Virus record (IMG/VR): IMGVR_UViG_3300037755_000635
Coordinates: 1 to 32,554 of that record
Reading direction: 5' to 3' (one strand)
Length of the DNA stretch: 32,554 nucleotides
Source of the DNA: a virus
Lineage: Duplodnaviria; Caudoviricetes
Shown here: piece after piece, positions 1 to 32,554 of the stretch
Layout: each line of letters starts with the position of its first letter
Numbering within the stretch: the first letter of the stretch is position 1
The notes under the pieces: model-generated
Databases searched by the model: none
What the model saw: only the letters and a program-made list of their open reading frames with translations
What the model was told of the DNA's origin: nothing
Translations under genes and position numbers: made by a program

Positions 1-1504
1 TCGCCGAGAATTGCGAGAATTGTGAGGTATTCAACGCGAAATTGGTTTGTGTAGATGCATAAGATGCGGACGAGGTACTAGTCACCCCGCTTGATGGGTA
101 GGTTACACCCACCTGAACTGTGTATTGTGACCCGGCTGTATCGGCAGTTAGCGCGTGTGAAAGTGTGTAACCGGCAGAGGCCGTGAAAAAGCGGCCGAGA
201 CTCTGTGAAGATACCCCACTTAGTTGGGTATATAAACCGAAAACAAAGGTGTTGAAGAGAGCCCCAGAAAATGACGTATCGGCAGTCGAATTAAGTGTCG
301 TCGAGTTGATAGCCACCGATCCGAGAAAGCGGGCAAAGCTAACTGAGATGGGTAAGGGAAGGACAATGGGCTGAATGCCGCTGCTTGAGTTTGCCCACCA
401 AGCATTCCCGTTAAATGTCTGAGCTAATCCTACATTGTCCCAAAAACTAATCGTATTTACCCCACCAGCGTCGCCACTCGCACTCGCCGTCACCGTGCTC
501 CCGTCCAGTCCAAAGCTCACGCCGTTCGCATTCGAAAACACCAACTGCGTCAGGTCATTGCTCGTCGTCCCCGCGCTGACGTTCAAGCTCGCCGCTCCGG
601 GAGCATTGGCGCTCAACGACAAATTCAACCCCGCCGAATTCTGCGTGATCGACCCCGAGATATTAGCCCCGGCGAATGTCGTCCCCGTCCCGGCATACCC
701 GGCCGCGTTCAACGACAAGCCGCTGGAATTCACGGTCCACGTGACGTTCGTCTGCGCGGTGTTGAGCCCGATCCCGTCGGTGCTCCCACGCGCCGTCGTG
801 AGGTAGTTCGGCACGCCCATCGACAGGCCGTTTGTGTCAAGCGTGCCTATGATCGCCGTGCCTGCCGTGGTCGCAGTTGTAAATCCTGTGCCTGCGTAGC
901 CGGCGGCGTTGAGGCTCAGGCCCGAGGAGTTCACCGTCCAAGTCACGTTGGTCTGGGCGGTGTTCAATCCGATCGCATCGTTCGACGCGCGGGCGTTGAC
1001 CGTGGCCGTGACCGTGCTGCCGTTGGTTCCAAAGGAGATATTGTTGCTGTTCGAGAAGACGAAGGCAGTTTGCGTCGTGAGATAATTCGTCTCGACGCTT
1101 GCCGTGATCGTCGATCCGTCTAAGCCGAACGACACGCCGTTCGCATTGGAGAATTCGACCAGATCGAGCGCGTCGGATTGCGTCCCGGCGGAGAAGCTGA
1201 TCGAACCGCCTGCGCCTCCGCCGGCCGCGCGGATCGAGAGTGTCGCGGCACCGTCGGTGCCTTGCGAAGCCGAGAGCGTGACGTTGGCGCCGCCCGCGAG
1301 CCAGATGTTCGAGCCGGAGATGCTGGAGATGCCGGCGGTGTTGCCGAGGAGGCCCTGCGCCATGACGTGGGCGCTGTTCCAATCCGTCGGGTTGACGACG
1401 TCCGACGCCGCAACCGTGGACGTGTGCGGGAACGCGCCCACGGTGAGCACCCCGGTCGCATCGGCGATCGGGCTCGTGAATTCATGATAGATCACGCCGG
1501 GCAT
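1..1504 (-). CDS. Tail fibre / receptor-binding-like virion protein, partial (runs off left edge); paralogue of 1898-3307
   Basis: Not in the ORF track because it has no stop in the window. Manual translation from ATG 1504 gives MPGVIYHEFTSPIADATGVLTVGAFPHTSTVAASDVVNPTDWNSAH..., FSNxNxVSFGLDGSTITAS repeats, then ...NTISFWDNVG...IQPIVLPLPISVSFAR...YASTQTNFALNTSQFSQFSA. It is collinear with the 469-aa protein. Confidence 0.85.
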   Translation of the reverse strand, partial: MPGVIYHEFTSPIADATGVLTVGAFPHTSTVAASDVVNPTDWNSAHVMAQGLLGNTAGISSISGSNIWLAGGANVTLSASQGTDGAATLSIRAAGGGAGGSISFSAGTQSDALDLVEFSNANGVSFGLDGSTITASVETNYLTTQTAFVFSNSNNISFGTNGSTVTATVNARASNDAIGLNTAQTNVTWTVNSSGLSLNAAGYAGTGFTTATTAGTAIIGTLDTNGLSMGVPNYLTTARGSTDGIGLNTAQTNVTWTVNSSGLSLNAAGYAGTGTTFAGANISGSITQNSAGLNLSLSANAPGAASLNVSAGTTSNDLTQLVFSNANGVSFGLDGSTVTASASGDAGGVNTISFWDNVGLAQTFNGNAWWANSSSGIQPIVLPLPISVSFARFLGSVAINSTTLNSTADTSFSGALFNTFVFGLYTQLSGVSSQSLGRFFTASAGYTLSHALTADTAGSQYTVQVGVTYPSSGVTSTSSASYASTQTNFALNTSQFSQFSA

Positions 1505-1507
1505 CGA

Positions 1508-1882
1508 TCAGGCCGCCAGCAATTCATCGAGCGTCGGTACTTCCCCGGGTGGTTTTCTCCTCACCAACTTCTCCAATCGCTTGCCCGAGCGCTCCCGCTG
1601 CCGGAACAACTCCAACAGCACCACGTCCTGCTTGCGACGCAGCCGGGCCGCGGCGTCCTCGCGTGCTTTTCTCGATCGCTCCGTCGCCGCGGCGCGCTGG
1701 GCCCGCAGCCGGTCCAATTTCCCCGCCTCGCGCGCGGCGCGTTCCTTGTCGCGCTCCCATTGCCAGCGCAGCCATTGCTCGTAGCGCGGATCGCGCCCGC
1801 CGCGGAGGAGCCGTCCGTTGGGGTCTTCCTGAAACGTCCCGTAGATGTAGCCCGAGGGCTGAAAGGCCGTGAAAATCGTCAT
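1508..1882 (-). CDS. Hypothetical basic, helical protein between the two fibre paralogues
   Basis: 124-aa ORF that fills the gap exactly (stop 3 nt before the next ATG); Arg/Glu-rich predicted helix. Confidence 0.65.
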   Translation of the reverse strand: MTIFTAFQPSGYIYGTFQEDPNGRLLRGGRDPRYEQWLRWQWERDKERAAREAGKLDRLRAQRAAATERSRKAREDAAARLRRKQDVVLLELFRQRERSGKRLEKLVRRKPPGEVPTLDELLAA

Positions 1883-1897
1883 GGGGGTGTTCCCGGC

Positions 1898-3307
1898 TTA
1901 AGAGGGCTTCCAGAATGCCAGCCCCGGCGCCAAATGGGAAGAAATCGTCGAGATGGCGCTGTAGGCGCGGCTGTTGGGCAGCGCGCCGGCCGCGCCGAGG
2001 ATTTGCCCTTGGCCGAAACGGATGAAGTCTGACGACGCCGTGCCAGCGCCCATGTCGGCCATCCCGGCGTTTGAATTGATGATCCCGACGGCCGAGGCTT
2101 GAATGCGCCAATCGGTGATGTTTGCCGTGCCTGTCGTGCCCGCGCTGCTAAATCCTCCGACCGCGATCCAATAGTTCGACGCGGCGAGCGAAGTCGCGAA
2201 TGGAATGTCCAGGTGACGAAAGCCCGCGAAATCCGAAAACTGCGTCGTATAGAGATCGATGCGCGTCAGATTTGTGGCGTAGGAATGCGTGAACGAAGAC
2301 GTCGCGCCGAGCACGGGATAGGTGATGGTTTGGTTGACCGTGTATTGCGACCCGACGACCCCGGCCGTGACTTGCGCGGAGAATTGCGACGTGACGCTCG
2401 ACGAAGCAAGCAGGGAAAGCCGCGTGGCGTTGTTCTGCGTGTAGACGCCGATGTGAATTCCGGCGCTGAAATTCTGCGCGTAGCTGGTGTTGGCGGCTGT
2501 CGTGAAGGACGTGGAGGTGAGCCCGACCGTAACGGGAATGCGGACGTAGGAAATGGAAAGCGCCGCCGGGATGACGGCGGGCTGGATATAGGCCGCGACC
2601 GCCGCGGCGCCGTAGAGAGACGCCGGAGCGGTGTTCGTCAGCGCGGCGATGTTGTCCCAATAGGAGATCGTATTGGCAGCCGCCGCGGCGACCGAGGCTG
2701 TGATCGTGCTGCCGTCGAGGCCGAAAGACACGCCGTTGCCGTTGGCGAAGGTCATTGCCGAGAGATTGTTCGACGTCGTCCCGGCGCTGATATTGGCCGC
2801 GGTGAGAGATGAGGCGACGGTCACGGTCGCGGTGACTGTCGAGCCGTTCGTACCGAAAGAAACGTTGTTCGAGTTGGAGAACACGAACTCGGTCAGCGTC
2901 GGAGCCGTGTAAGAGCCCGTGATCGTTGAGCCGTCCAGGCCGAAGGAGAAATCATTGGCGTTCGAGAAGACCAACGAGCCCAAGACGGTGGATTGAGTCC
3001 CCGCCGAGATGCTGATCTGATCGACCGTATCGGCGCCCGCGCTGATCGAGATCGTGGCGATCGAGGCGCCTTGATCCGCGGAGAGCGTGACGTTGTTCCC
3101 ACCGGCCAGGACAATGTTGGTGCCGCTGAGCGTCGACACTCCGGCCGTGTTCCCGGCGAGGGTGATGAATTGGTCATGCCCCGAGACCCAATCCGAGGGC
3201 CGCACGAGGTCCGTGGCGGCGATCGTCGAGGTGTTGGGGAACGGGCCGACCGTGACAGTGCCGGTCAGGTCGGGGGTCGTGATCGATTTGGCGTGGATGA
3301 TGCTCAT
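1898..3307 (-). CDS. Tail fibre / receptor-binding-like virion protein
   Basis: 469 aa, Thr/Ser/Gly/Ala-rich, three FxNxNxxSFG(L/T)xGST(I/V)T repeats and a beta-rich C-terminal domain; ATGA-coupled to the upstream gene at the end of the virion module. Confidence 0.75.
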   Translation of the reverse strand: MSIIHAKSITTPDLTGTVTVGPFPNTSTIAATDLVRPSDWVSGHDQFITLAGNTAGVSTLSGTNIVLAGGNNVTLSADQGASIATISISAGADTVDQISISAGTQSTVLGSLVFSNANDFSFGLDGSTITGSYTAPTLTEFVFSNSNNVSFGTNGSTVTATVTVASSLTAANISAGTTSNNLSAMTFANGNGVSFGLDGSTITASVAAAAANTISYWDNIAALTNTAPASLYGAAAVAAYIQPAVIPAALSISYVRIPVTVGLTSTSFTTAANTSYAQNFSAGIHIGVYTQNNATRLSLLASSSVTSQFSAQVTAGVVGSQYTVNQTITYPVLGATSSFTHSYATNLTRIDLYTTQFSDFAGFRHLDIPFATSLAASNYWIAVGGFSSAGTTGTANITDWRIQASAVGIINSNAGMADMGAGTASSDFIRFGQGQILGAAGALPNSRAYSAISTISSHLAPGLAFWKPS

Positions 3308-6159
3308 GCTTGGGCGATCTCCACGAGGAATTGGCCATTGGGCTTGGGGGTGATGAGAAAGCGGCGATTGGCTTGGGCGGTGCGGCTATTTGTCGCAGCG
3401 TCACTGCGGCGTTCTGTCGCAGGCACCGGGATCGCGCTTGGTTCGGCAGGTTCTTCGACCCGCGGGATGACGATCGCATCGGTCGCGGGTTGCGTCGCCG
3501 GCCGCGTGGCTTGCACGGCCATCCCGGGCGTGGCGCGAAGGATTTCCTCGAACAGCTTGCGGGCATGGCGCGGCACGGCGGTGAGATTGCGCTCCGATGC
3601 GCGGCGCATCGCGGCCTCGGCCACGGCTGGATCGAGGAGCATTTCGCGCAAGGCCGTTTGGGCGTTCGTGTGAACGATGTCGCGCAGGCGCGTCACTCCC
3701 GCACTGGCCGCCAAGCCCGCAATGCCGCCCTCCAGGCTGCCGAAATATCCGCCGGCGCCCGCCCCGGCGGCGTGCACGATCAGGTCGATGAAGCTCTGGT
3801 TTTTCTCCACGGGGATGATCTTGGCCGCGCTGGCTTCTTTTGTGCGGCGCAACGCGGCCTCGATGTCGCGCAGGGTCTTGACCGCGCGCTTGCCGAGGAC
3901 GGTTTCGGTCAGTTCGGGGCGCAGGTTGAGCGCGGCGGCGAGCTTGTCGGGAGAGATGATTTGATCGGTCGCGTCGGTCACGCGGCGCATGAGATCGTCG
4001 GCATAGGCGCGCTTCAAGCCGCGCAGGGCGTCCTTGCCGCCAGGCGTGCCGATGACTTGGCGGAAGAGGGCCTTGGCCGTGCCGACGGGATCAGGCTCGC
4101 GGAGGAGCTTTTGCATGGCACCCTCGGGCGTGACCCCGGCGAGCCGTCCGAGCGGCGAGTCACGAAGGGCCTCGGTCGCGGCCTTGCGCTCGACGACGTC
4201 GATGAAGCGATTGTAGACCCCGCCGCCCATTTCCTTGAGGAGGGGTTCGTATTGCTGGACGTATTGGCGTGCTTTGAACGCAGCCGGGGGCATTTCCGCC
4301 GCGATGTATTCCATGACGAATTGACGCATGTCCGGGGAGGGATCGGCGCGGAGGAGTTGCGCGATGGAGTCGCGGCCTTCAGGGCCTTTCTTCACGAAGG
4401 TCTTGAGCGTCGCGCCGGGTGAAACGAGGTCGCCTCCACGGGAGTCGGTGCCGGTGACGCGGCGCATTTCCTTCGGGATGTCGAAGATGTCGACGCGCTC
4501 CAGGGTTTTCGCGATGGCGGCCTCGTGCGCGGTGCGAATTCGCGGGTCTTCGAAGCGGACGCCCTTTTTCAAATAGTCCGTGACCACATCGTACAAGCCG
4601 CCGTAGATGCGCGCACTGCGTGCGTCAGGGCTGCTGCCGTAGCGCGCGTTGTCGCGGAGTTCGCGGAGAACCGGGCGGAGTTCTTGAATCTCGACGATGC
4701 TTTCTTTCTCGCCGAATTTGCGCAGCGTTTGGGCAATCTCCGGCGGGAGGTAGTCGAGCGGGTCTTTGATCTTGGCCGGGTGATAGGCTTTGGGTTGTTT
4801 GCGCACCCAGTTGATGAGTTGGCGTTTTAGGGGCTGCGTCGGGACGTCGGCGGCTTGGCCGAATTCACGGAATTGATTCCAGAGAATTTTCTCGTCGTTT
4901 TTCACCCGCGTGACTGAAGCGTCGATCAGATCGGCGGCCTTGCGCGTTGCCTCGTCCTGGGTGTGAACGCCCTTGAGCTGGAGGAGACCTTGTTCGGCCG
5001 CGGCGTCCGCCTCCGCAACGGTGCGCTCGGCCAGGGTACGGCCGGATTCGGGGAGACCTTTGCCGCCAAGTTCGTCCATGGCGGTGCGCGCCGCGGCGAT
5101 GTTCTCGGCCTCGCGCGCGGCGAGGGATTCACGGAGTAGCGGGTCGGTTTTGGCGGCCTCGGCCTGGGTGGAGCGCAGGCGCGGTTCGAGTTCGGCGGTC
5201 GTGGGGCGTAGGCCGGGGACGTCGGGGGCGGTGGCCGCGACCGGTTGGCCTCCCGTACGTTCAAGCAATCTCTCCGCAGCCTGGCGCTCCGCCCCGGATT
5301 TGGTCACGGACGGAATGCGCGCGACGGCGCGTTGGGTCGCGGGGACGGCGCGCGCGGCCAACTCAGGCACCATCGCCCCGGCGCCACCCGCGACCAGTTG
5401 CCATGCCGGAGAGTCGGGCGCGACCTCCTCGGCGACGCGGGTCGGGATTGCAGCGGCCATGGAGGGGATGACGGCCGTGGGACCGCCGATCGCGCCGGCC
5501 GCGCCAAATTCGCCCACCCGGCGGGCGAGCTTCTCCTCCGGGGTGAGTTCTTCCTCGGCCTTGCCGAACACGTCGGGAGCGTAGGACTCGACCAACGCGC
5601 GGGTTTGCTCGGCGCTGGGTGGGGCGATGTTGGGGACTTCGAAGCCCAGGGCTTTGCTGACCTCGGCGCGGGCTTGTTGCTCTGCGGTACGGGCTTCGGC
5701 CGCGCTGCCCGACCCGAGGAGGAGATCATTGATGCCGCCGGCCACGGCATTGGGGAGATCGACCGCGAGCATTTGCGGGAGAGTGACCGCGGTGTTGAAC
5801 GCACCCTGGCGGGCTTCTTGTGGGATGCCGCCGATGAGAGTGCCCGCCATCGGGTCGCCGGGCGTGGGCTTGAGTGCGCCGGGGATTTGGCCGATGACGT
5901 TTGCAGTCTCGCGCGCGGTGTCGACCCAGTTCGACGGCGTGAGGAATTGATCGACGAATTCTCCATAGGCGCGCAGGATGCGCTCCGGCGCCCCGGCGAG
6001 GCGCTGCACGATCGTGGGCTTCTGGGCTTGGTAGACGCTCTCCAGACTCAGCCCAGCGTCGTCTTCCAGCGAAGGAGCAGAGGCAGGAGACGTCGGAGGA
6101 GAAGGCGCTGGCGATTTGGTCGCATAGGCTTCTTCGAGCGACAGTCCTTGATCGGCCAT
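3304..6159 (-). CDS. Large internal virion / DNA ejection protein
   Basis: 951 aa, Ala-rich and helical with hydrophobic Gly-rich patches; third of three such genes after the nozzle and GNAT genes, the position of P22 gp16 / T7 gp16. Confidence 0.65.
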   Translation of the reverse strand: MADQGLSLEEAYATKSPAPSPPTSPASAPSLEDDAGLSLESVYQAQKPTIVQRLAGAPERILRAYGEFVDQFLTPSNWVDTARETANVIGQIPGALKPTPGDPMAGTLIGGIPQEARQGAFNTAVTLPQMLAVDLPNAVAGGINDLLLGSGSAAEARTAEQQARAEVSKALGFEVPNIAPPSAEQTRALVESYAPDVFGKAEEELTPEEKLARRVGEFGAAGAIGGPTAVIPSMAAAIPTRVAEEVAPDSPAWQLVAGGAGAMVPELAARAVPATQRAVARIPSVTKSGAERQAAERLLERTGGQPVAATAPDVPGLRPTTAELEPRLRSTQAEAAKTDPLLRESLAAREAENIAAARTAMDELGGKGLPESGRTLAERTVAEADAAAEQGLLQLKGVHTQDEATRKAADLIDASVTRVKNDEKILWNQFREFGQAADVPTQPLKRQLINWVRKQPKAYHPAKIKDPLDYLPPEIAQTLRKFGEKESIVEIQELRPVLRELRDNARYGSSPDARSARIYGGLYDVVTDYLKKGVRFEDPRIRTAHEAAIAKTLERVDIFDIPKEMRRVTGTDSRGGDLVSPGATLKTFVKKGPEGRDSIAQLLRADPSPDMRQFVMEYIAAEMPPAAFKARQYVQQYEPLLKEMGGGVYNRFIDVVERKAATEALRDSPLGRLAGVTPEGAMQKLLREPDPVGTAKALFRQVIGTPGGKDALRGLKRAYADDLMRRVTDATDQIISPDKLAAALNLRPELTETVLGKRAVKTLRDIEAALRRTKEASAAKIIPVEKNQSFIDLIVHAAGAGAGGYFGSLEGGIAGLAASAGVTRLRDIVHTNAQTALREMLLDPAVAEAAMRRASERNLTAVPRHARKLFEEILRATPGMAVQATRPATQPATDAIVIPRVEEPAEPSAIPVPATERRSDAATNSRTAQANRRFLITPKPNGQFLVEIAQA

Positions 6160-8003
6160 TACGGCGCTCCCCGCGGCTTGAGGTAGAATTTTCCCGTTGC
6201 CGCGTCGTAGTAGCGGACCTCGCCGTTGGGGAGCTTATAGGCGCGGCCGTTGACGAGCACAGCCGGGTTTGGCGTCGGCGGGAGGGGGAAGACCTGGGGA
6301 GCGGTGCCAGGCCGCGCAACCCCGCCAAGCGGCGTGGTGGCTTGCGGCGCGGGCTCCATCGCGGCCTCGCCCGAGGCTTTGGGCGGCGGGGCGAGATACT
6401 CGGGGGATTCGAAGCCGATCTGGGCTTTGTTGCCTGCCTTGGTGGGGACGATCTTGGCGGGCTCGACGCCCGGGACGGCGGCGCCGGATTTTTGCGGCTG
6501 GGCCGGGGCGGGTTTCGCGGGCGCGGCCGGCGCGTTGGGGTCTTGGCCCTCGGGCCACTTCCCCGCATCGGCCGGGGAGCCTGGGCGGAATGCAGGCGCG
6601 ACATTCGGCGTGGTAGCCTTCCACATATTGAACAGCAAGCCTTTCACATTGCCGATGTTCGTCCCGATCAGGCCCATCTCGCGCTTGGCTTGATTGATGG
6701 CCGCGCGGATTTGATCCATCGTCATGTTGCGCGAGAACATCTCGCGGATGTGTTCGCGCGAGGAGTCGGTCGTGACGCCGACCTGTTGCAGCGCGCGGCC
6801 GTACTCGAACGAGAACGTGTTGAGCGCGACTTCGAACTCCGCGACGGCCTCGTCGCCGAATTCCTTGCCGATCGCGGTCAAGGCGTTGTTGAGCGTCATG
6901 CTGCCGAAGCGCTCGTATTTGTCGGATGTGCGGAGAACTTCGTCCGCGATGGCTTCGGCGTTGCCTTTGAACATGGCGAATTTCGAAGCGAGGCGGGCGG
7001 TCTCGCGCGAGACGGTTTTGAAGCCTTCGAAGGCCGCGCGCGCGTTGGCGATGTAGACGCCGCGCTCGTTCTCCGGGATGCCCTGTTCTTCCATCAACGT
7101 GCCAAGTGCATCCATCACGGCGCCTTTGTTCGCGCCGGAACGTCCCAAGCCTTGAACGAGCGTCGGGTCGCCCGCGAGAAGCCCTTGCGCGGCAAGGCGG
7201 GCGGAGTCTTTAGAGATCGTTGTGGCCGCGCCTGCGCCCGTGCTGAGATATTTCGCGGTCAACTCGCCGCGTTCCTGCGCGTTGAGCGGACGCTTTAGTT
7301 CGGCTTCCTTTTCGCTCACCGCCATTTGGAAATTCTGCAACCGGATCAAGTCGTCTTGCTTCGTCGTCAAATCCCCCATGAGCTTGTCCATGGCGGCTTG
7401 GTTCTTGAACAACTGGTCGACTTGCTTCGTCGCGGCGAGTTGCGCGGTGACGTCGTCTTTGTAGACGGCCGCGAGGGCCTGGATGTTCTTCAACGCCCCG
7501 TCCACATCGGTGTCGATGCGCTTGAGTTCGTTGGCGTAGTTGGTTTGCTGCCAGGAGAACAGCGTCTTGGCGTTGTCGATGTTCGCTTTCCAGACGTCGA
7601 ATTCCTTTTGCGCAGTCTCGCGGTCTTGAGCCTTCCAAGCGTTCATCACGCCCGCCGCGGCATTGAGCGCGTTGGTGAGCGGCTGGCGCGTCATCATCGA
7701 GCCGAAGATCGCGAGGGTCGAGGCGAGTGAGCCAAAGGCTTCGATCGGATTGCGCGAGGTGGCTTGCGGCGCCGGAGGGATTTCAGCGAGCTTGGGCGGG
7801 ACGAGGCCGCGTGCTTCCTCGCGGCCCTTGGAGATGTCGGCGAGCAGAGGCTCGGTGCGTGTTTTCAGTTCCTCGCGGGATTTCTCCGTGGTCTCCAGCA
7901 ATTTGTCGACGGCCGATTTCGATCCTGCCATGGCGTCGTCGAGCGTGCCGCCGGGAGGTTTGAACGCCGAGGTGAGCGGGGAGGCGAGGGCGGCATCGGC
8001 CAT
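6159..8003 (-). CDS. Internal virion / DNA ejection protein
   Basis: Start moved to ATG 8003 (GAGGA RBS; MADAALASPL...), 614 aa, helical with a Pro-rich C-terminal linker; TAATG coupling to the next gene. Confidence 0.65.
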   Translation of the reverse strand: MADAALASPLTSAFKPPGGTLDDAMAGSKSAVDKLLETTEKSREELKTRTEPLLADISKGREEARGLVPPKLAEIPPAPQATSRNPIEAFGSLASTLAIFGSMMTRQPLTNALNAAAGVMNAWKAQDRETAQKEFDVWKANIDNAKTLFSWQQTNYANELKRIDTDVDGALKNIQALAAVYKDDVTAQLAATKQVDQLFKNQAAMDKLMGDLTTKQDDLIRLQNFQMAVSEKEAELKRPLNAQERGELTAKYLSTGAGAATTISKDSARLAAQGLLAGDPTLVQGLGRSGANKGAVMDALGTLMEEQGIPENERGVYIANARAAFEGFKTVSRETARLASKFAMFKGNAEAIADEVLRTSDKYERFGSMTLNNALTAIGKEFGDEAVAEFEVALNTFSFEYGRALQQVGVTTDSSREHIREMFSRNMTMDQIRAAINQAKREMGLIGTNIGNVKGLLFNMWKATTPNVAPAFRPGSPADAGKWPEGQDPNAPAAPAKPAPAQPQKSGAAVPGVEPAKIVPTKAGNKAQIGFESPEYLAPPPKASGEAAMEPAPQATTPLGGVARPGTAPQVFPLPPTPNPAVLVNGRAYKLPNGEVRYYDAATGKFYLKPRGAP

Positions 8004-8013
8004 GGCGGGTTCC

Positions 8014-9114
8014 TCACGCAGCTTTGGCGAACGGATTGCCGCCTGCCAGCGCCGTGGCAAACGAGCCGATCGCCGAGCCGAGTTGCTGGTCCCGTTCGAG
8101 CGCTTGTTGCATCAACGCCGCGTAGAGCCGCGTGGAGAGCTGGGCTTCGTTGATCCCGGTCTCGATCATGCGCTGGGCGAGTTGGGCGCCTTGGAACGTC
8201 GCGGTTTGGTCGATGTCGGCCAGGGCCGCGACCTCGGACGAGGAACCCGACATGCCTTTTGAGGCGAACATCGAGCGCATCGAGGCTTTGGCGGCTTCGG
8301 AGGCGGAGCGCAGCCCGGATTGGATCGCCGGGGAGAGCTGGCCGGAGCGGAGCTGGGTGGATTGGGCCTGGAGAGATTTGGCCTGCTCGCGCAGAGCCGC
8401 TTCGCCGGGGAGTTCGCCGCCTTGGCCGCCTGCCATGGTGAGCCCGGCCGCGGCGAGCGGGAGGGCGAGGTCTTTGAGGCCGAAGCCTTCCTTGGCTGTG
8501 TCGGCGGCCGTGCCGGCGAGATCGCCCGCCGTGGCTGCGGCGGAACCGGCTCCTCCACCGGCCAGAGCCGTGCCGCTGCCGAGCGCCGCGTCGCCTACGG
8601 AGCCCAGATCGGCGGCCGGAGTGGCAAAGGCCGCGTCGATACCGCTGGACGGGCCGCCGGCCGCGCCGATGCTCCCGAACCCGGCGTCGAACGCGCCGGT
8701 TGCGCTGGGGGTGCCCGCCGCGGCGGCCGGAGCGGCTAGGGCAGCCGCGCCTCCCGTGCCGCCTGCGGTGCCCGCCGCCATAGCTGCGTCGATCCCAGAG
8801 CCTACGCCGGCAGCGGGAAGGATTGAGGTCGGCGCACCGGTCGCGACGGTGCCCACGCCCGTGAGGAGGTCGTCGATCCCGCCGATCAGGGAGCCGCCGA
8901 GTTCACCCAAGCCGGGTCCAGCAAAGCCCCCGGAGAGGCCGCCGAGCGCCGCGCCCATGAGCGGGTCGTCTTCGTTGAGCAAGCCCCCCGCCAAGGCGCC
9001 GCCCAGCGCGCCGCCGACGGTGCTGGTGCCGAGGCCGAGGAGGGTGGGGCCGAGAAGCGCCGGGAGGAGTTCGGCGCCAAGGGCCCCGACGAGCATTGGA
9101 ATGGCTGGCGGCAT
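8014..9114 (-). CDS. Gly/Ala-rich DNA pilot / ejection protein (position of P22 gp7 / T7 gp14)
   Basis: 366 aa; hydrophobic Gly-rich N-terminus and Gln/Ala-rich helical C-terminus. Confidence 0.65.
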   Translation of the reverse strand: MPPAIPMLVGALGAELLPALLGPTLLGLGTSTVGGALGGALAGGLLNEDDPLMGAALGGLSGGFAGPGLGELGGSLIGGIDDLLTGVGTVATGAPTSILPAAGVGSGIDAAMAAGTAGGTGGAAALAAPAAAAGTPSATGAFDAGFGSIGAAGGPSSGIDAAFATPAADLGSVGDAALGSGTALAGGGAGSAAATAGDLAGTAADTAKEGFGLKDLALPLAAAGLTMAGGQGGELPGEAALREQAKSLQAQSTQLRSGQLSPAIQSGLRSASEAAKASMRSMFASKGMSGSSSEVAALADIDQTATFQGAQLAQRMIETGINEAQLSTRLYAALMQQALERDQQLGSAIGSFATALAGGNPFAKAA

Positions 9115-9116
9115 GG

Positions 9117-9539
9117 TTAAATCCTCACGCGATAGAGTTCGTAGCGTTCGAGCCGCGACGGGTCGCGACCCGCGAGGCGGCGTAGGAACGGCTGGAGATC
9201 ATAGACGGTCTCACTGCCGCATTCCAGCGTGGCCGCCCCTAGCGCGCGAGCCCACCGACCCACTGCGCGGAGAACGGCCATAGGCTCCAAGTCACTTCCT
9301 CGGCGTGCAGCGAAGAACAATAGCCAGCCCCGTGGCTGTGTATCCCAGAACATCCGTTGGACCTGAGCAAAAGCGAAAGTACGTCGCCCGAGGAAACAGA
9401 TGGTGCTCGAACTCGCCAAAGCCTCTTCGGCCCAGCGACGGGCAGCGACCCAGTCACGGTCGCCATAAGCCTGGCGCGCGATGTCCATGATCGTTTCGAT
9501 ATCGGCGGGAGTGGCGATGCGGATTTCATGGTTCATCAC
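9117..9539 (-). CDS. GNAT-fold acetyltransferase-like virion assembly protein
   Basis: Starts IRIATPADIETIMDIARQAY and contains WARALGAATLECG, both GNAT-like; sits just before the ejection genes, as in many podoviruses. Confidence 0.6.
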   Translation of the reverse strand: MMNHEIRIATPADIETIMDIARQAYGDRDWVAARRWAEEALASSSTICFLGRRTFAFAQVQRMFWDTQPRGWLLFFAARRGSDLEPMAVLRAVGRWARALGAATLECGSETVYDLQPFLRRLAGRDPSRLERYELYRVRI

Positions 9540-9810
9540 TTTGAATCATCCAGCCGTGCATCGAGAAGTGGAGTTTCATCGACAGTACGGCGACTTCCTC
9601 GTGCCGCGTCATGTTGGCCCGATAGGCCGAGATGCGGCCCCCGCCGTCGTTGGGGAAGTCTTCTTCGTAGACGACGATTATACGCGAGGGCTTGATTTCG
9701 CCGTTGCGGATATCGCGCAGAACGGCGGCAATGCAATCTTCCGGCGTCCAGAGTTTGTTGTCGTCGGCGCGAATCGCCCGCGCTTCGTTTAGGCTAACAG
9801 TGTTTTCCAT
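9526..9810 (-). CDS. Hypothetical protein
   Basis: 94-aa ORF with AGGGA RBS; overlaps the next gene start. Confidence 0.65.
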   Translation of the reverse strand: MENTVSLNEARAIRADDNKLWTPEDCIAAVLRDIRNGEIKPSRIIVVYEEDFPNDGGGRISAYRANMTRHEEVAVLSMKLHFSMHGWMIQSDEP

Positions 9811-9822
9811 AGCATTATGTCC

Positions 9823-10164
9823 CTATATCCCAAGCGTGGAATCCGCCGCGACGTGCGACTGCCAGTTGAGAAATATCCACGCCCGGCGCTGGCTTTCGTC
9901 GGTCAAATCCACCGTGGAGAGATCGAGCACCGCCGTGCCCAGGACCGCGTTGAACGCCGAGTGGGCTTGTTGGTGGTTTTCGAGCCAGGCTTTGATCTCG
10001 AACGACGCGACGTCGGGGATCGGGTCGAGAAGGTATTCTTGGAGGTGGATTTGATCCCGGGCGAAGACGCCGTCGATGATCGCCTTGTGAGACAGCGCGT
10101 GATGAAATGCCCAGATCGCCCACTGCTGCGGCGTGAGCGGAATTTCCATCAACACGCTTTGCAT
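9823..10164 (-). CDS. Hypothetical His/Trp-rich protein, probably virion-associated
   Basis: 113 aa with three WxxxHxxxH-like motifs (WAFHHALSH, WLENHQQAH, WIFLNWQSH); tightly packed in the tail operon. Confidence 0.7.
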   Translation of the reverse strand: MQSVLMEIPLTPQQWAIWAFHHALSHKAIIDGVFARDQIHLQEYLLDPIPDVASFEIKAWLENHQQAHSAFNAVLGTAVLDLSTVDLTDESQRRAWIFLNWQSHVAADSTLGI

Positions 10165-10168
10165 GGGA

Positions 10169-10465
10169 TCAGCGGCGCTTTGACCGGCGCGGCATCGGCG
10201 TGGTTTCGGGAACGGCGGAGGGCGGGTCCATCGGGTCGGCGCCGAATGCCCGCCAGCGTTCGCCGTCGCGGTTGCCGTAGGTCCATTGCTGCCGACCGAG
10301 ATAGTCTTCGCCGATCTGATCGGTGTTGGGCGTGACCATCACGACGCCGTTGGGGTTTTCTCCCGCGTCGACCATGCGTTCGAAGTGCATTTCGTCGCGC
10401 ATCTCGCCGGATTCGATCGGGTTGGGCATGTTGAGCTTGCCGCGCTGGGAGATGGTCTTGGGCAC
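10169..10465 (-). CDS. Hypothetical protein
   Basis: GTG start at 10465 after AAGGAGA RBS; 98 aa. Confidence 0.65.
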   Translation of the reverse strand: MPKTISQRGKLNMPNPIESGEMRDEMHFERMVDAGENPNGVVMVTPNTDQIGEDYLGRQQWTYGNRDGERWRAFGADPMDPPSAVPETTPMPRRSKRR

Positions 10466-10475
10466 GGGATTCTCC

Positions 10476-13025
10476 TTATGAGGCCGCCGGGGAATTGATC
10501 CCCTCGATCGAGCCGATCGGGCCTTGTTCATCCATGTAGCCGATCGAGAGATTGTAGATCACGAAATCGGGCGATGTCGAGCCGAGAGTGGCGCCTAGGA
10601 AATAAGACCGTGCGTCGGCCGCGGCCTCGGTGAACGGCTTGGGAAGGGTGAGATCGGCCGATTGCAGCGCCGCGGTGACTTGTTCGCAGTTGAACACGAC
10701 CGAGCATTCGAACCCGGCCGCGTTGGACGAGAGGTCTTCGCCGTGAAGATTGACGTTGAACGCGACTTTGAGGATATCGAAGTTCTGCGCGCCGTATTGC
10801 TTGGTGATGAGAACTTTTTCCAGTGTGGCGGATGGGGTGTCGAAGAGGCGGAAGATCGTGGAACCGTCGGTGCCGTAGGCTTGGATGTCGGATTCGACGA
10901 TGTGCGTGCCGATGAAGGTGAGGTTGCTGCCTTGATAGGCGATGAACCAGTCTTTCTCGTTCCAGCCGAACATGACGTTGCGCTCGGTGGAAGTGAACGG
11001 GTCCGTGATCGTGCAGTTGTAGAGATAGCATTTTATGTTGTGGATCAGGGAGGAGGCCGAGGAGGGCTCGACCCCGCCGTCTTCCGGCGTGACGATGACG
11101 TCGAAGAGTTTGTTGAATTTGTCGCTGAGCTTCGTGACCGCGCCGCCGTAGATGCCGAAGATCGCGTTTTGGTTGCCGAAGAGAACGGTGCGCCCAAAGA
11201 CCTGGACCGTGTCGCGATAGGTCGTGCCGACTTCCTGGTCGATGTTTTGCGCGTTGAATGTGGTGATGACGGGATCGCCGGAGGTTTGAACGTTGGATAT
11301 GACGTCCACGGAGGAATCGCCGATCGAATAGAGATAGCCGTTGACTTGGCGCATCGCGACGTAACGCCCGCGCAGGACGGAGTTGGTGTTGGAGAAGAGA
11401 ACAGCCCCGTCGGAGATGTTGAAATTGCTGATCGAGGAGGGCGCGGAGACGACGATCTCGCCGCCCGTGGAAGGGTCGGTGGTGTTTTTGGCGCGGGGGT
11501 AGGCGAGCCACACGCGGGATTGGAAGGTTTCGATCGCCGCGCCCGAGACGCCGAAGGGCATGACTTCACAAACAGCCGTAGCGGCATTATTGAAGCCAGA
11601 ATCGGGAAGTACCGTCGGAGCAGATGTGTAGCCTTCGCCGAAATTGCTGACGACTGCCGTGTTAACGGTCGTAGGCGTTAGGTAGGCTTGGAAAGTGGCG
11701 AGTCTGCCGCCGGTCGCGATCGTCCCTGTGGAGTAGATGAGGGGTGGATAAATATAGCCGCCGCCTCCAGCAGTGACGTTAACGCGGCGAACATGACCCT
11801 GAAGCATGTTCACGCTCACAGTGAGCCCAATACCGCTAGAACCTGTGTTATCGATTGTCGCATTCGCGGTTCCCGTATAAAGGTCGCCTGCATCAAGAAC
11901 GCGAACTTCATTTACATCCGTGGCCGTCAGCGCGCATTCGTAAAGACCCCTGACCAGATAACCGCCGCCCTCCGCAACGACAACCGGAGGAAGCCAGAAG
12001 CCCGCACCTGCGTCGGTGATAGTAGCATTTGCGATTCGACCGGGCAAAAGATACGCCGCAGCCTTGGCGCCGACACCATCACCGGAGATCGCGACGTCCG
12101 GGGCGGTTTCGAACGACGAGCCTGCCGCAGTAACGGTGACGGAAACGACGCGGCCGTTTGAGACGGCGGCGGTGGCCGTGCAACCGGACCCTCCACCGCC
12201 CGTGACCGCGACCGTCGCGGCCGTGTAACCGTGGCCGCCATCGACGACCTCGATCACATTGACGGTTGTGGAAGCAAGACGTCCTGTGACTATAACTCCC
12301 GTATCGGGAGAACCACCGCCATCGAATTGAACCCCGACGAATTCCCCCGGGAGATAGCCGCTGCCCGGGTCCGTGATGACCAGCCGGACCACGCCGCCGG
12401 CCGAGATCGTCGCGGTGAATGTCGCCCCCGTGCCGTGGCCGCCGTAGGCCGTCATCGTGGGTTGCGAGCCGTCGTAGCCGGAGCCCGTGCCGGTGATCGT
12501 GACCTCGGGCGCGAGCGTGCCCGAGGTGTAGAGGATCGCCCCGTCCCAAATCCAATAGTCGGTGGTGTTTTTGTTGTTCGAGATCAAGAGGTATTTGGAG
12601 CCCCAGGCAGCGCAAGCGGGCTTCGTGTCGGCGTAGGTGGTGTCGTAAAATGTCCCCGTGACGGTGGAGATGTCGGTCACGGCGAGCGTGGCGGTGTCGA
12701 CTTGCACCGCAGTGCCATCGGAGAAGAACACGGCACAGTAGGAGTTGAGGCCGAGGTCGAAGAAGAAGAAATTGAGAATCGTCCGGCCGCCCGTGGCCGT
12801 GTAGAGCGGCGTGGCGTTAGGGCCGGGGATCGAGTGCAGGAACCCGGAGGATTCCCGCATGATGTTCTCCATCCAGACGAATTCTTGGTCTTGGACGGCG
12901 TATTTGGCGTCGTTGTAGTTCATCCCCGCGAAGGGGAATGGGGAGAATTCTTTGTAGCCTGGGGGAAGTCCGAGCGTGTCGGCTTCCTTGGCGGAGAGTT
13001 GGCGGATTGCGCGATCGTCGGCCAT
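10476..13025 (-). CDS. Tail nozzle / DNA stabilisation protein (P22 gp10-like position) with inserted Gly-rich repeat domain
   Basis: 849 aa, beta-rich N- and C-terminal parts around a central block of VxVTxGGxGYxxxPxV repeats; directly follows the adaptor gene. Confidence 0.65.
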   Translation of the reverse strand: MADDRAIRQLSAKEADTLGLPPGYKEFSPFPFAGMNYNDAKYAVQDQEFVWMENIMRESSGFLHSIPGPNATPLYTATGGRTILNFFFFDLGLNSYCAVFFSDGTAVQVDTATLAVTDISTVTGTFYDTTYADTKPACAAWGSKYLLISNNKNTTDYWIWDGAILYTSGTLAPEVTITGTGSGYDGSQPTMTAYGGHGTGATFTATISAGGVVRLVITDPGSGYLPGEFVGVQFDGGGSPDTGVIVTGRLASTTVNVIEVVDGGHGYTAATVAVTGGGGSGCTATAAVSNGRVVSVTVTAAGSSFETAPDVAISGDGVGAKAAAYLLPGRIANATITDAGAGFWLPPVVVAEGGGYLVRGLYECALTATDVNEVRVLDAGDLYTGTANATIDNTGSSGIGLTVSVNMLQGHVRRVNVTAGGGGYIYPPLIYSTGTIATGGRLATFQAYLTPTTVNTAVVSNFGEGYTSAPTVLPDSGFNNAATAVCEVMPFGVSGAAIETFQSRVWLAYPRAKNTTDPSTGGEIVVSAPSSISNFNISDGAVLFSNTNSVLRGRYVAMRQVNGYLYSIGDSSVDVISNVQTSGDPVITTFNAQNIDQEVGTTYRDTVQVFGRTVLFGNQNAIFGIYGGAVTKLSDKFNKLFDVIVTPEDGGVEPSSASSLIHNIKCYLYNCTITDPFTSTERNVMFGWNEKDWFIAYQGSNLTFIGTHIVESDIQAYGTDGSTIFRLFDTPSATLEKVLITKQYGAQNFDILKVAFNVNLHGEDLSSNAAGFECSVVFNCEQVTAALQSADLTLPKPFTEAAADARSYFLGATLGSTSPDFVIYNLSIGYMDEQGPIGSIEGINSPAAS

Positions 13026-13034
13026 TGTGCGGCG

Positions 13035-13787
13035 TCACCAATAGAAACGTTGCGTCTTGCCCCGATCGGCCGCGCCGCGCGCGATGCCGCAGTTCTTCTC
13101 GAACAGTTGCAGCATGAGATCGGCTTGCCCGGCGCGTTGCATGCCGAGATAGGCGAGGTGGGCCGCGTAGAATTGGACGTTCTCGGTGAAGGTCGCGGGG
13201 AGGGCTTCATAGTCGTCGTTGGTGAAAATGTCTTTGGGGACGCAGAAGCAATCCCACTCCATTTCAAGCGCCTGGGCCGGGATCGGATAGAGGAAGACTT
13301 CACCGCGTTGGCCGTCGCCCTGGGTCGACCAGATCGAGGGGAAGTTGAGGGCGAGGGTGTACGAGCGGTAATAGGCTTGGAGGTCTTCGAACGGCATCCA
13401 GGCGAGGGATGGGCGGAGAATGCCGGTCTGGGAGGAGTCGCCGGACCAGGAGATCGAGACGGAGATGACGTCCGAGATCGCCCTGACCCCGGAGAATTGC
13501 CGCGCATAGGGGTTGGCATAGGAGAAGGCATAGCGCTCGGTGTTGGCGATGGTCTGGAAGGCGGTGTCGGTGGAGTTGGGCGTCGTGGCGCCGGGGTAGG
13601 CCGCGCCCGGGACGGCCGAAGAACCCGCGACCTTCGTGCCTGGGATCAGTTTGCGGATGCAGCCGTATTCTTCGGCGATCTTGGAGCGCGCGAGATTGAT
13701 GAAGCGGATCAGGCGCGCGTCGGTCCAATAGGTGCCGTTCGTGTCGTGGAGCAGTTCGCGGGTCTGGGTGATGTAGGTCGAGAGCAT
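13035..13787 (-). CDS. Head-tail adaptor (tail tubular A-like) protein
   Basis: Starts MLSTYITQTRELLHD...WTDARLIRFINLAR and contains LYPIP...YAAHLAYL, typical of podovirus adaptors; follows the capsid operon. Confidence 0.7.
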   Translation of the reverse strand: MLSTYITQTRELLHDTNGTYWTDARLIRFINLARSKIAEEYGCIRKLIPGTKVAGSSAVPGAAYPGATTPNSTDTAFQTIANTERYAFSYANPYARQFSGVRAISDVISVSISWSGDSSQTGILRPSLAWMPFEDLQAYYRSYTLALNFPSIWSTQGDGQRGEVFLYPIPAQALEMEWDCFCVPKDIFTNDDYEALPATFTENVQFYAAHLAYLGMQRAGQADLMLQLFEKNCGIARGAADRGKTQRFYW

Positions 13788-13804
13788 GATCCCATGATCC
13801 TAGC

Positions 13805-13833
13805 AAAAAAGCCGCGCCTTGTTAGGGCGCGGC
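13805..13833 (-). terminator. Rho-independent terminator after the capsid operon
   Basis: Minus strand: GCCGCGCC-CTAACAA-GGCGCGGC followed by TTTTTT. Confidence 0.85.
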
Positions 13834-13859
13834 CTTCCCTTTTAACACCCGAGAGGCGA

Positions 13860-14957
13860 TCAGGCCGGGTTGAGCCAGAAGTTCGACGCGGCCCCGCCGA
13901 CGGTGAAGGTCAGGCCAGCCGCCGTGGTGAGGGTCGCGACGTTGTCGGAGAGCAGGAGCGCGGTCGGAACCCCCGCGTAGATGCCGCCGTCGTCCACGAC
14001 CTGGCCCGTGGCCGTGATAGTCACGGTGGAGAGCGCCGCGCGAATCCAGGCCGGGCGCTCGCGCACGAGCTGGCGCTGGGTCGCAGGGTTGGTGTAGGCC
14101 GCGGCCGAGGTCGGGAAGCCGCCGACGCCCGTCACGATCGGAGCGCCCGCGTAGCCGGAACCGGCGGTCACGACGACATAGGCGGTCAGAGTCCAGCACA
14201 TGACGGCGGTCGCGGCGGCCGATGAGCCTCCGCCGCCCGTGAACGTCAGCGCGGGAATGGACGTAACCGCCGTGCCGTGGTTCGTGACGAGAAGGCCGGT
14301 CAGCGTGCCCGAGCCGGTCAGGGCTGCGGTGAGGACCGCGTCTTGGCCGGAGTCGTCGCGCGGATCGCGGACCACGGTGATCGTGGGCGCGGTCGTGTAG
14401 CCGGCGCCTTGGTTGACGACCGTGACGGCGTTGATGATGCCGCCGGAGATCGTGCAGGTCATGGTGCAGGGAATGCCACCCGGAGGCGGGGCCGAGACGA
14501 CCAGGATCGGGGCGTAGTCGTAGTTCGTGCCGCCGTCGGTGATCGTGACCGAGGTATTGACCGCGCCGCCGACGATCGTGGTGAAGGTCGGGGAGCCGCC
14601 GTCCGAGGCGCAAGTCAACCCGGCGTTGATGCCGTTGGTGTAGCCCGAGCCCGCCGTGGTGATGAGCGCGCCGACGACGCAGCCGGTCTGGTTGGCGATG
14701 CGGAAGTTGATCCCGTCGGAGTTGATGAAGCGCTGCGGGCCGCCGCCGGCCGAGCCGGGCGCGCCGCCGTCGGCGCCGATGTTCATCCAAACGAGGAGCT
14801 GCGGGTCCCATTCTTGCAGGGTCAGATAGGGCCCGAGCCGGACGTTCCAGGCGCCGCCGGGGACGAGGAAGGTGTTCCCGGCCGCGAGCGTGATCATGTT
14901 GGTGGCGTTGCCGCGGAGTCCGGTTGCAACTCCTTGAGCGCCGATTGCGAGAGGCAT
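13860..14957 (-). CDS. Virion structural protein (capsid decoration / head-fibre candidate)
   Basis: 365 aa, TxGGSGYTxAPTI-type repeats, AGGAAAGGA RBS; lies between the capsid gene and the terminator. Confidence 0.65.
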   Translation of the reverse strand: MPLAIGAQGVATGLRGNATNMITLAAGNTFLVPGGAWNVRLGPYLTLQEWDPQLLVWMNIGADGGAPGSAGGGPQRFINSDGINFRIANQTGCVVGALITTAGSGYTNGINAGLTCASDGGSPTFTTIVGGAVNTSVTITDGGTNYDYAPILVVSAPPPGGIPCTMTCTISGGIINAVTVVNQGAGYTTAPTITVVRDPRDDSGQDAVLTAALTGSGTLTGLLVTNHGTAVTSIPALTFTGGGGSSAAATAVMCWTLTAYVVVTAGSGYAGAPIVTGVGGFPTSAAAYTNPATQRQLVRERPAWIRAALSTVTITATGQVVDDGGIYAGVPTALLLSDNVATLTTAAGLTFTVGGAASNFWLNPA

Positions 14958-14994
14958 TTGAGTGTTCCTTTCCTAAGTCAAGGAGCTGATGAAA

Positions 14995-16050
14995 TCAGAC
15001 GCCCGTTGCCGGGCCGTTGACGGTGAACGATGCGCCCGTGATGCCGGTGAAATGCGCGCCGGAAATGGGCTTCGAGCAAACCATGTTGAGCACGACGATC
15101 AGGACGCCGACCGAGGCGATCTGACCGAGCGGGATGGTGGACTCGAACCCGGAGAAGACGAACGGCGCGTACTCGTTGAGATACATGGCGAGGTAGCGGG
15201 AGTTGATCGCGTACATCTCGCCGCGCGGGCAGAACGGATCGGGGAAGATCGGCGTGTCGAGCACGCGCACGGCGCGGAAGCCTGCGTTGACGGAGTCGTC
15301 CTTGCCGTATTTGAGCCGTGGGCCGGTCTGATAGAGTTCGTAGTTCATGAAGTCCGACATGAGCGTCGCCCAGTCGGCCGGGTTCATGACCGCGTAGTCG
15401 GGGGACTCGCCGCCGGAGGCTGTCATGACCTTGGTGAGCGCGACCGCCATGCCCTGGCGGTTCGAAATCGAGCCGGCCGAGGCGTAGAGCTGGCCCTGCC
15501 ACCAGGAGTTGCCCGTGCGCGTGATCCCGCCGTAGGTCGTGGCGTTCGTGCCGTCGTCGTAGGCTTGGTAAAGGGAGTCGATCCGGTCGGGCGTGGCGTA
15601 GTTGTTCGCGTAGATCGACGTCGCGAGGGCTTGTTTGATGACGACCGCGGCGTCGGAGGTTACGGCCCGGAGCTTCGGGATGATGACTTCCGAGGACTGG
15701 ACGAGGGCCTCCATGCCGAAGAAGCCGATCGGGACGAGGCCGAGCTTGAGGTTGAACTGGGCATTTTGCAGCGCCGCGTTCTCGGAGGGCATATTGAAGT
15801 TGCCGACGTAGTTCGACCAGGAGAATTGGTTGAAGTTGGTCGATTGCACCGGGAAAGTGATTTGCGAAAGGCCGCCGCGCGCGCGCTGCGCGTTGGAAAG
15901 AAGCAGCGAGAACAGCGGGTGGGATTGATAGAGCTGCACGAAGATCGACGGGATCACCGCGCGCCGCGTGATCGCCGCGAGCTGGTTGCCGGTTAGGCCG
16001 TTCGGAACGATACCGCCGCTGATCGGTGCGTTGGTGGTAAGAGCGGGCAT
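14995..16050 (-). CDS. Major capsid protein (HK97 fold inferred)
   Basis: 351 aa after the scaffold gene; motifs NQLAAITRRAVIP, TTYGGITR...WW, MNPADWATL, PIFPDPFCPRGEMYAINSRYL; GGAG RBS. Confidence 0.85.
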   Translation of the reverse strand: MPALTTNAPISGGIVPNGLTGNQLAAITRRAVIPSIFVQLYQSHPLFSLLLSNAQRARGGLSQITFPVQSTNFNQFSWSNYVGNFNMPSENAALQNAQFNLKLGLVPIGFFGMEALVQSSEVIIPKLRAVTSDAAVVIKQALATSIYANNYATPDRIDSLYQAYDDGTNATTYGGITRTGNSWWQGQLYASAGSISNRQGMAVALTKVMTASGGESPDYAVMNPADWATLMSDFMNYELYQTGPRLKYGKDDSVNAGFRAVRVLDTPIFPDPFCPRGEMYAINSRYLAMYLNEYAPFVFSGFESTIPLGQIASVGVLIVVLNMVCSKPISGAHFTGITGASFTVNGPATGV

Positions 16051-16084
16051 TTTTCAGTCTCCAATCAGATGGCGGTTGCGAGGA

Positions 16085-16678
16085 TCACGCCGCGTCTTCG
16101 TTGAGCACGGCGATGGCTTCGTTCTCCATGGCGGCGAGCGGGTTGTCCCAGAAGGCTTGAACCGATTCGTCGGTCTTGTCCTTGGCGTTGTTCACCTGCA
16201 TGAGGTTGAACGCCTGCGGAAGGGGAGACGCGGCGCGCGCGGGCTTGGCCTTGGGGAGCGTGTCGAGATAGACGAGCGCCGCCGCCTCAGCGTCCGCGAT
16301 CTGGCGTTTCTGCATGGTCTCGATCAGGCCGGCGCGGCCCTCGTCGGTCAGGCCGCGCTTGGCGACGACGGAATCGATCTTGCGGTGCATCTCGGCGAGG
16401 TCGTCTTCGTCCTTGCGCTTGGCGCGATCCTCGTCGACCGATTTGGCGAGGTCGTCGAGGCGCTTTTTGAGGGCGTCGTTCTCGGCCTTGAGGGGCGCGG
16501 CGTATTCCTCGGCGACGTCGTCCGGGATGGCGAGAGTCGGGTCGATTTTCTTGAGCGCGCGCCGCGTGGCGGGGCCGTTGTCCTTGTCGGAGTAGAGGCG
16601 GTCGAGCAGGCCCTTGGCGCGCTTGAGATTGGCGAGTTCGGCCGCGGTGACTTCGACGATATCGTGGGGCTCGGGCAT
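16085..16678 (-). CDS. Capsid scaffolding protein
   Basis: 197 aa, charged coiled-coil, immediately upstream of the capsid gene. Confidence 0.6.
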   Translation of the reverse strand: MPEPHDIVEVTAAELANLKRAKGLLDRLYSDKDNGPATRRALKKIDPTLAIPDDVAEEYAAPLKAENDALKKRLDDLAKSVDEDRAKRKDEDDLAEMHRKIDSVVAKRGLTDEGRAGLIETMQKRQIADAEAAALVYLDTLPKAKPARAASPLPQAFNLMQVNNAKDKTDESVQAFWDNPLAAMENEAIAVLNEDAA

Positions 16679-16684
16679 TGGAGA

Positions 16685-16891
16685 TTAGCCCTTTTGCCCG
16701 GCCGAGCCGCCGACGTGTTGAATCGACATGGAATCGCGCTTGACGTCGGACTGGGACGGGAGGCCGGAGCGGCGCGCGCCGATTCCCATGTCGTCCATCG
16801 GGACGTATTCCATGACGGAATCGTCCTTTTTGACGTCGTTCATGTACGGGCCCGGGAACTTGCCGGGTGCGTTGTAATTGGGACCAGCCAT
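16685..16891 (-). CDS. Small hypothetical protein of the head module
   Basis: ATG 16891 after AAGGAGA RBS; 68 aa, MAGPNYNAPGKFPGPY... Confidence 0.7.
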   Translation of the reverse strand: MAGPNYNAPGKFPGPYMNDVKKDDSVMEYVPMDDMGIGARRSGLPSQSDVKRDSMSIQHVGGSAGQKG

Positions 16892-16907
16892 TGGGATTCT
16901 CCTTGCG

Positions 16908-17363
16908 TTACGCCATGCCCATCGGGGCACCGGCTTGTGGAGCACCGCCCGCAGGCCCGCCGCCACCAAGACGGGCGAGCATTTGGTTCGGCGCATTCAT
17001 CGAGGATTGGCGCAGGACGTTCAAAAGAGCCATCGACTGCGGCCCGGCGAGATCAGGGTTCTCGTCCGGCATCGCGGAGAGGAGACCCTTGACCGAGGAA
17101 AGGACTTTCTCGTGCAAGGGGGATTCCATCGGGATGCCCGGGAGGACTTCCTCCAGCTGCTTGATGATCGAGCGGACCTTGAGCATCGATTGTGCGACCG
17201 AGCCGGGATTGCCTTGGGGCGCGGAGAGGCCGCCCAAGCCCGCGGGCTGCGGCATTAGTTTGGAGAGCAGACCACTCATGGAGTTGGCCCCGCCGGCGGG
17301 CGGCATCGGAGGCCCGGCCGGAGCGGCGGGAGCAGGAGCGGGCGGCGCGATGTCTTCGGCCAT
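16908..17363 (-). CDS. Pro/Gly/Met-rich hypothetical protein of the head module
   Basis: 151 aa from MAEDIAPP; low-complexity ends around a helical core; no clear RBS. Confidence 0.65.
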   Translation of the reverse strand: MAEDIAPPAPAPAAPAGPPMPPAGGANSMSGLLSKLMPQPAGLGGLSAPQGNPGSVAQSMLKVRSIIKQLEEVLPGIPMESPLHEKVLSSVKGLLSAMPDENPDLAGPQSMALLNVLRQSSMNAPNQMLARLGGGGPAGGAPQAGAPMGMA

Positions 17364-17385
17364 CGAAAGGCAAACTCGAACCAAG

Positions 17386-17470
17386 AGGATAAAGGGGCCC
17401 GGAGCGATTTCGCGGCTTCAAGGGGGAGAACGTCCCTGGGCCGAAAAACACCCCCGCTCCGGGCGATCCT
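17386..17470 (-). ncRNA. Candidate structured 5' leader RNA of the head operon
   Basis: Perfect 10-bp stem GCCCGGAGCG/CGCTCCGGGC (17397-17406 with 17455-17464), outer AGGAT/ATCCT stem and inner GGGG/CCCC stem. Confidence 0.45.
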
Positions 17471-17511
17471 TCATGGCAACGGGTCTTGGCGGGCCGTGCC
17501 GTTGGAGGGGG

Positions 17512-17541
17512 AATTTACAGGGACATAGGGAGAGAAGTCAA
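17512..17541 (-). promoter_or_regulatory. Sigma70-like promoter for the scaffold/capsid operon
   Basis: TTGACT-N18-TAAATT in the intergenic gap after the portal stop. Confidence 0.6.
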
Positions 17542-17557
17542 ATCGAGACGGCGCGGG

Positions 17558-19369
17558 TTATTTTTTCTTGCCCGAGGTGAGAAGAAGCGACGGATTCATT
17601 TCGATCATCGCTTGCTTGGCGATCTCGCGTGTTTCGGCTTGCAACGCGAGCGCTTCCTCATGCGGCGGGTGAGTGAGCATGATCAAGTCCTCGGCGCCGA
17701 TCGCGCCGGACTTGGCGAGCGCGAAGGCAAGTTCCTTGGACTCGTAGGAGAACGCGGGCGAAGAGGAGTGGGAATCGACGCGCACCGACCACTCCGGCGG
17801 GATGTCGGCCATGAGAAATTCGATGCGCTTCATGCCGGGGGCCGGCGCGACCCAGAAGTTCTTCCACCAGGATTGCGGCGCGGCGGCAAGTTCGTCGGCG
17901 GAAGGTTTCGCCCAAGCCGCGACCTTGCGCGTGTAGCGGGCCTTGAGAGTGTCGAGCATGAGCCCGCCGGTTTCCTCGATGGCGCGCTCGATGCGCAGGG
18001 CGCGGGTTTTGAATCGCGGGGAGCCCGTGCGAATGAGCGTTTCGGCCTGGGCGCGCGCGCGCACGCCGGCTTCGCCGCGGCCCTGCATCGTGGCGGTGAA
18101 GCCGCCCATTTCGTCGAAGCGCCGTTCGAGTTCGTGCACGTCGCCCCAGAGATCGCCGGGGAGTTCGGGCGCGAGGGATTCGACCTTGGCGGTCGGGTCG
18201 GAGTCGGAGAAGAACCCACCGGGTTTTTTTAGCTTGGCGAGGATGGTTTGGTTGATGTTCTTCGAGCCGGTGAATTTGTAGGGCGGGTCTTCCTGGCGGC
18301 GGAGAAGGGCGTTGATCCCGTCGATGCGCGCGTTGAGCGCGAGTTGGAGGAGGGCGACGTTGAAGACTTCCGAGCGGCCCCAGAAGTAATTGTGGATAGG
18401 GTTCGGGCAAAATTCGATGAACGGGTGATGGCCCGCGAGCGGGTTGGTGTCCTTGGAGCGTTTTAGCAACTCTTTGTCCGTGATGTACATCGGATCGGCG
18501 AAGAGATTGCGATGGATGTACTTGCCCTCGATCACCATGTCGTCGCCGACGGTTTGGAGGGTCGTCCAATCGCCCATCTCGGCGTCTTGAACCCAGATTT
18601 CGTCGAGGCGCAGGAGAGATTGGAGAACTTCGGGCGCGAATTGCGGCTCGGGCGCGGTGAGCCAGTCGACGATGCCGCGGTTTGGATTGGCGGATTGGTC
18701 GGGCCCGCGCACCGGGGATGTGCCCCAACCGCCGCCTTGGACGATGGTTTTGAGAACGTTGATGTTGTCGGGCGCGGTGATTTGGTTGGGGGCCATGGCA
18801 TAGCGCTTGGCCTTGCGCAGGAGTTCGTCGCGATCGGGATGATTGGCGACGAGGAGTTCGAATTGCCCGGGGGTTAGGTAGGTGGAAAAGAAGAAGGCTT
18901 CCTGCCGGTCGAGCATGGGCAGGTCTTCGCGGAGCACACCCATGAGTTCGGGCATAAGGACGTAGGGCTCGAAGCCGGTGTCGGTGTAGAGAAGTTGCAG
19001 GAAGGCTTTGCCCTTGATCAGGGATTGAACCGTGACGTCGTCGATCGCCATGTCGACGTTGCCCCGGCGCAGTTCGCGGTGGAGCAGGGAAGAGGCCCCG
19101 GAGGCCATGGCGCGCTGGTCGGGCTGGGTCGGGTCTTCCGGCTTGAGGGAGAAGCGCAGTTCGACCGGGCTGTAGAGATAGGATGATAGATTGGATATGT
19201 GAACGTTGGTTTTGTTGAAGGTCGAAGTCGAACCGTCGATCGCGCCCGAGAGGTAGAGCTGGTTGTAGTAGTTGCCGCGATCGATGCGCCGGTGCTGGGA
19301 GGCGCTACAGGAGGCGACGATTTCGGAGCACCAACCGGCGAGACCGCGTTTTGGGATGCGAAGGGCCAT
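17558..19369 (-). CDS. Portal protein
   Basis: 603 aa downstream of terminase; HPFIEFCPNPIHNYFWGRSEV resembles the podovirus portal P(F/Y)...YG.S motif; also GRGEAGVRA. Confidence 0.85.
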   Translation of the reverse strand: MALRIPKRGLAGWCSEIVASCSASQHRRIDRGNYYNQLYLSGAIDGSTSTFNKTNVHISNLSSYLYSPVELRFSLKPEDPTQPDQRAMASGASSLLHRELRRGNVDMAIDDVTVQSLIKGKAFLQLLYTDTGFEPYVLMPELMGVLREDLPMLDRQEAFFFSTYLTPGQFELLVANHPDRDELLRKAKRYAMAPNQITAPDNINVLKTIVQGGGWGTSPVRGPDQSANPNRGIVDWLTAPEPQFAPEVLQSLLRLDEIWVQDAEMGDWTTLQTVGDDMVIEGKYIHRNLFADPMYITDKELLKRSKDTNPLAGHHPFIEFCPNPIHNYFWGRSEVFNVALLQLALNARIDGINALLRRQEDPPYKFTGSKNINQTILAKLKKPGGFFSDSDPTAKVESLAPELPGDLWGDVHELERRFDEMGGFTATMQGRGEAGVRARAQAETLIRTGSPRFKTRALRIERAIEETGGLMLDTLKARYTRKVAAWAKPSADELAAAPQSWWKNFWVAPAPGMKRIEFLMADIPPEWSVRVDSHSSSPAFSYESKELAFALAKSGAIGAEDLIMLTHPPHEEALALQAETREIAKQAMIEMNPSLLLTSGKKK

Positions 19370-19375
19370 TGGGGG

Positions 19376-19405
19376 AGGTTAGCACTATTCGGCGGCGAGG
19401 GTGAA
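19376..19405 (-). promoter_or_regulatory. Extended -10 promoter, predicted leaderless portal mRNA
   Basis: TTCACC-N18-TAACCT with TG at -15/-14; exactly 6 nt to the ATG; no SD sequence. Confidence 0.45.
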
Positions 19406-19469
19406 ATTCGGGTGTTTTGCTTCCATGAACGCTGTTATGAATTCCGCCGCGACTTGCGGGACGATCGCG

Positions 19470-20051
19470 TTAACCGCGATGCTCCCCGATGATTTTGAAC
19501 CGAGGTTTAGGCGCGTTGGACAGCATCGCGTCCACCGCGCGCGCGTCGGGTTGATTGGCGAGCGCGCCGGAGTTCACCATGGTTTTGAAGCCGTCGAGCT
19601 TGGCCGCGAGCTGCGGGTTGGCGGGCGCGATCTGGCGCGAGGCCCCGAAGAATTGATCGGCTTGGGTTTGGAGCGCGGGCGGGAGCTTGGGGACGGAGGT
19701 CTCGCCAGGGCGGTTGTCGTCGCGGAGGTTGGTGAGGTTGTGATCCGCCATGGTGATGTTGGCGGTGAGGTCCACGGCGCGGGCCAGGGTGGAGCCGACG
19801 CGCCCGGGCGCGCGCTGAGAGGAGATGATCCCAGCCATGTTGCGGGCCTCGCGGACGATTTCTTCCTGGCGCAGGGCTTCGCGGCAGGCTTTGCGCGGGC
19901 ACGGCGGGTCGGCGCGGTTGCCCGCGATGATGTCGAGATAGGCGCGCTCGGAAAGTTCCTTGGAATAGATGTGGGAACAGCGCGTGCATTGGCAGCGCAA
20001 GCGGTAGCGCTTGGCGGTGAGGTGGGCGGGGGCTGGTGCTTCGACTGTCAT
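19470..20051 (-). CDS. Hypothetical Zn-ribbon protein between terminase and portal
   Basis: 193 aa; CTRC...CPRKAC cysteine pairs; AGGGA RBS. Confidence 0.7.
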   Translation of the reverse strand: MTVEAPAPAHLTAKRYRLRCQCTRCSHIYSKELSERAYLDIIAGNRADPPCPRKACREALRQEEIVREARNMAGIISSQRAPGRVGSTLARAVDLTANITMADHNLTNLRDDNRPGETSVPKLPPALQTQADQFFGASRQIAPANPQLAAKLDGFKTMVNSGALANQPDARAVDAMLSNAPKPRFKIIGEHRG

Positions 20052-20063
20052 TGTGTCCCTGTA

Positions 20064-22052
20064 TTAGGCCAAGCCGCGGTCGCGCAGCCACTTCGGCGCA
20101 TAGTTCTCTTCGCGCTGGACTTCGTCAAGCTCCTCGGCGCGCTTGAAGTGCCCCGTGACGAGTTTCCCGATGAAGGATTTCATCCCGGGCTCGGCGTCCT
20201 CGTCGTAGAACTGCCCGGATTGAATCGCGGCGTAGGTCGCGCCCTGGGCGACTAGGGAGGGCCTCAGCATGTCGATCCAGGTGCGATTGGCAAGCGCCGC
20301 GGCCATGACGCGGTCGTCGTGCGCGCCGGCAGGAGCGCCCAGACCGCCGGAGTCGTTGTCTTGGACGACGGCGAGGAGTTCTTCGGTGAAGGGCTTGGAG
20401 TTGATGATGAGTTCGTCTTTGTTCCGGGTGTCGCGGAGCTGGTTGAGGATCGCCCATTTGAGATCGCGCGTGGTGTTGAATTGGGTCGTGTTGGACCCCG
20501 ACATGACCGAGTCGTATTTGCGGTAGAGGAACCAGCGCGCATTGGCGAGGAAGTCGGACCAGTCCTGCTCGCGGCGCTTGTTGCCTTCGTCGTCGAGGTA
20601 GCGCATTTGGAGTTGGTTGCGCAGGGATTTGAATTCCGACATGACGGCGAGGCCGACGCCGCCGGAGATTTCGATGTTGATGTGGCAGTTGCGATAGGCG
20701 CCCGCGAGATAGGCGAGCACCCAAGCGACCTGGCGCGTGTCGTGCATGTTCGCGGCGTACTCGGCGGTTTGCACGAGGCAGTCCGCGTAGCCGCGCCACA
20801 CGGAGATCACCGCGTTGTCGCCTTGGCCGTCGCGGCCCCAAGCCGGGTCGACCCCGATCGCGTAGACGCCGAGGGGCTCGGGGTGCTCCCAGACGCGGAG
20901 TTCGACGAGGGTTTTGTCGCGCAGGACGGACTCCATGCGCGATTCGAGGAATTGATTGGAGAGCAGGAAGCGATAGCCCTCGTAGAGCACGCCCCGGCGC
21001 GTGGTGCCGTCGGGGAGCGTGGTGAGTTGATTGGAGATGCGTTCGAGGTCTTTGGCGAGCGTGCGTGCGTGGAAAAAGGAATAGCCGGAAAGAACGAAGG
21101 CTTCGCCGTCGTACCAGGGCTGGTTTTGTTCGAGGTCGTCGTCGGTGGAGGATTCGTCGGATTGCCGCCAGCGATACCAGGCGAGTTGCTCTTGGGTGAT
21201 TTGCACGCCATGGCGCTGGAGCACGAGTTTCATTTTCTCGCGTTCTTCCGGGGACGGGGGCTGGGAGCCGTAGATGTGGAAGAGGCGCGGTTCGGGCGCG
21301 GGGCCGGTGCGGCGGAGCGTGTTGAGGTCTTTGGCCCACCAGCCGATGAAGGCGGCGCGCTTGGTGACGGTGTCGCGGAGATGTTCTTCGTAGATGGTCT
21401 TCCAGTGGTTGTGGCCCTTGGCGGTGGACTCGTAGATGTAAAGCCGCAGGGGGTTGGTGTCGGAGAGGGTTTCGCGAAAGGATTGCAGACCTTTCGGAGA
21501 GCCGTAGTTGGCGGTTTCCGTGGAGTGCATGAAGGAGTAGCCGGAGCCCTCGCCGAGGGTTTCGTTTTTCTTCTTGCCCGCGACCAGGAAGTCGAGGGTC
21601 GAGCCGTTGGTAAAGTGGATAAAGTCTTTGTTGTCCTTGCCTTTTTTGATCCCAAACGAGGAGCCGAAGAAGCTGCGCGGGAACGAGGCGATGTAGTTTT
21701 TGAGGATGATGCGAAATTTCGAACGGTTCGCGTCGGAGTCGGTGACGAGCGCCCCCCGGGTGCCGGGGAACATGGCGAGCCAGAACACGTCGATCGCGAG
21801 GGAGATCGTGGTGACGCCGCATTGGCGGGATTTGAGAAAGCAGAAGGAGCGCTGACCGGATTCTAGCCCCGCCGCGAGTTCTTCCAAGTACATGCGCTGG
21901 GAGCGCCAGAGGTCGAAGAACGAGCCGCGGGAATCCCGCTCGACGAGTTCCTTGGTGTCGATGCGGAGTTCGGAGACGAAGGCTTCGAAGAGTTCGATCC
22001 AGCGCTTGCCGGCGAAAGGGGAGTTTTGCGGGACGATGGCGTTGGTAGACAT
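20064..22052 (-). CDS. terL: Terminase large subunit
   Basis: Start ATG 22052 (TGATG coupling), 662 aa; Walker A-like LKSRQCGVTT, Walker B-like FMHSTE, coupling motif YESTAKG, RNase H-like nuclease motifs YAIGVDPA and HDDRVMA. Confidence 0.92.
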   Translation of the reverse strand: MSTNAIVPQNSPFAGKRWIELFEAFVSELRIDTKELVERDSRGSFFDLWRSQRMYLEELAAGLESGQRSFCFLKSRQCGVTTISLAIDVFWLAMFPGTRGALVTDSDANRSKFRIILKNYIASFPRSFFGSSFGIKKGKDNKDFIHFTNGSTLDFLVAGKKKNETLGEGSGYSFMHSTETANYGSPKGLQSFRETLSDTNPLRLYIYESTAKGHNHWKTIYEEHLRDTVTKRAAFIGWWAKDLNTLRRTGPAPEPRLFHIYGSQPPSPEEREKMKLVLQRHGVQITQEQLAWYRWRQSDESSTDDDLEQNQPWYDGEAFVLSGYSFFHARTLAKDLERISNQLTTLPDGTTRRGVLYEGYRFLLSNQFLESRMESVLRDKTLVELRVWEHPEPLGVYAIGVDPAWGRDGQGDNAVISVWRGYADCLVQTAEYAANMHDTRQVAWVLAYLAGAYRNCHINIEISGGVGLAVMSEFKSLRNQLQMRYLDDEGNKRREQDWSDFLANARWFLYRKYDSVMSGSNTTQFNTTRDLKWAILNQLRDTRNKDELIINSKPFTEELLAVVQDNDSGGLGAPAGAHDDRVMAAALANRTWIDMLRPSLVAQGATYAAIQSGQFYDEDAEPGMKSFIGKLVTGHFKRAEELDEVQREENYAPKWLRDRGLA

Positions 22053-22408
22053 CAAGCGTCCATCGACTGCCACGCGCCGCAGGAATCGTCGTCCTTGACC
22101 TGCGGCCACATCGCGAGCGCGTGCACCCCGGCGGTTTGATCTTCACCGTAGAAGCGCGAGAGGTAGTGGGCTTGGGGCGGGTTGGCGCGACAGCGGCGCA
22201 GCTTGGCAAGGGAGAGGTCTTGGCCGTAGGCGCAGGTGGCGCAGATGATTTTGACCGGGGCGGGCGCGGCTGCGGCGACGGCGGGCTGGGGATCGGAACT
22301 AGGCCCCGCGGCCACGAGCCCCGGATTGGCGGGAGCTTGAGCTGGGGGTTTGTCCGCCGGCCGGGAGAATGTCCGGGGGTCGGTGTGCTTGGTGGGCTTG
22401 CGGCTCAC
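22052..22408 (-). CDS. Cys-rich hypothetical phage protein
   Basis: 118 aa, GTG start overlapping the upstream stop; CATC...CRANPP...WPQVKDDDSCGAW metal-binding-like motif. Confidence 0.75.
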   Translation of the reverse strand: MSRKPTKHTDPRTFSRPADKPPAQAPANPGLVAAGPSSDPQPAVAAAAPAPVKIICATCAYGQDLSLAKLRRCRANPPQAHYLSRFYGEDQTAGVHALAMWPQVKDDDSCGAWQSMDA

Positions 22409-22683
22409 GGGCGTTCGCCTTCCGGGTAGGCGCCGAGGTACTCATCTAGTTCGTTATTGGGTTTTCCTAGTGAACTTGTCCCATTAAGCCATTCAATCGC
22501 CCGCTGCTCGGCAATCTCCTTCGTCGGCCAAGGCCCATGCTGAGACGGGTGAACCATCCCCGGCATAAAGACTTTTTCCGTCCCCTTGACTCGCCAAGGT
22601 GAACGAGTTTTCCACCAATTCCACCACTTCCCCGGCGGCCTCGTCAGCGTCTCTTGCTTCGGTCTTTCGATAACCTTCGTCAT
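22405..22683 (-). CDS. Trp-rich hypothetical protein
   Basis: 92 aa from MTKVIERP; coupled by overlaps at both ends; lower GC than neighbours. Confidence 0.6.
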   Translation of the reverse strand: MTKVIERPKQETLTRPPGKWWNWWKTRSPWRVKGTEKVFMPGMVHPSQHGPWPTKEIAEQRAIEWLNGTSSLGKPNNELDEYLGAYPEGERP

Positions 22684-22775
22684 GACAAGCACCCGTGAAT
22701 AAGCCCCGCAAGAACCGCGAGCAAAATCACGAGCCCCGCAGCGGCTTTGAGCTTTTCTTTGATGTCGCTGCTCAT
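22680..22775 (-). CDS. Small single-pass membrane peptide
   Basis: Manual translation MSSDIKEKLKAAAGLVILLAVLAGLIHGCLS (31 aa); ATGA overlaps at both ends. Confidence 0.6.
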   Translation of the reverse strand: MSSDIKEKLKAAAGLVILLAVLAGLIHGCLS

Positions 22776-22948
22776 GCGCTCTTGGCCTTCCGCATTTCAA
22801 GCACCTTCGCATACCCCGGCGTGCCGGGTTCGCGGCCGGCGCCGCGCCAGGCGTTGCCGTCGGAGGGCTTGAGCGCGACGCGCAGAGAGGCGAGGAATTT
22901 GCGCTCGGCCGCGACGTCGCCGTCGAATGGGCGTTTGATTTCTTCCAT
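22772..22948 (-). CDS. Small hypothetical protein
   Basis: 58 aa MEEIKRPFDGDVAAERKFL...KAKSA; AAGGAGA RBS; below the ORF-track cutoff. Confidence 0.65.
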   Translation of the reverse strand: MEEIKRPFDGDVAAERKFLASLRVALKPSDGNAWRGAGREPGTPGYAKVLEMRKAKSA

Positions 22949-22977
22949 GGGTGTTCTCCTTTAGCTGGCTGGTGTGA

Positions 22978-23247
22978 TCAGACGCGCGGCGGCCAGAGCC
23001 ACATTTTCGACGCGCCCTGGCCCTGGTCGAGCATCACGTCGGTACGGCGCTGGGCGCCGAAGGCCATGGAGAAGATCATGAGGTCGACGCGCTCCGGGGA
23101 GTGAACGTTGCACACGATCGCCGGGCAGTCGGCTTGGCCGGCCTCGCGGAAAATGACGATGCGGCCGGGGGAGGGTTTTTGCGTCATGGCGGCCGGGGCG
23201 CTGGTCGGCGGAGTTGGCGGCTGGGGTTTGGTGTCTTGGTCGGCCAT
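22978..23247 (-). CDS. Conserved small phage protein
   Basis: 89 aa, PSPGRIVIF...PAIVCNV...VDLMIF...WLWPPRV pattern; AAGGAG RBS. Confidence 0.75.
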   Translation of the reverse strand: MADQDTKPQPPTPPTSAPAAMTQKPSPGRIVIFREAGQADCPAIVCNVHSPERVDLMIFSMAFGAQRRTDVMLDQGQGASKMWLWPPRV

Positions 23248-23273
23248 TGGGGAGGCTCCTTCGGTTGTTGAAA

Positions 23274-23537
23274 TCAGGCCGCTTGTCTAACACGCTCGGC
23301 CAAGAGCGTCATGCTCGAACCGATCGCGGCGACGTCGGCTGTCAAGGGAAGTTCGGGCTGGGATTGGATGCGCGAGATCGCGCCGGAGAATTGCACGAGA
23401 GTCTGCATCGGGCCCGAGAGGAACCAAATGCCGTCGGAGGTGACGATCATATGCGCGTCCGGGGTCGGGGAGCGACGCAGGATGTGGGGATCAAACGCTG
23501 TGGTGGGCCAGAGGAAGTTGAGAAGCTGGCGAAGCAT
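23274..23537 (-). CDS. Hypothetical protein
   Basis: ATG 23537 after AAGGAGG RBS; 87 aa. Confidence 0.6.
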   Translation of the reverse strand: MLRQLLNFLWPTTAFDPHILRRSPTPDAHMIVTSDGIWFLSGPMQTLVQFSGAISRIQSQPELPLTADVAAIGSSMTLLAERVRQAA

Positions 23538-23898
23538 TGGAAACCTCCTTCGGTGGAACCGCGGCGAGAGTGTAGCCGACGCCGTGCGTGGTGATAATGA
23601 CAAGGCCGAGCGGCGCGATTTTGCGCCGCAGGGACGAGATGCGCACGCGCACGGTCCAGAGCGGGTATTCGGGCTCGTAGCGCGTGGAATAGATCACGCC
23701 GATGATGGCGTCGGAGGAGACGGCGCGACTGAAGCGTTTGTTGAGGGCGGTGAAAATGTCGGCTTCAAGCTGGGTGAGTTTTATCGGGGCCGGGAAGCCG
23801 CCGCGGGTCACGATGTTGTCGAGGCAAAGGACGCCGTGATAGGCGGCGGGGAAGGGTTGGCCGCAGCAGGTGCAGTGGGTTTGGGTGGGCGTTACCAT
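23491..23898 (-). CDS. Stand-alone OmpR/PhoB-type winged-helix DNA-binding protein (CtrA-like C-terminal domain)
   Basis: LTQLEADIFTAL...IYSTRYEPE...VRVRISSLRRKI...IITTHGVGYTL; no receiver domain; N-terminal CTCC. Confidence 0.85.
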   Translation of the reverse strand: MVTPTQTHCTCCGQPFPAAYHGVLCLDNIVTRGGFPAPIKLTQLEADIFTALNKRFSRAVSSDAIIGVIYSTRYEPEYPLWTVRVRISSLRRKIAPLGLVIITTHGVGYTLAAVPPKEVSNASPASQLPLAHHSV

Positions 23899-24578
23899 GC
23901 GGAATTCCCCGTGCCGCTGCCTGCGTTGAAGACTTGCACGAACGCCTGCATGCGGCGAGGGTCAGCAGTGAAGTCGTAGGCTTTGATGACCTCGATTGCT
24001 TCGCGGAACTTGGCGATCTTGCCGTCGAGCTGGGTGATGGCGGAGTCGAGCCCGGCCATGGTGCCGCGCACGATCGCTTCGAGCTGGTTGGGCTCGGGCG
24101 GGTCGGTGCGCTTTGCCTTGGCGTTGGCCGTGCCGCGGCGCTTGAACCGGCCGATCAGGCGTTCGAGTTGCGCGCGTTGGGAGGTGAGTTTGGCGCGGGA
24201 CTTTTCGAAGTCGCGAATGGAGTTCGCCGCGAGGGATTCCATCTCGCGGGCGAAGGGGATCGTGAGCGGGTCGACGCCGGATTTGGCACAGTTGTCCAGC
24301 GTGTGGGCGAGGAGCGCGGAGAGGACTTCGAGGAGTTGCGCGTGGGTGTTGTCGGGGGCGGATTCGGAGCAATCGCCCGTGGAGTCGTAGCGCGCCCGGC
24401 GGTTGGGATCGGTGAGAATGTCGTGGGCGAGCTTGGTCATGGAAAATTTGGCCTGGGAGCCGCCCGCGTCGGGGTGGTCGGATTTGGCGCGGCGCCGGAA
24501 CGCGCCGCGGATGTCCGCGTGGGATGCGTCGCACGGGACGCCGAGATGGGTGTAGAGATCGGGCGCGGCGGATGTCAT
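23892..24578 (-). CDS. DnaJ (J-domain) protein
   Basis: DLYTHLGV...IRGAFRRRAKSDHPDAGG...LTDPNRRARYDSTG with intact HPD motif, followed by a coiled-coil region. Confidence 0.9.
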   Translation of the reverse strand: MTSAAPDLYTHLGVPCDASHADIRGAFRRRAKSDHPDAGGSQAKFSMTKLAHDILTDPNRRARYDSTGDCSESAPDNTHAQLLEVLSALLAHTLDNCAKSGVDPLTIPFAREMESLAANSIRDFEKSRAKLTSQRAQLERLIGRFKRRGTANAKAKRTDPPEPNQLEAIVRGTMAGLDSAITQLDGKIAKFREAIEVIKAYDFTADPRRMQAFVQVFNAGSGTGNSAW

Positions 24579-24943
24579 GGCGCTGGGGGCAAATCAACAG
24601 GAGAGGGGATCAAGCCGGGCCAAGTCAAGCCGACGACCGGGCGAGAGTTGGTGCGAAAGTATTCGACTTCCGCGCGCAGACCGACGCTGACGTCCCAACT
24701 GGGCATGAGGCCGACGAGGCAGCCCGCGGCGCGCGACATCATCGTTTCGTTGAACGCGGCCCAAGTTTGGGCATCGGTTTCAAGAGCGCCCGCGCGGGCG
24801 ATCGGATGGCAATGAATGATGGGCGAATAGACATGGTAGCCGCCGCGCACGAGTTGCGCCGCGAGACGACAGGTTTCGTCGAAGGCGAGTTCGATGCCGC
24901 CCGGGAAGTGGGAATAAGGCGTTGCGAGGTACCAATAAGACAT
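24575..24943 (-). CDS. DUF1937-family protein (nucleoside deoxyribosyltransferase-like fold)
   Basis: YLATPYS...VYSPIIHCHPI...WDVSVGLRAEVEY signature. Confidence 0.8.
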   Translation of the reverse strand: MSYWYLATPYSHFPGGIELAFDETCRLAAQLVRGGYHVYSPIIHCHPIARAGALETDAQTWAAFNETMMSRAAGCLVGLMPSWDVSVGLRAEVEYFRTNSRPVVGLTWPGLIPSPVDLPPAP

Positions 24944-24952
24944 CGTGTCCCC

Positions 24953-25321
24953 TCAATTCCGCTGAAACGGCATCCCGGGGAGCGGCCCGTTCGCCGGCTG
25001 GATCGACGCGCCGGCGCGGCGGAGCTTTTCGTCCGAGGCGGCCCGGCGCTGGAAGTCGTGCTGGGCGTGGGCTTCGAGGATCGCGACTTCCTGGCGCCCG
25101 GAGAGTTCGAGGGCGTAGTCGGAAAGGAGGACGGCGGCGATGGTTTGGCGCTTCATGACGAGAGAACGCCCATAGCCGTCTACAAGCAGTTCGGAGCCGG
25201 GAGAAGAAAGCCGTTCTATAAGGTCCTGATATGCCGTGCGAGCCTGTTCTTCGATGTTGAACATAAGCTGCACCGGCTGCTGGATGTTTTCCAGGGTGAT
25301 GTTGATGATCCAGAGTTTCAT
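24953..25321 (-). CDS. Hypothetical protein
   Basis: ATG 25321 after AAGGAGA RBS; 122 aa. Confidence 0.7.
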   Translation of the reverse strand: MKLWIINITLENIQQPVQLMFNIEEQARTAYQDLIERLSSPGSELLVDGYGRSLVMKRQTIAAVLLSDYALELSGRQEVAILEAHAQHDFQRRAASDEKLRRAGASIQPANGPLPGMPFQRN

Positions 25322-25349
25322 TTGGTGTTCTCCTTGGTTGGGGCGTGGG

Positions 25350-26210
25350 CTATTCGACGTCCGCACGCAGCAAAATCTGCCGGCGCATCGAGCGTTCGGC
25401 CATGATCGGGATGCGCATCGCCCCGGAGAGCGCCTCGCCGGCCGGGGTTATGGAGCTTGGCCCTGCGGCCTTGAGCGCGGGATTGCCGCTGTCGCGTCTG
25501 CCTTCGGCGTTTTGGGAATAAAGCGCCGCCCGGCATTCGAGTACGTCGCGCTTGTAGAAGTCGAAAGCCATCGGGCTACGAACGCGCATGATCGGGCCGT
25601 CGAGGGTGCGTTCGACGCTGCCGCCGTCGGGAAAATAGTTGCAGGCGGCGTCGGCGGGGGGCGTGGATCGGCCAATCGCGGCGCGCGCCGCGATAAGTTC
25701 GGCACGAAGAGGCAATATGACGTCTCCGATCGCCACGACGCCGGAACACGGCGATAATGCCATCATGCCGGAGACGATACATGTGCAACAAAGGCAGATT
25801 TTGTCACCGCCGACCATTCCCCAGCGGTGGGAGGAATGTTCGTGGCCTGCGGGGGTGGGCTGACCAACCGCCCGCGACGACGGGGCGCGCGCCGGGCGCT
25901 TTGCGAGCATGTCGGGGGCTTTGCTGCTCAGACAGCGGCGGTCGAGTTCGTAACCGATCATCTCAAGGCGCCGCCAGTCCCGCGCGATATCGCCTTCGAC
26001 GTAGCTCTGAAGGAGAGTTTCATCGGGGCAAGTCGTGAGATACCGGAAGAAGGCGTCGTCGGCTTGAGCGATCGCGGCGCGCGCCGAGGAATTCGGGTTG
26101 AGGTTCTCGCGCAGCGATGCACGCCAAGGCGCCGCATTTCTACTTTCCACCCACGACTGATCGCTTCCAAGGCGCTCCAATTCTTCCCAATCTGCATCAG
26201 TCAGTTCCAT
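25350..26210 (-). CDS. Hypothetical protein with central His/Cys cluster
   Basis: 286-aa ORF starting 3 nt after the RHH gene stop; HRW...CLCCTC...PC. Confidence 0.6.
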   Translation of the reverse strand: MELTDADWEELERLGSDQSWVESRNAAPWRASLRENLNPNSSARAAIAQADDAFFRYLTTCPDETLLQSYVEGDIARDWRRLEMIGYELDRRCLSSKAPDMLAKRPARAPSSRAVGQPTPAGHEHSSHRWGMVGGDKICLCCTCIVSGMMALSPCSGVVAIGDVILPLRAELIAARAAIGRSTPPADAACNYFPDGGSVERTLDGPIMRVRSPMAFDFYKRDVLECRAALYSQNAEGRRDSGNPALKAAGPSSITPAGEALSGAMRIPIMAERSMRRQILLRADVE

Positions 26211-26213
26211 GAT

Positions 26214-26423
26214 TCATTCTTCTCTCGTCGCCATTGTTCTCTGCACTCGATTATTCGCATCTTCCACGAACGCCGCGTGCTCGACCGCTTTCCTGATCCA
26301 ATCGCTCGCCGTCAGCCCCGCCTTGACCGCAAGCAGCTCGATCCGGGATTTGTCATTTTCCGACAATCTCACCGTCACATACGCAACTTTCCGCCGGTCT
26401 TTGCTGATTTTCTTGCGTGTCAT
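26214..26423 (-). CDS. Ribbon-helix-helix (Arc/CopG/MobC-like) DNA-binding protein
   Basis: YVTVRLSENDKSRIELLAVKAGLTASDWIRKAV is a typical RHH pattern. Confidence 0.8.
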   Translation of the reverse strand: MTRKKISKDRRKVAYVTVRLSENDKSRIELLAVKAGLTASDWIRKAVEHAAFVEDANNRVQRTMATREE

Positions 26424-26857
26424 TGAACGATCGTTGCTTTTTGTGTCGGGGCCGGCGGTTAGGCGTCGTTAATCTTGCGAAAGAATGTGTAACACGTAGC
26501 TTGGCGCGGTGTCGAGAGAAAGCGTGTTACGCATAAAAGAAAAATTTCGCTGGGGAGCTGGAAAAGGAGCGCCCCGTTCCAATCCCGCGAAACCCAACGG
26601 CACGTCTCGGTTCGTTTCAAACGCGCCAATCCAAAACGCAACGGTTCGTTTCCGTGGCGCTGGGCGTTGCGGTGCGGATCGTATTTATTCAGTACACGGA
26701 CGAGCGTCACGCAGCGCGGCGCACGAGGTGCGCTTTTGGCAGCAGGCTGGCAACATGAAGAACAACGAGACGCGGCGTTTCTTTTCTCATAACACCCGTT
26801 ATGCGATGTAGATTAAGAGACGTAACGTGTGTTATATTCCGGGGACACAGCGTCAGA
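26424..26857. other. Long non-coding region with short direct and inverted repeats; candidate replication origin or operator region
   Basis: About 430 nt with no credible ORF; GTAACACG/CGTGTTAC inverted pair, CGGTTCGTTTC twice, two TAAC-N4-GTTA palindromes; next to the DUF1376 gene. Confidence 0.4.
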
Positions 26858-27298
26858 TTAGTCAGATAATGCAACGCTTATCTTCGATACGCAGCGTTTC
26901 GAATCATCGAGGGCGGCAGGAACTAGCGGCACTCCCGCCATTCCCGGATCGCTCATCTTCCCAGCTGACTTTGCCGCAGTCATTGCCCTACGCCGCGCGT
27001 TGAGCCGATGAGCATGTGCGGAATGCGCCGCGATCCGTGCGGCGTGCTTGGCATAAATGGCCGCAAGTTTAGGCTCAAGCGAATGCCAAGCCGTCATGAC
27101 TCGTTTGTTGATGTCGCACCATTGACGGCCATGCACGCTGGCCAGGCGGGATAATTGAGCATTGGAAGCCGGCAGAGGCGCGGCTTTTCCCCGCCAAAAG
27201 GCTTCCGACAGGGTGAGAAGCGCCCCAATCTCAAGCGTGGTGAGGCGATGCTCCGCAGAGGCATCTAGAATGGGACTGGCGGGAAAGTCGGCTTTCAT
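26858..27298 (-). CDS. DUF1376/YdaU-like protein (putative replication initiator domain)
   Basis: HRLTTLEIGALLTLSEAFW...PLPASNAQLSRLA...W matches the DUF1376 pattern; start ATG 27298. Confidence 0.7.
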   Translation of the reverse strand: MKADFPASPILDASAEHRLTTLEIGALLTLSEAFWRGKAAPLPASNAQLSRLASVHGRQWCDINKRVMTAWHSLEPKLAAIYAKHAARIAAHSAHAHRLNARRRAMTAAKSAGKMSDPGMAGVPLVPAALDDSKRCVSKISVALSD

Positions 27299-27304
27299 GC
27301 CGCA

Positions 27305-27333
27305 AGCATAGCACATGCTATAGTGTGACGGAA
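27305..27333 (-). promoter_or_regulatory. Leftward extended -10 promoter (leaderless) with overlapping palindrome
   Basis: TTCCGT-N17-TATGCT with TG extension, 6 nt before ATG 27298; ATAGCA-CA-TGCTAT palindrome at 27308-27321. Confidence 0.5.
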
Positions 27334-27386
27334 TGCCGCATGTTGTTAATACAAAATAACGCTTGCGTTGTGCGTGGGTTATTGAA

Positions 27387-27415
27387 TTGGCAATGGTTAT
27401 GGATCACTGTAGCGT
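27387..27415 (+). promoter_or_regulatory. Rightward sigma70-like promoter of the early operon
   Basis: TTGGCA-N17-TAGCGT in the AT-rich divergence region; predicted start ~27421. Confidence 0.5.
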
Positions 27416-27463
27416 TGAGCGTTGCGGTTGTGATTCGCGGCGCACAACCCTATGGAGAACAAA

Positions 27464-27727
27464 ATGGCTACTCTCTACCGTATGAAGTCTTGCATCGTAA
27501 AAACACGCAACGGGCACGAAGTGACGCGTGAGCGTGTGATCGCCGAAGAAAGTGAATTGGGCCACGCTTATGAGACCGTGCGTATACGCATGACGGCGGC
27601 ACATCCAGGATGTTACGTGTTTTGTGACGTATCGGAAGGCACACCGTGCACCGAAACGGGCGAGCGAGTGCGTAAAGGGAAAGCTTGCGCTTCCCCGCGC
27701 GTTGCACGACGTACAATGGCGCTCTGA
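27464..27727 (+). CDS. Hypothetical early protein
   Basis: ATG 27464 after GGAGA RBS; 87 aa. Confidence 0.65.
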   Translation: MATLYRMKSCIVKTRNGHEVTRERVIAEESELGHAYETVRIRMTAAHPGCYVFCDVSEGTPCTETGERVRKGKACASPRVARRTMAL

Positions 27728-27728
27728 A

Positions 27729-27782
27729 CGCAGCAAGCGCGCCTCTCGCAATGGGGCGCGCCGTGCTGCGCTTGGATGCGGC
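27729..27782 (+). repeat. Intergenic two-state RNA element, copy 1
   Basis: CGCAGCA-A-GCGCGCCTC-loop-GGGGCGCGC-CG-TGCTGCG-CTTGGA-TGCGGC. Confidence 0.75.
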
Positions 27783-27797
27783 CACAAGGAATGCACC

Positions 27798-27962
27798 ATG
27801 GATCAAAAACGTAAGCCTACGATCTACGAAGCGTTGCGCGACAAGCTGGGCCGCGAGCCTACGCGCGATGAACTCCGCGCCGATGTACGGCGGATATTGG
27901 AAGACGGCACGCGCGAGCGTGCGGAGAAAGGGAAATTGTCTTGGCAACGTAAAAGATCATAG
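27798..27962 (+). CDS. Small conserved phage protein
   Basis: 54 aa MDQKRKPTIYEALRDKLGREPTRDELRADVRRIL...; AAGGA RBS. Confidence 0.75.
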   Translation: MDQKRKPTIYEALRDKLGREPTRDELRADVRRILEDGTRERAEKGKLSWQRKRS

Positions 27963-28012
27963 CGCAATCGGGCATTGGCGACAGTGCCCGACTCGCTGCG
28001 ATCGAATGCGGC
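27960..28012 (+). repeat. Intergenic two-state RNA element, copy 2
   Basis: TAGCG-CAA-TCGGGCATTG-GCGA-CAGTGCCCGA-CT-CGCTGCG-ATCGAA-TGCGGC. Confidence 0.75.
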
Positions 28013-28036
28013 ACAACGAAGCGAAAGGTAAAGGCA

Positions 28037-28123
28037 ATGTTCGAATTCATCTGCTTGATCGTCATGCTCTGGGGCTTGGCGATGATCGTCAAACTGTGGT
28101 GGCAGGGCGAGAAGTTTTGGTGA
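28037..28123 (+). CDS. Small single-pass membrane peptide
   Basis: MFEFICLIVMLWGLAMIVKLWWQGEKFW (28 aa); AAAGG upstream; fills the slot between two hairpins. Confidence 0.6.
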   Translation: MFEFICLIVMLWGLAMIVKLWWQGEKFW

Positions 28124-28164
28124 CGTGATCCAGGCCGCGAGGCTTGGTGAAGGGAGGACGATCA

Positions 28165-28641
28165 ATGCAATTCATCTATGACGACGGCGGCCGCGCTACG
28201 GCCGGATTCAAAGGTGACGCGGGCGACTGCGTTACACGCGCCGTGGCGATTGCTGCGCAGCTTCCCTATGCGGAGGTCTACGCAGCGTTGTCGAAAGGCT
28301 GCAAGACGCAGCGATTGACGAAGCGTTCGCGTGCCAAATCGTCGGCGCGTGATGGCGTGAACACGCGGCGGAAATGGTTCCGCGACTACATGGCGTCGAT
28401 CGGTTTGGTTTGGACCCCGACCATGCTGATCGGCCAAGGCTGCAAGGTGCATCTGCACGACGACGAGTTGCCCAATGGGCGCCTGATCGTCGCCGTCAGC
28501 AAGCACTATACGGCCGTCATCGACGGCGTGATCCGTGACACGCACGATCCGCAGCGCAACGACGTCTGGGTCGATGCCGACGGCGTGCAGCGCATCATGC
28601 GCCGTTGCGTGTACGGCTATTGGCGACAGGTGACGCAATGA
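28165..28641 (+). CDS. Conserved phage protein with possible Cys-His-Asp (papain-like) triad
   Basis: GDCVTRAVAIA...HYTAVIDGVIRDTHD...VYGYW; GGGAGG RBS preceded by a 7-bp GCGA-loop hairpin (28130-28147). Confidence 0.75.
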   Translation: MQFIYDDGGRATAGFKGDAGDCVTRAVAIAAQLPYAEVYAALSKGCKTQRLTKRSRAKSSARDGVNTRRKWFRDYMASIGLVWTPTMLIGQGCKVHLHDDELPNGRLIVAVSKHYTAVIDGVIRDTHDPQRNDVWVDADGVQRIMRRCVYGYWRQVTQ

Positions 28642-28844
28642 TGAACTATCAGCAAGCAATGCGCTGGATCAACGCGGCCGACACGCCGCCATTGCTCAAG
28701 GCCGCGGCGAGAATCAAGCAAGCCGCGTTGCTGCGGGAGTATGCCGGCGTGATCGCCATGCAGGATGAGCCGGTCAGGCACGCGGCGCTCGTGGTGGTGT
28801 TTGTGGATGCGTGCAGCAACGTTGCGATTGCGCATGCGGCGTGA
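28638..28844 (+). CDS. Hypothetical protein
   Basis: 68 aa; ATGA coupling to the upstream gene. Confidence 0.6.
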   Translation: MMNYQQAMRWINAADTPPLLKAAARIKQAALLREYAGVIAMQDEPVRHAALVVVFVDACSNVAIAHAA

Positions 28845-28874
28845 CGTGCGTGACGCGGCGTTGAATGGAGAATC

Positions 28875-28902
28875 CCCCGAGGGAGCGCAAGCGACCGAGG
28901 GG
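28875..28902 (+). other. Hairpin with two tandem GA mismatches and GCAA tetraloop
   Basis: CCCC-GA-GG-GA-GC-GCAA-GC-GA-CC-GA-GGGG. Confidence 0.65.
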
Positions 28903-28944
28903 CGGTGAAGGGCGATTGTCGCCTGACGAGGGAGAACTGGTGTT

Positions 28945-29139
28945 ATGGCAGATAGAATAGTCTCAAGCAGCGAAGCGCACGACATGTCCGAGGGATGGAT
29001 GAAGGACAATCCGGAGCTGGCGGGAAAGGCATTATTGCAATTCTTCCGCGAGCATCCGCCCGAAGAATGGAATTTGACGATCCGACGCGCGTTCATGCCG
29101 GGCATGTTTCTGACGCTTAGCGCGGTGCGTAAAAAGTAA
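28945..29139 (+). CDS. Hypothetical protein
   Basis: 64 aa; GGGAGAA RBS. Confidence 0.65.
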   Translation: MADRIVSSSEAHDMSEGWMKDNPELAGKALLQFFREHPPEEWNLTIRRAFMPGMFLTLSAVRKK

Positions 29140-29208
29140 CAGGCCGAAACGCGCGTTAGGAGAATTTTAACGCGCGTCTGCGAGTGTGGCTCGCACTGAC
29201 GAGGCTGT
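29139..29208 (+). ncRNA. Hammerhead ribozyme, type II
   Basis: ACAGGCC-GAAA-CGCGCGTTA(loop)TAACGCGCG-TC^-TGCGAG(TGTGG)CTCGCA-CTGACGA-GGCTGT. All core nucleotides are present; stem III 10 bp, stem I 6 bp, stem II closed by the ends; predicted cut after C29178. Confidence 0.93.
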
Positions 29209-29235
29209 CGGAGTGCAATAGGGAGAATGAAGACA

Positions 29236-29568
29236 ATGTCTAATGATTTTGTACCAGCTAAAAAAGGCGACGTCGTGGCAATTCGCGTAAGGGCCGCGAA
29301 TCACGATGCAGCGCGCCCCGAATGGTGGCTTCTTGCGTGGGTGGAACGTTCTTCGCGCGCAGGAAAAGTGCGCGATGTGCGTCTTGCCGGGCAATACGGC
29401 ACATTGCCTGCCTCAGCCATCGGGCAGGTTTATGCTATTGGAAATTCAGAGAAGCAGCGACTTGCGCGCAAGCTTGCGCAAGGGATGAAATATCCCGGCG
29501 TGACGTTCGACACGGATACGGAGCTCAAAGACGCGATTATGAATGCGGACGGCGGCGCGGCGGATTGA
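29236..29568 (+). CDS. Hypothetical protein downstream of the ribozyme
   Basis: 110 aa from ATG 29236 (best spacing to GGGAG; alternative start 29227). Confidence 0.7.
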   Translation: MSNDFVPAKKGDVVAIRVRAANHDAARPEWWLLAWVERSSRAGKVRDVRLAGQYGTLPASAIGQVYAIGNSEKQRLARKLAQGMKYPGVTFDTDTELKDAIMNADGGAAD

Positions 29569-29571
29569 CCA

Positions 29572-29622
29572 CAGCTAGCGCGCACCGCGAACGATGCGCG
29601 TCATGCTGCGATCATGTGCAGC
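29572..29622 (+). repeat. Intergenic two-state RNA element, copy 3
   Basis: CAGC-TA-GCGCGCACCG-CGAA-CGATGCGCGT-CAT-GCTGCG-ATCATG-TGCAGC, then TTGAAGGGAGAA. Confidence 0.75.
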
Positions 29623-29644
29623 GATTGAAGGGAGAACTATTCCA

Positions 29645-29950
29645 ATGAGTGAACCACTGACAGACGTGATATTTCGCGTTTGGTGCAAGGATGGCGACGT
29701 AATCGCGTTGTTTCCGGGTATCGCTGGGGATTACAGCGCGGGAACGTGCGACAGCTTTCAACACATTGGCCAGCATGGCGCGGCCAGTCTCAATTTAATG
29801 CGCGCACTCACGCGCCCGGCCTTGCCGCGTGAATTCGCGGATTTGAAGCGCGAACTGGAATCGGCGCCTTACAAATATCGCTTGCGCATCATCAAGCGCA
29901 CAACGCGGCGGCACTTCAAAGAGCGTCAAGCGCAATTACAGCGTGCCTAG
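29645..29950 (+). CDS. Conserved phage early protein
   Basis: 101 aa; VIFRVW...VIALFP...SFQHIGQH...TRPA...LKRELES pattern; GAAGGGAGAA RBS. Confidence 0.75.
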   Translation: MSEPLTDVIFRVWCKDGDVIALFPGIAGDYSAGTCDSFQHIGQHGAASLNLMRALTRPALPREFADLKRELESAPYKYRLRIIKRTTRRHFKERQAQLQRA

Positions 29951-30000
29951 CGCATCGGGCGTGGTCCGCCGCGCCCCTTGCGCTGTGCATGTCGCGCGGC
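29948..30000 (+). repeat. Intergenic two-state RNA element, copy 4
   Basis: TAGCGCA-TC-GGGCGTGG-TCCG-CCGCGCCC-CT-TGCGCTGTGC-ATGTC-GCGCGGC, then TTGAAGGGAGAA. Confidence 0.75.
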
Positions 30001-30021
30001 AATTGAAGGGAGAATAACGCA

Positions 30022-30372
30022 ATGCCACAACTGAACAACCCCACGCGCGCCCATTTGCGCGTGGTCGCCAACAACGCCGCGATCGCCAAGCCGCGCGACT
30101 ATCGCGGCGAACCGGACTTCACCCGGGAGTATTTTATTCGCGCGCTCGAAGGCCGCGCGGATATGGACCTCTACAGCGGCCGGACGCTGATTAGCGCGTT
30201 CGTGCTGGGTGAAACGGACTATGCCCGGCATGAAGCGTTGCGCAGTGCGTATGCGCTGGCTGTGTGGGAGGATGCCGACGGCGCCGTGTTCCATTGCACG
30301 ATGGATCGCGCGGCGTATGGCGCGTGGGTGAGCAAGGCGTGTGACGCGCTTGACGACGAAGAAGACGAGTAG
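30022..30372 (+). CDS. Hypothetical protein
   Basis: 116 aa with acidic tail; GAAGGGAGAA RBS. Confidence 0.7.
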   Translation: MPQLNNPTRAHLRVVANNAAIAKPRDYRGEPDFTREYFIRALEGRADMDLYSGRTLISAFVLGETDYARHEALRSAYALAVWEDADGAVFHCTMDRAAYGAWVSKACDALDDEEDE

Positions 30373-30373
30373 G

Positions 30374-30430
30374 ACCATTGCGCTAGGGCGCATCGTTCGC
30401 GGTGCGCCCGTCGCAGCGGTTTTGAGCTGC
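30374..30430 (+). repeat. Intergenic two-state RNA element, copy 5 (covaried)
   Basis: ACCATTGCG-CTA-GGGCGCATCG-TTCG-CGGTGCGCCC-GT-CGCAGC-GGTTTTGA-GCTGC. Confidence 0.75.
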
Positions 30431-30454
30431 ATGTGGAGAAAGGGAGAACTGACT

Positions 30455-31018
30455 ATGACGACGAAGACGACGAAAGCGCCGCGTGAGGAAATCACGGAGC
30501 GCGATTGCGACGAGCTGGTGCGGCGTGAGGTGATGTGCTGCGTGAGTGGGATTGTGAGCGTGCTTGCCGGCGGATATGGATTTGTTACATCGCAAGCCAA
30601 ACGTCACGGCTTGGTCGACGGCGGCAATGAACTGGCGGCGTTGTGTGAACAAGCCATGGAACTCGCCGCGCCGGTCGACGACTGGGAAGAAGCGGCGATT
30701 CAGGCTGGGTGGCGCGATAGCGGCACGGTTGAATTTTCTCATGCCGAAACCGGCCGCGTGGAAATCGGCGACAACTGGCGCGAGCTGTGCGAATCCGAAG
30801 GCATCGAACCCTATCAGCGCGAAGTCTTCGAGCACTGGGCCGTTTCGTTCTGGCTCGCCGATGCCCTCGAAGCGGAAGGCGAAAAGGTGGACCGCGATTT
30901 CCAGGGCCTCAATGTCTGGGCGCGCACCACGACCGGCTAGGGGATCGCGTCGGACGGTGTGATTCGCCGGGTGATCGAAGCGGCGCGGACGCGCGTCGCG
31001 GCATTCGCGGCGAACTGA
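30455..31018 (+). CDS. Conserved acidic phage protein with an in-frame TAG at 30938-30940 (nonsense allele or readthrough)
   Basis: ATG 30455; EVFEHWAVSFWLA...VWARTTTG*GIASDGVIRRVI...; the frame continues 25 codons to TGA 31016-31018, just before the next intergenic element. Confidence 0.7.
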
Positions 31019-31022
31019 CGAA

Positions 31023-31087
31023 CGAGCATAGCCTAAAGACGCATCCCGCACGTGCGTGGTGCGTCTCCGGCTGCGCTCGGACGTGGT
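31023..31087 (+). repeat. Intergenic two-state RNA element, copy 6
   Basis: CGAGCATAGCC-TAA-AGACGCATC-...-GGTGCGTCT-CC-GGCTGCG-CTCGGA-CGTGGT, then AAAGGGAGAA. Confidence 0.7.
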
Positions 31088-31110
31088 ATAGCAAAGGGAG
31101 AACAAAGCAA

Positions 31111-31440
31111 ATGGGAACGATCACGCGCCATACGCACCGGGACGTCATCAAAGACGTTCGGGACCGTTGGCAATATCAATATCGGATGTGGGGCTCTGAC
31201 GAAGCGGTGCAAGTCACGAATGGCCCGCGCAAGATCGGTACCATCCGCCGCGCGTTGAGGGCACTCGACCTTGAAACTTGTTCGGCCGAAGACGTCGATG
31301 CCGCGATCGGGCGCCCCGGGTGGGTCGCGCTTACATGCGACGTCTGCAACAAGGATCAAGACGAGATTTTGCACATCGAATCCGAAAGCGAGCGCGCGGT
31401 CGATGTGTGTTTCGAGTGCGCTCGCACGGCAATGAAATAG
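31111..31440 (+). CDS. Hypothetical Zn-finger protein
   Basis: 109 aa; CDVC...CFEC; AAAGGGAGAA RBS. Confidence 0.75.
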   Translation: MGTITRHTHRDVIKDVRDRWQYQYRMWGSDEAVQVTNGPRKIGTIRRALRALDLETCSAEDVDAAIGRPGWVALTCDVCNKDQDEILHIESESERAVDVCFECARTAMK

Positions 31441-31457
31441 CAAAGGGAGAACAGCAA

Positions 31458-31571
31458 ATGTTTCATTCGAAATTCGTCAAATTCATGCGCGCGGGCGTGC
31501 TCGATATCGTCGCATGGGCGTGCGTGGCGTTCATGTTCGGCGCCTGGCTTACGCAACAGGTGGTGCAATGA
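31458..31571 (+). CDS. Small single-pass membrane peptide
   Basis: MFHSKFVKFMRAGVLDIVAWACVAFMFGAWLTQQVVQ (37 aa); strong RBS; ATGA coupling downstream. Confidence 0.65.
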   Translation: MFHSKFVKFMRAGVLDIVAWACVAFMFGAWLTQQVVQ

Positions 31572-31966
31572 CCGGCGCGCAATTGTCGGTCGCGCGGGCG
31601 AAGGATCGCGCGGCGATGCTTGACCTGCTCGTTCAGCTCGCCATGCAGCATGGGCCGTATTGGGTATGCACCAGCCGCCAAGTCGGCCGGCGCATCGTCG
31701 TGACGTTCCACGGCCCGCGCGGCCTGACCATGAGCGTCAATCTCGACGGAGACAGCCCACAGGCGCGACGCGGCGTGTTTGTGCTTTCATGGCATGGGGT
31801 CAAAGAACCGTATCGGCTGCGGCAATCGTTCGCCCACGATGTGAACCCGTATCACAACCACAAAGCCACGGATGTTTGTGGCTCGTTCGACGGGGTGTTG
31901 CGTATCCTGCCGGCGCGGCTGCAATCGGCGATCGATGGGAGCGCGTTCCAATGCCCGAATCCGTGA
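31568..31966 (+). CDS. Hypothetical protein
   Basis: 132 aa from MTGAQLSV; ...SWH...VNPYHNHKAT motif. Confidence 0.7.
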   Translation: MTGAQLSVARAKDRAAMLDLLVQLAMQHGPYWVCTSRQVGRRIVVTFHGPRGLTMSVNLDGDSPQARRGVFVLSWHGVKEPYRLRQSFAHDVNPYHNHKATDVCGSFDGVLRILPARLQSAIDGSAFQCPNP

Positions 31967-32169
31967 AAATGACCAAAGCCTTGCAAAAGGCTTTGGATTG
32001 GCTCGCGGCGCACAACGGCGAAGGCCATTTCGGCGGCGCGGGCAACACGCTCATGGCGGCGGGAGAAATCGCGCCGTTCATGCGTTCGACGTGGAATCGT
32101 TTGGAAGTCTTGGGGAAGGTGAAATTCTCTCACGGCCGCAAGCGTATTCAGCTCGTGCGCCCCGAATGA
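31951..32169 (+). CDS. Small hypothetical protein (possibly winged-helix-like)
   Basis: 72 aa from MPESVKMTKALQKALDWL; GGGAG RBS. Confidence 0.65.
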   Translation: MPESVKMTKALQKALDWLAAHNGEGHFGGAGNTLMAAGEIAPFMRSTWNRLEVLGKVKFSHGRKRIQLVRPE

Positions 32170-32554
32170 TTCGCGCGGTTATTTTTGCGTGCACGGCGGC
32201 CATCGCTGCCGCGCTGCACCATTCGCGCGTCGTTGCCTTCAACCCGACGGCGCCGGGCGTGGAGCCATTGCCGTTCGCCGACGAACTCGCGCGACAAGGC
32301 GAGGCCACGCGCGTCAAATCGTTGAGCTATGAGGATCATGTTTTCCTCGCGCGCACGATCTTCGGCGAATGCGCCCGCTGCGGCCGCGACGAACAAACCG
32401 CTATTATTTATGTGGTTATTAATAGACTCCGCACCGGGCGATATGGCGCGAACATTGGCGACGTGGTGACATTCTCGCGCGGCCGGACCTTCGCATTCTC
32501 AACCTGGAGCCCGCACAGCGCGTCTAATTTCAACGAGGCCACAGGGAGCCACGT
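32166..32554 (+). CDS. SleB/Hydrolase_2-family cell wall hydrolase, partial (runs off right edge)
   Basis: Manual translation: hydrophobic N-terminus MIRAVIFACTAAIAAAL, then FLARTIFGE...AIIYVVINR...YGANIGDVV...AFSTW, matching the SleB pattern with catalytic Glu and (Q/A)FS.W. Confidence 0.8.
   Translation, partial: MIRAVIFACTAAIAAALHHSRVVAFNPTAPGVEPLPFADELARQGEATRVKSLSYEDHVFLARTIFGECARCGRDEQTAIIYVVINRLRTGRYGANIGDVVTFSRGRTFAFSTWSPHSASNFNEATGSH

Follow-up and report, generated by a model that had tools for sequence, protein, structure and literature searches.

Six repeated RNA elements are present between small genes of an uncultured phage, all of them at the positions given in an earlier note on this DNA. 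They lie in the window, i.e. the whole analysed stretch of 32,554 nucleotides. The repeats are probably sites at which host RNase III nicks the transcript once, just before a pivot G, whereupon the freed strand would refold and cap the next message. On this prediction, the elements are T7-like processing sites supplied with an apparently undescribed refolding cap. The copies, all on the + strand, are as follows:

27726–27782, + strand: copy 1, predicted cut 27764/27765, with a weak short hairpin
27955–28012, + strand: copy 2, predicted cut 27994/27995, upstream TAG within the lower stem
29567–29622, + strand: copy 3, predicted cut 29604/29605, C·A at −11
29943–30000, + strand: copy 4, predicted cut near 29981/29982, upstream TAG within the lower stem
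30373–30430, + strand: copy 5, predicted cut 30412/30413, GCAG pivot with both partners compensated
31024–31087, + strand: copy 6, predicted cut 31069/31070, long upper extension, short hairpin weak

The pivot G (+1) is located at 27765, 27995, 29605, 29982, 30413 and 31070 in copies 1–6, respectively. An energy-based detector, written with the motif already known, gave six matches on the + strand of the window, at 27.7–31.1 kb, none on the − strand and none across the other 27.3 kb, compared to a mean of 0.037 and a maximum of two in 300 shuffles. A helix-pattern descriptor without pivot sequence produced seven matches in 27301–32554 (mean 0.3, maximum 3 in 40 shuffles), corresponding to five elements, one of them counted twice, and one match within a gene. 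The common architecture proposed for the six spacers is therefore borne out. Two further features were recorded in the same region:

28813–28885, + strand: candidate decayed seventh copy (model R1 13.8 bits, E 0.04, plus folds), weak
28130–28147, + strand: single GCGA-tetraloop hairpin ahead of a ribosome-binding site, in a 41-nt gap without the two-state element

The segment 28813–28885 overlaps the end of the ORF 28638–28844, and more hairpins (e.g. 28910–28924) are found between it and the ribosome-binding site at 28929.

Each copy is predicted to form a long hairpin of about 18–21 pairs, or approximately two helical turns (the count for copy 3 is taken from an alternative lower register). 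Its 3′ arm can alternatively form a short hairpin of 5–7 bp upstream of the ribosome-binding site. Past a mismatch at +5, the long hairpin continues beneath the pivot, beyond what was described earlier. The upper stem stands in a fixed register to the pivot, with C-G at −9 and G-C at −8 in 6/6 copies, and with U·G at −11 in all but copy 3; C-G occupies −11 in the 16 copies from outside the window. Throughout the total of 22 copies, G+1, C+2, G+4 and G+6 are invariant and +5 is mostly an unpaired C. Conserved letters are placed in helices, while internal and terminal loops vary freely. Details of the earlier description also hold, including the loops of three copies (GCGA in copy 2, UCCG in copy 4, UUCG in copy 5), the ribosome-binding site AAGGGAGAA common to copies 3–6, and the GCAG pivot of copy 5, matched by changes in both the upstream and the downstream partner. 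Upper-stem sequences diverge with pairing kept and with G-U pairs on the + strand, the window copies being only ~59% alike by column. The statement that elements start at or just after the upstream stop is correct for copies 1–5, in which the lower stem overlaps or adjoins the stop codon, and for copy 6, which starts 5 nt past its stop, it depends on read-through in the preceding gene:

30455–31018, + strand: gene separating copies 5 and 6, its reading frame containing a TAG at 30938–30940

Copy 6 follows a stop only if this TAG is read through to the TGA at 31016–31018. The homologue of this gene in another phage record (L012; 45% identity over 176 aligned positions) runs past the TAG point.

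Folding predictions for intact RNA favour the long form in the six copies (P 0.78–1.0). After a simulated cut, the short form attains P of at least 0.98 in copies 2–5; copies 1 and 6 have a weak short hairpin (P 0.32 and 0.36). The predicted unpaired fraction of the ribosome site after the switch is unchanged or slightly lower in all six copies. Since accessibility of the ribosome-binding site does not rise on switching, a translational switch of the riboswitch type was rejected, and the switch RNA suggested earlier as an alternative is weakened. An attenuator or intrinsic terminator was also rejected, as none of six terminator-like matches is a + strand hairpin at a copy, and no U-tract terminator is present at any of the six.

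Relatives of the element were found in three other phage groups, with compensatory changes in both helices. In the alignment of 22 sequences, 12 of the 17 pairs of the long hairpin change on both sides, and covariation is 0.354, in comparison with 0.139 for shuffled and at most 0.115 for slid sequences; 12 of the 22 make up one closely similar sub-family. A short helix of at least 5 bp occurs in 22/22, as opposed to 5.8% with shuffled tails, in a set entirely picked by a detector that requires this helix. Within it, position +3 changes on both sides in three copies from two phages, and +5 in one. This helix was counted by script because the MAFFT alignment misplaces the downstream partner. In addition, a copy at L105 1124–1196, found by the model outside its building set, carries a G at +2 that its partner matches.

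A scan based only on the lower stem disclosed a strong upper hairpin at 14 of 119 loci, and all 14, close kin of one another, also have the short helix, a ribosome-binding site and ATG; a 5-bp helix was counted by eye in about 21 of the other 105 loci. Three segments of L207 (6240, 6840 and 8105) keep the two-helix plan, judged by eye, with unrelated pivot letters. In L047, near-identical copies flank different genes, and copies therefore do spread within a genome. L047 was the one useful locus among 62 in the first viral scan. The GCAG scan of 52 loci revealed only G002 again and one doubtful match (L249), and a third scan, of 119 loci, mostly the L089/L141 group again, with L370 added. Model R1 has no match in G001, G003, G004 and G005 or in L001–L012, nor does it match the T7 sites. 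Of two complete capsid relatives, one lacks a match to it, which counts against the proposal. In a scan of bacterial genomes (120 loci from 19 of 64 parts, with flanks for 80) no convincing copy was found; the eight weak detector matches all lack the characteristic lower stem, as judged by eye. Cultured phages gave only two short gene-level DNA matches, and capsid relatives are below 40% identity.

In a search called for by the earlier note, with E up to 10, none of the six copies matches an Rfam family. Throughout the window, no family of Rfam 15 reaches its gathering score, and at E up to 10 there is nothing besides a hammerhead (see below) and a chance Mahella-1 match inside a gene. HDV, twister, pistol and hairpin ribozymes were rejected, as the six copies do not fit their plans in by-eye comparison. 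A literature survey by title and start of the abstract, with most subscription and older papers outside its coverage, returned no description of such an element.

To predict the cut, we used a pair matrix of counts from 85 RNase III duplexes found in E. coli in vivo (PMC6212723 Table S4). The best-scoring of nine registers falls immediately before the pivot G in 20/22 copies (5/6 in the window and 15/16 others), part of this signal coming from loop placement, since loop positions were left unscored. On T7 controls, with four of the five cut positions assumed, the best register coincides with the cut position in 5/5 sites. Mean scores are −16.7 for window copies, −17.3 for other copies and −16.6 for T7 sites. 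For copy 4, the matrix favours a register 2 nt upstream of 29981/29982, and an internal loop is located at −4/−5. A sequence-only matrix derived from T7 3′ strands also peaks before the pivot G for the six window copies (−1.1, next best −9.0), and it chooses no single register across all 22.

Half-site boxes were read against PMC1540722. The +3 pair is A-U or U-A and +4 is G in 22/22 copies, G is opposite +9 in 20/22, and G is at −11 in 21/22. Position −3 is unpaired in 21/22 copies (5/6 in the window alone), compared to 4/5 T7 sites. In the upper proximal box, A-U or U-A at −5 is found in 0/6 window copies and 2/22 overall, against 5/5 T7 sites. G-C or C-G at −5 strongly blocks binding by RNase III from E. 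coli (PMC1540722), and the upper half-site thus breaks the E. coli binding rule in 20/22 copies. Because of this, we file the copies as working like T7 single-nick sites and not as members of that class. A single set of boxes can suffice for RNase III, and at certain motifs the enzyme can bind but not cut (PMC1540722). C-G forms the +1 pair in 22/22 copies and in 3/5 T7 sites; C-G at this position slows catalysis in a minimal RNase III substrate (PMC1540722). The +2 pair is G-C in 22/22 copies, but in just 6/85 in vivo E. coli sites. In general, the register fits T7 sites as well as the in vivo rules of E. coli, in support of the predicted T7-like cut 3′ of the internal loop. No RNase III domain was detected in five related phage records or among the scanned window proteins (46 against PHROGs, 25 against Pfam), and the host enzyme is therefore the simpler source.

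A further gap in the same region, absent from the earlier note, harbours a likely ribozyme:

29142–29213, + strand: likely type II hammerhead ribozyme (Rfam RF02276, 32.3 bits, E 0.0011)
29146–29149 (GAAA), 29176–29178 (GUC) and 29196–29202 (CUGACGA), + strand: hammerhead core, predicted cut after 29178

The score is below the RF02276 gathering score of 37 bits. The alignment includes the core (CUGANGA, GAAA, NUH) and stems I–III, open at stem II, and by eye loop I could form a pseudoknot with the 3′ tail through four pairs, two of them wobbles. The predicted 3′ product begins with a hairpin of 7 bp, followed by the ribosome-binding site at 29220. The hammerhead thus occupies a gap equivalent to those of the six elements and would leave a like 5′ hairpin, which favours the earlier idea of processing between genes. 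Furthermore, a type II hammerhead at L012 5932–5987 precedes the homologue of gene 30455. A hammerhead search in five relatives gave no match, its controls being silent too.

The elements belong to what is likely an early operon, ‘early’ being deduced from gene size and position:

27464–32552, + strand: about 15 small ORFs in a row with the same orientation, most of them lacking a family, divergent relative to structural/packaging genes on the − strand
27387–27415, + strand: candidate sigma-70-type promoter (hexamers 27387–27392 and 27410–27415, 17-nt spacer), start near 27421
27421–27463, + strand: predicted leader with a 7-bp hairpin at 27426–27449 and, ahead of ATG 27464, the ribosome-binding site GGAG (folds, several starts)

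The candidate promoter has 8/12 consensus letters by eye and is below the threshold of the scanner. The suggestion that the transcript from 27421 begins with half an element was not upheld, as the hairpin at 27426–27449 is the favoured fold.

The copies are seen to share a two-helix anatomy, a fixed spacing and a T7-like box pattern, and each helix shows compensatory changes; from this we infer the following course of events. The long hairpin would form first and dominate the intact RNA, and RNase III would bind chiefly via the lower half-site, while the internal loop and G-C-rich upper half-site would suppress a second cut. The upper stem would stay on the upstream message as a 3′ shield. The downstream partner would displace the lower stem, aiding separation of the nicked pieces and leaving a paired 5′ end; covariation of the short helix in other phages is consistent with this refolding, which the earlier note had predicted. 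A ribosome terminating at the overlapping stop codon may help to open the lower stem, and the hammerhead at 29142–29213 would get the same outcome by self-cleavage.

Overlap with stop codons also suggests a switch gated by translation, in which a ribosome terminating on the upstream stop melts the lower stem in favour of the short hairpin, cutting not being obligatory, and so controls decay or RNase III access (binding only, or cutting solely while the upstream gene is idle). When the RNA is masked through the stop plus 0–10 nt, copies 2–5 are predicted to move mostly to the short hairpin, and binding without cutting, together with the catalytic brake of C-G at +1 (PMC1540722), would suit this explanation. 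It is nevertheless rather unlikely, since copy 6 remains long when masked and copy 1 does not take the short hairpin, the ribosome site gains no accessibility, and the presence of a hammerhead in a corresponding gap argues for cutting. We assign still lower probability to RNase III cutting both arms and removing the upper hairpin, with the short hairpin capping the downstream piece. In the L089/L141 group two positions between the cuts can pair G-C, which is the in vivo double-cut pattern; an unpaired −3 in 5/6 window copies and a −5 that is never A-U there should, however, disfavour a cut in the 5′ arm, and T7 loop sites are cut once according to PMC1540722 and PMC8708148.

Sharing gaps with hammerheads could also mean that the repeat is itself a new class of small self-cleaving ribozyme, active as one fold or a stack of both, or a nuclease-free hybrid cassette swapped with hammerheads, cutting and capping by strand displacement. 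The match to no Rfam family agrees with this, and the invariance of G+1, C+2, G+4 and G+6, with the usually unpaired C at +5, exceeds RNase III rules. Such invariance is nonetheless expected of a strand obliged to pair two ways, conserved letters avoid the loops, the register fits a protein enzyme footprint on both half-sites, and neither a pseudoknot nor a junction that would accommodate the two helices together was seen; both versions are accordingly very doubtful. The near-identical copies beside different genes in L047, and their spread within a genome, would suit an element acting in transcription or at the DNA level (an antitermination signal or a cassette-shuffling repeat) with folds as by-products. 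This is the most improbable explanation, given the low similarity of copies with pairing kept and G-U on the + strand, the lack of a U-tract terminator at any copy, and the two-helix plan of the L207 variants.

The preferred explanation, a single RNase III nick followed by refolding, places the elements beside the T7 early sites (R0.3, R0.5, R1, R1.1, R1.3), which are likewise two-turn hairpins between genes, their internal loop lying immediately 5′ of the cut. Common to both are U·G or C-G at −11 (3/5 and 2/5 T7 sites, respectively), C-G at −9, G-C at −6, often G at +1, and the same best register under the in vivo pair matrix. According to PMC8708148 and PMC1540722, single-strand cutting at T7 sites protects mRNAs. 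Unlike T7 sites, the elements have an upper proximal box rich in G-C, a lower stem that is conserved and mismatched at +5, and a downstream partner predicted to serve for recapturing the freed strand. They also share the operon with a hammerhead, and this phage differs from T7 in having no RNA polymerase match among the scanned proteins and no close cultured relative. Type II hammerheads are clustered in intergenic gaps of phages and prophages, proposed to cut long transcripts into gene-length mRNAs, and cleavage was demonstrated for three clusters (Perreault et al. 2011, PMC3088659). The hammerhead at 29142–29213 resembles these in its full core and three stems, but here it fills one gap, whereas six gaps have a predicted protein-dependent hairpin without hammerhead core. 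Stem-loops of the ompA type at the 5′ terminus stabilise bacterial mRNA, as reportedly described in 1992 by Emory and by Bouvet and Belasco. A paired 5′ end would similarly shield the processed message, although the hairpin here, unlike the ompA type, is hidden in the precursor and would not emerge until the cut is made. Sites for RNase III that separate small early genes are also known in the Bacillus phages SP82 and SPO1, unrelated to T7, which differ from the present phage in belonging to a different host group.

If the proposal is true, gene-by-gene RNase III processing, with T7 as the textbook case, is used in an upgraded form by unrelated uncultured phages, and a single nick would leave a 3′ hairpin on the upstream message and a 5′ hairpin on the downstream one. 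No principle is overturned, both ingredients being already known separately. Cut positions are predicted to the nucleotide, and the compact cut-and-cap cassette would be a useful insulator for synthetic operons. The sites would be interchangeable with hammerheads, giving a concrete purpose to the many hammerheads between phage genes.

The six intergenic copies of the two-state hairpin (27.7–31.1 kb, + strand) represent a real element. The shared architecture of these spacers, proposed in the earlier note, was recovered in all six by an energy-based detector built with prior knowledge of the motif, which gave no hits on the opposite strand or elsewhere in the window and a mean of 0.037 in shuffled sequences (n = 300). 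A helix-pattern descriptor lacking the pivot sequence yielded seven matches in the region compared with 0.3 in 40 shuffles; these correspond to five elements, one of them counted twice, and one match inside a gene. The long hairpin is present as first described and extends further than stated there, continuing below the pivot over a mismatch at +5 (the pivot G being +1) to about 18–21 pairs. Its upper stem has a fixed register, with C-G at −9 and G-C at −8 in all copies, and U·G at −11 and G-C at −6 in five of six each. The Rfam search suggested as a check matched no family among the six copies.

The window covers the entire 32,554-base virus record. Packaging and structural genes are located on the − strand, while about 15 small ORFs, most of them without a family, occupy the + strand from 27464 up to the end of the record. 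Judging from gene size and position, we infer that this run is an early operon. A promoter upstream of 27421, picked by eye in the sequence, is a candidate only. Other features of the window are as follows.

Features of the window outside the six copies
14995–16050, − strand: capsid
20064–22109, − strand: terminase
23892–24578, − strand: DnaJ-domain protein, between packaging genes and the divergent operon
26214–26423, − strand: NikA-like ribbon-helix-helix protein, same interval
26858–27316, − strand: DUF1376 protein (weak match), same interval
28813–28944 region: seventh copy, weak (E 0.04), whose span includes the end of ORF 28638–28844; a bulged hairpin and then a small hairpin follow
29140–29235, gap: type II hammerhead with intact core (32.3 bits, E 0.0011, below the gathering score of 37)
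32166–32552: last ORF, truncated by the end of the record, with weak cell-wall hydrolase and endolysin matches

Gaps of at least 70 nt number eight, six of which hold the element, one the hammerhead, and one a possible decayed copy with plain hairpins. The structures in 28813–28944 are possibly decayed cassettes. A hammerhead-like CUGACGA occurs at 28923, and the matching GAAA is absent. Capsid relatives share 64–66% identity, and because the two complete genomes among them are 60 and 67 kb long, about half of the phage genome may be absent from the window. No close cultured relative was found.

Pattern scans and capsid homology disclosed copies of the element in three other phage groups. L047 (phage record G006) has four copies and L207 two; L207 belongs to G002, one of the complete capsid relatives. 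The rest are in L089, L141 and their kin, which have similar small-gene operons. One of the two complete capsid relatives gave no match to R1, a model of the element. The alignment comprises 22 sequences (6 from the window, 4 from L047, 2 from L207 and 10 from the L089/L141 group), chosen by eye from 47 distinct detector matches by the lower stem of the family; they are not independent, 12 belonging to one sub-family type. In the long hairpin, 12 of 17 pairs vary on both sides, and covariation is 0.354 compared with 0.139 after shuffling, which ignores kinship, and at most 0.115 after sliding. A short helix of at least 5 bp, itself a selection condition, is found in 22/22 sequences versus 5.8% with shuffled tails. 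A less biased test is the scan with the lower stem only, which returned 119 loci. A strong upper hairpin is present in 14, close kin of one another, and all 14 carry the short helix, a ribosome-binding site and ATG; among the remaining 105, a 5-bp helix was counted by eye in about 21.

The suggested co-change of the pivot with both of its partners is borne out by three copies in two phages, in which a GCAG pivot is accompanied by corresponding changes upstream and downstream. Position +5 co-varies with its partner in one copy, and in a copy that came from the model search alone, +2 is G and the downstream partner matches it. When tails are exchanged between copies with different pivot types, most combinations lose the short helix (at least 5 bp in 9 of 114). 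By eye, a similar either-or plan with unrelated letters is seen in six more gaps, three each in G002 and L047.

Other either-or structures in related phages
L207 6240–6300, 6840–6900 and 8105–8165: hairpins with unrelated pivot letters, early operon of G002
L047 248–356, 1228–1336 and 2100–2203: second intergenic repeat family, three overlapping hairpins with either-or pairing

The second L047 family alternates with the studied element and has no Rfam match at the gathering score.

Folding prediction for the six intact copies favours the long form (P 0.78–1.0). After a cut, copies 2–5 are each predicted to form the short hairpin at the extreme 5′ end with P ≥ 0.98; the values fall to 0.32 for copy 1 and 0.36 for copy 6. 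The duplex of the nicked pieces is still favoured by 1.5–15 kcal/mol at standard state; in the cell they would be released by dilution, competition from the short hairpin and perhaps ribosomes. A translational switch and an attenuator are excluded, since switching is not predicted to free the ribosome-binding site and there is no U-tract. Masking the RNA through the stop flips copies 2–5, which leaves some weight to a less probable, translation-gated variant, in which a ribosome terminating at the upstream stop would open the lower stem. The argument that the transcript leader begins with half an element fails, as the leader from 27421, predicted to be structured nonetheless, favours a different hairpin.

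Cleavage by RNase III was assessed against published determinants. According to Pertzev and Nicholson (PMC1540722), the distal box is U-A followed by a stringent U·G, and the proximal box G-C followed by A-U or U-A; G-C or C-G at that second position prevents binding. A single box set can specify the cut, and internal loops restrict cutting to one strand, so that a protective hairpin remains at the 3′ end. The cut in T7 R1.1 lies at nucleotide 5887 (PMC8708148). A cut predicted directly 5′ of the pivot G places U·G at the stringent position in 5/6 window copies and the internal loop as in T7. Cut positions of the other four T7 control sites agree with the same boxes. The predicted placement would also account for the single pivot change that is tolerated, since this falls at +3, the lower-half position required to be A-U or U-A; the pair there is of this type in 22/22, and the position has the strictest such preference in vivo according to Altuvia et al. 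(PMC6212723).

An in vivo pair matrix (18 duplex positions, nine registers) was built from the Table S4 counts of that paper. The best register lies directly 5′ of the pivot G in 5/6 window copies, 15/16 others and 5/5 T7 sites, a peak that is in part structural since the loop falls in unscored positions. Means are −16.7, −17.3 and −16.6, respectively, to which the published thresholds are inapplicable because we used our own pseudocount and omitted three central positions. A sequence-only T7 matrix, which loop placement does not affect in this way, gives its highest score at that register in the six window copies (−1.1 vs −9.0), with no such peak across all 22.

The T7-like processing put forward in the earlier note agrees in predicted register with T7 sites and in vivo counts, and departs from T7 at upper-half −5, which is A-U in 0/6 window copies and 2/22 overall versus 5/5 T7 sites. 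The +1 pair is C-G in 22/22, likewise in 3/5 T7 sites, and is described as a catalytic brake in a minimal substrate (PMC1540722). G-C occupies +2 in 22/22 compared with 6/85 in vivo sites in the Table S4 counts. Since RNase III specificity varies among species (PMC8708148), E. coli rules can serve here only as a guide. Searches of five related phage records recovered no RNase III domain.

Hammerheads occur in the same slot. Homologues of gene 30455 (ORF 30455–31018, between copies 5 and 6) are present at 12 loci, one of which, L012, has a type II hammerhead in place of copy 5 (33 bits, E 0.007), with a second, script-found candidate 320 nt upstream. Another locus, L004, has a different either-or hairpin before this homologue (by eye). 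At L011 ~5865–5935 the corresponding gap is structured and twister-like by eye, without an Rfam match at E up to 1. A strong type II hammerhead (72 bits) lies at L126 432–494 (−), a locus otherwise resembling a chance scan match. Gene 30455 itself carries an in-frame TAG (30938–30940), where the L012 homologue has Q and reads on; the TAG would then stem from a point mutation or an error in sequencing, or else be read through.

Intergenic hammerheads are already known, and so, separately, are RNase III sites that lie between early genes of phages. Literature on a built-in recapture hairpin, or on mixing RNase III sites with hammerheads, was not found in a search run largely on titles and abstracts, which covered older and subscription papers thinly and included the reviews PMC7509114 and PMC3997798. 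In Perreault et al. (PMC3088659), clustered phage hammerheads are proposed to split long transcripts into gene-length mRNAs, with cleavage demonstrated for three clusters. On balance, it is fairly probable that the six copies combine an RNase III nick with a refolding cap. The 3′ product of the window hammerhead is predicted to open with a hairpin of 7 bp that precedes the ribosome-binding site, and both cassettes would thereby leave a like end product, a 5′ hairpin before that site.

Follow-up and report, generated by a model that had tools for sequence, protein, structure and literature searches.

A type II hammerhead ribozyme motif between two small genes of an uncultured tailed phage, with a covarying tail helix predicted to compete with its core

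A complete type II hammerhead ribozyme was identified at 29141-29206 on the plus strand of the window, a stretch of 32,554 nucleotides that is the whole contig of an uncultured tailed phage, where it is located between the stop codon of one small gene and the ribosome-binding site of the next. The motif belongs to a large family of phage hammerheads and likely self-cleaves a shared polycistronic transcript after C29178. It runs into a tail that can pair with the core, and this tail helix, which covaries in relatives, likely locks the cleaved product or dampens cleavage. The features of the region are listed below.

28945-29139 (+): upstream ORF of 64 amino acids, preceded by GGGAGAA at 28930, with 70 open codons up to the stop
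29141 (+): unpaired A 5' of stem II, equivalent of the loop-II A(L2.4), predicted partner U29185
29142-29145 (+): 5' strand of stem II, pairing with 29203-29206 in 4 bp, three G-C and one G.U (the outer pair)
29146-29149 (+): core G12-A13-A14-A15.1 (GAAA), placed by sequence and Rfam alignment
29149-29177 (+): stem III hairpin, 29149-58 with 29168-77, 10 Watson-Crick pairs
29176-29178 (+): GUC triplet, placed by sequence and Rfam alignment, predicted cut after C17 (C29178)
29179-29195 (+): stem I, 6 bp (29179-84 with 29190-95), with a UGUGG pentaloop whose U1.7 is 29185
29196-29202 (+): core C3-U4-G5-A6-C7-G8-A9 (CUGACGA), G5 being G29198
29203-29206 (+): 3' strand of stem II, pairing with 29142-29145
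29206-29211 (+): core-pairing tail, pairing with 29196-29201 in 6 bp, two of them G.U, around the loop 29202-05
29220-29227 (+): Shine-Dalgarno-like AGGGAGAA, common to six spacers of the gene run, each time before an ATG
29236-29568 (+): downstream ORF of 110 amino acids, given no function by family searches

The order GAAA, stem III, UC, stem I, CUGACGA, with stems I and III closed by loops and stem II open, is the type II permutation. Three helices surround the core, with 6 bp in stem I, 4 bp in stem II and 10 to 13 bp in stem III, the last being extended from 10 to 13 pairs by two G.U pairs and one A-U pair. A29149 and U29177 form the A15.1-U16.1 pair and GUC is a triplet of the NUH class. 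An earlier note on this DNA had described a full core, the GUC triplet and three paired stems, all of which are present, and its assignment to type II agrees with the permutation, the core and the R1 score given below; the predicted cleavage site after C29178 and core position G5 had also been placed correctly. The motif stands but the span of 29139-29208 proposed for it does not, as stem II has 4 bp and follows the unpaired A29141, and the upstream stop from which the ribozyme was said to start is adjacent but ends (TAA) at 29139, two bases before the contact A. The bulged 6-bp stem II from 29139 that this span implies was rejected, as relatives favour a 4-bp stem II with an unpaired A before it; the 4-bp register was preferred because it places U29185 and A29141 at the U1.7 and A positions of the relatives.

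The bare core sequence pattern matched once in the window against 1.96 matches expected, which was not significant. A descriptor of all three stems matched once, with one loose and no equally strict match in 150 dinucleotide shuffles of the window, and the evidence is therefore carried by the stems, since the sequence-only pattern did no better than chance. A search with the Rfam Hammerhead_II model (RF02276), the check put forward in the earlier note, gave a match over the full model length at 32.3 bits (E 0.001 for 5.5 kb), which was 4.7 bits under the gathering cut-off of 37. No family reached threshold in a gathering-level Rfam scan of the whole window, bearing out the expectation that standard annotation would miss the element. 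A covariance model (R1) was built from 42 viral phage relatives, the unselected-set part of 68 equal-length references, with the window excluded. R1 scored the motif at 53.6 bits (E 1e-11, a rough value) and the next match in the window at 15.1 bits. Both R1 and the descriptor yielded a single match in the 32,554 nucleotides, and neither a second hammerhead nor a clustered arrangement was found in this contig, which may be an incomplete genome.

Type II hammerheads of bacteria and prophages were reported in 2011 by Perreault et al. (PMC3088659), who covered the class, its context and its cleavage in vitro and in vivo. In the excerpted text of that paper, prophage hammerheads border single genes or short runs of genes and are suggested to process transcripts into gene-length mRNAs. 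Three tandem prophage sets cut 2-kb polycistronic RNAs in vitro, one was active in E. coli, and activity was recorded for 14 of the 18 consensus-conforming hammerheads assayed. The window motif resembles these ribozymes and RF02276 in having stems I and III closed and stem II open, a full core, a location between phage genes and a proposed role in polycistronic processing. It differs from the motifs of Perreault et al., as they appear in these excerpts, in its 4-bp stem II with a 5' A, its core-complementary tail and its occurrence as a single copy rather than in a cluster. A pseudoknot between loop I and the 3' tail, which is a majority feature of the type II motifs in that paper, was not found in the window, where the longest Watson-Crick run was 3 and at least 4 pairs were required.

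An initial search of viral contigs by pattern gave at least 123 loci, and two forms separated among 118 distinct sequences (the window included) among the matches listed. Within these, a pseudoknot of at least 4 loop I-tail pairs was present in 52 of 68 sequences that had no fourth stem II pair and in 6 of 50 that had one, the latter form having a short stem I loop. The window belongs to this fourth-pair, short-loop form, which we defined by a 6-bp stem I, a 5-nt loop starting with U, a 4-bp stem II and an A just 5' of stem II, all of which it has. Scanning 4 of the 64 parts of the viral collection for the short-loop form with no tail condition gave 136 loci, from which about 2,500 viral stretches with the pattern are estimated for the collection. 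Standard annotation may undercount this form because the score of the present member lies below the Rfam cut-off. A stem filter retained 137 of the 161 distinct matches and removed 24, and matches too near a locus end were skipped. In the stems of these relatives 233 of 672 cells were changed on both sides, a figure that is partly circular as the sequences had been pre-filtered for their stems.

Stem II had 4 pairs in 122 of the 137 relatives, the base just 5' of it was A in 130, and loop I began with U in 130 and ended with G in 92. The first loop I base and the base 5' of stem II were U and A in 129 relatives, swapped to A and U in 5 and otherwise in 3. From this co-occurrence U29185 and A29141 are predicted to form the equivalent of the U1.7-A(L2.4) trans-Hoogsteen pair of the sTRSV and Schistosoma hammerheads (O'Rourke et al. 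2015, via excerpts of PMC11875169 and PMC9217987). Fig. S5 of Perreault et al., as far as it is covered by the excerpted text (PMC3088659), scores a related U..A contact for all three hammerhead types. The excerpted descriptions of sTRSV and Schistosoma and the window share an unpaired U seven bases past the cut, a 6-bp stem I and an A beside the 11.x strand of a 4-bp stem II. The A of the window is the 5' flanking base of an open stem II, in contrast to the last base of a GNRA loop in those ribozymes, and in the phage short-loop form it is often part of the upstream stop codon. The active fold of the window motif likely does without the usual type II pseudoknot, with its 6-bp stem I and 4-bp stem II held together instead by this single predicted contact.

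The position between genes is shared by the relatives. An upstream frame of at least 40 codons stopped at -12 to +1 of the contact A in 111 of 135 relatives with enough flank (-2 in the window), and both a Shine-Dalgarno-like motif and a start codon came no more than 60 nt downstream of the ribozyme in 111 of 137 (median offset 25, window 32). The upstream stop ended one base past the contact A in 33 of 135 unselected relatives (L248-L383) and on it in 18 of 135; in these the stop codon itself supplies the contact A, often together with the outer stem II base.

The tail is a further feature absent from the earlier note, as were the loss of the pseudoknot and the U1.7/A contact. The minimum-energy fold of the window region is not the hammerhead but the tail hairpin 29196-201/29206-211, which cannot coexist with the active core because it uses C3, U4, G5, A6 and G8. 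Tail helices were scored as a 5-bp complement of CUGAY with at most one G.U, located no more than 12 nt past the core. Forty-one of the 137 unselected relatives had such a helix, compared with a mean of 4.4 (maximum 11) for shuffled tails and 2 for a control stretch further downstream. In 16 of the 137 relatives, including L276, L290, L292, L300, L318, L328, L333, L340 and L343, the competing stretch was the stem II 3' strand itself (offset 0, with a 3-nt loop), so that this competing helix can be formed in two ways.

Core position 7 and its tail partner were C-G in 13, U-A in 10, U.G in 2 and C.A in 1 of the unselected set. A tail-selected set in which both bases were free (116 of 132 passing) gave C-G 47, U-A 54, U.G 9 and C.A 1, and cellular genome contigs (40 of 58 passing) gave C-G 12, U-A 5, U.G 1 and C.A 0 at offsets above zero. 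The covariation was weaker at offset zero (C-G 6, U-A 9, U.G 5, C.A 2). In the pooled data 173 of the 304 motifs that passed had the tail, a proportion raised by inclusion of the selected sets, with U-A 77, C-G 74, U.G 19 and C.A 3; the offset of the window was the commonest, at 88 of 173. When one sequence was taken from each of 86 clusters at 70% identity, the least significant of 20 draws gave p 2e-9; both C-G and U-A were present in 4 of the 86 clusters. U.G made up 19 of 96 and C.A 3 of 77. This tolerance of U.G and near absence of C.A suggests selection on RNA pairing rather than copying of DNA. The literature searched, where an earlier mention is possible, yielded no account of phage hammerheads with a conserved core-pairing tail, and the excerpted texts of PMC13481778, PMC10085705 and PMC4033574 contain no mention of one.

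The minus strand of the contig encodes the terminase large subunit, the major head protein and virion proteins, and a run of small genes, nearly all without family matches, begins on the plus strand at about 27450. The ribozyme was said in the earlier note to lie between two early genes; the intergenic position among small genes holds, and the genes may be early to judge from their layout on the strand opposite the terminase and capsid module. A ribbon-helix-helix regulator-like gene (26214-27316, minus strand) diverges from the run, as does a weak DUF1376 match, and a weak cell wall hydrolase match is located at the contig end (32166-32552, plus strand). A promoter scan found a single site where 2.6 were expected. 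The ribozyme takes up the spacer that runs from the TAA at 29137-39 to the Shine-Dalgarno-like motif at 29220-27. The upstream ORF had no PHROG or Pfam match and neither had the downstream ORF, which among 15 candidates matched only itself and had atlas matches below 0.9.

No relative of the locus covering the ribozyme was found among viral contigs, proteins, metagenome matches or named phages, and none of the downstream gene in viral contigs or proteins. The upstream gene had four weak metagenome matches (41-52% over part of the protein), none with a hammerhead, and the two that were inspected both lay within unrelated sequence. Two relatives of the gene at 29645 had no R1 match nearby, and named phages had no DNA match to the ribozyme and terminase matches of at most 32% identity. 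A sediment-metagenome run, the possible source, contained a contig identical to the window over 28600-30500 and was the only run covering the ribozyme, three other sequencing runs having no cover there. The sequencing runs listed as carrying the sequence include no RNA dataset.

Other spacers of the gene run have structures of their own. A second or decayed hammerhead at 28845-28930 was rejected, as this stretch has no GAAA or stem III and no R1 match; 90 of 1000 shuffles resembled the ribozyme at least as well, and at least 8 of 751 background windows scored higher. At 28912-28936 a small hairpin is followed by CUGACGA running straight into the Shine-Dalgarno sequence of the upstream gene, which was not significant as half a hammerhead. 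The tip of stem III in the ribozyme (29159-29165) reads GGAGAAU, which is close to the phage Shine-Dalgarno motif, but no start codon is suitably spaced from it. Two 20-nt copies at 29580-29599 and 30388-30407, separated by 788 nt, make a perfect inverted repeat; both are hairpins within intergenic spacers, and the arrangement looks like the flipping of one of them. The three spacers at 29569-29628, 29951-30006 and 30373-30440 are mutually related, with a similarity reached in 0-1 of 500 shuffles for two of the pairs and in 34 of 500 for the remaining one. Long imperfect hairpins, none with an Rfam match, precede the common Shine-Dalgarno motif at 29940-29993 (z -2.6), 30370-30424 (z -2.2) and 31015-31093 (z -3.8). 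These spacer hairpins may be nuclease processing sites, presumably for an RNase III-type enzyme, in the slot that the hammerhead fills at 29141. A 31-nt direct repeat with 81% identity, at 31074-31104 and 31423-31453, ends in the Shine-Dalgarno motif before two successive genes.

The reading we favour, with somewhat better than even confidence, is that the ribozyme processes a polycistronic transcript by cutting it, after which the tail folds onto the CUGAC core. If this strand is transcribed, the hammerhead would cut after C29178 during transcription, and the tail would then release the two pieces and prevent their rejoining. The upstream product would end in the stem III hairpin, the downstream product would begin with stem I and then the tail helix, the fold predicted for the 3' product, and the downstream message would have a fixed 57-nt leader. 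As stem II is the open stem, both products would have a hairpin on the new end. The RiboJ ribozyme insulator (Lou et al. 2012) reportedly leaves, by self-cleavage, a fixed hairpin-capped 5' leader before the ribosome-binding site. The window motif would give the same kind of leader, and differs from that design in being natural, of type II and between genes, with a hairpin also left on the upstream product. Cleavage followed by locking is favoured over attenuation, decay and a dead copy because the tail helix replaces stem II, the sole helix joining the two pieces. The absence of the tail helix from 96 of the 137 relatives counts against the lock, and no special need for help with release is evident, since stem II was no stronger in tail-bearing than in other relatives (both medians -4.6 kcal/mol, p 0.9). 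Translation gated by cleavage was tried and rejected, the predicted cost of opening the ribosome-binding region being 4.8 versus 4.1 kcal/mol, a change of only 0.7. Any effect on message stability would have a host-dependent direction, since 5' hairpins can stabilise an RNA yet a 5'-OH admits RNase J1, as in glmS.

The same helix might instead be an attenuator or switch that holds most transcripts in the inactive hairpin so that only a fraction is cut, possibly set by the speed of transcription, a ribosome at the upstream stop or loading downstream; we regard this as possible but doubtful. In the energy model, predicted stem II pairing was 0.96 for a transcript ending at 29206, 0.27 at 29211 and 0.03-0.09 beyond 29216 as the tail was added, with an equilibrium probability of 0.013, and the median stem II probability was 0.04 in the 41 tail-bearing relatives versus 0.66 in the other 96. 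Transcription brings out the tail just 5 nt beyond the completed ribozyme, which would leave little time for cutting during synthesis unless tertiary contacts repay the difference; this and the low equilibrium value count against cutting followed by locking. Against attenuation, the active fold is predicted to lie only some 2.3 kcal/mol above the minimum, and the energy model leaves core and tertiary contacts out of account. In 111 of 135 relatives a stop codon directly adjoins the ribozyme, as a ribosome-set fraction would have it, but the helix is clear of the Shine-Dalgarno motif, start codons are further off when it is present (median 30 versus 23 nt) and no ligand or protein partner is evident. 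Precedent comes from viroid and satellite hammerheads, which are attenuated by alternative folds (excerpts of PMC1636495, citing Miller and Silver 1991). As presented there, they are similar in having core bases in an inactive helix and in the importance of co-transcriptional timing, while the phage form is a dedicated local hairpin of 5-6 bp that covaries with N7 and lies in an mRNA rather than a replicon. Attenuation can hold together with cutting and locking.

Two further explanations were judged improbable. Cleavage might turn the downstream genes down by exposing a 5'-OH piece to a 5' exonuclease, as for the glmS product degraded by RNase J1 (excerpts of PMC3997798); the 3' product however opens with two predicted hairpins, 5' hairpins are noted in the same excerpts to stabilise mRNA, and hammerhead clusters flanking single genes, as in the excerpts of PMC3088659, fit processing better. 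A marginally more remote suggestion is that the element is a neutral or dead remnant, namely a mobile spacer cassette that has lost its cutting activity in this phage and whose tail arose by inverted-repeat copying at the DNA level. It occurs once in the contig, the tail helix has two G.U pairs and stem II has one, the collections searched yielded no relatives of the locus that could show conservation, and 4 of 18 consensus hammerheads were inactive according to the excerpts of PMC3088659. The core, the two contact bases and the stems are nonetheless intact throughout, and the U.G and C.A counts mentioned above fit selection on RNA pairing.

The ribozyme is one more, intact-looking member of a large and common known class in a known setting, which is refined here by the short-loop form and by the covarying tail helix. 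According to the excerpts of a review (PMC6765202), what self-cleaving ribozymes do for bacteria and phages has yet to be defined, and the tail helix offers a handle for telling constitutive cutters with a product lock from tunable switches. It is conceivable, though we lean against it, that the roughly 3 in 10 short-loop phage type II hammerheads that carry an anti-core hairpin, the window included, are natural conformational switches whose cleavage responds to how fast transcription proceeds or to ribosomes at the adjoining stop and start. If so, the phage would tune the fraction of its polycistronic message that is cut at each gene boundary.

What the first reader, a model, noticed from the sequence alone, without database searches (positions are those of the whole stretch)
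29139..29236. The ribozyme occupies the same slot as the hairpin elements and would yield the same kind of product
This spacer lacks the two-state element and has the hammerhead instead. Cleavage leaves a downstream RNA that starts with a hairpin (stem I, TGCGAG-TGTGG-CTCGCA) about 40 nt before the GGGAGAA RBS. That is the same 5'-hairpin-then-RBS layout predicted for the other genes. This suggests the two elements are interchangeable processing modules and offers a function for phage hammerheads.
Basis: inference. Interest (0 to 1): 0.75.

Follow-up and report, generated by a model that had tools for sequence, protein, structure and literature searches.

The report
Ribozyme swaps with RNase III hairpins
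A hammerhead-ribozyme motif sits between two small early genes of this phage in the position where six other gaps hold a long RNA hairpin, related phages show the reverse mix, and the hairpin is predicted to be a cut site for the host enzyme RNase III, so self-cutting and host-cutting signals likely do one job: chopping a long message into hairpin-capped single-gene pieces.

Summary
Observation confirmed. 29142-29206 is a type II hammerhead (Rfam RF02276 32.3 bits, under the cut-off of 37) with an intact core; the predicted cut after C29178 puts stem I at the 5' end, 42 nt before the RBS. Six other spacers hold a covarying long hairpin. Exchange is seen: relatives L140 and L166 carry 9 and 5 hammerheads but one hairpin each, and homologs of genes 30455 and 29645 have hammerheads where the window has the hairpin. 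The hairpin fits E. coli RNase III preferences best for a cut directly before its refolding 5' stem (A-U at position D' in 13 of 13), though no window copy passes the strict published score. New side result: a tail that pairs with the catalytic core in 13 of 45 hammerheads. Limits: no cleavage or RNA data; the hammerhead's own flanking genes have no relatives; processing by phage hammerheads was proposed in 2011 (PMC3088659); this scan noted the same theme on other genomes. New variant of a known kind.

The parts
29142..29206 (+). Type II hammerhead ribozyme motif (stem II open, stems I and III closed); predicted cut after C29178
   Evidence: U at stem I position 7 and A before the 4-bp stem II, as in 44 of 45 related motifs
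29179..29195 (+). Stem I hairpin, predicted 5' end of the downstream RNA
   Evidence: first 5 nt paired with probability 0.94
29149..29177 (+). Stem III hairpin, predicted 3' end of the upstream RNA; its loop holds an RBS-like AGGAGAA with no start codon behind it
29196..29211 (+). Anti-core hairpin: the tail 29206-29211 can pair with the catalytic strand 29196-29201; excludes the active fold
29221..29227 (+). Ribosome-binding site GGGAGAA, repeated before six genes of the array
28945..29139 (+). Upstream gene, 64 aa, no family, no relative found
29236..29568 (+). Downstream gene, about 110 aa, no family, no relative found
27723..27786 (+). Long two-state hairpin S1; predicted cut before 27765
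27952..28016 (+). Long two-state hairpin S2; predicted cut before 27995
29564..29626 (+). Long two-state hairpin S6; predicted cut before 29605; closest in sequence to the copies in L140 and L166; worst RNase III score (-37.7)
29940..30004 (+). Long two-state hairpin S7; predicted cut before 29982
30370..30434 (+). Long two-state hairpin S8, upstream of gene 30455; predicted cut before 30413; carries the A-U to U-A swap in both folds
31021..31091 (+). Long two-state hairpin S9, downstream of gene 30455; predicted cut before 31070
28814..28875 (+). Possible seventh, weak copy overlapping the end of gene 28638, without a clear refolding stem
   Evidence: 16.1 bits, E 0.4; z -1.16
30455..31018 (+). 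Gene of family A1, used for the exchange test; TAG at 30938-40 falls inside the conserved C-terminal motif
29645..29950 (+). Gene of family A2, second exchange test
27464..32554 (+). Array of 15 small same-strand genes, divergent from the structural genes (terminase, major head protein on the minus strand); read as the early region

Best explanation
The spacer holds a type II hammerhead motif in the slot, just behind a stop codon and ahead of the next RBS, that six other spacers fill with a long covarying hairpin and that related phages fill with either element; the hammerhead likely cuts itself and the hairpin is likely nicked once by host RNase III, so both would split a presumed long early transcript into gene-length RNAs capped by a hairpin at each new end. 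Shown: the motif, the hairpin and its covariation, the shared slot, the exchange next to homologous genes. Inferred: one polycistronic transcript; self-cleavage after C29178; a single RNase III cut on the 3' side of the internal loop, directly before the GCWG box; refolding of the freed strand into a 5-7 bp hairpin at nucleotide +1, the counterpart of stem I; retention of the upper stem (8-12 bp) on the upstream RNA, the counterpart of stem III; protection of both ends from decay. The hammerhead's 3' piece would also refold, its core strand pairing with the tail behind stem II, which would stop re-ligation or limit cutting to a short window during transcription.
For: Hammerhead; tertiary-contact positions conserved in 44 of 45 distinct motifs including this one; GAAA 3-12 nt behind a stop in 35 of 37 scored of 42. 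Hairpin: 96% of cells paired, 10 of 17 pairs with two-sided changes, 0 of 500 shuffles; refolding stem of 5 bp or more in 11 of 11. Exchange: L140 9 hammerheads plus 1 hairpin, L166 5 plus 1, window 1 plus 6; these share three (L140) or six (L166) genes with the window. Among 91 distinct A1 loci a hammerhead lies upstream in 9 of 90, downstream in 4 of 88, inside the gene in 0 of 91; the hairpin lies downstream in the window and L168-L170. The window's A1 protein groups with that of L266 (SH-aLRT 95, quick tree), which has a hammerhead behind the gene. A2: hammerhead downstream in 2 of 68. RNase III: two helical turns with an internal loop, as in T7 R1.1 (PMC6121014, PMC1540722); A-U or U-A at D' in 13 of 13 and at I' in 13 of 13 against 0-5 of 13 elsewhere, G at J' in 8 of 13, G 11 nt upstream of the cut in 10 of 13; the Table S4 score of PMC6212723 peaks at this register on average and beats shuffled pair order in 10000 of 10000 trials for the six window copies. 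Anti-core tail: 13 of 45 against 2.6 expected, with the variable core base matched in all 13.
Against: No window copy reaches the strict RNase III score of -25.5 (values -26.8 to -28.2 and -37.7; five of six pass the loose -33.8), and a register two positions higher scores about as well for S8, S9 and S7 under the paper's pseudocount (my re-implementation, E. coli rules, host unknown). The pair next to the predicted cut is G-C in all copies, a catalytic antideterminant for the E. coli enzyme (7-14-fold, PMC1540722). With one copy per lineage the pair-order test gives only p 0.01-0.12. The refolding stem is weak for S1 and S9 (0.54, 0.60) and its energy beats shuffles in only 2 of 5 window copies scored. 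The hammerhead scores below Rfam's cut-off, and the anti-core fold is 1.9 kcal/mol more stable than the active secondary structure. Most A1 and A2 loci have neither element beside the gene, and long hairpins in general are no commoner in these spacers than inside the gene (16 of 90, 19 of 88, 24 of 91). The arrays are mosaic, so a slot is defined by one flanking gene only. No promoter above chance was found.
Confidence: 0.58

Rival explanations
1. The hairpin is not cut. It is a stabiliser, insulator or RNase III binding site, and it shares a slot with the hammerhead only because every module in these arrays is RBS-gene-trailer and trailers are shuffled by recombination at the repeated RBS.
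For: G-C next to the predicted cut can allow binding without cleavage (PMC3867540 section 7). Clean gene gain or loss at the RBS is seen: a near-identical strain in run X2 lacks gene 28165 (joint 28156 to 28638, one contig), and L140 and L166 differ by whole gene-plus-hammerhead units. No copy passes the strict score.
Against: The second, mutually exclusive stem begins at the base where RNase III rules place the cut and has little use without a cut; RBS accessibility does not rise between the folds, so it is not a translation switch; no U-tract, so not an intrinsic terminator.
Confidence: 0.2
2. The pattern is right for the family, but this particular hammerhead is slow or silent, held off by its own tail, so this spacer is mostly left uncut.
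For: Equilibrium folding gives the anti-core hairpin probability 0.85-0.96 and stem II about 0 once the tail is made; Rfam score under the cut-off; any loop I-tail pseudoknot has only 4 pairs, two of them G-U.
Against: Core, three stems and both tertiary-contact positions are intact; the tail recurs with compensation in 13 of 45 intact motifs, so it looks selected; the energy model leaves out core and Mg2+ contributions.
Confidence: 0.12
3. The long hairpin is itself an undescribed self-cleaving ribozyme that replaces the hammerhead.
For: It sits where self-cleaving ribozymes sit, the reasoning by which twister sister, pistol and hatchet were found (PMC6765202); no Rfam family matches it.
Against: Its conserved positions are base pairs of a helix; internal-loop bases vary freely; no conserved unpaired core or pseudoknot was seen; the conserved pairs fall on RNase III boxes.
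Confidence: 0.05
4. The hairpin acts as DNA: a REP- or attC-like palindrome marking cassette borders for recombination.
For: Cassette-like gene turnover; imperfect palindromes starting at stop codons; resemblance to REP and attC elements is recalled, not tested.
Against: G-U pairs are frequent and strand-specific, all good model hits are on the coding strand, and the one breakpoint seen lies at an RBS in a spacer without the element.
Confidence: 0.05

Closest known systems
Type II hammerhead ribozymes (Rfam RF02276) and the tandem prophage hammerheads of Perreault et al. 2011 (PMC3088659, passages read)
   Same: Same core and topology; placed between small phage genes; that paper already proposes processing into operon- or gene-length mRNAs and shows cleavage of triple arrays in vitro and in E. 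coli.
   Different: Here the slot alternates with a non-ribozyme hairpin; the motif scores below the Rfam cut-off; the loop I-tail pseudoknot is weak, and the tail instead pairs with the catalytic strand in 13 of 45 related motifs.
RNase III processing signals of the phage T7 early transcript (R1.1; PMC6121014, PMC1540722, PMC3867540, passages and sections read)
   Same: Intergenic hairpin of about two helical turns with an internal loop; a single cut leaves a protective 3' hairpin on the upstream RNA; five such signals punctuate one early transcript.
   Different: GC-rich, smaller internal loop (1-4 by 2-3 nt against 4 by 5); a built-in second stem that would cap the downstream 5' end; exchange with a ribozyme; cutting is predicted, not shown.
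Ribozyme-associated gene contexts and RAGATH motifs (PMC6765202 passages; RAGATH recalled, seen only in a search listing)
   Same: Different ribozyme classes occupy the same phage-like contexts, suggesting that the cut matters and the motif does not; a type III hammerhead fills the slot in L185.
   Different: No RAGATH or other Rfam family matches the hairpin; the alternative here would be a protein-cut site.

Membership tests
Type II hammerhead ribozyme | Core CUGANGA, GAAA and NUH in type II order | tested here: met
Type II hammerhead ribozyme | Stems I, II, III around the core, with G10.1-C11.1 and A15.1-U16.1 | tested here: met
   6, 4 and 10 or more bp
Type II hammerhead ribozyme | Rfam RF02276 gathering score of 37 bits | tested here: not met
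   32.3 bits, E 0.0012; the related motifs of this group also score 21-36 bits
Type II hammerhead ribozyme | Tertiary contact between loop I and the stem II region | tested here: inconclusive
   U at position 1.7 and A before stem II are present, as in 44 of 45; the U1.7-A Hoogsteen contact is described for other hammerheads (PMC11875169) and is inferred here; the pseudoknot has 4 weak pairs
Type II hammerhead ribozyme | Self-cleavage after the NUH triplet | not testable with these tools
   needs in vitro transcription or RNA-end data
RNase III processing site (T7 R1.1 type) | About 22 bp of helix around the cut, with an internal loop that limits it to one strand | tested here: met
   upper stem 8-12 bp, loop 1-4 by 2-3 nt, lower stem 9-13 bp with one mismatch in the window and L168-L170 copies scored; covariation
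RNase III processing site (T7 R1.1 type) | A-U or U-A at proximal-box position 2 (D') | tested here: met
   13 of 13; the register was first chosen from this pair, then checked against J, J' and the full score
RNase III processing site (T7 R1.1 type) | No G-C or C-G at the pair next to the scissile bond (E. coli enzyme) | tested here: not met
   A-U in 0 of 13 at that position; such pairs still make up 22 of 86 counts at B' in Table S4 of PMC6212723
RNase III processing site (T7 R1.1 type) | Published in vivo substrate score | tested here: inconclusive
   window: 0 of 6 pass -25.5, 5 of 6 pass -33.8; all 13: 1 and 12; the score was built on double-cut, fully paired sites
RNase III processing site (T7 R1.1 type) | RNase III-dependent cleavage | not testable with these tools
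   needs enzyme assay or rnc mutant
Any Rfam family for the hairpin element | Covariance-model match | tested here: not met

The most novel reading that the evidence does not exclude
Phages of this group treat a self-cleaving ribozyme and a host RNase III site as plug-compatible parts: each cuts once behind a stop codon and is built so that both products refold into end-capping hairpins, the hammerhead using a tail that pairs with its own catalytic strand as a lock or timer. Lineages sweep from mostly ribozyme (9 to 1) to mostly RNase III site (1 to 6), trading dependence on a host enzyme for autonomy. This would give bacterial and phage hammerheads a defined, testable job.
Probability: 0.45. 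Interest if true: 0.78.

Novelty: new variant of a known kind. Interest (0 to 1): 0.62.

Why it matters
The biological role of most bacterial and phage self-cleaving ribozymes is described as largely unknown (PMC6765202). A natural swap with a well-understood protein-cut signal turns the old processing hypothesis into a clean test: exchange the parts, map the ends, measure decay. It also names nucleotide-level predictions (cut positions, end chemistry, RNase III dependence) and a possible control feature of these hammerheads, the anti-core tail. Short natural parts that insulate genes in an operon could be useful in synthetic biology.

Tried and rejected
Orthologous spacer of the hammerhead itself: no relative of the downstream gene in viral contigs, annotated phages or the protein collection; the two hits for the upstream gene are spurious matches inside a long unrelated frame; the profile search of cluster representatives never left the queue, so distant relatives remain untested. 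RNA evidence: no RNA holder listed. Sequence-pattern scans for the hairpin in viral contigs gave noise or only L140 and L166 again. A general long-hairpin count did not separate spacers from coding sequence and is not used as support. The structural descriptor is circular for the window and noisy outside it (20 plus-strand, 10 minus-strand hits in 1.5 Mb). mis-assigned the 5' arm of S6; searches use the corrected arm. No hammerhead and no hairpin copy in 35 prophage-like loci of named genomes; no hammerhead in the records of L168-L171 and L183, most of them fragments. Translation switch rejected: RBS accessibility does not rise after the predicted cuts. Terminator and promoter scans are at chance level. 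The careful protein tree did not finish; a quick tree is cited. Literature searches for this exchange or for the anti-core tail found nothing; the library lacks most subscription papers and bioRxiv supplements.

Full report
Setting. The window is a whole 32,554-base virus record, 63% G+C, with terminase and major head genes on the minus strand and an array of 15 small plus-strand genes from 27464 to the end, six of them behind the RBS GGGAGAA. I read this array as the early region; that is inference. It comes from a sediment metagenome by the run record. The host is unknown; 18 of 35 genome-contig relatives of gene 30455 lie in alphaproteobacterial records.

The observation. The spacer holds a type II hammerhead motif: stem II 29142-45 with 29203-06, GAAA, stem III, GUC, stem I 29179-84 with 29190-95, CUGACGA. 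Rfam RF02276 gives 32.3 bits, E 0.0012, below its cut-off of 37; my descriptor finds no other hammerhead in the window. GAAA starts 6 nt behind the upstream stop. The predicted cut after C29178 leaves stem III on the upstream RNA and stem I at the very 5' end of the downstream RNA, 42 nt before the RBS. Among 45 distinct type II motifs from this window and related loci, 44 have U at stem I position 7 and 44 have A before the 4-bp stem II; this one has both. A Hoogsteen contact of U1.7 with an A near stem II is described for other hammerheads (PMC11875169, passages); that it forms here is inferred.

The other element. Six spacers (27723, 27952, 29564, 29940, 30370, 31021) fold into a long hairpin: an upper stem of 8-12 bp, a small internal loop, and a lower stem with one mismatch that starts at or near the upstream stop. 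On an alignment of 10 copies (five from the window, five from other phages) 96% of cells pair and 10 of 17 pairs show two-sided changes, reached by 0 of 500 shuffles and by no slid structure. The 3' arm of the lower stem (GCWG box) can instead pair with sequence just downstream: 5-7 bp in 11 of 11 copies, against 14-47% per copy when the downstream bases are shuffled. One copy, S8, swaps A-U for U-A in both folds. The copies are related, so these are not independent trials, and an energy-based control is weaker (p 0.27, 0.18, 0.044, 0.013, 0.68 for the five window copies scored). No Rfam family matches the element.

The exchange test. The genes beside the hammerhead have no relatives, so I used neighbours. 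For gene 30455 (family A1) 122 viral and metagenome loci plus the window reduce to 91 distinct ones. A hammerhead lies directly upstream in 9 of 90 and directly downstream in 4 of 88 (L140, L166, L266, L337), and inside the gene in 0 of 91. The window has the hairpin on both sides, and L168-L170 have it downstream. L140 and L166 are real relatives, sharing three and six genes with the window. They carry 9 and 5 hammerheads, one per spacer, and a single hairpin copy each, close in sequence to S6 and placed before the homolog of gene 30022: the inverse of the window's 1 and 6. In a quick tree the window's A1 protein pairs with that of L266 (SH-aLRT 95), which has a hammerhead behind the gene. 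For gene 29645 (family A2), 2 of 68 distinct loci have a hammerhead behind the gene, one type II and one type III, and 0 of 68 before it. Against over-reading: most loci have neither element, long hairpins in general are not enriched in these spacers, and the arrays are mosaic, so the slot is fixed by one flanking gene only. Gene gain or loss at the RBS (one contig) gives a route for shuffling such parts.

What cuts the hairpin. T7 R1.1 is a 60-nt hairpin with a 4 by 5 internal loop cut into 47 and 13 nt (PMC6121014, passages). Internal loops limit RNase III to one cut and leave a protective 3' hairpin, and substrates span about two turns (PMC1540722, passages and sections 10, 12, part of 22; PMC3867540, passages and section 7). 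In vivo the third pair beyond the cut (D, D') is strongly A-U or U-A, and G is favoured 11 nt upstream of each cut (PMC6212723, passages, section 15, Table S4). Placing the cut directly before the GCWG box gives A-U or U-A at D' in 13 of 13 copies (six window, five relatives, two look-alikes in L183 and L186), A-U at I' in 13 of 13, at most 5 of 13 at other positions, G at J' in 8 of 13 and G at -11 in 10 of 13. My version of the paper's score is highest on average at this register (-29.4 against -30.8 for the next best), and with a softer pseudocount it is best there in 10 of 13 copies, one a tie. Shuffling the order of canonical pairs never reaches the observed value for the six window copies (0 of 10000); for one copy per lineage p is 0.01-0.12. 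Against: no window copy passes the strict threshold, S6 fails both, and the pair beside the cut is G-C, which slows the E. coli enzyme 7-14-fold. One mBio paper notes that real sites often fit the consensus poorly (PMC5371410, one passage). I put RNase III cutting at about 0.65. At this register the refolding stem starts at nucleotide +1, as stem I does, 21-30 nt before the RBS.

A new detail of the hammerhead. The tail behind stem II can pair with the catalytic strand (29196-29201 with 29206-29211). Of 45 distinct motifs, 13 have such a stem of 5 bp or more against 2.6 expected from shuffled tails (P 1e-5, related sequences), and the variable core base is matched each time (U-A 9, C-G 2, A-U 1, U-G 1). 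It occurs where the RBS is 23 nt or more from the core (the window's true RBS is at 25 nt). So the ribozyme product is itself two-state. This fold is 1.9 kcal/mol more stable than the active secondary structure, so it may lock the product, time the cut, or silence this copy.

Mechanism, committed. Shown: motif, hairpin, shared slot, exchange. Inferred: a long early transcript is cut behind each gene by the ribozyme or by RNase III; each cut leaves a 3' hairpin and a 5' hairpin; both would slow decay and uncouple neighbouring genes. That 5' hairpins and 5'-OH ends hinder 5'-end-dependent decay is recalled knowledge; PMC3867540 notes that an unstructured 5'-phosphate end made by RNase III triggers RNase E, which explains why the protein-cut version would need its own cap. 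RBS accessibility does not rise with the cut, so I do not read it as a translation switch.

Comparison with what is known. Perreault et al. 2011 (PMC3088659, passages) described type II hammerheads and tandem prophage arrays, proposed processing into gene-length mRNAs and showed cleavage. PMC6765202 (passages) calls the bacterial role largely elusive. T7 gives the RNase III precedent. I found no paper on exchange between the two, or on the anti-core tail, in a library that lacks most subscription journals. This scan has noted hairpins in hammerhead slots on several other genomes; those notes are unchecked leads, and none covers this DNA.

Verdict. New variant of a known kind; interest 0.62.

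Noticed in passing
window 30938-30940: In-frame TAG in gene 30455 at the position of a nearly invariant Gln of the family's C-terminal motif; the frame stays open to TGA 31016-18. Also present in the Logan contig of X1. A broken gene or read-through.
   Followed up: partly
window 28866-28944: Spacer with a different content: an RBS-like GGAGAA, a hairpin with two tandem G-A mismatches and a GCAA loop, then a short hairpin followed by CUGACGA directly before the RBS, which looks like the 3' half of a hammerhead without GAAA and stem III. No Rfam match.
   Followed up: partly
window 28156-28638, run X2: One contig of a near-identical strain joins the RBS of gene 28165 to the start of gene 28638, lacking the whole gene.
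   Followed up: no
window 27360-27465: Structured leader before the first gene of the array, with three hairpins (z -1.65); hit by the two-state descriptor but not by the model.
   Followed up: partly
window 29158-29164: The loop of hammerhead stem III holds an RBS-like AGGAGAA with no start codon behind it.
   Followed up: no
L162 4920-5020 and 5512-5580: In a three-hammerhead array, the spacer before the A1 gene looks like a chimera of a hairpin element and a hammerhead 3' half, and the spacer after it holds a different two-state hairpin, while close relative L337 has hammerheads in both slots.
   Followed up: partly
L166 6458-6490: A CUGACGA remnant lies just 5' of the single hairpin copy.
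   Followed up: no
L183 6372-6440 and L186 8005-8070: Hairpins of the same architecture with unrelated sequence, A-U at D' and a C mismatch at the same position; not hit by model R1.
   Followed up: partly
L140, L162, L166, L268, L270, L271, L274, L337: Arrays of 3 to 9 type II hammerheads, none reaching Rfam's cut-off; several have an extra U after CUGAUGA.
   Followed up: partly
window 23895-24578 (-) and 32166-32552 (+): DnaJ-domain protein, and a cell-wall hydrolase-like gene cut by the contig end; both have homologs in L166.
   Followed up: no
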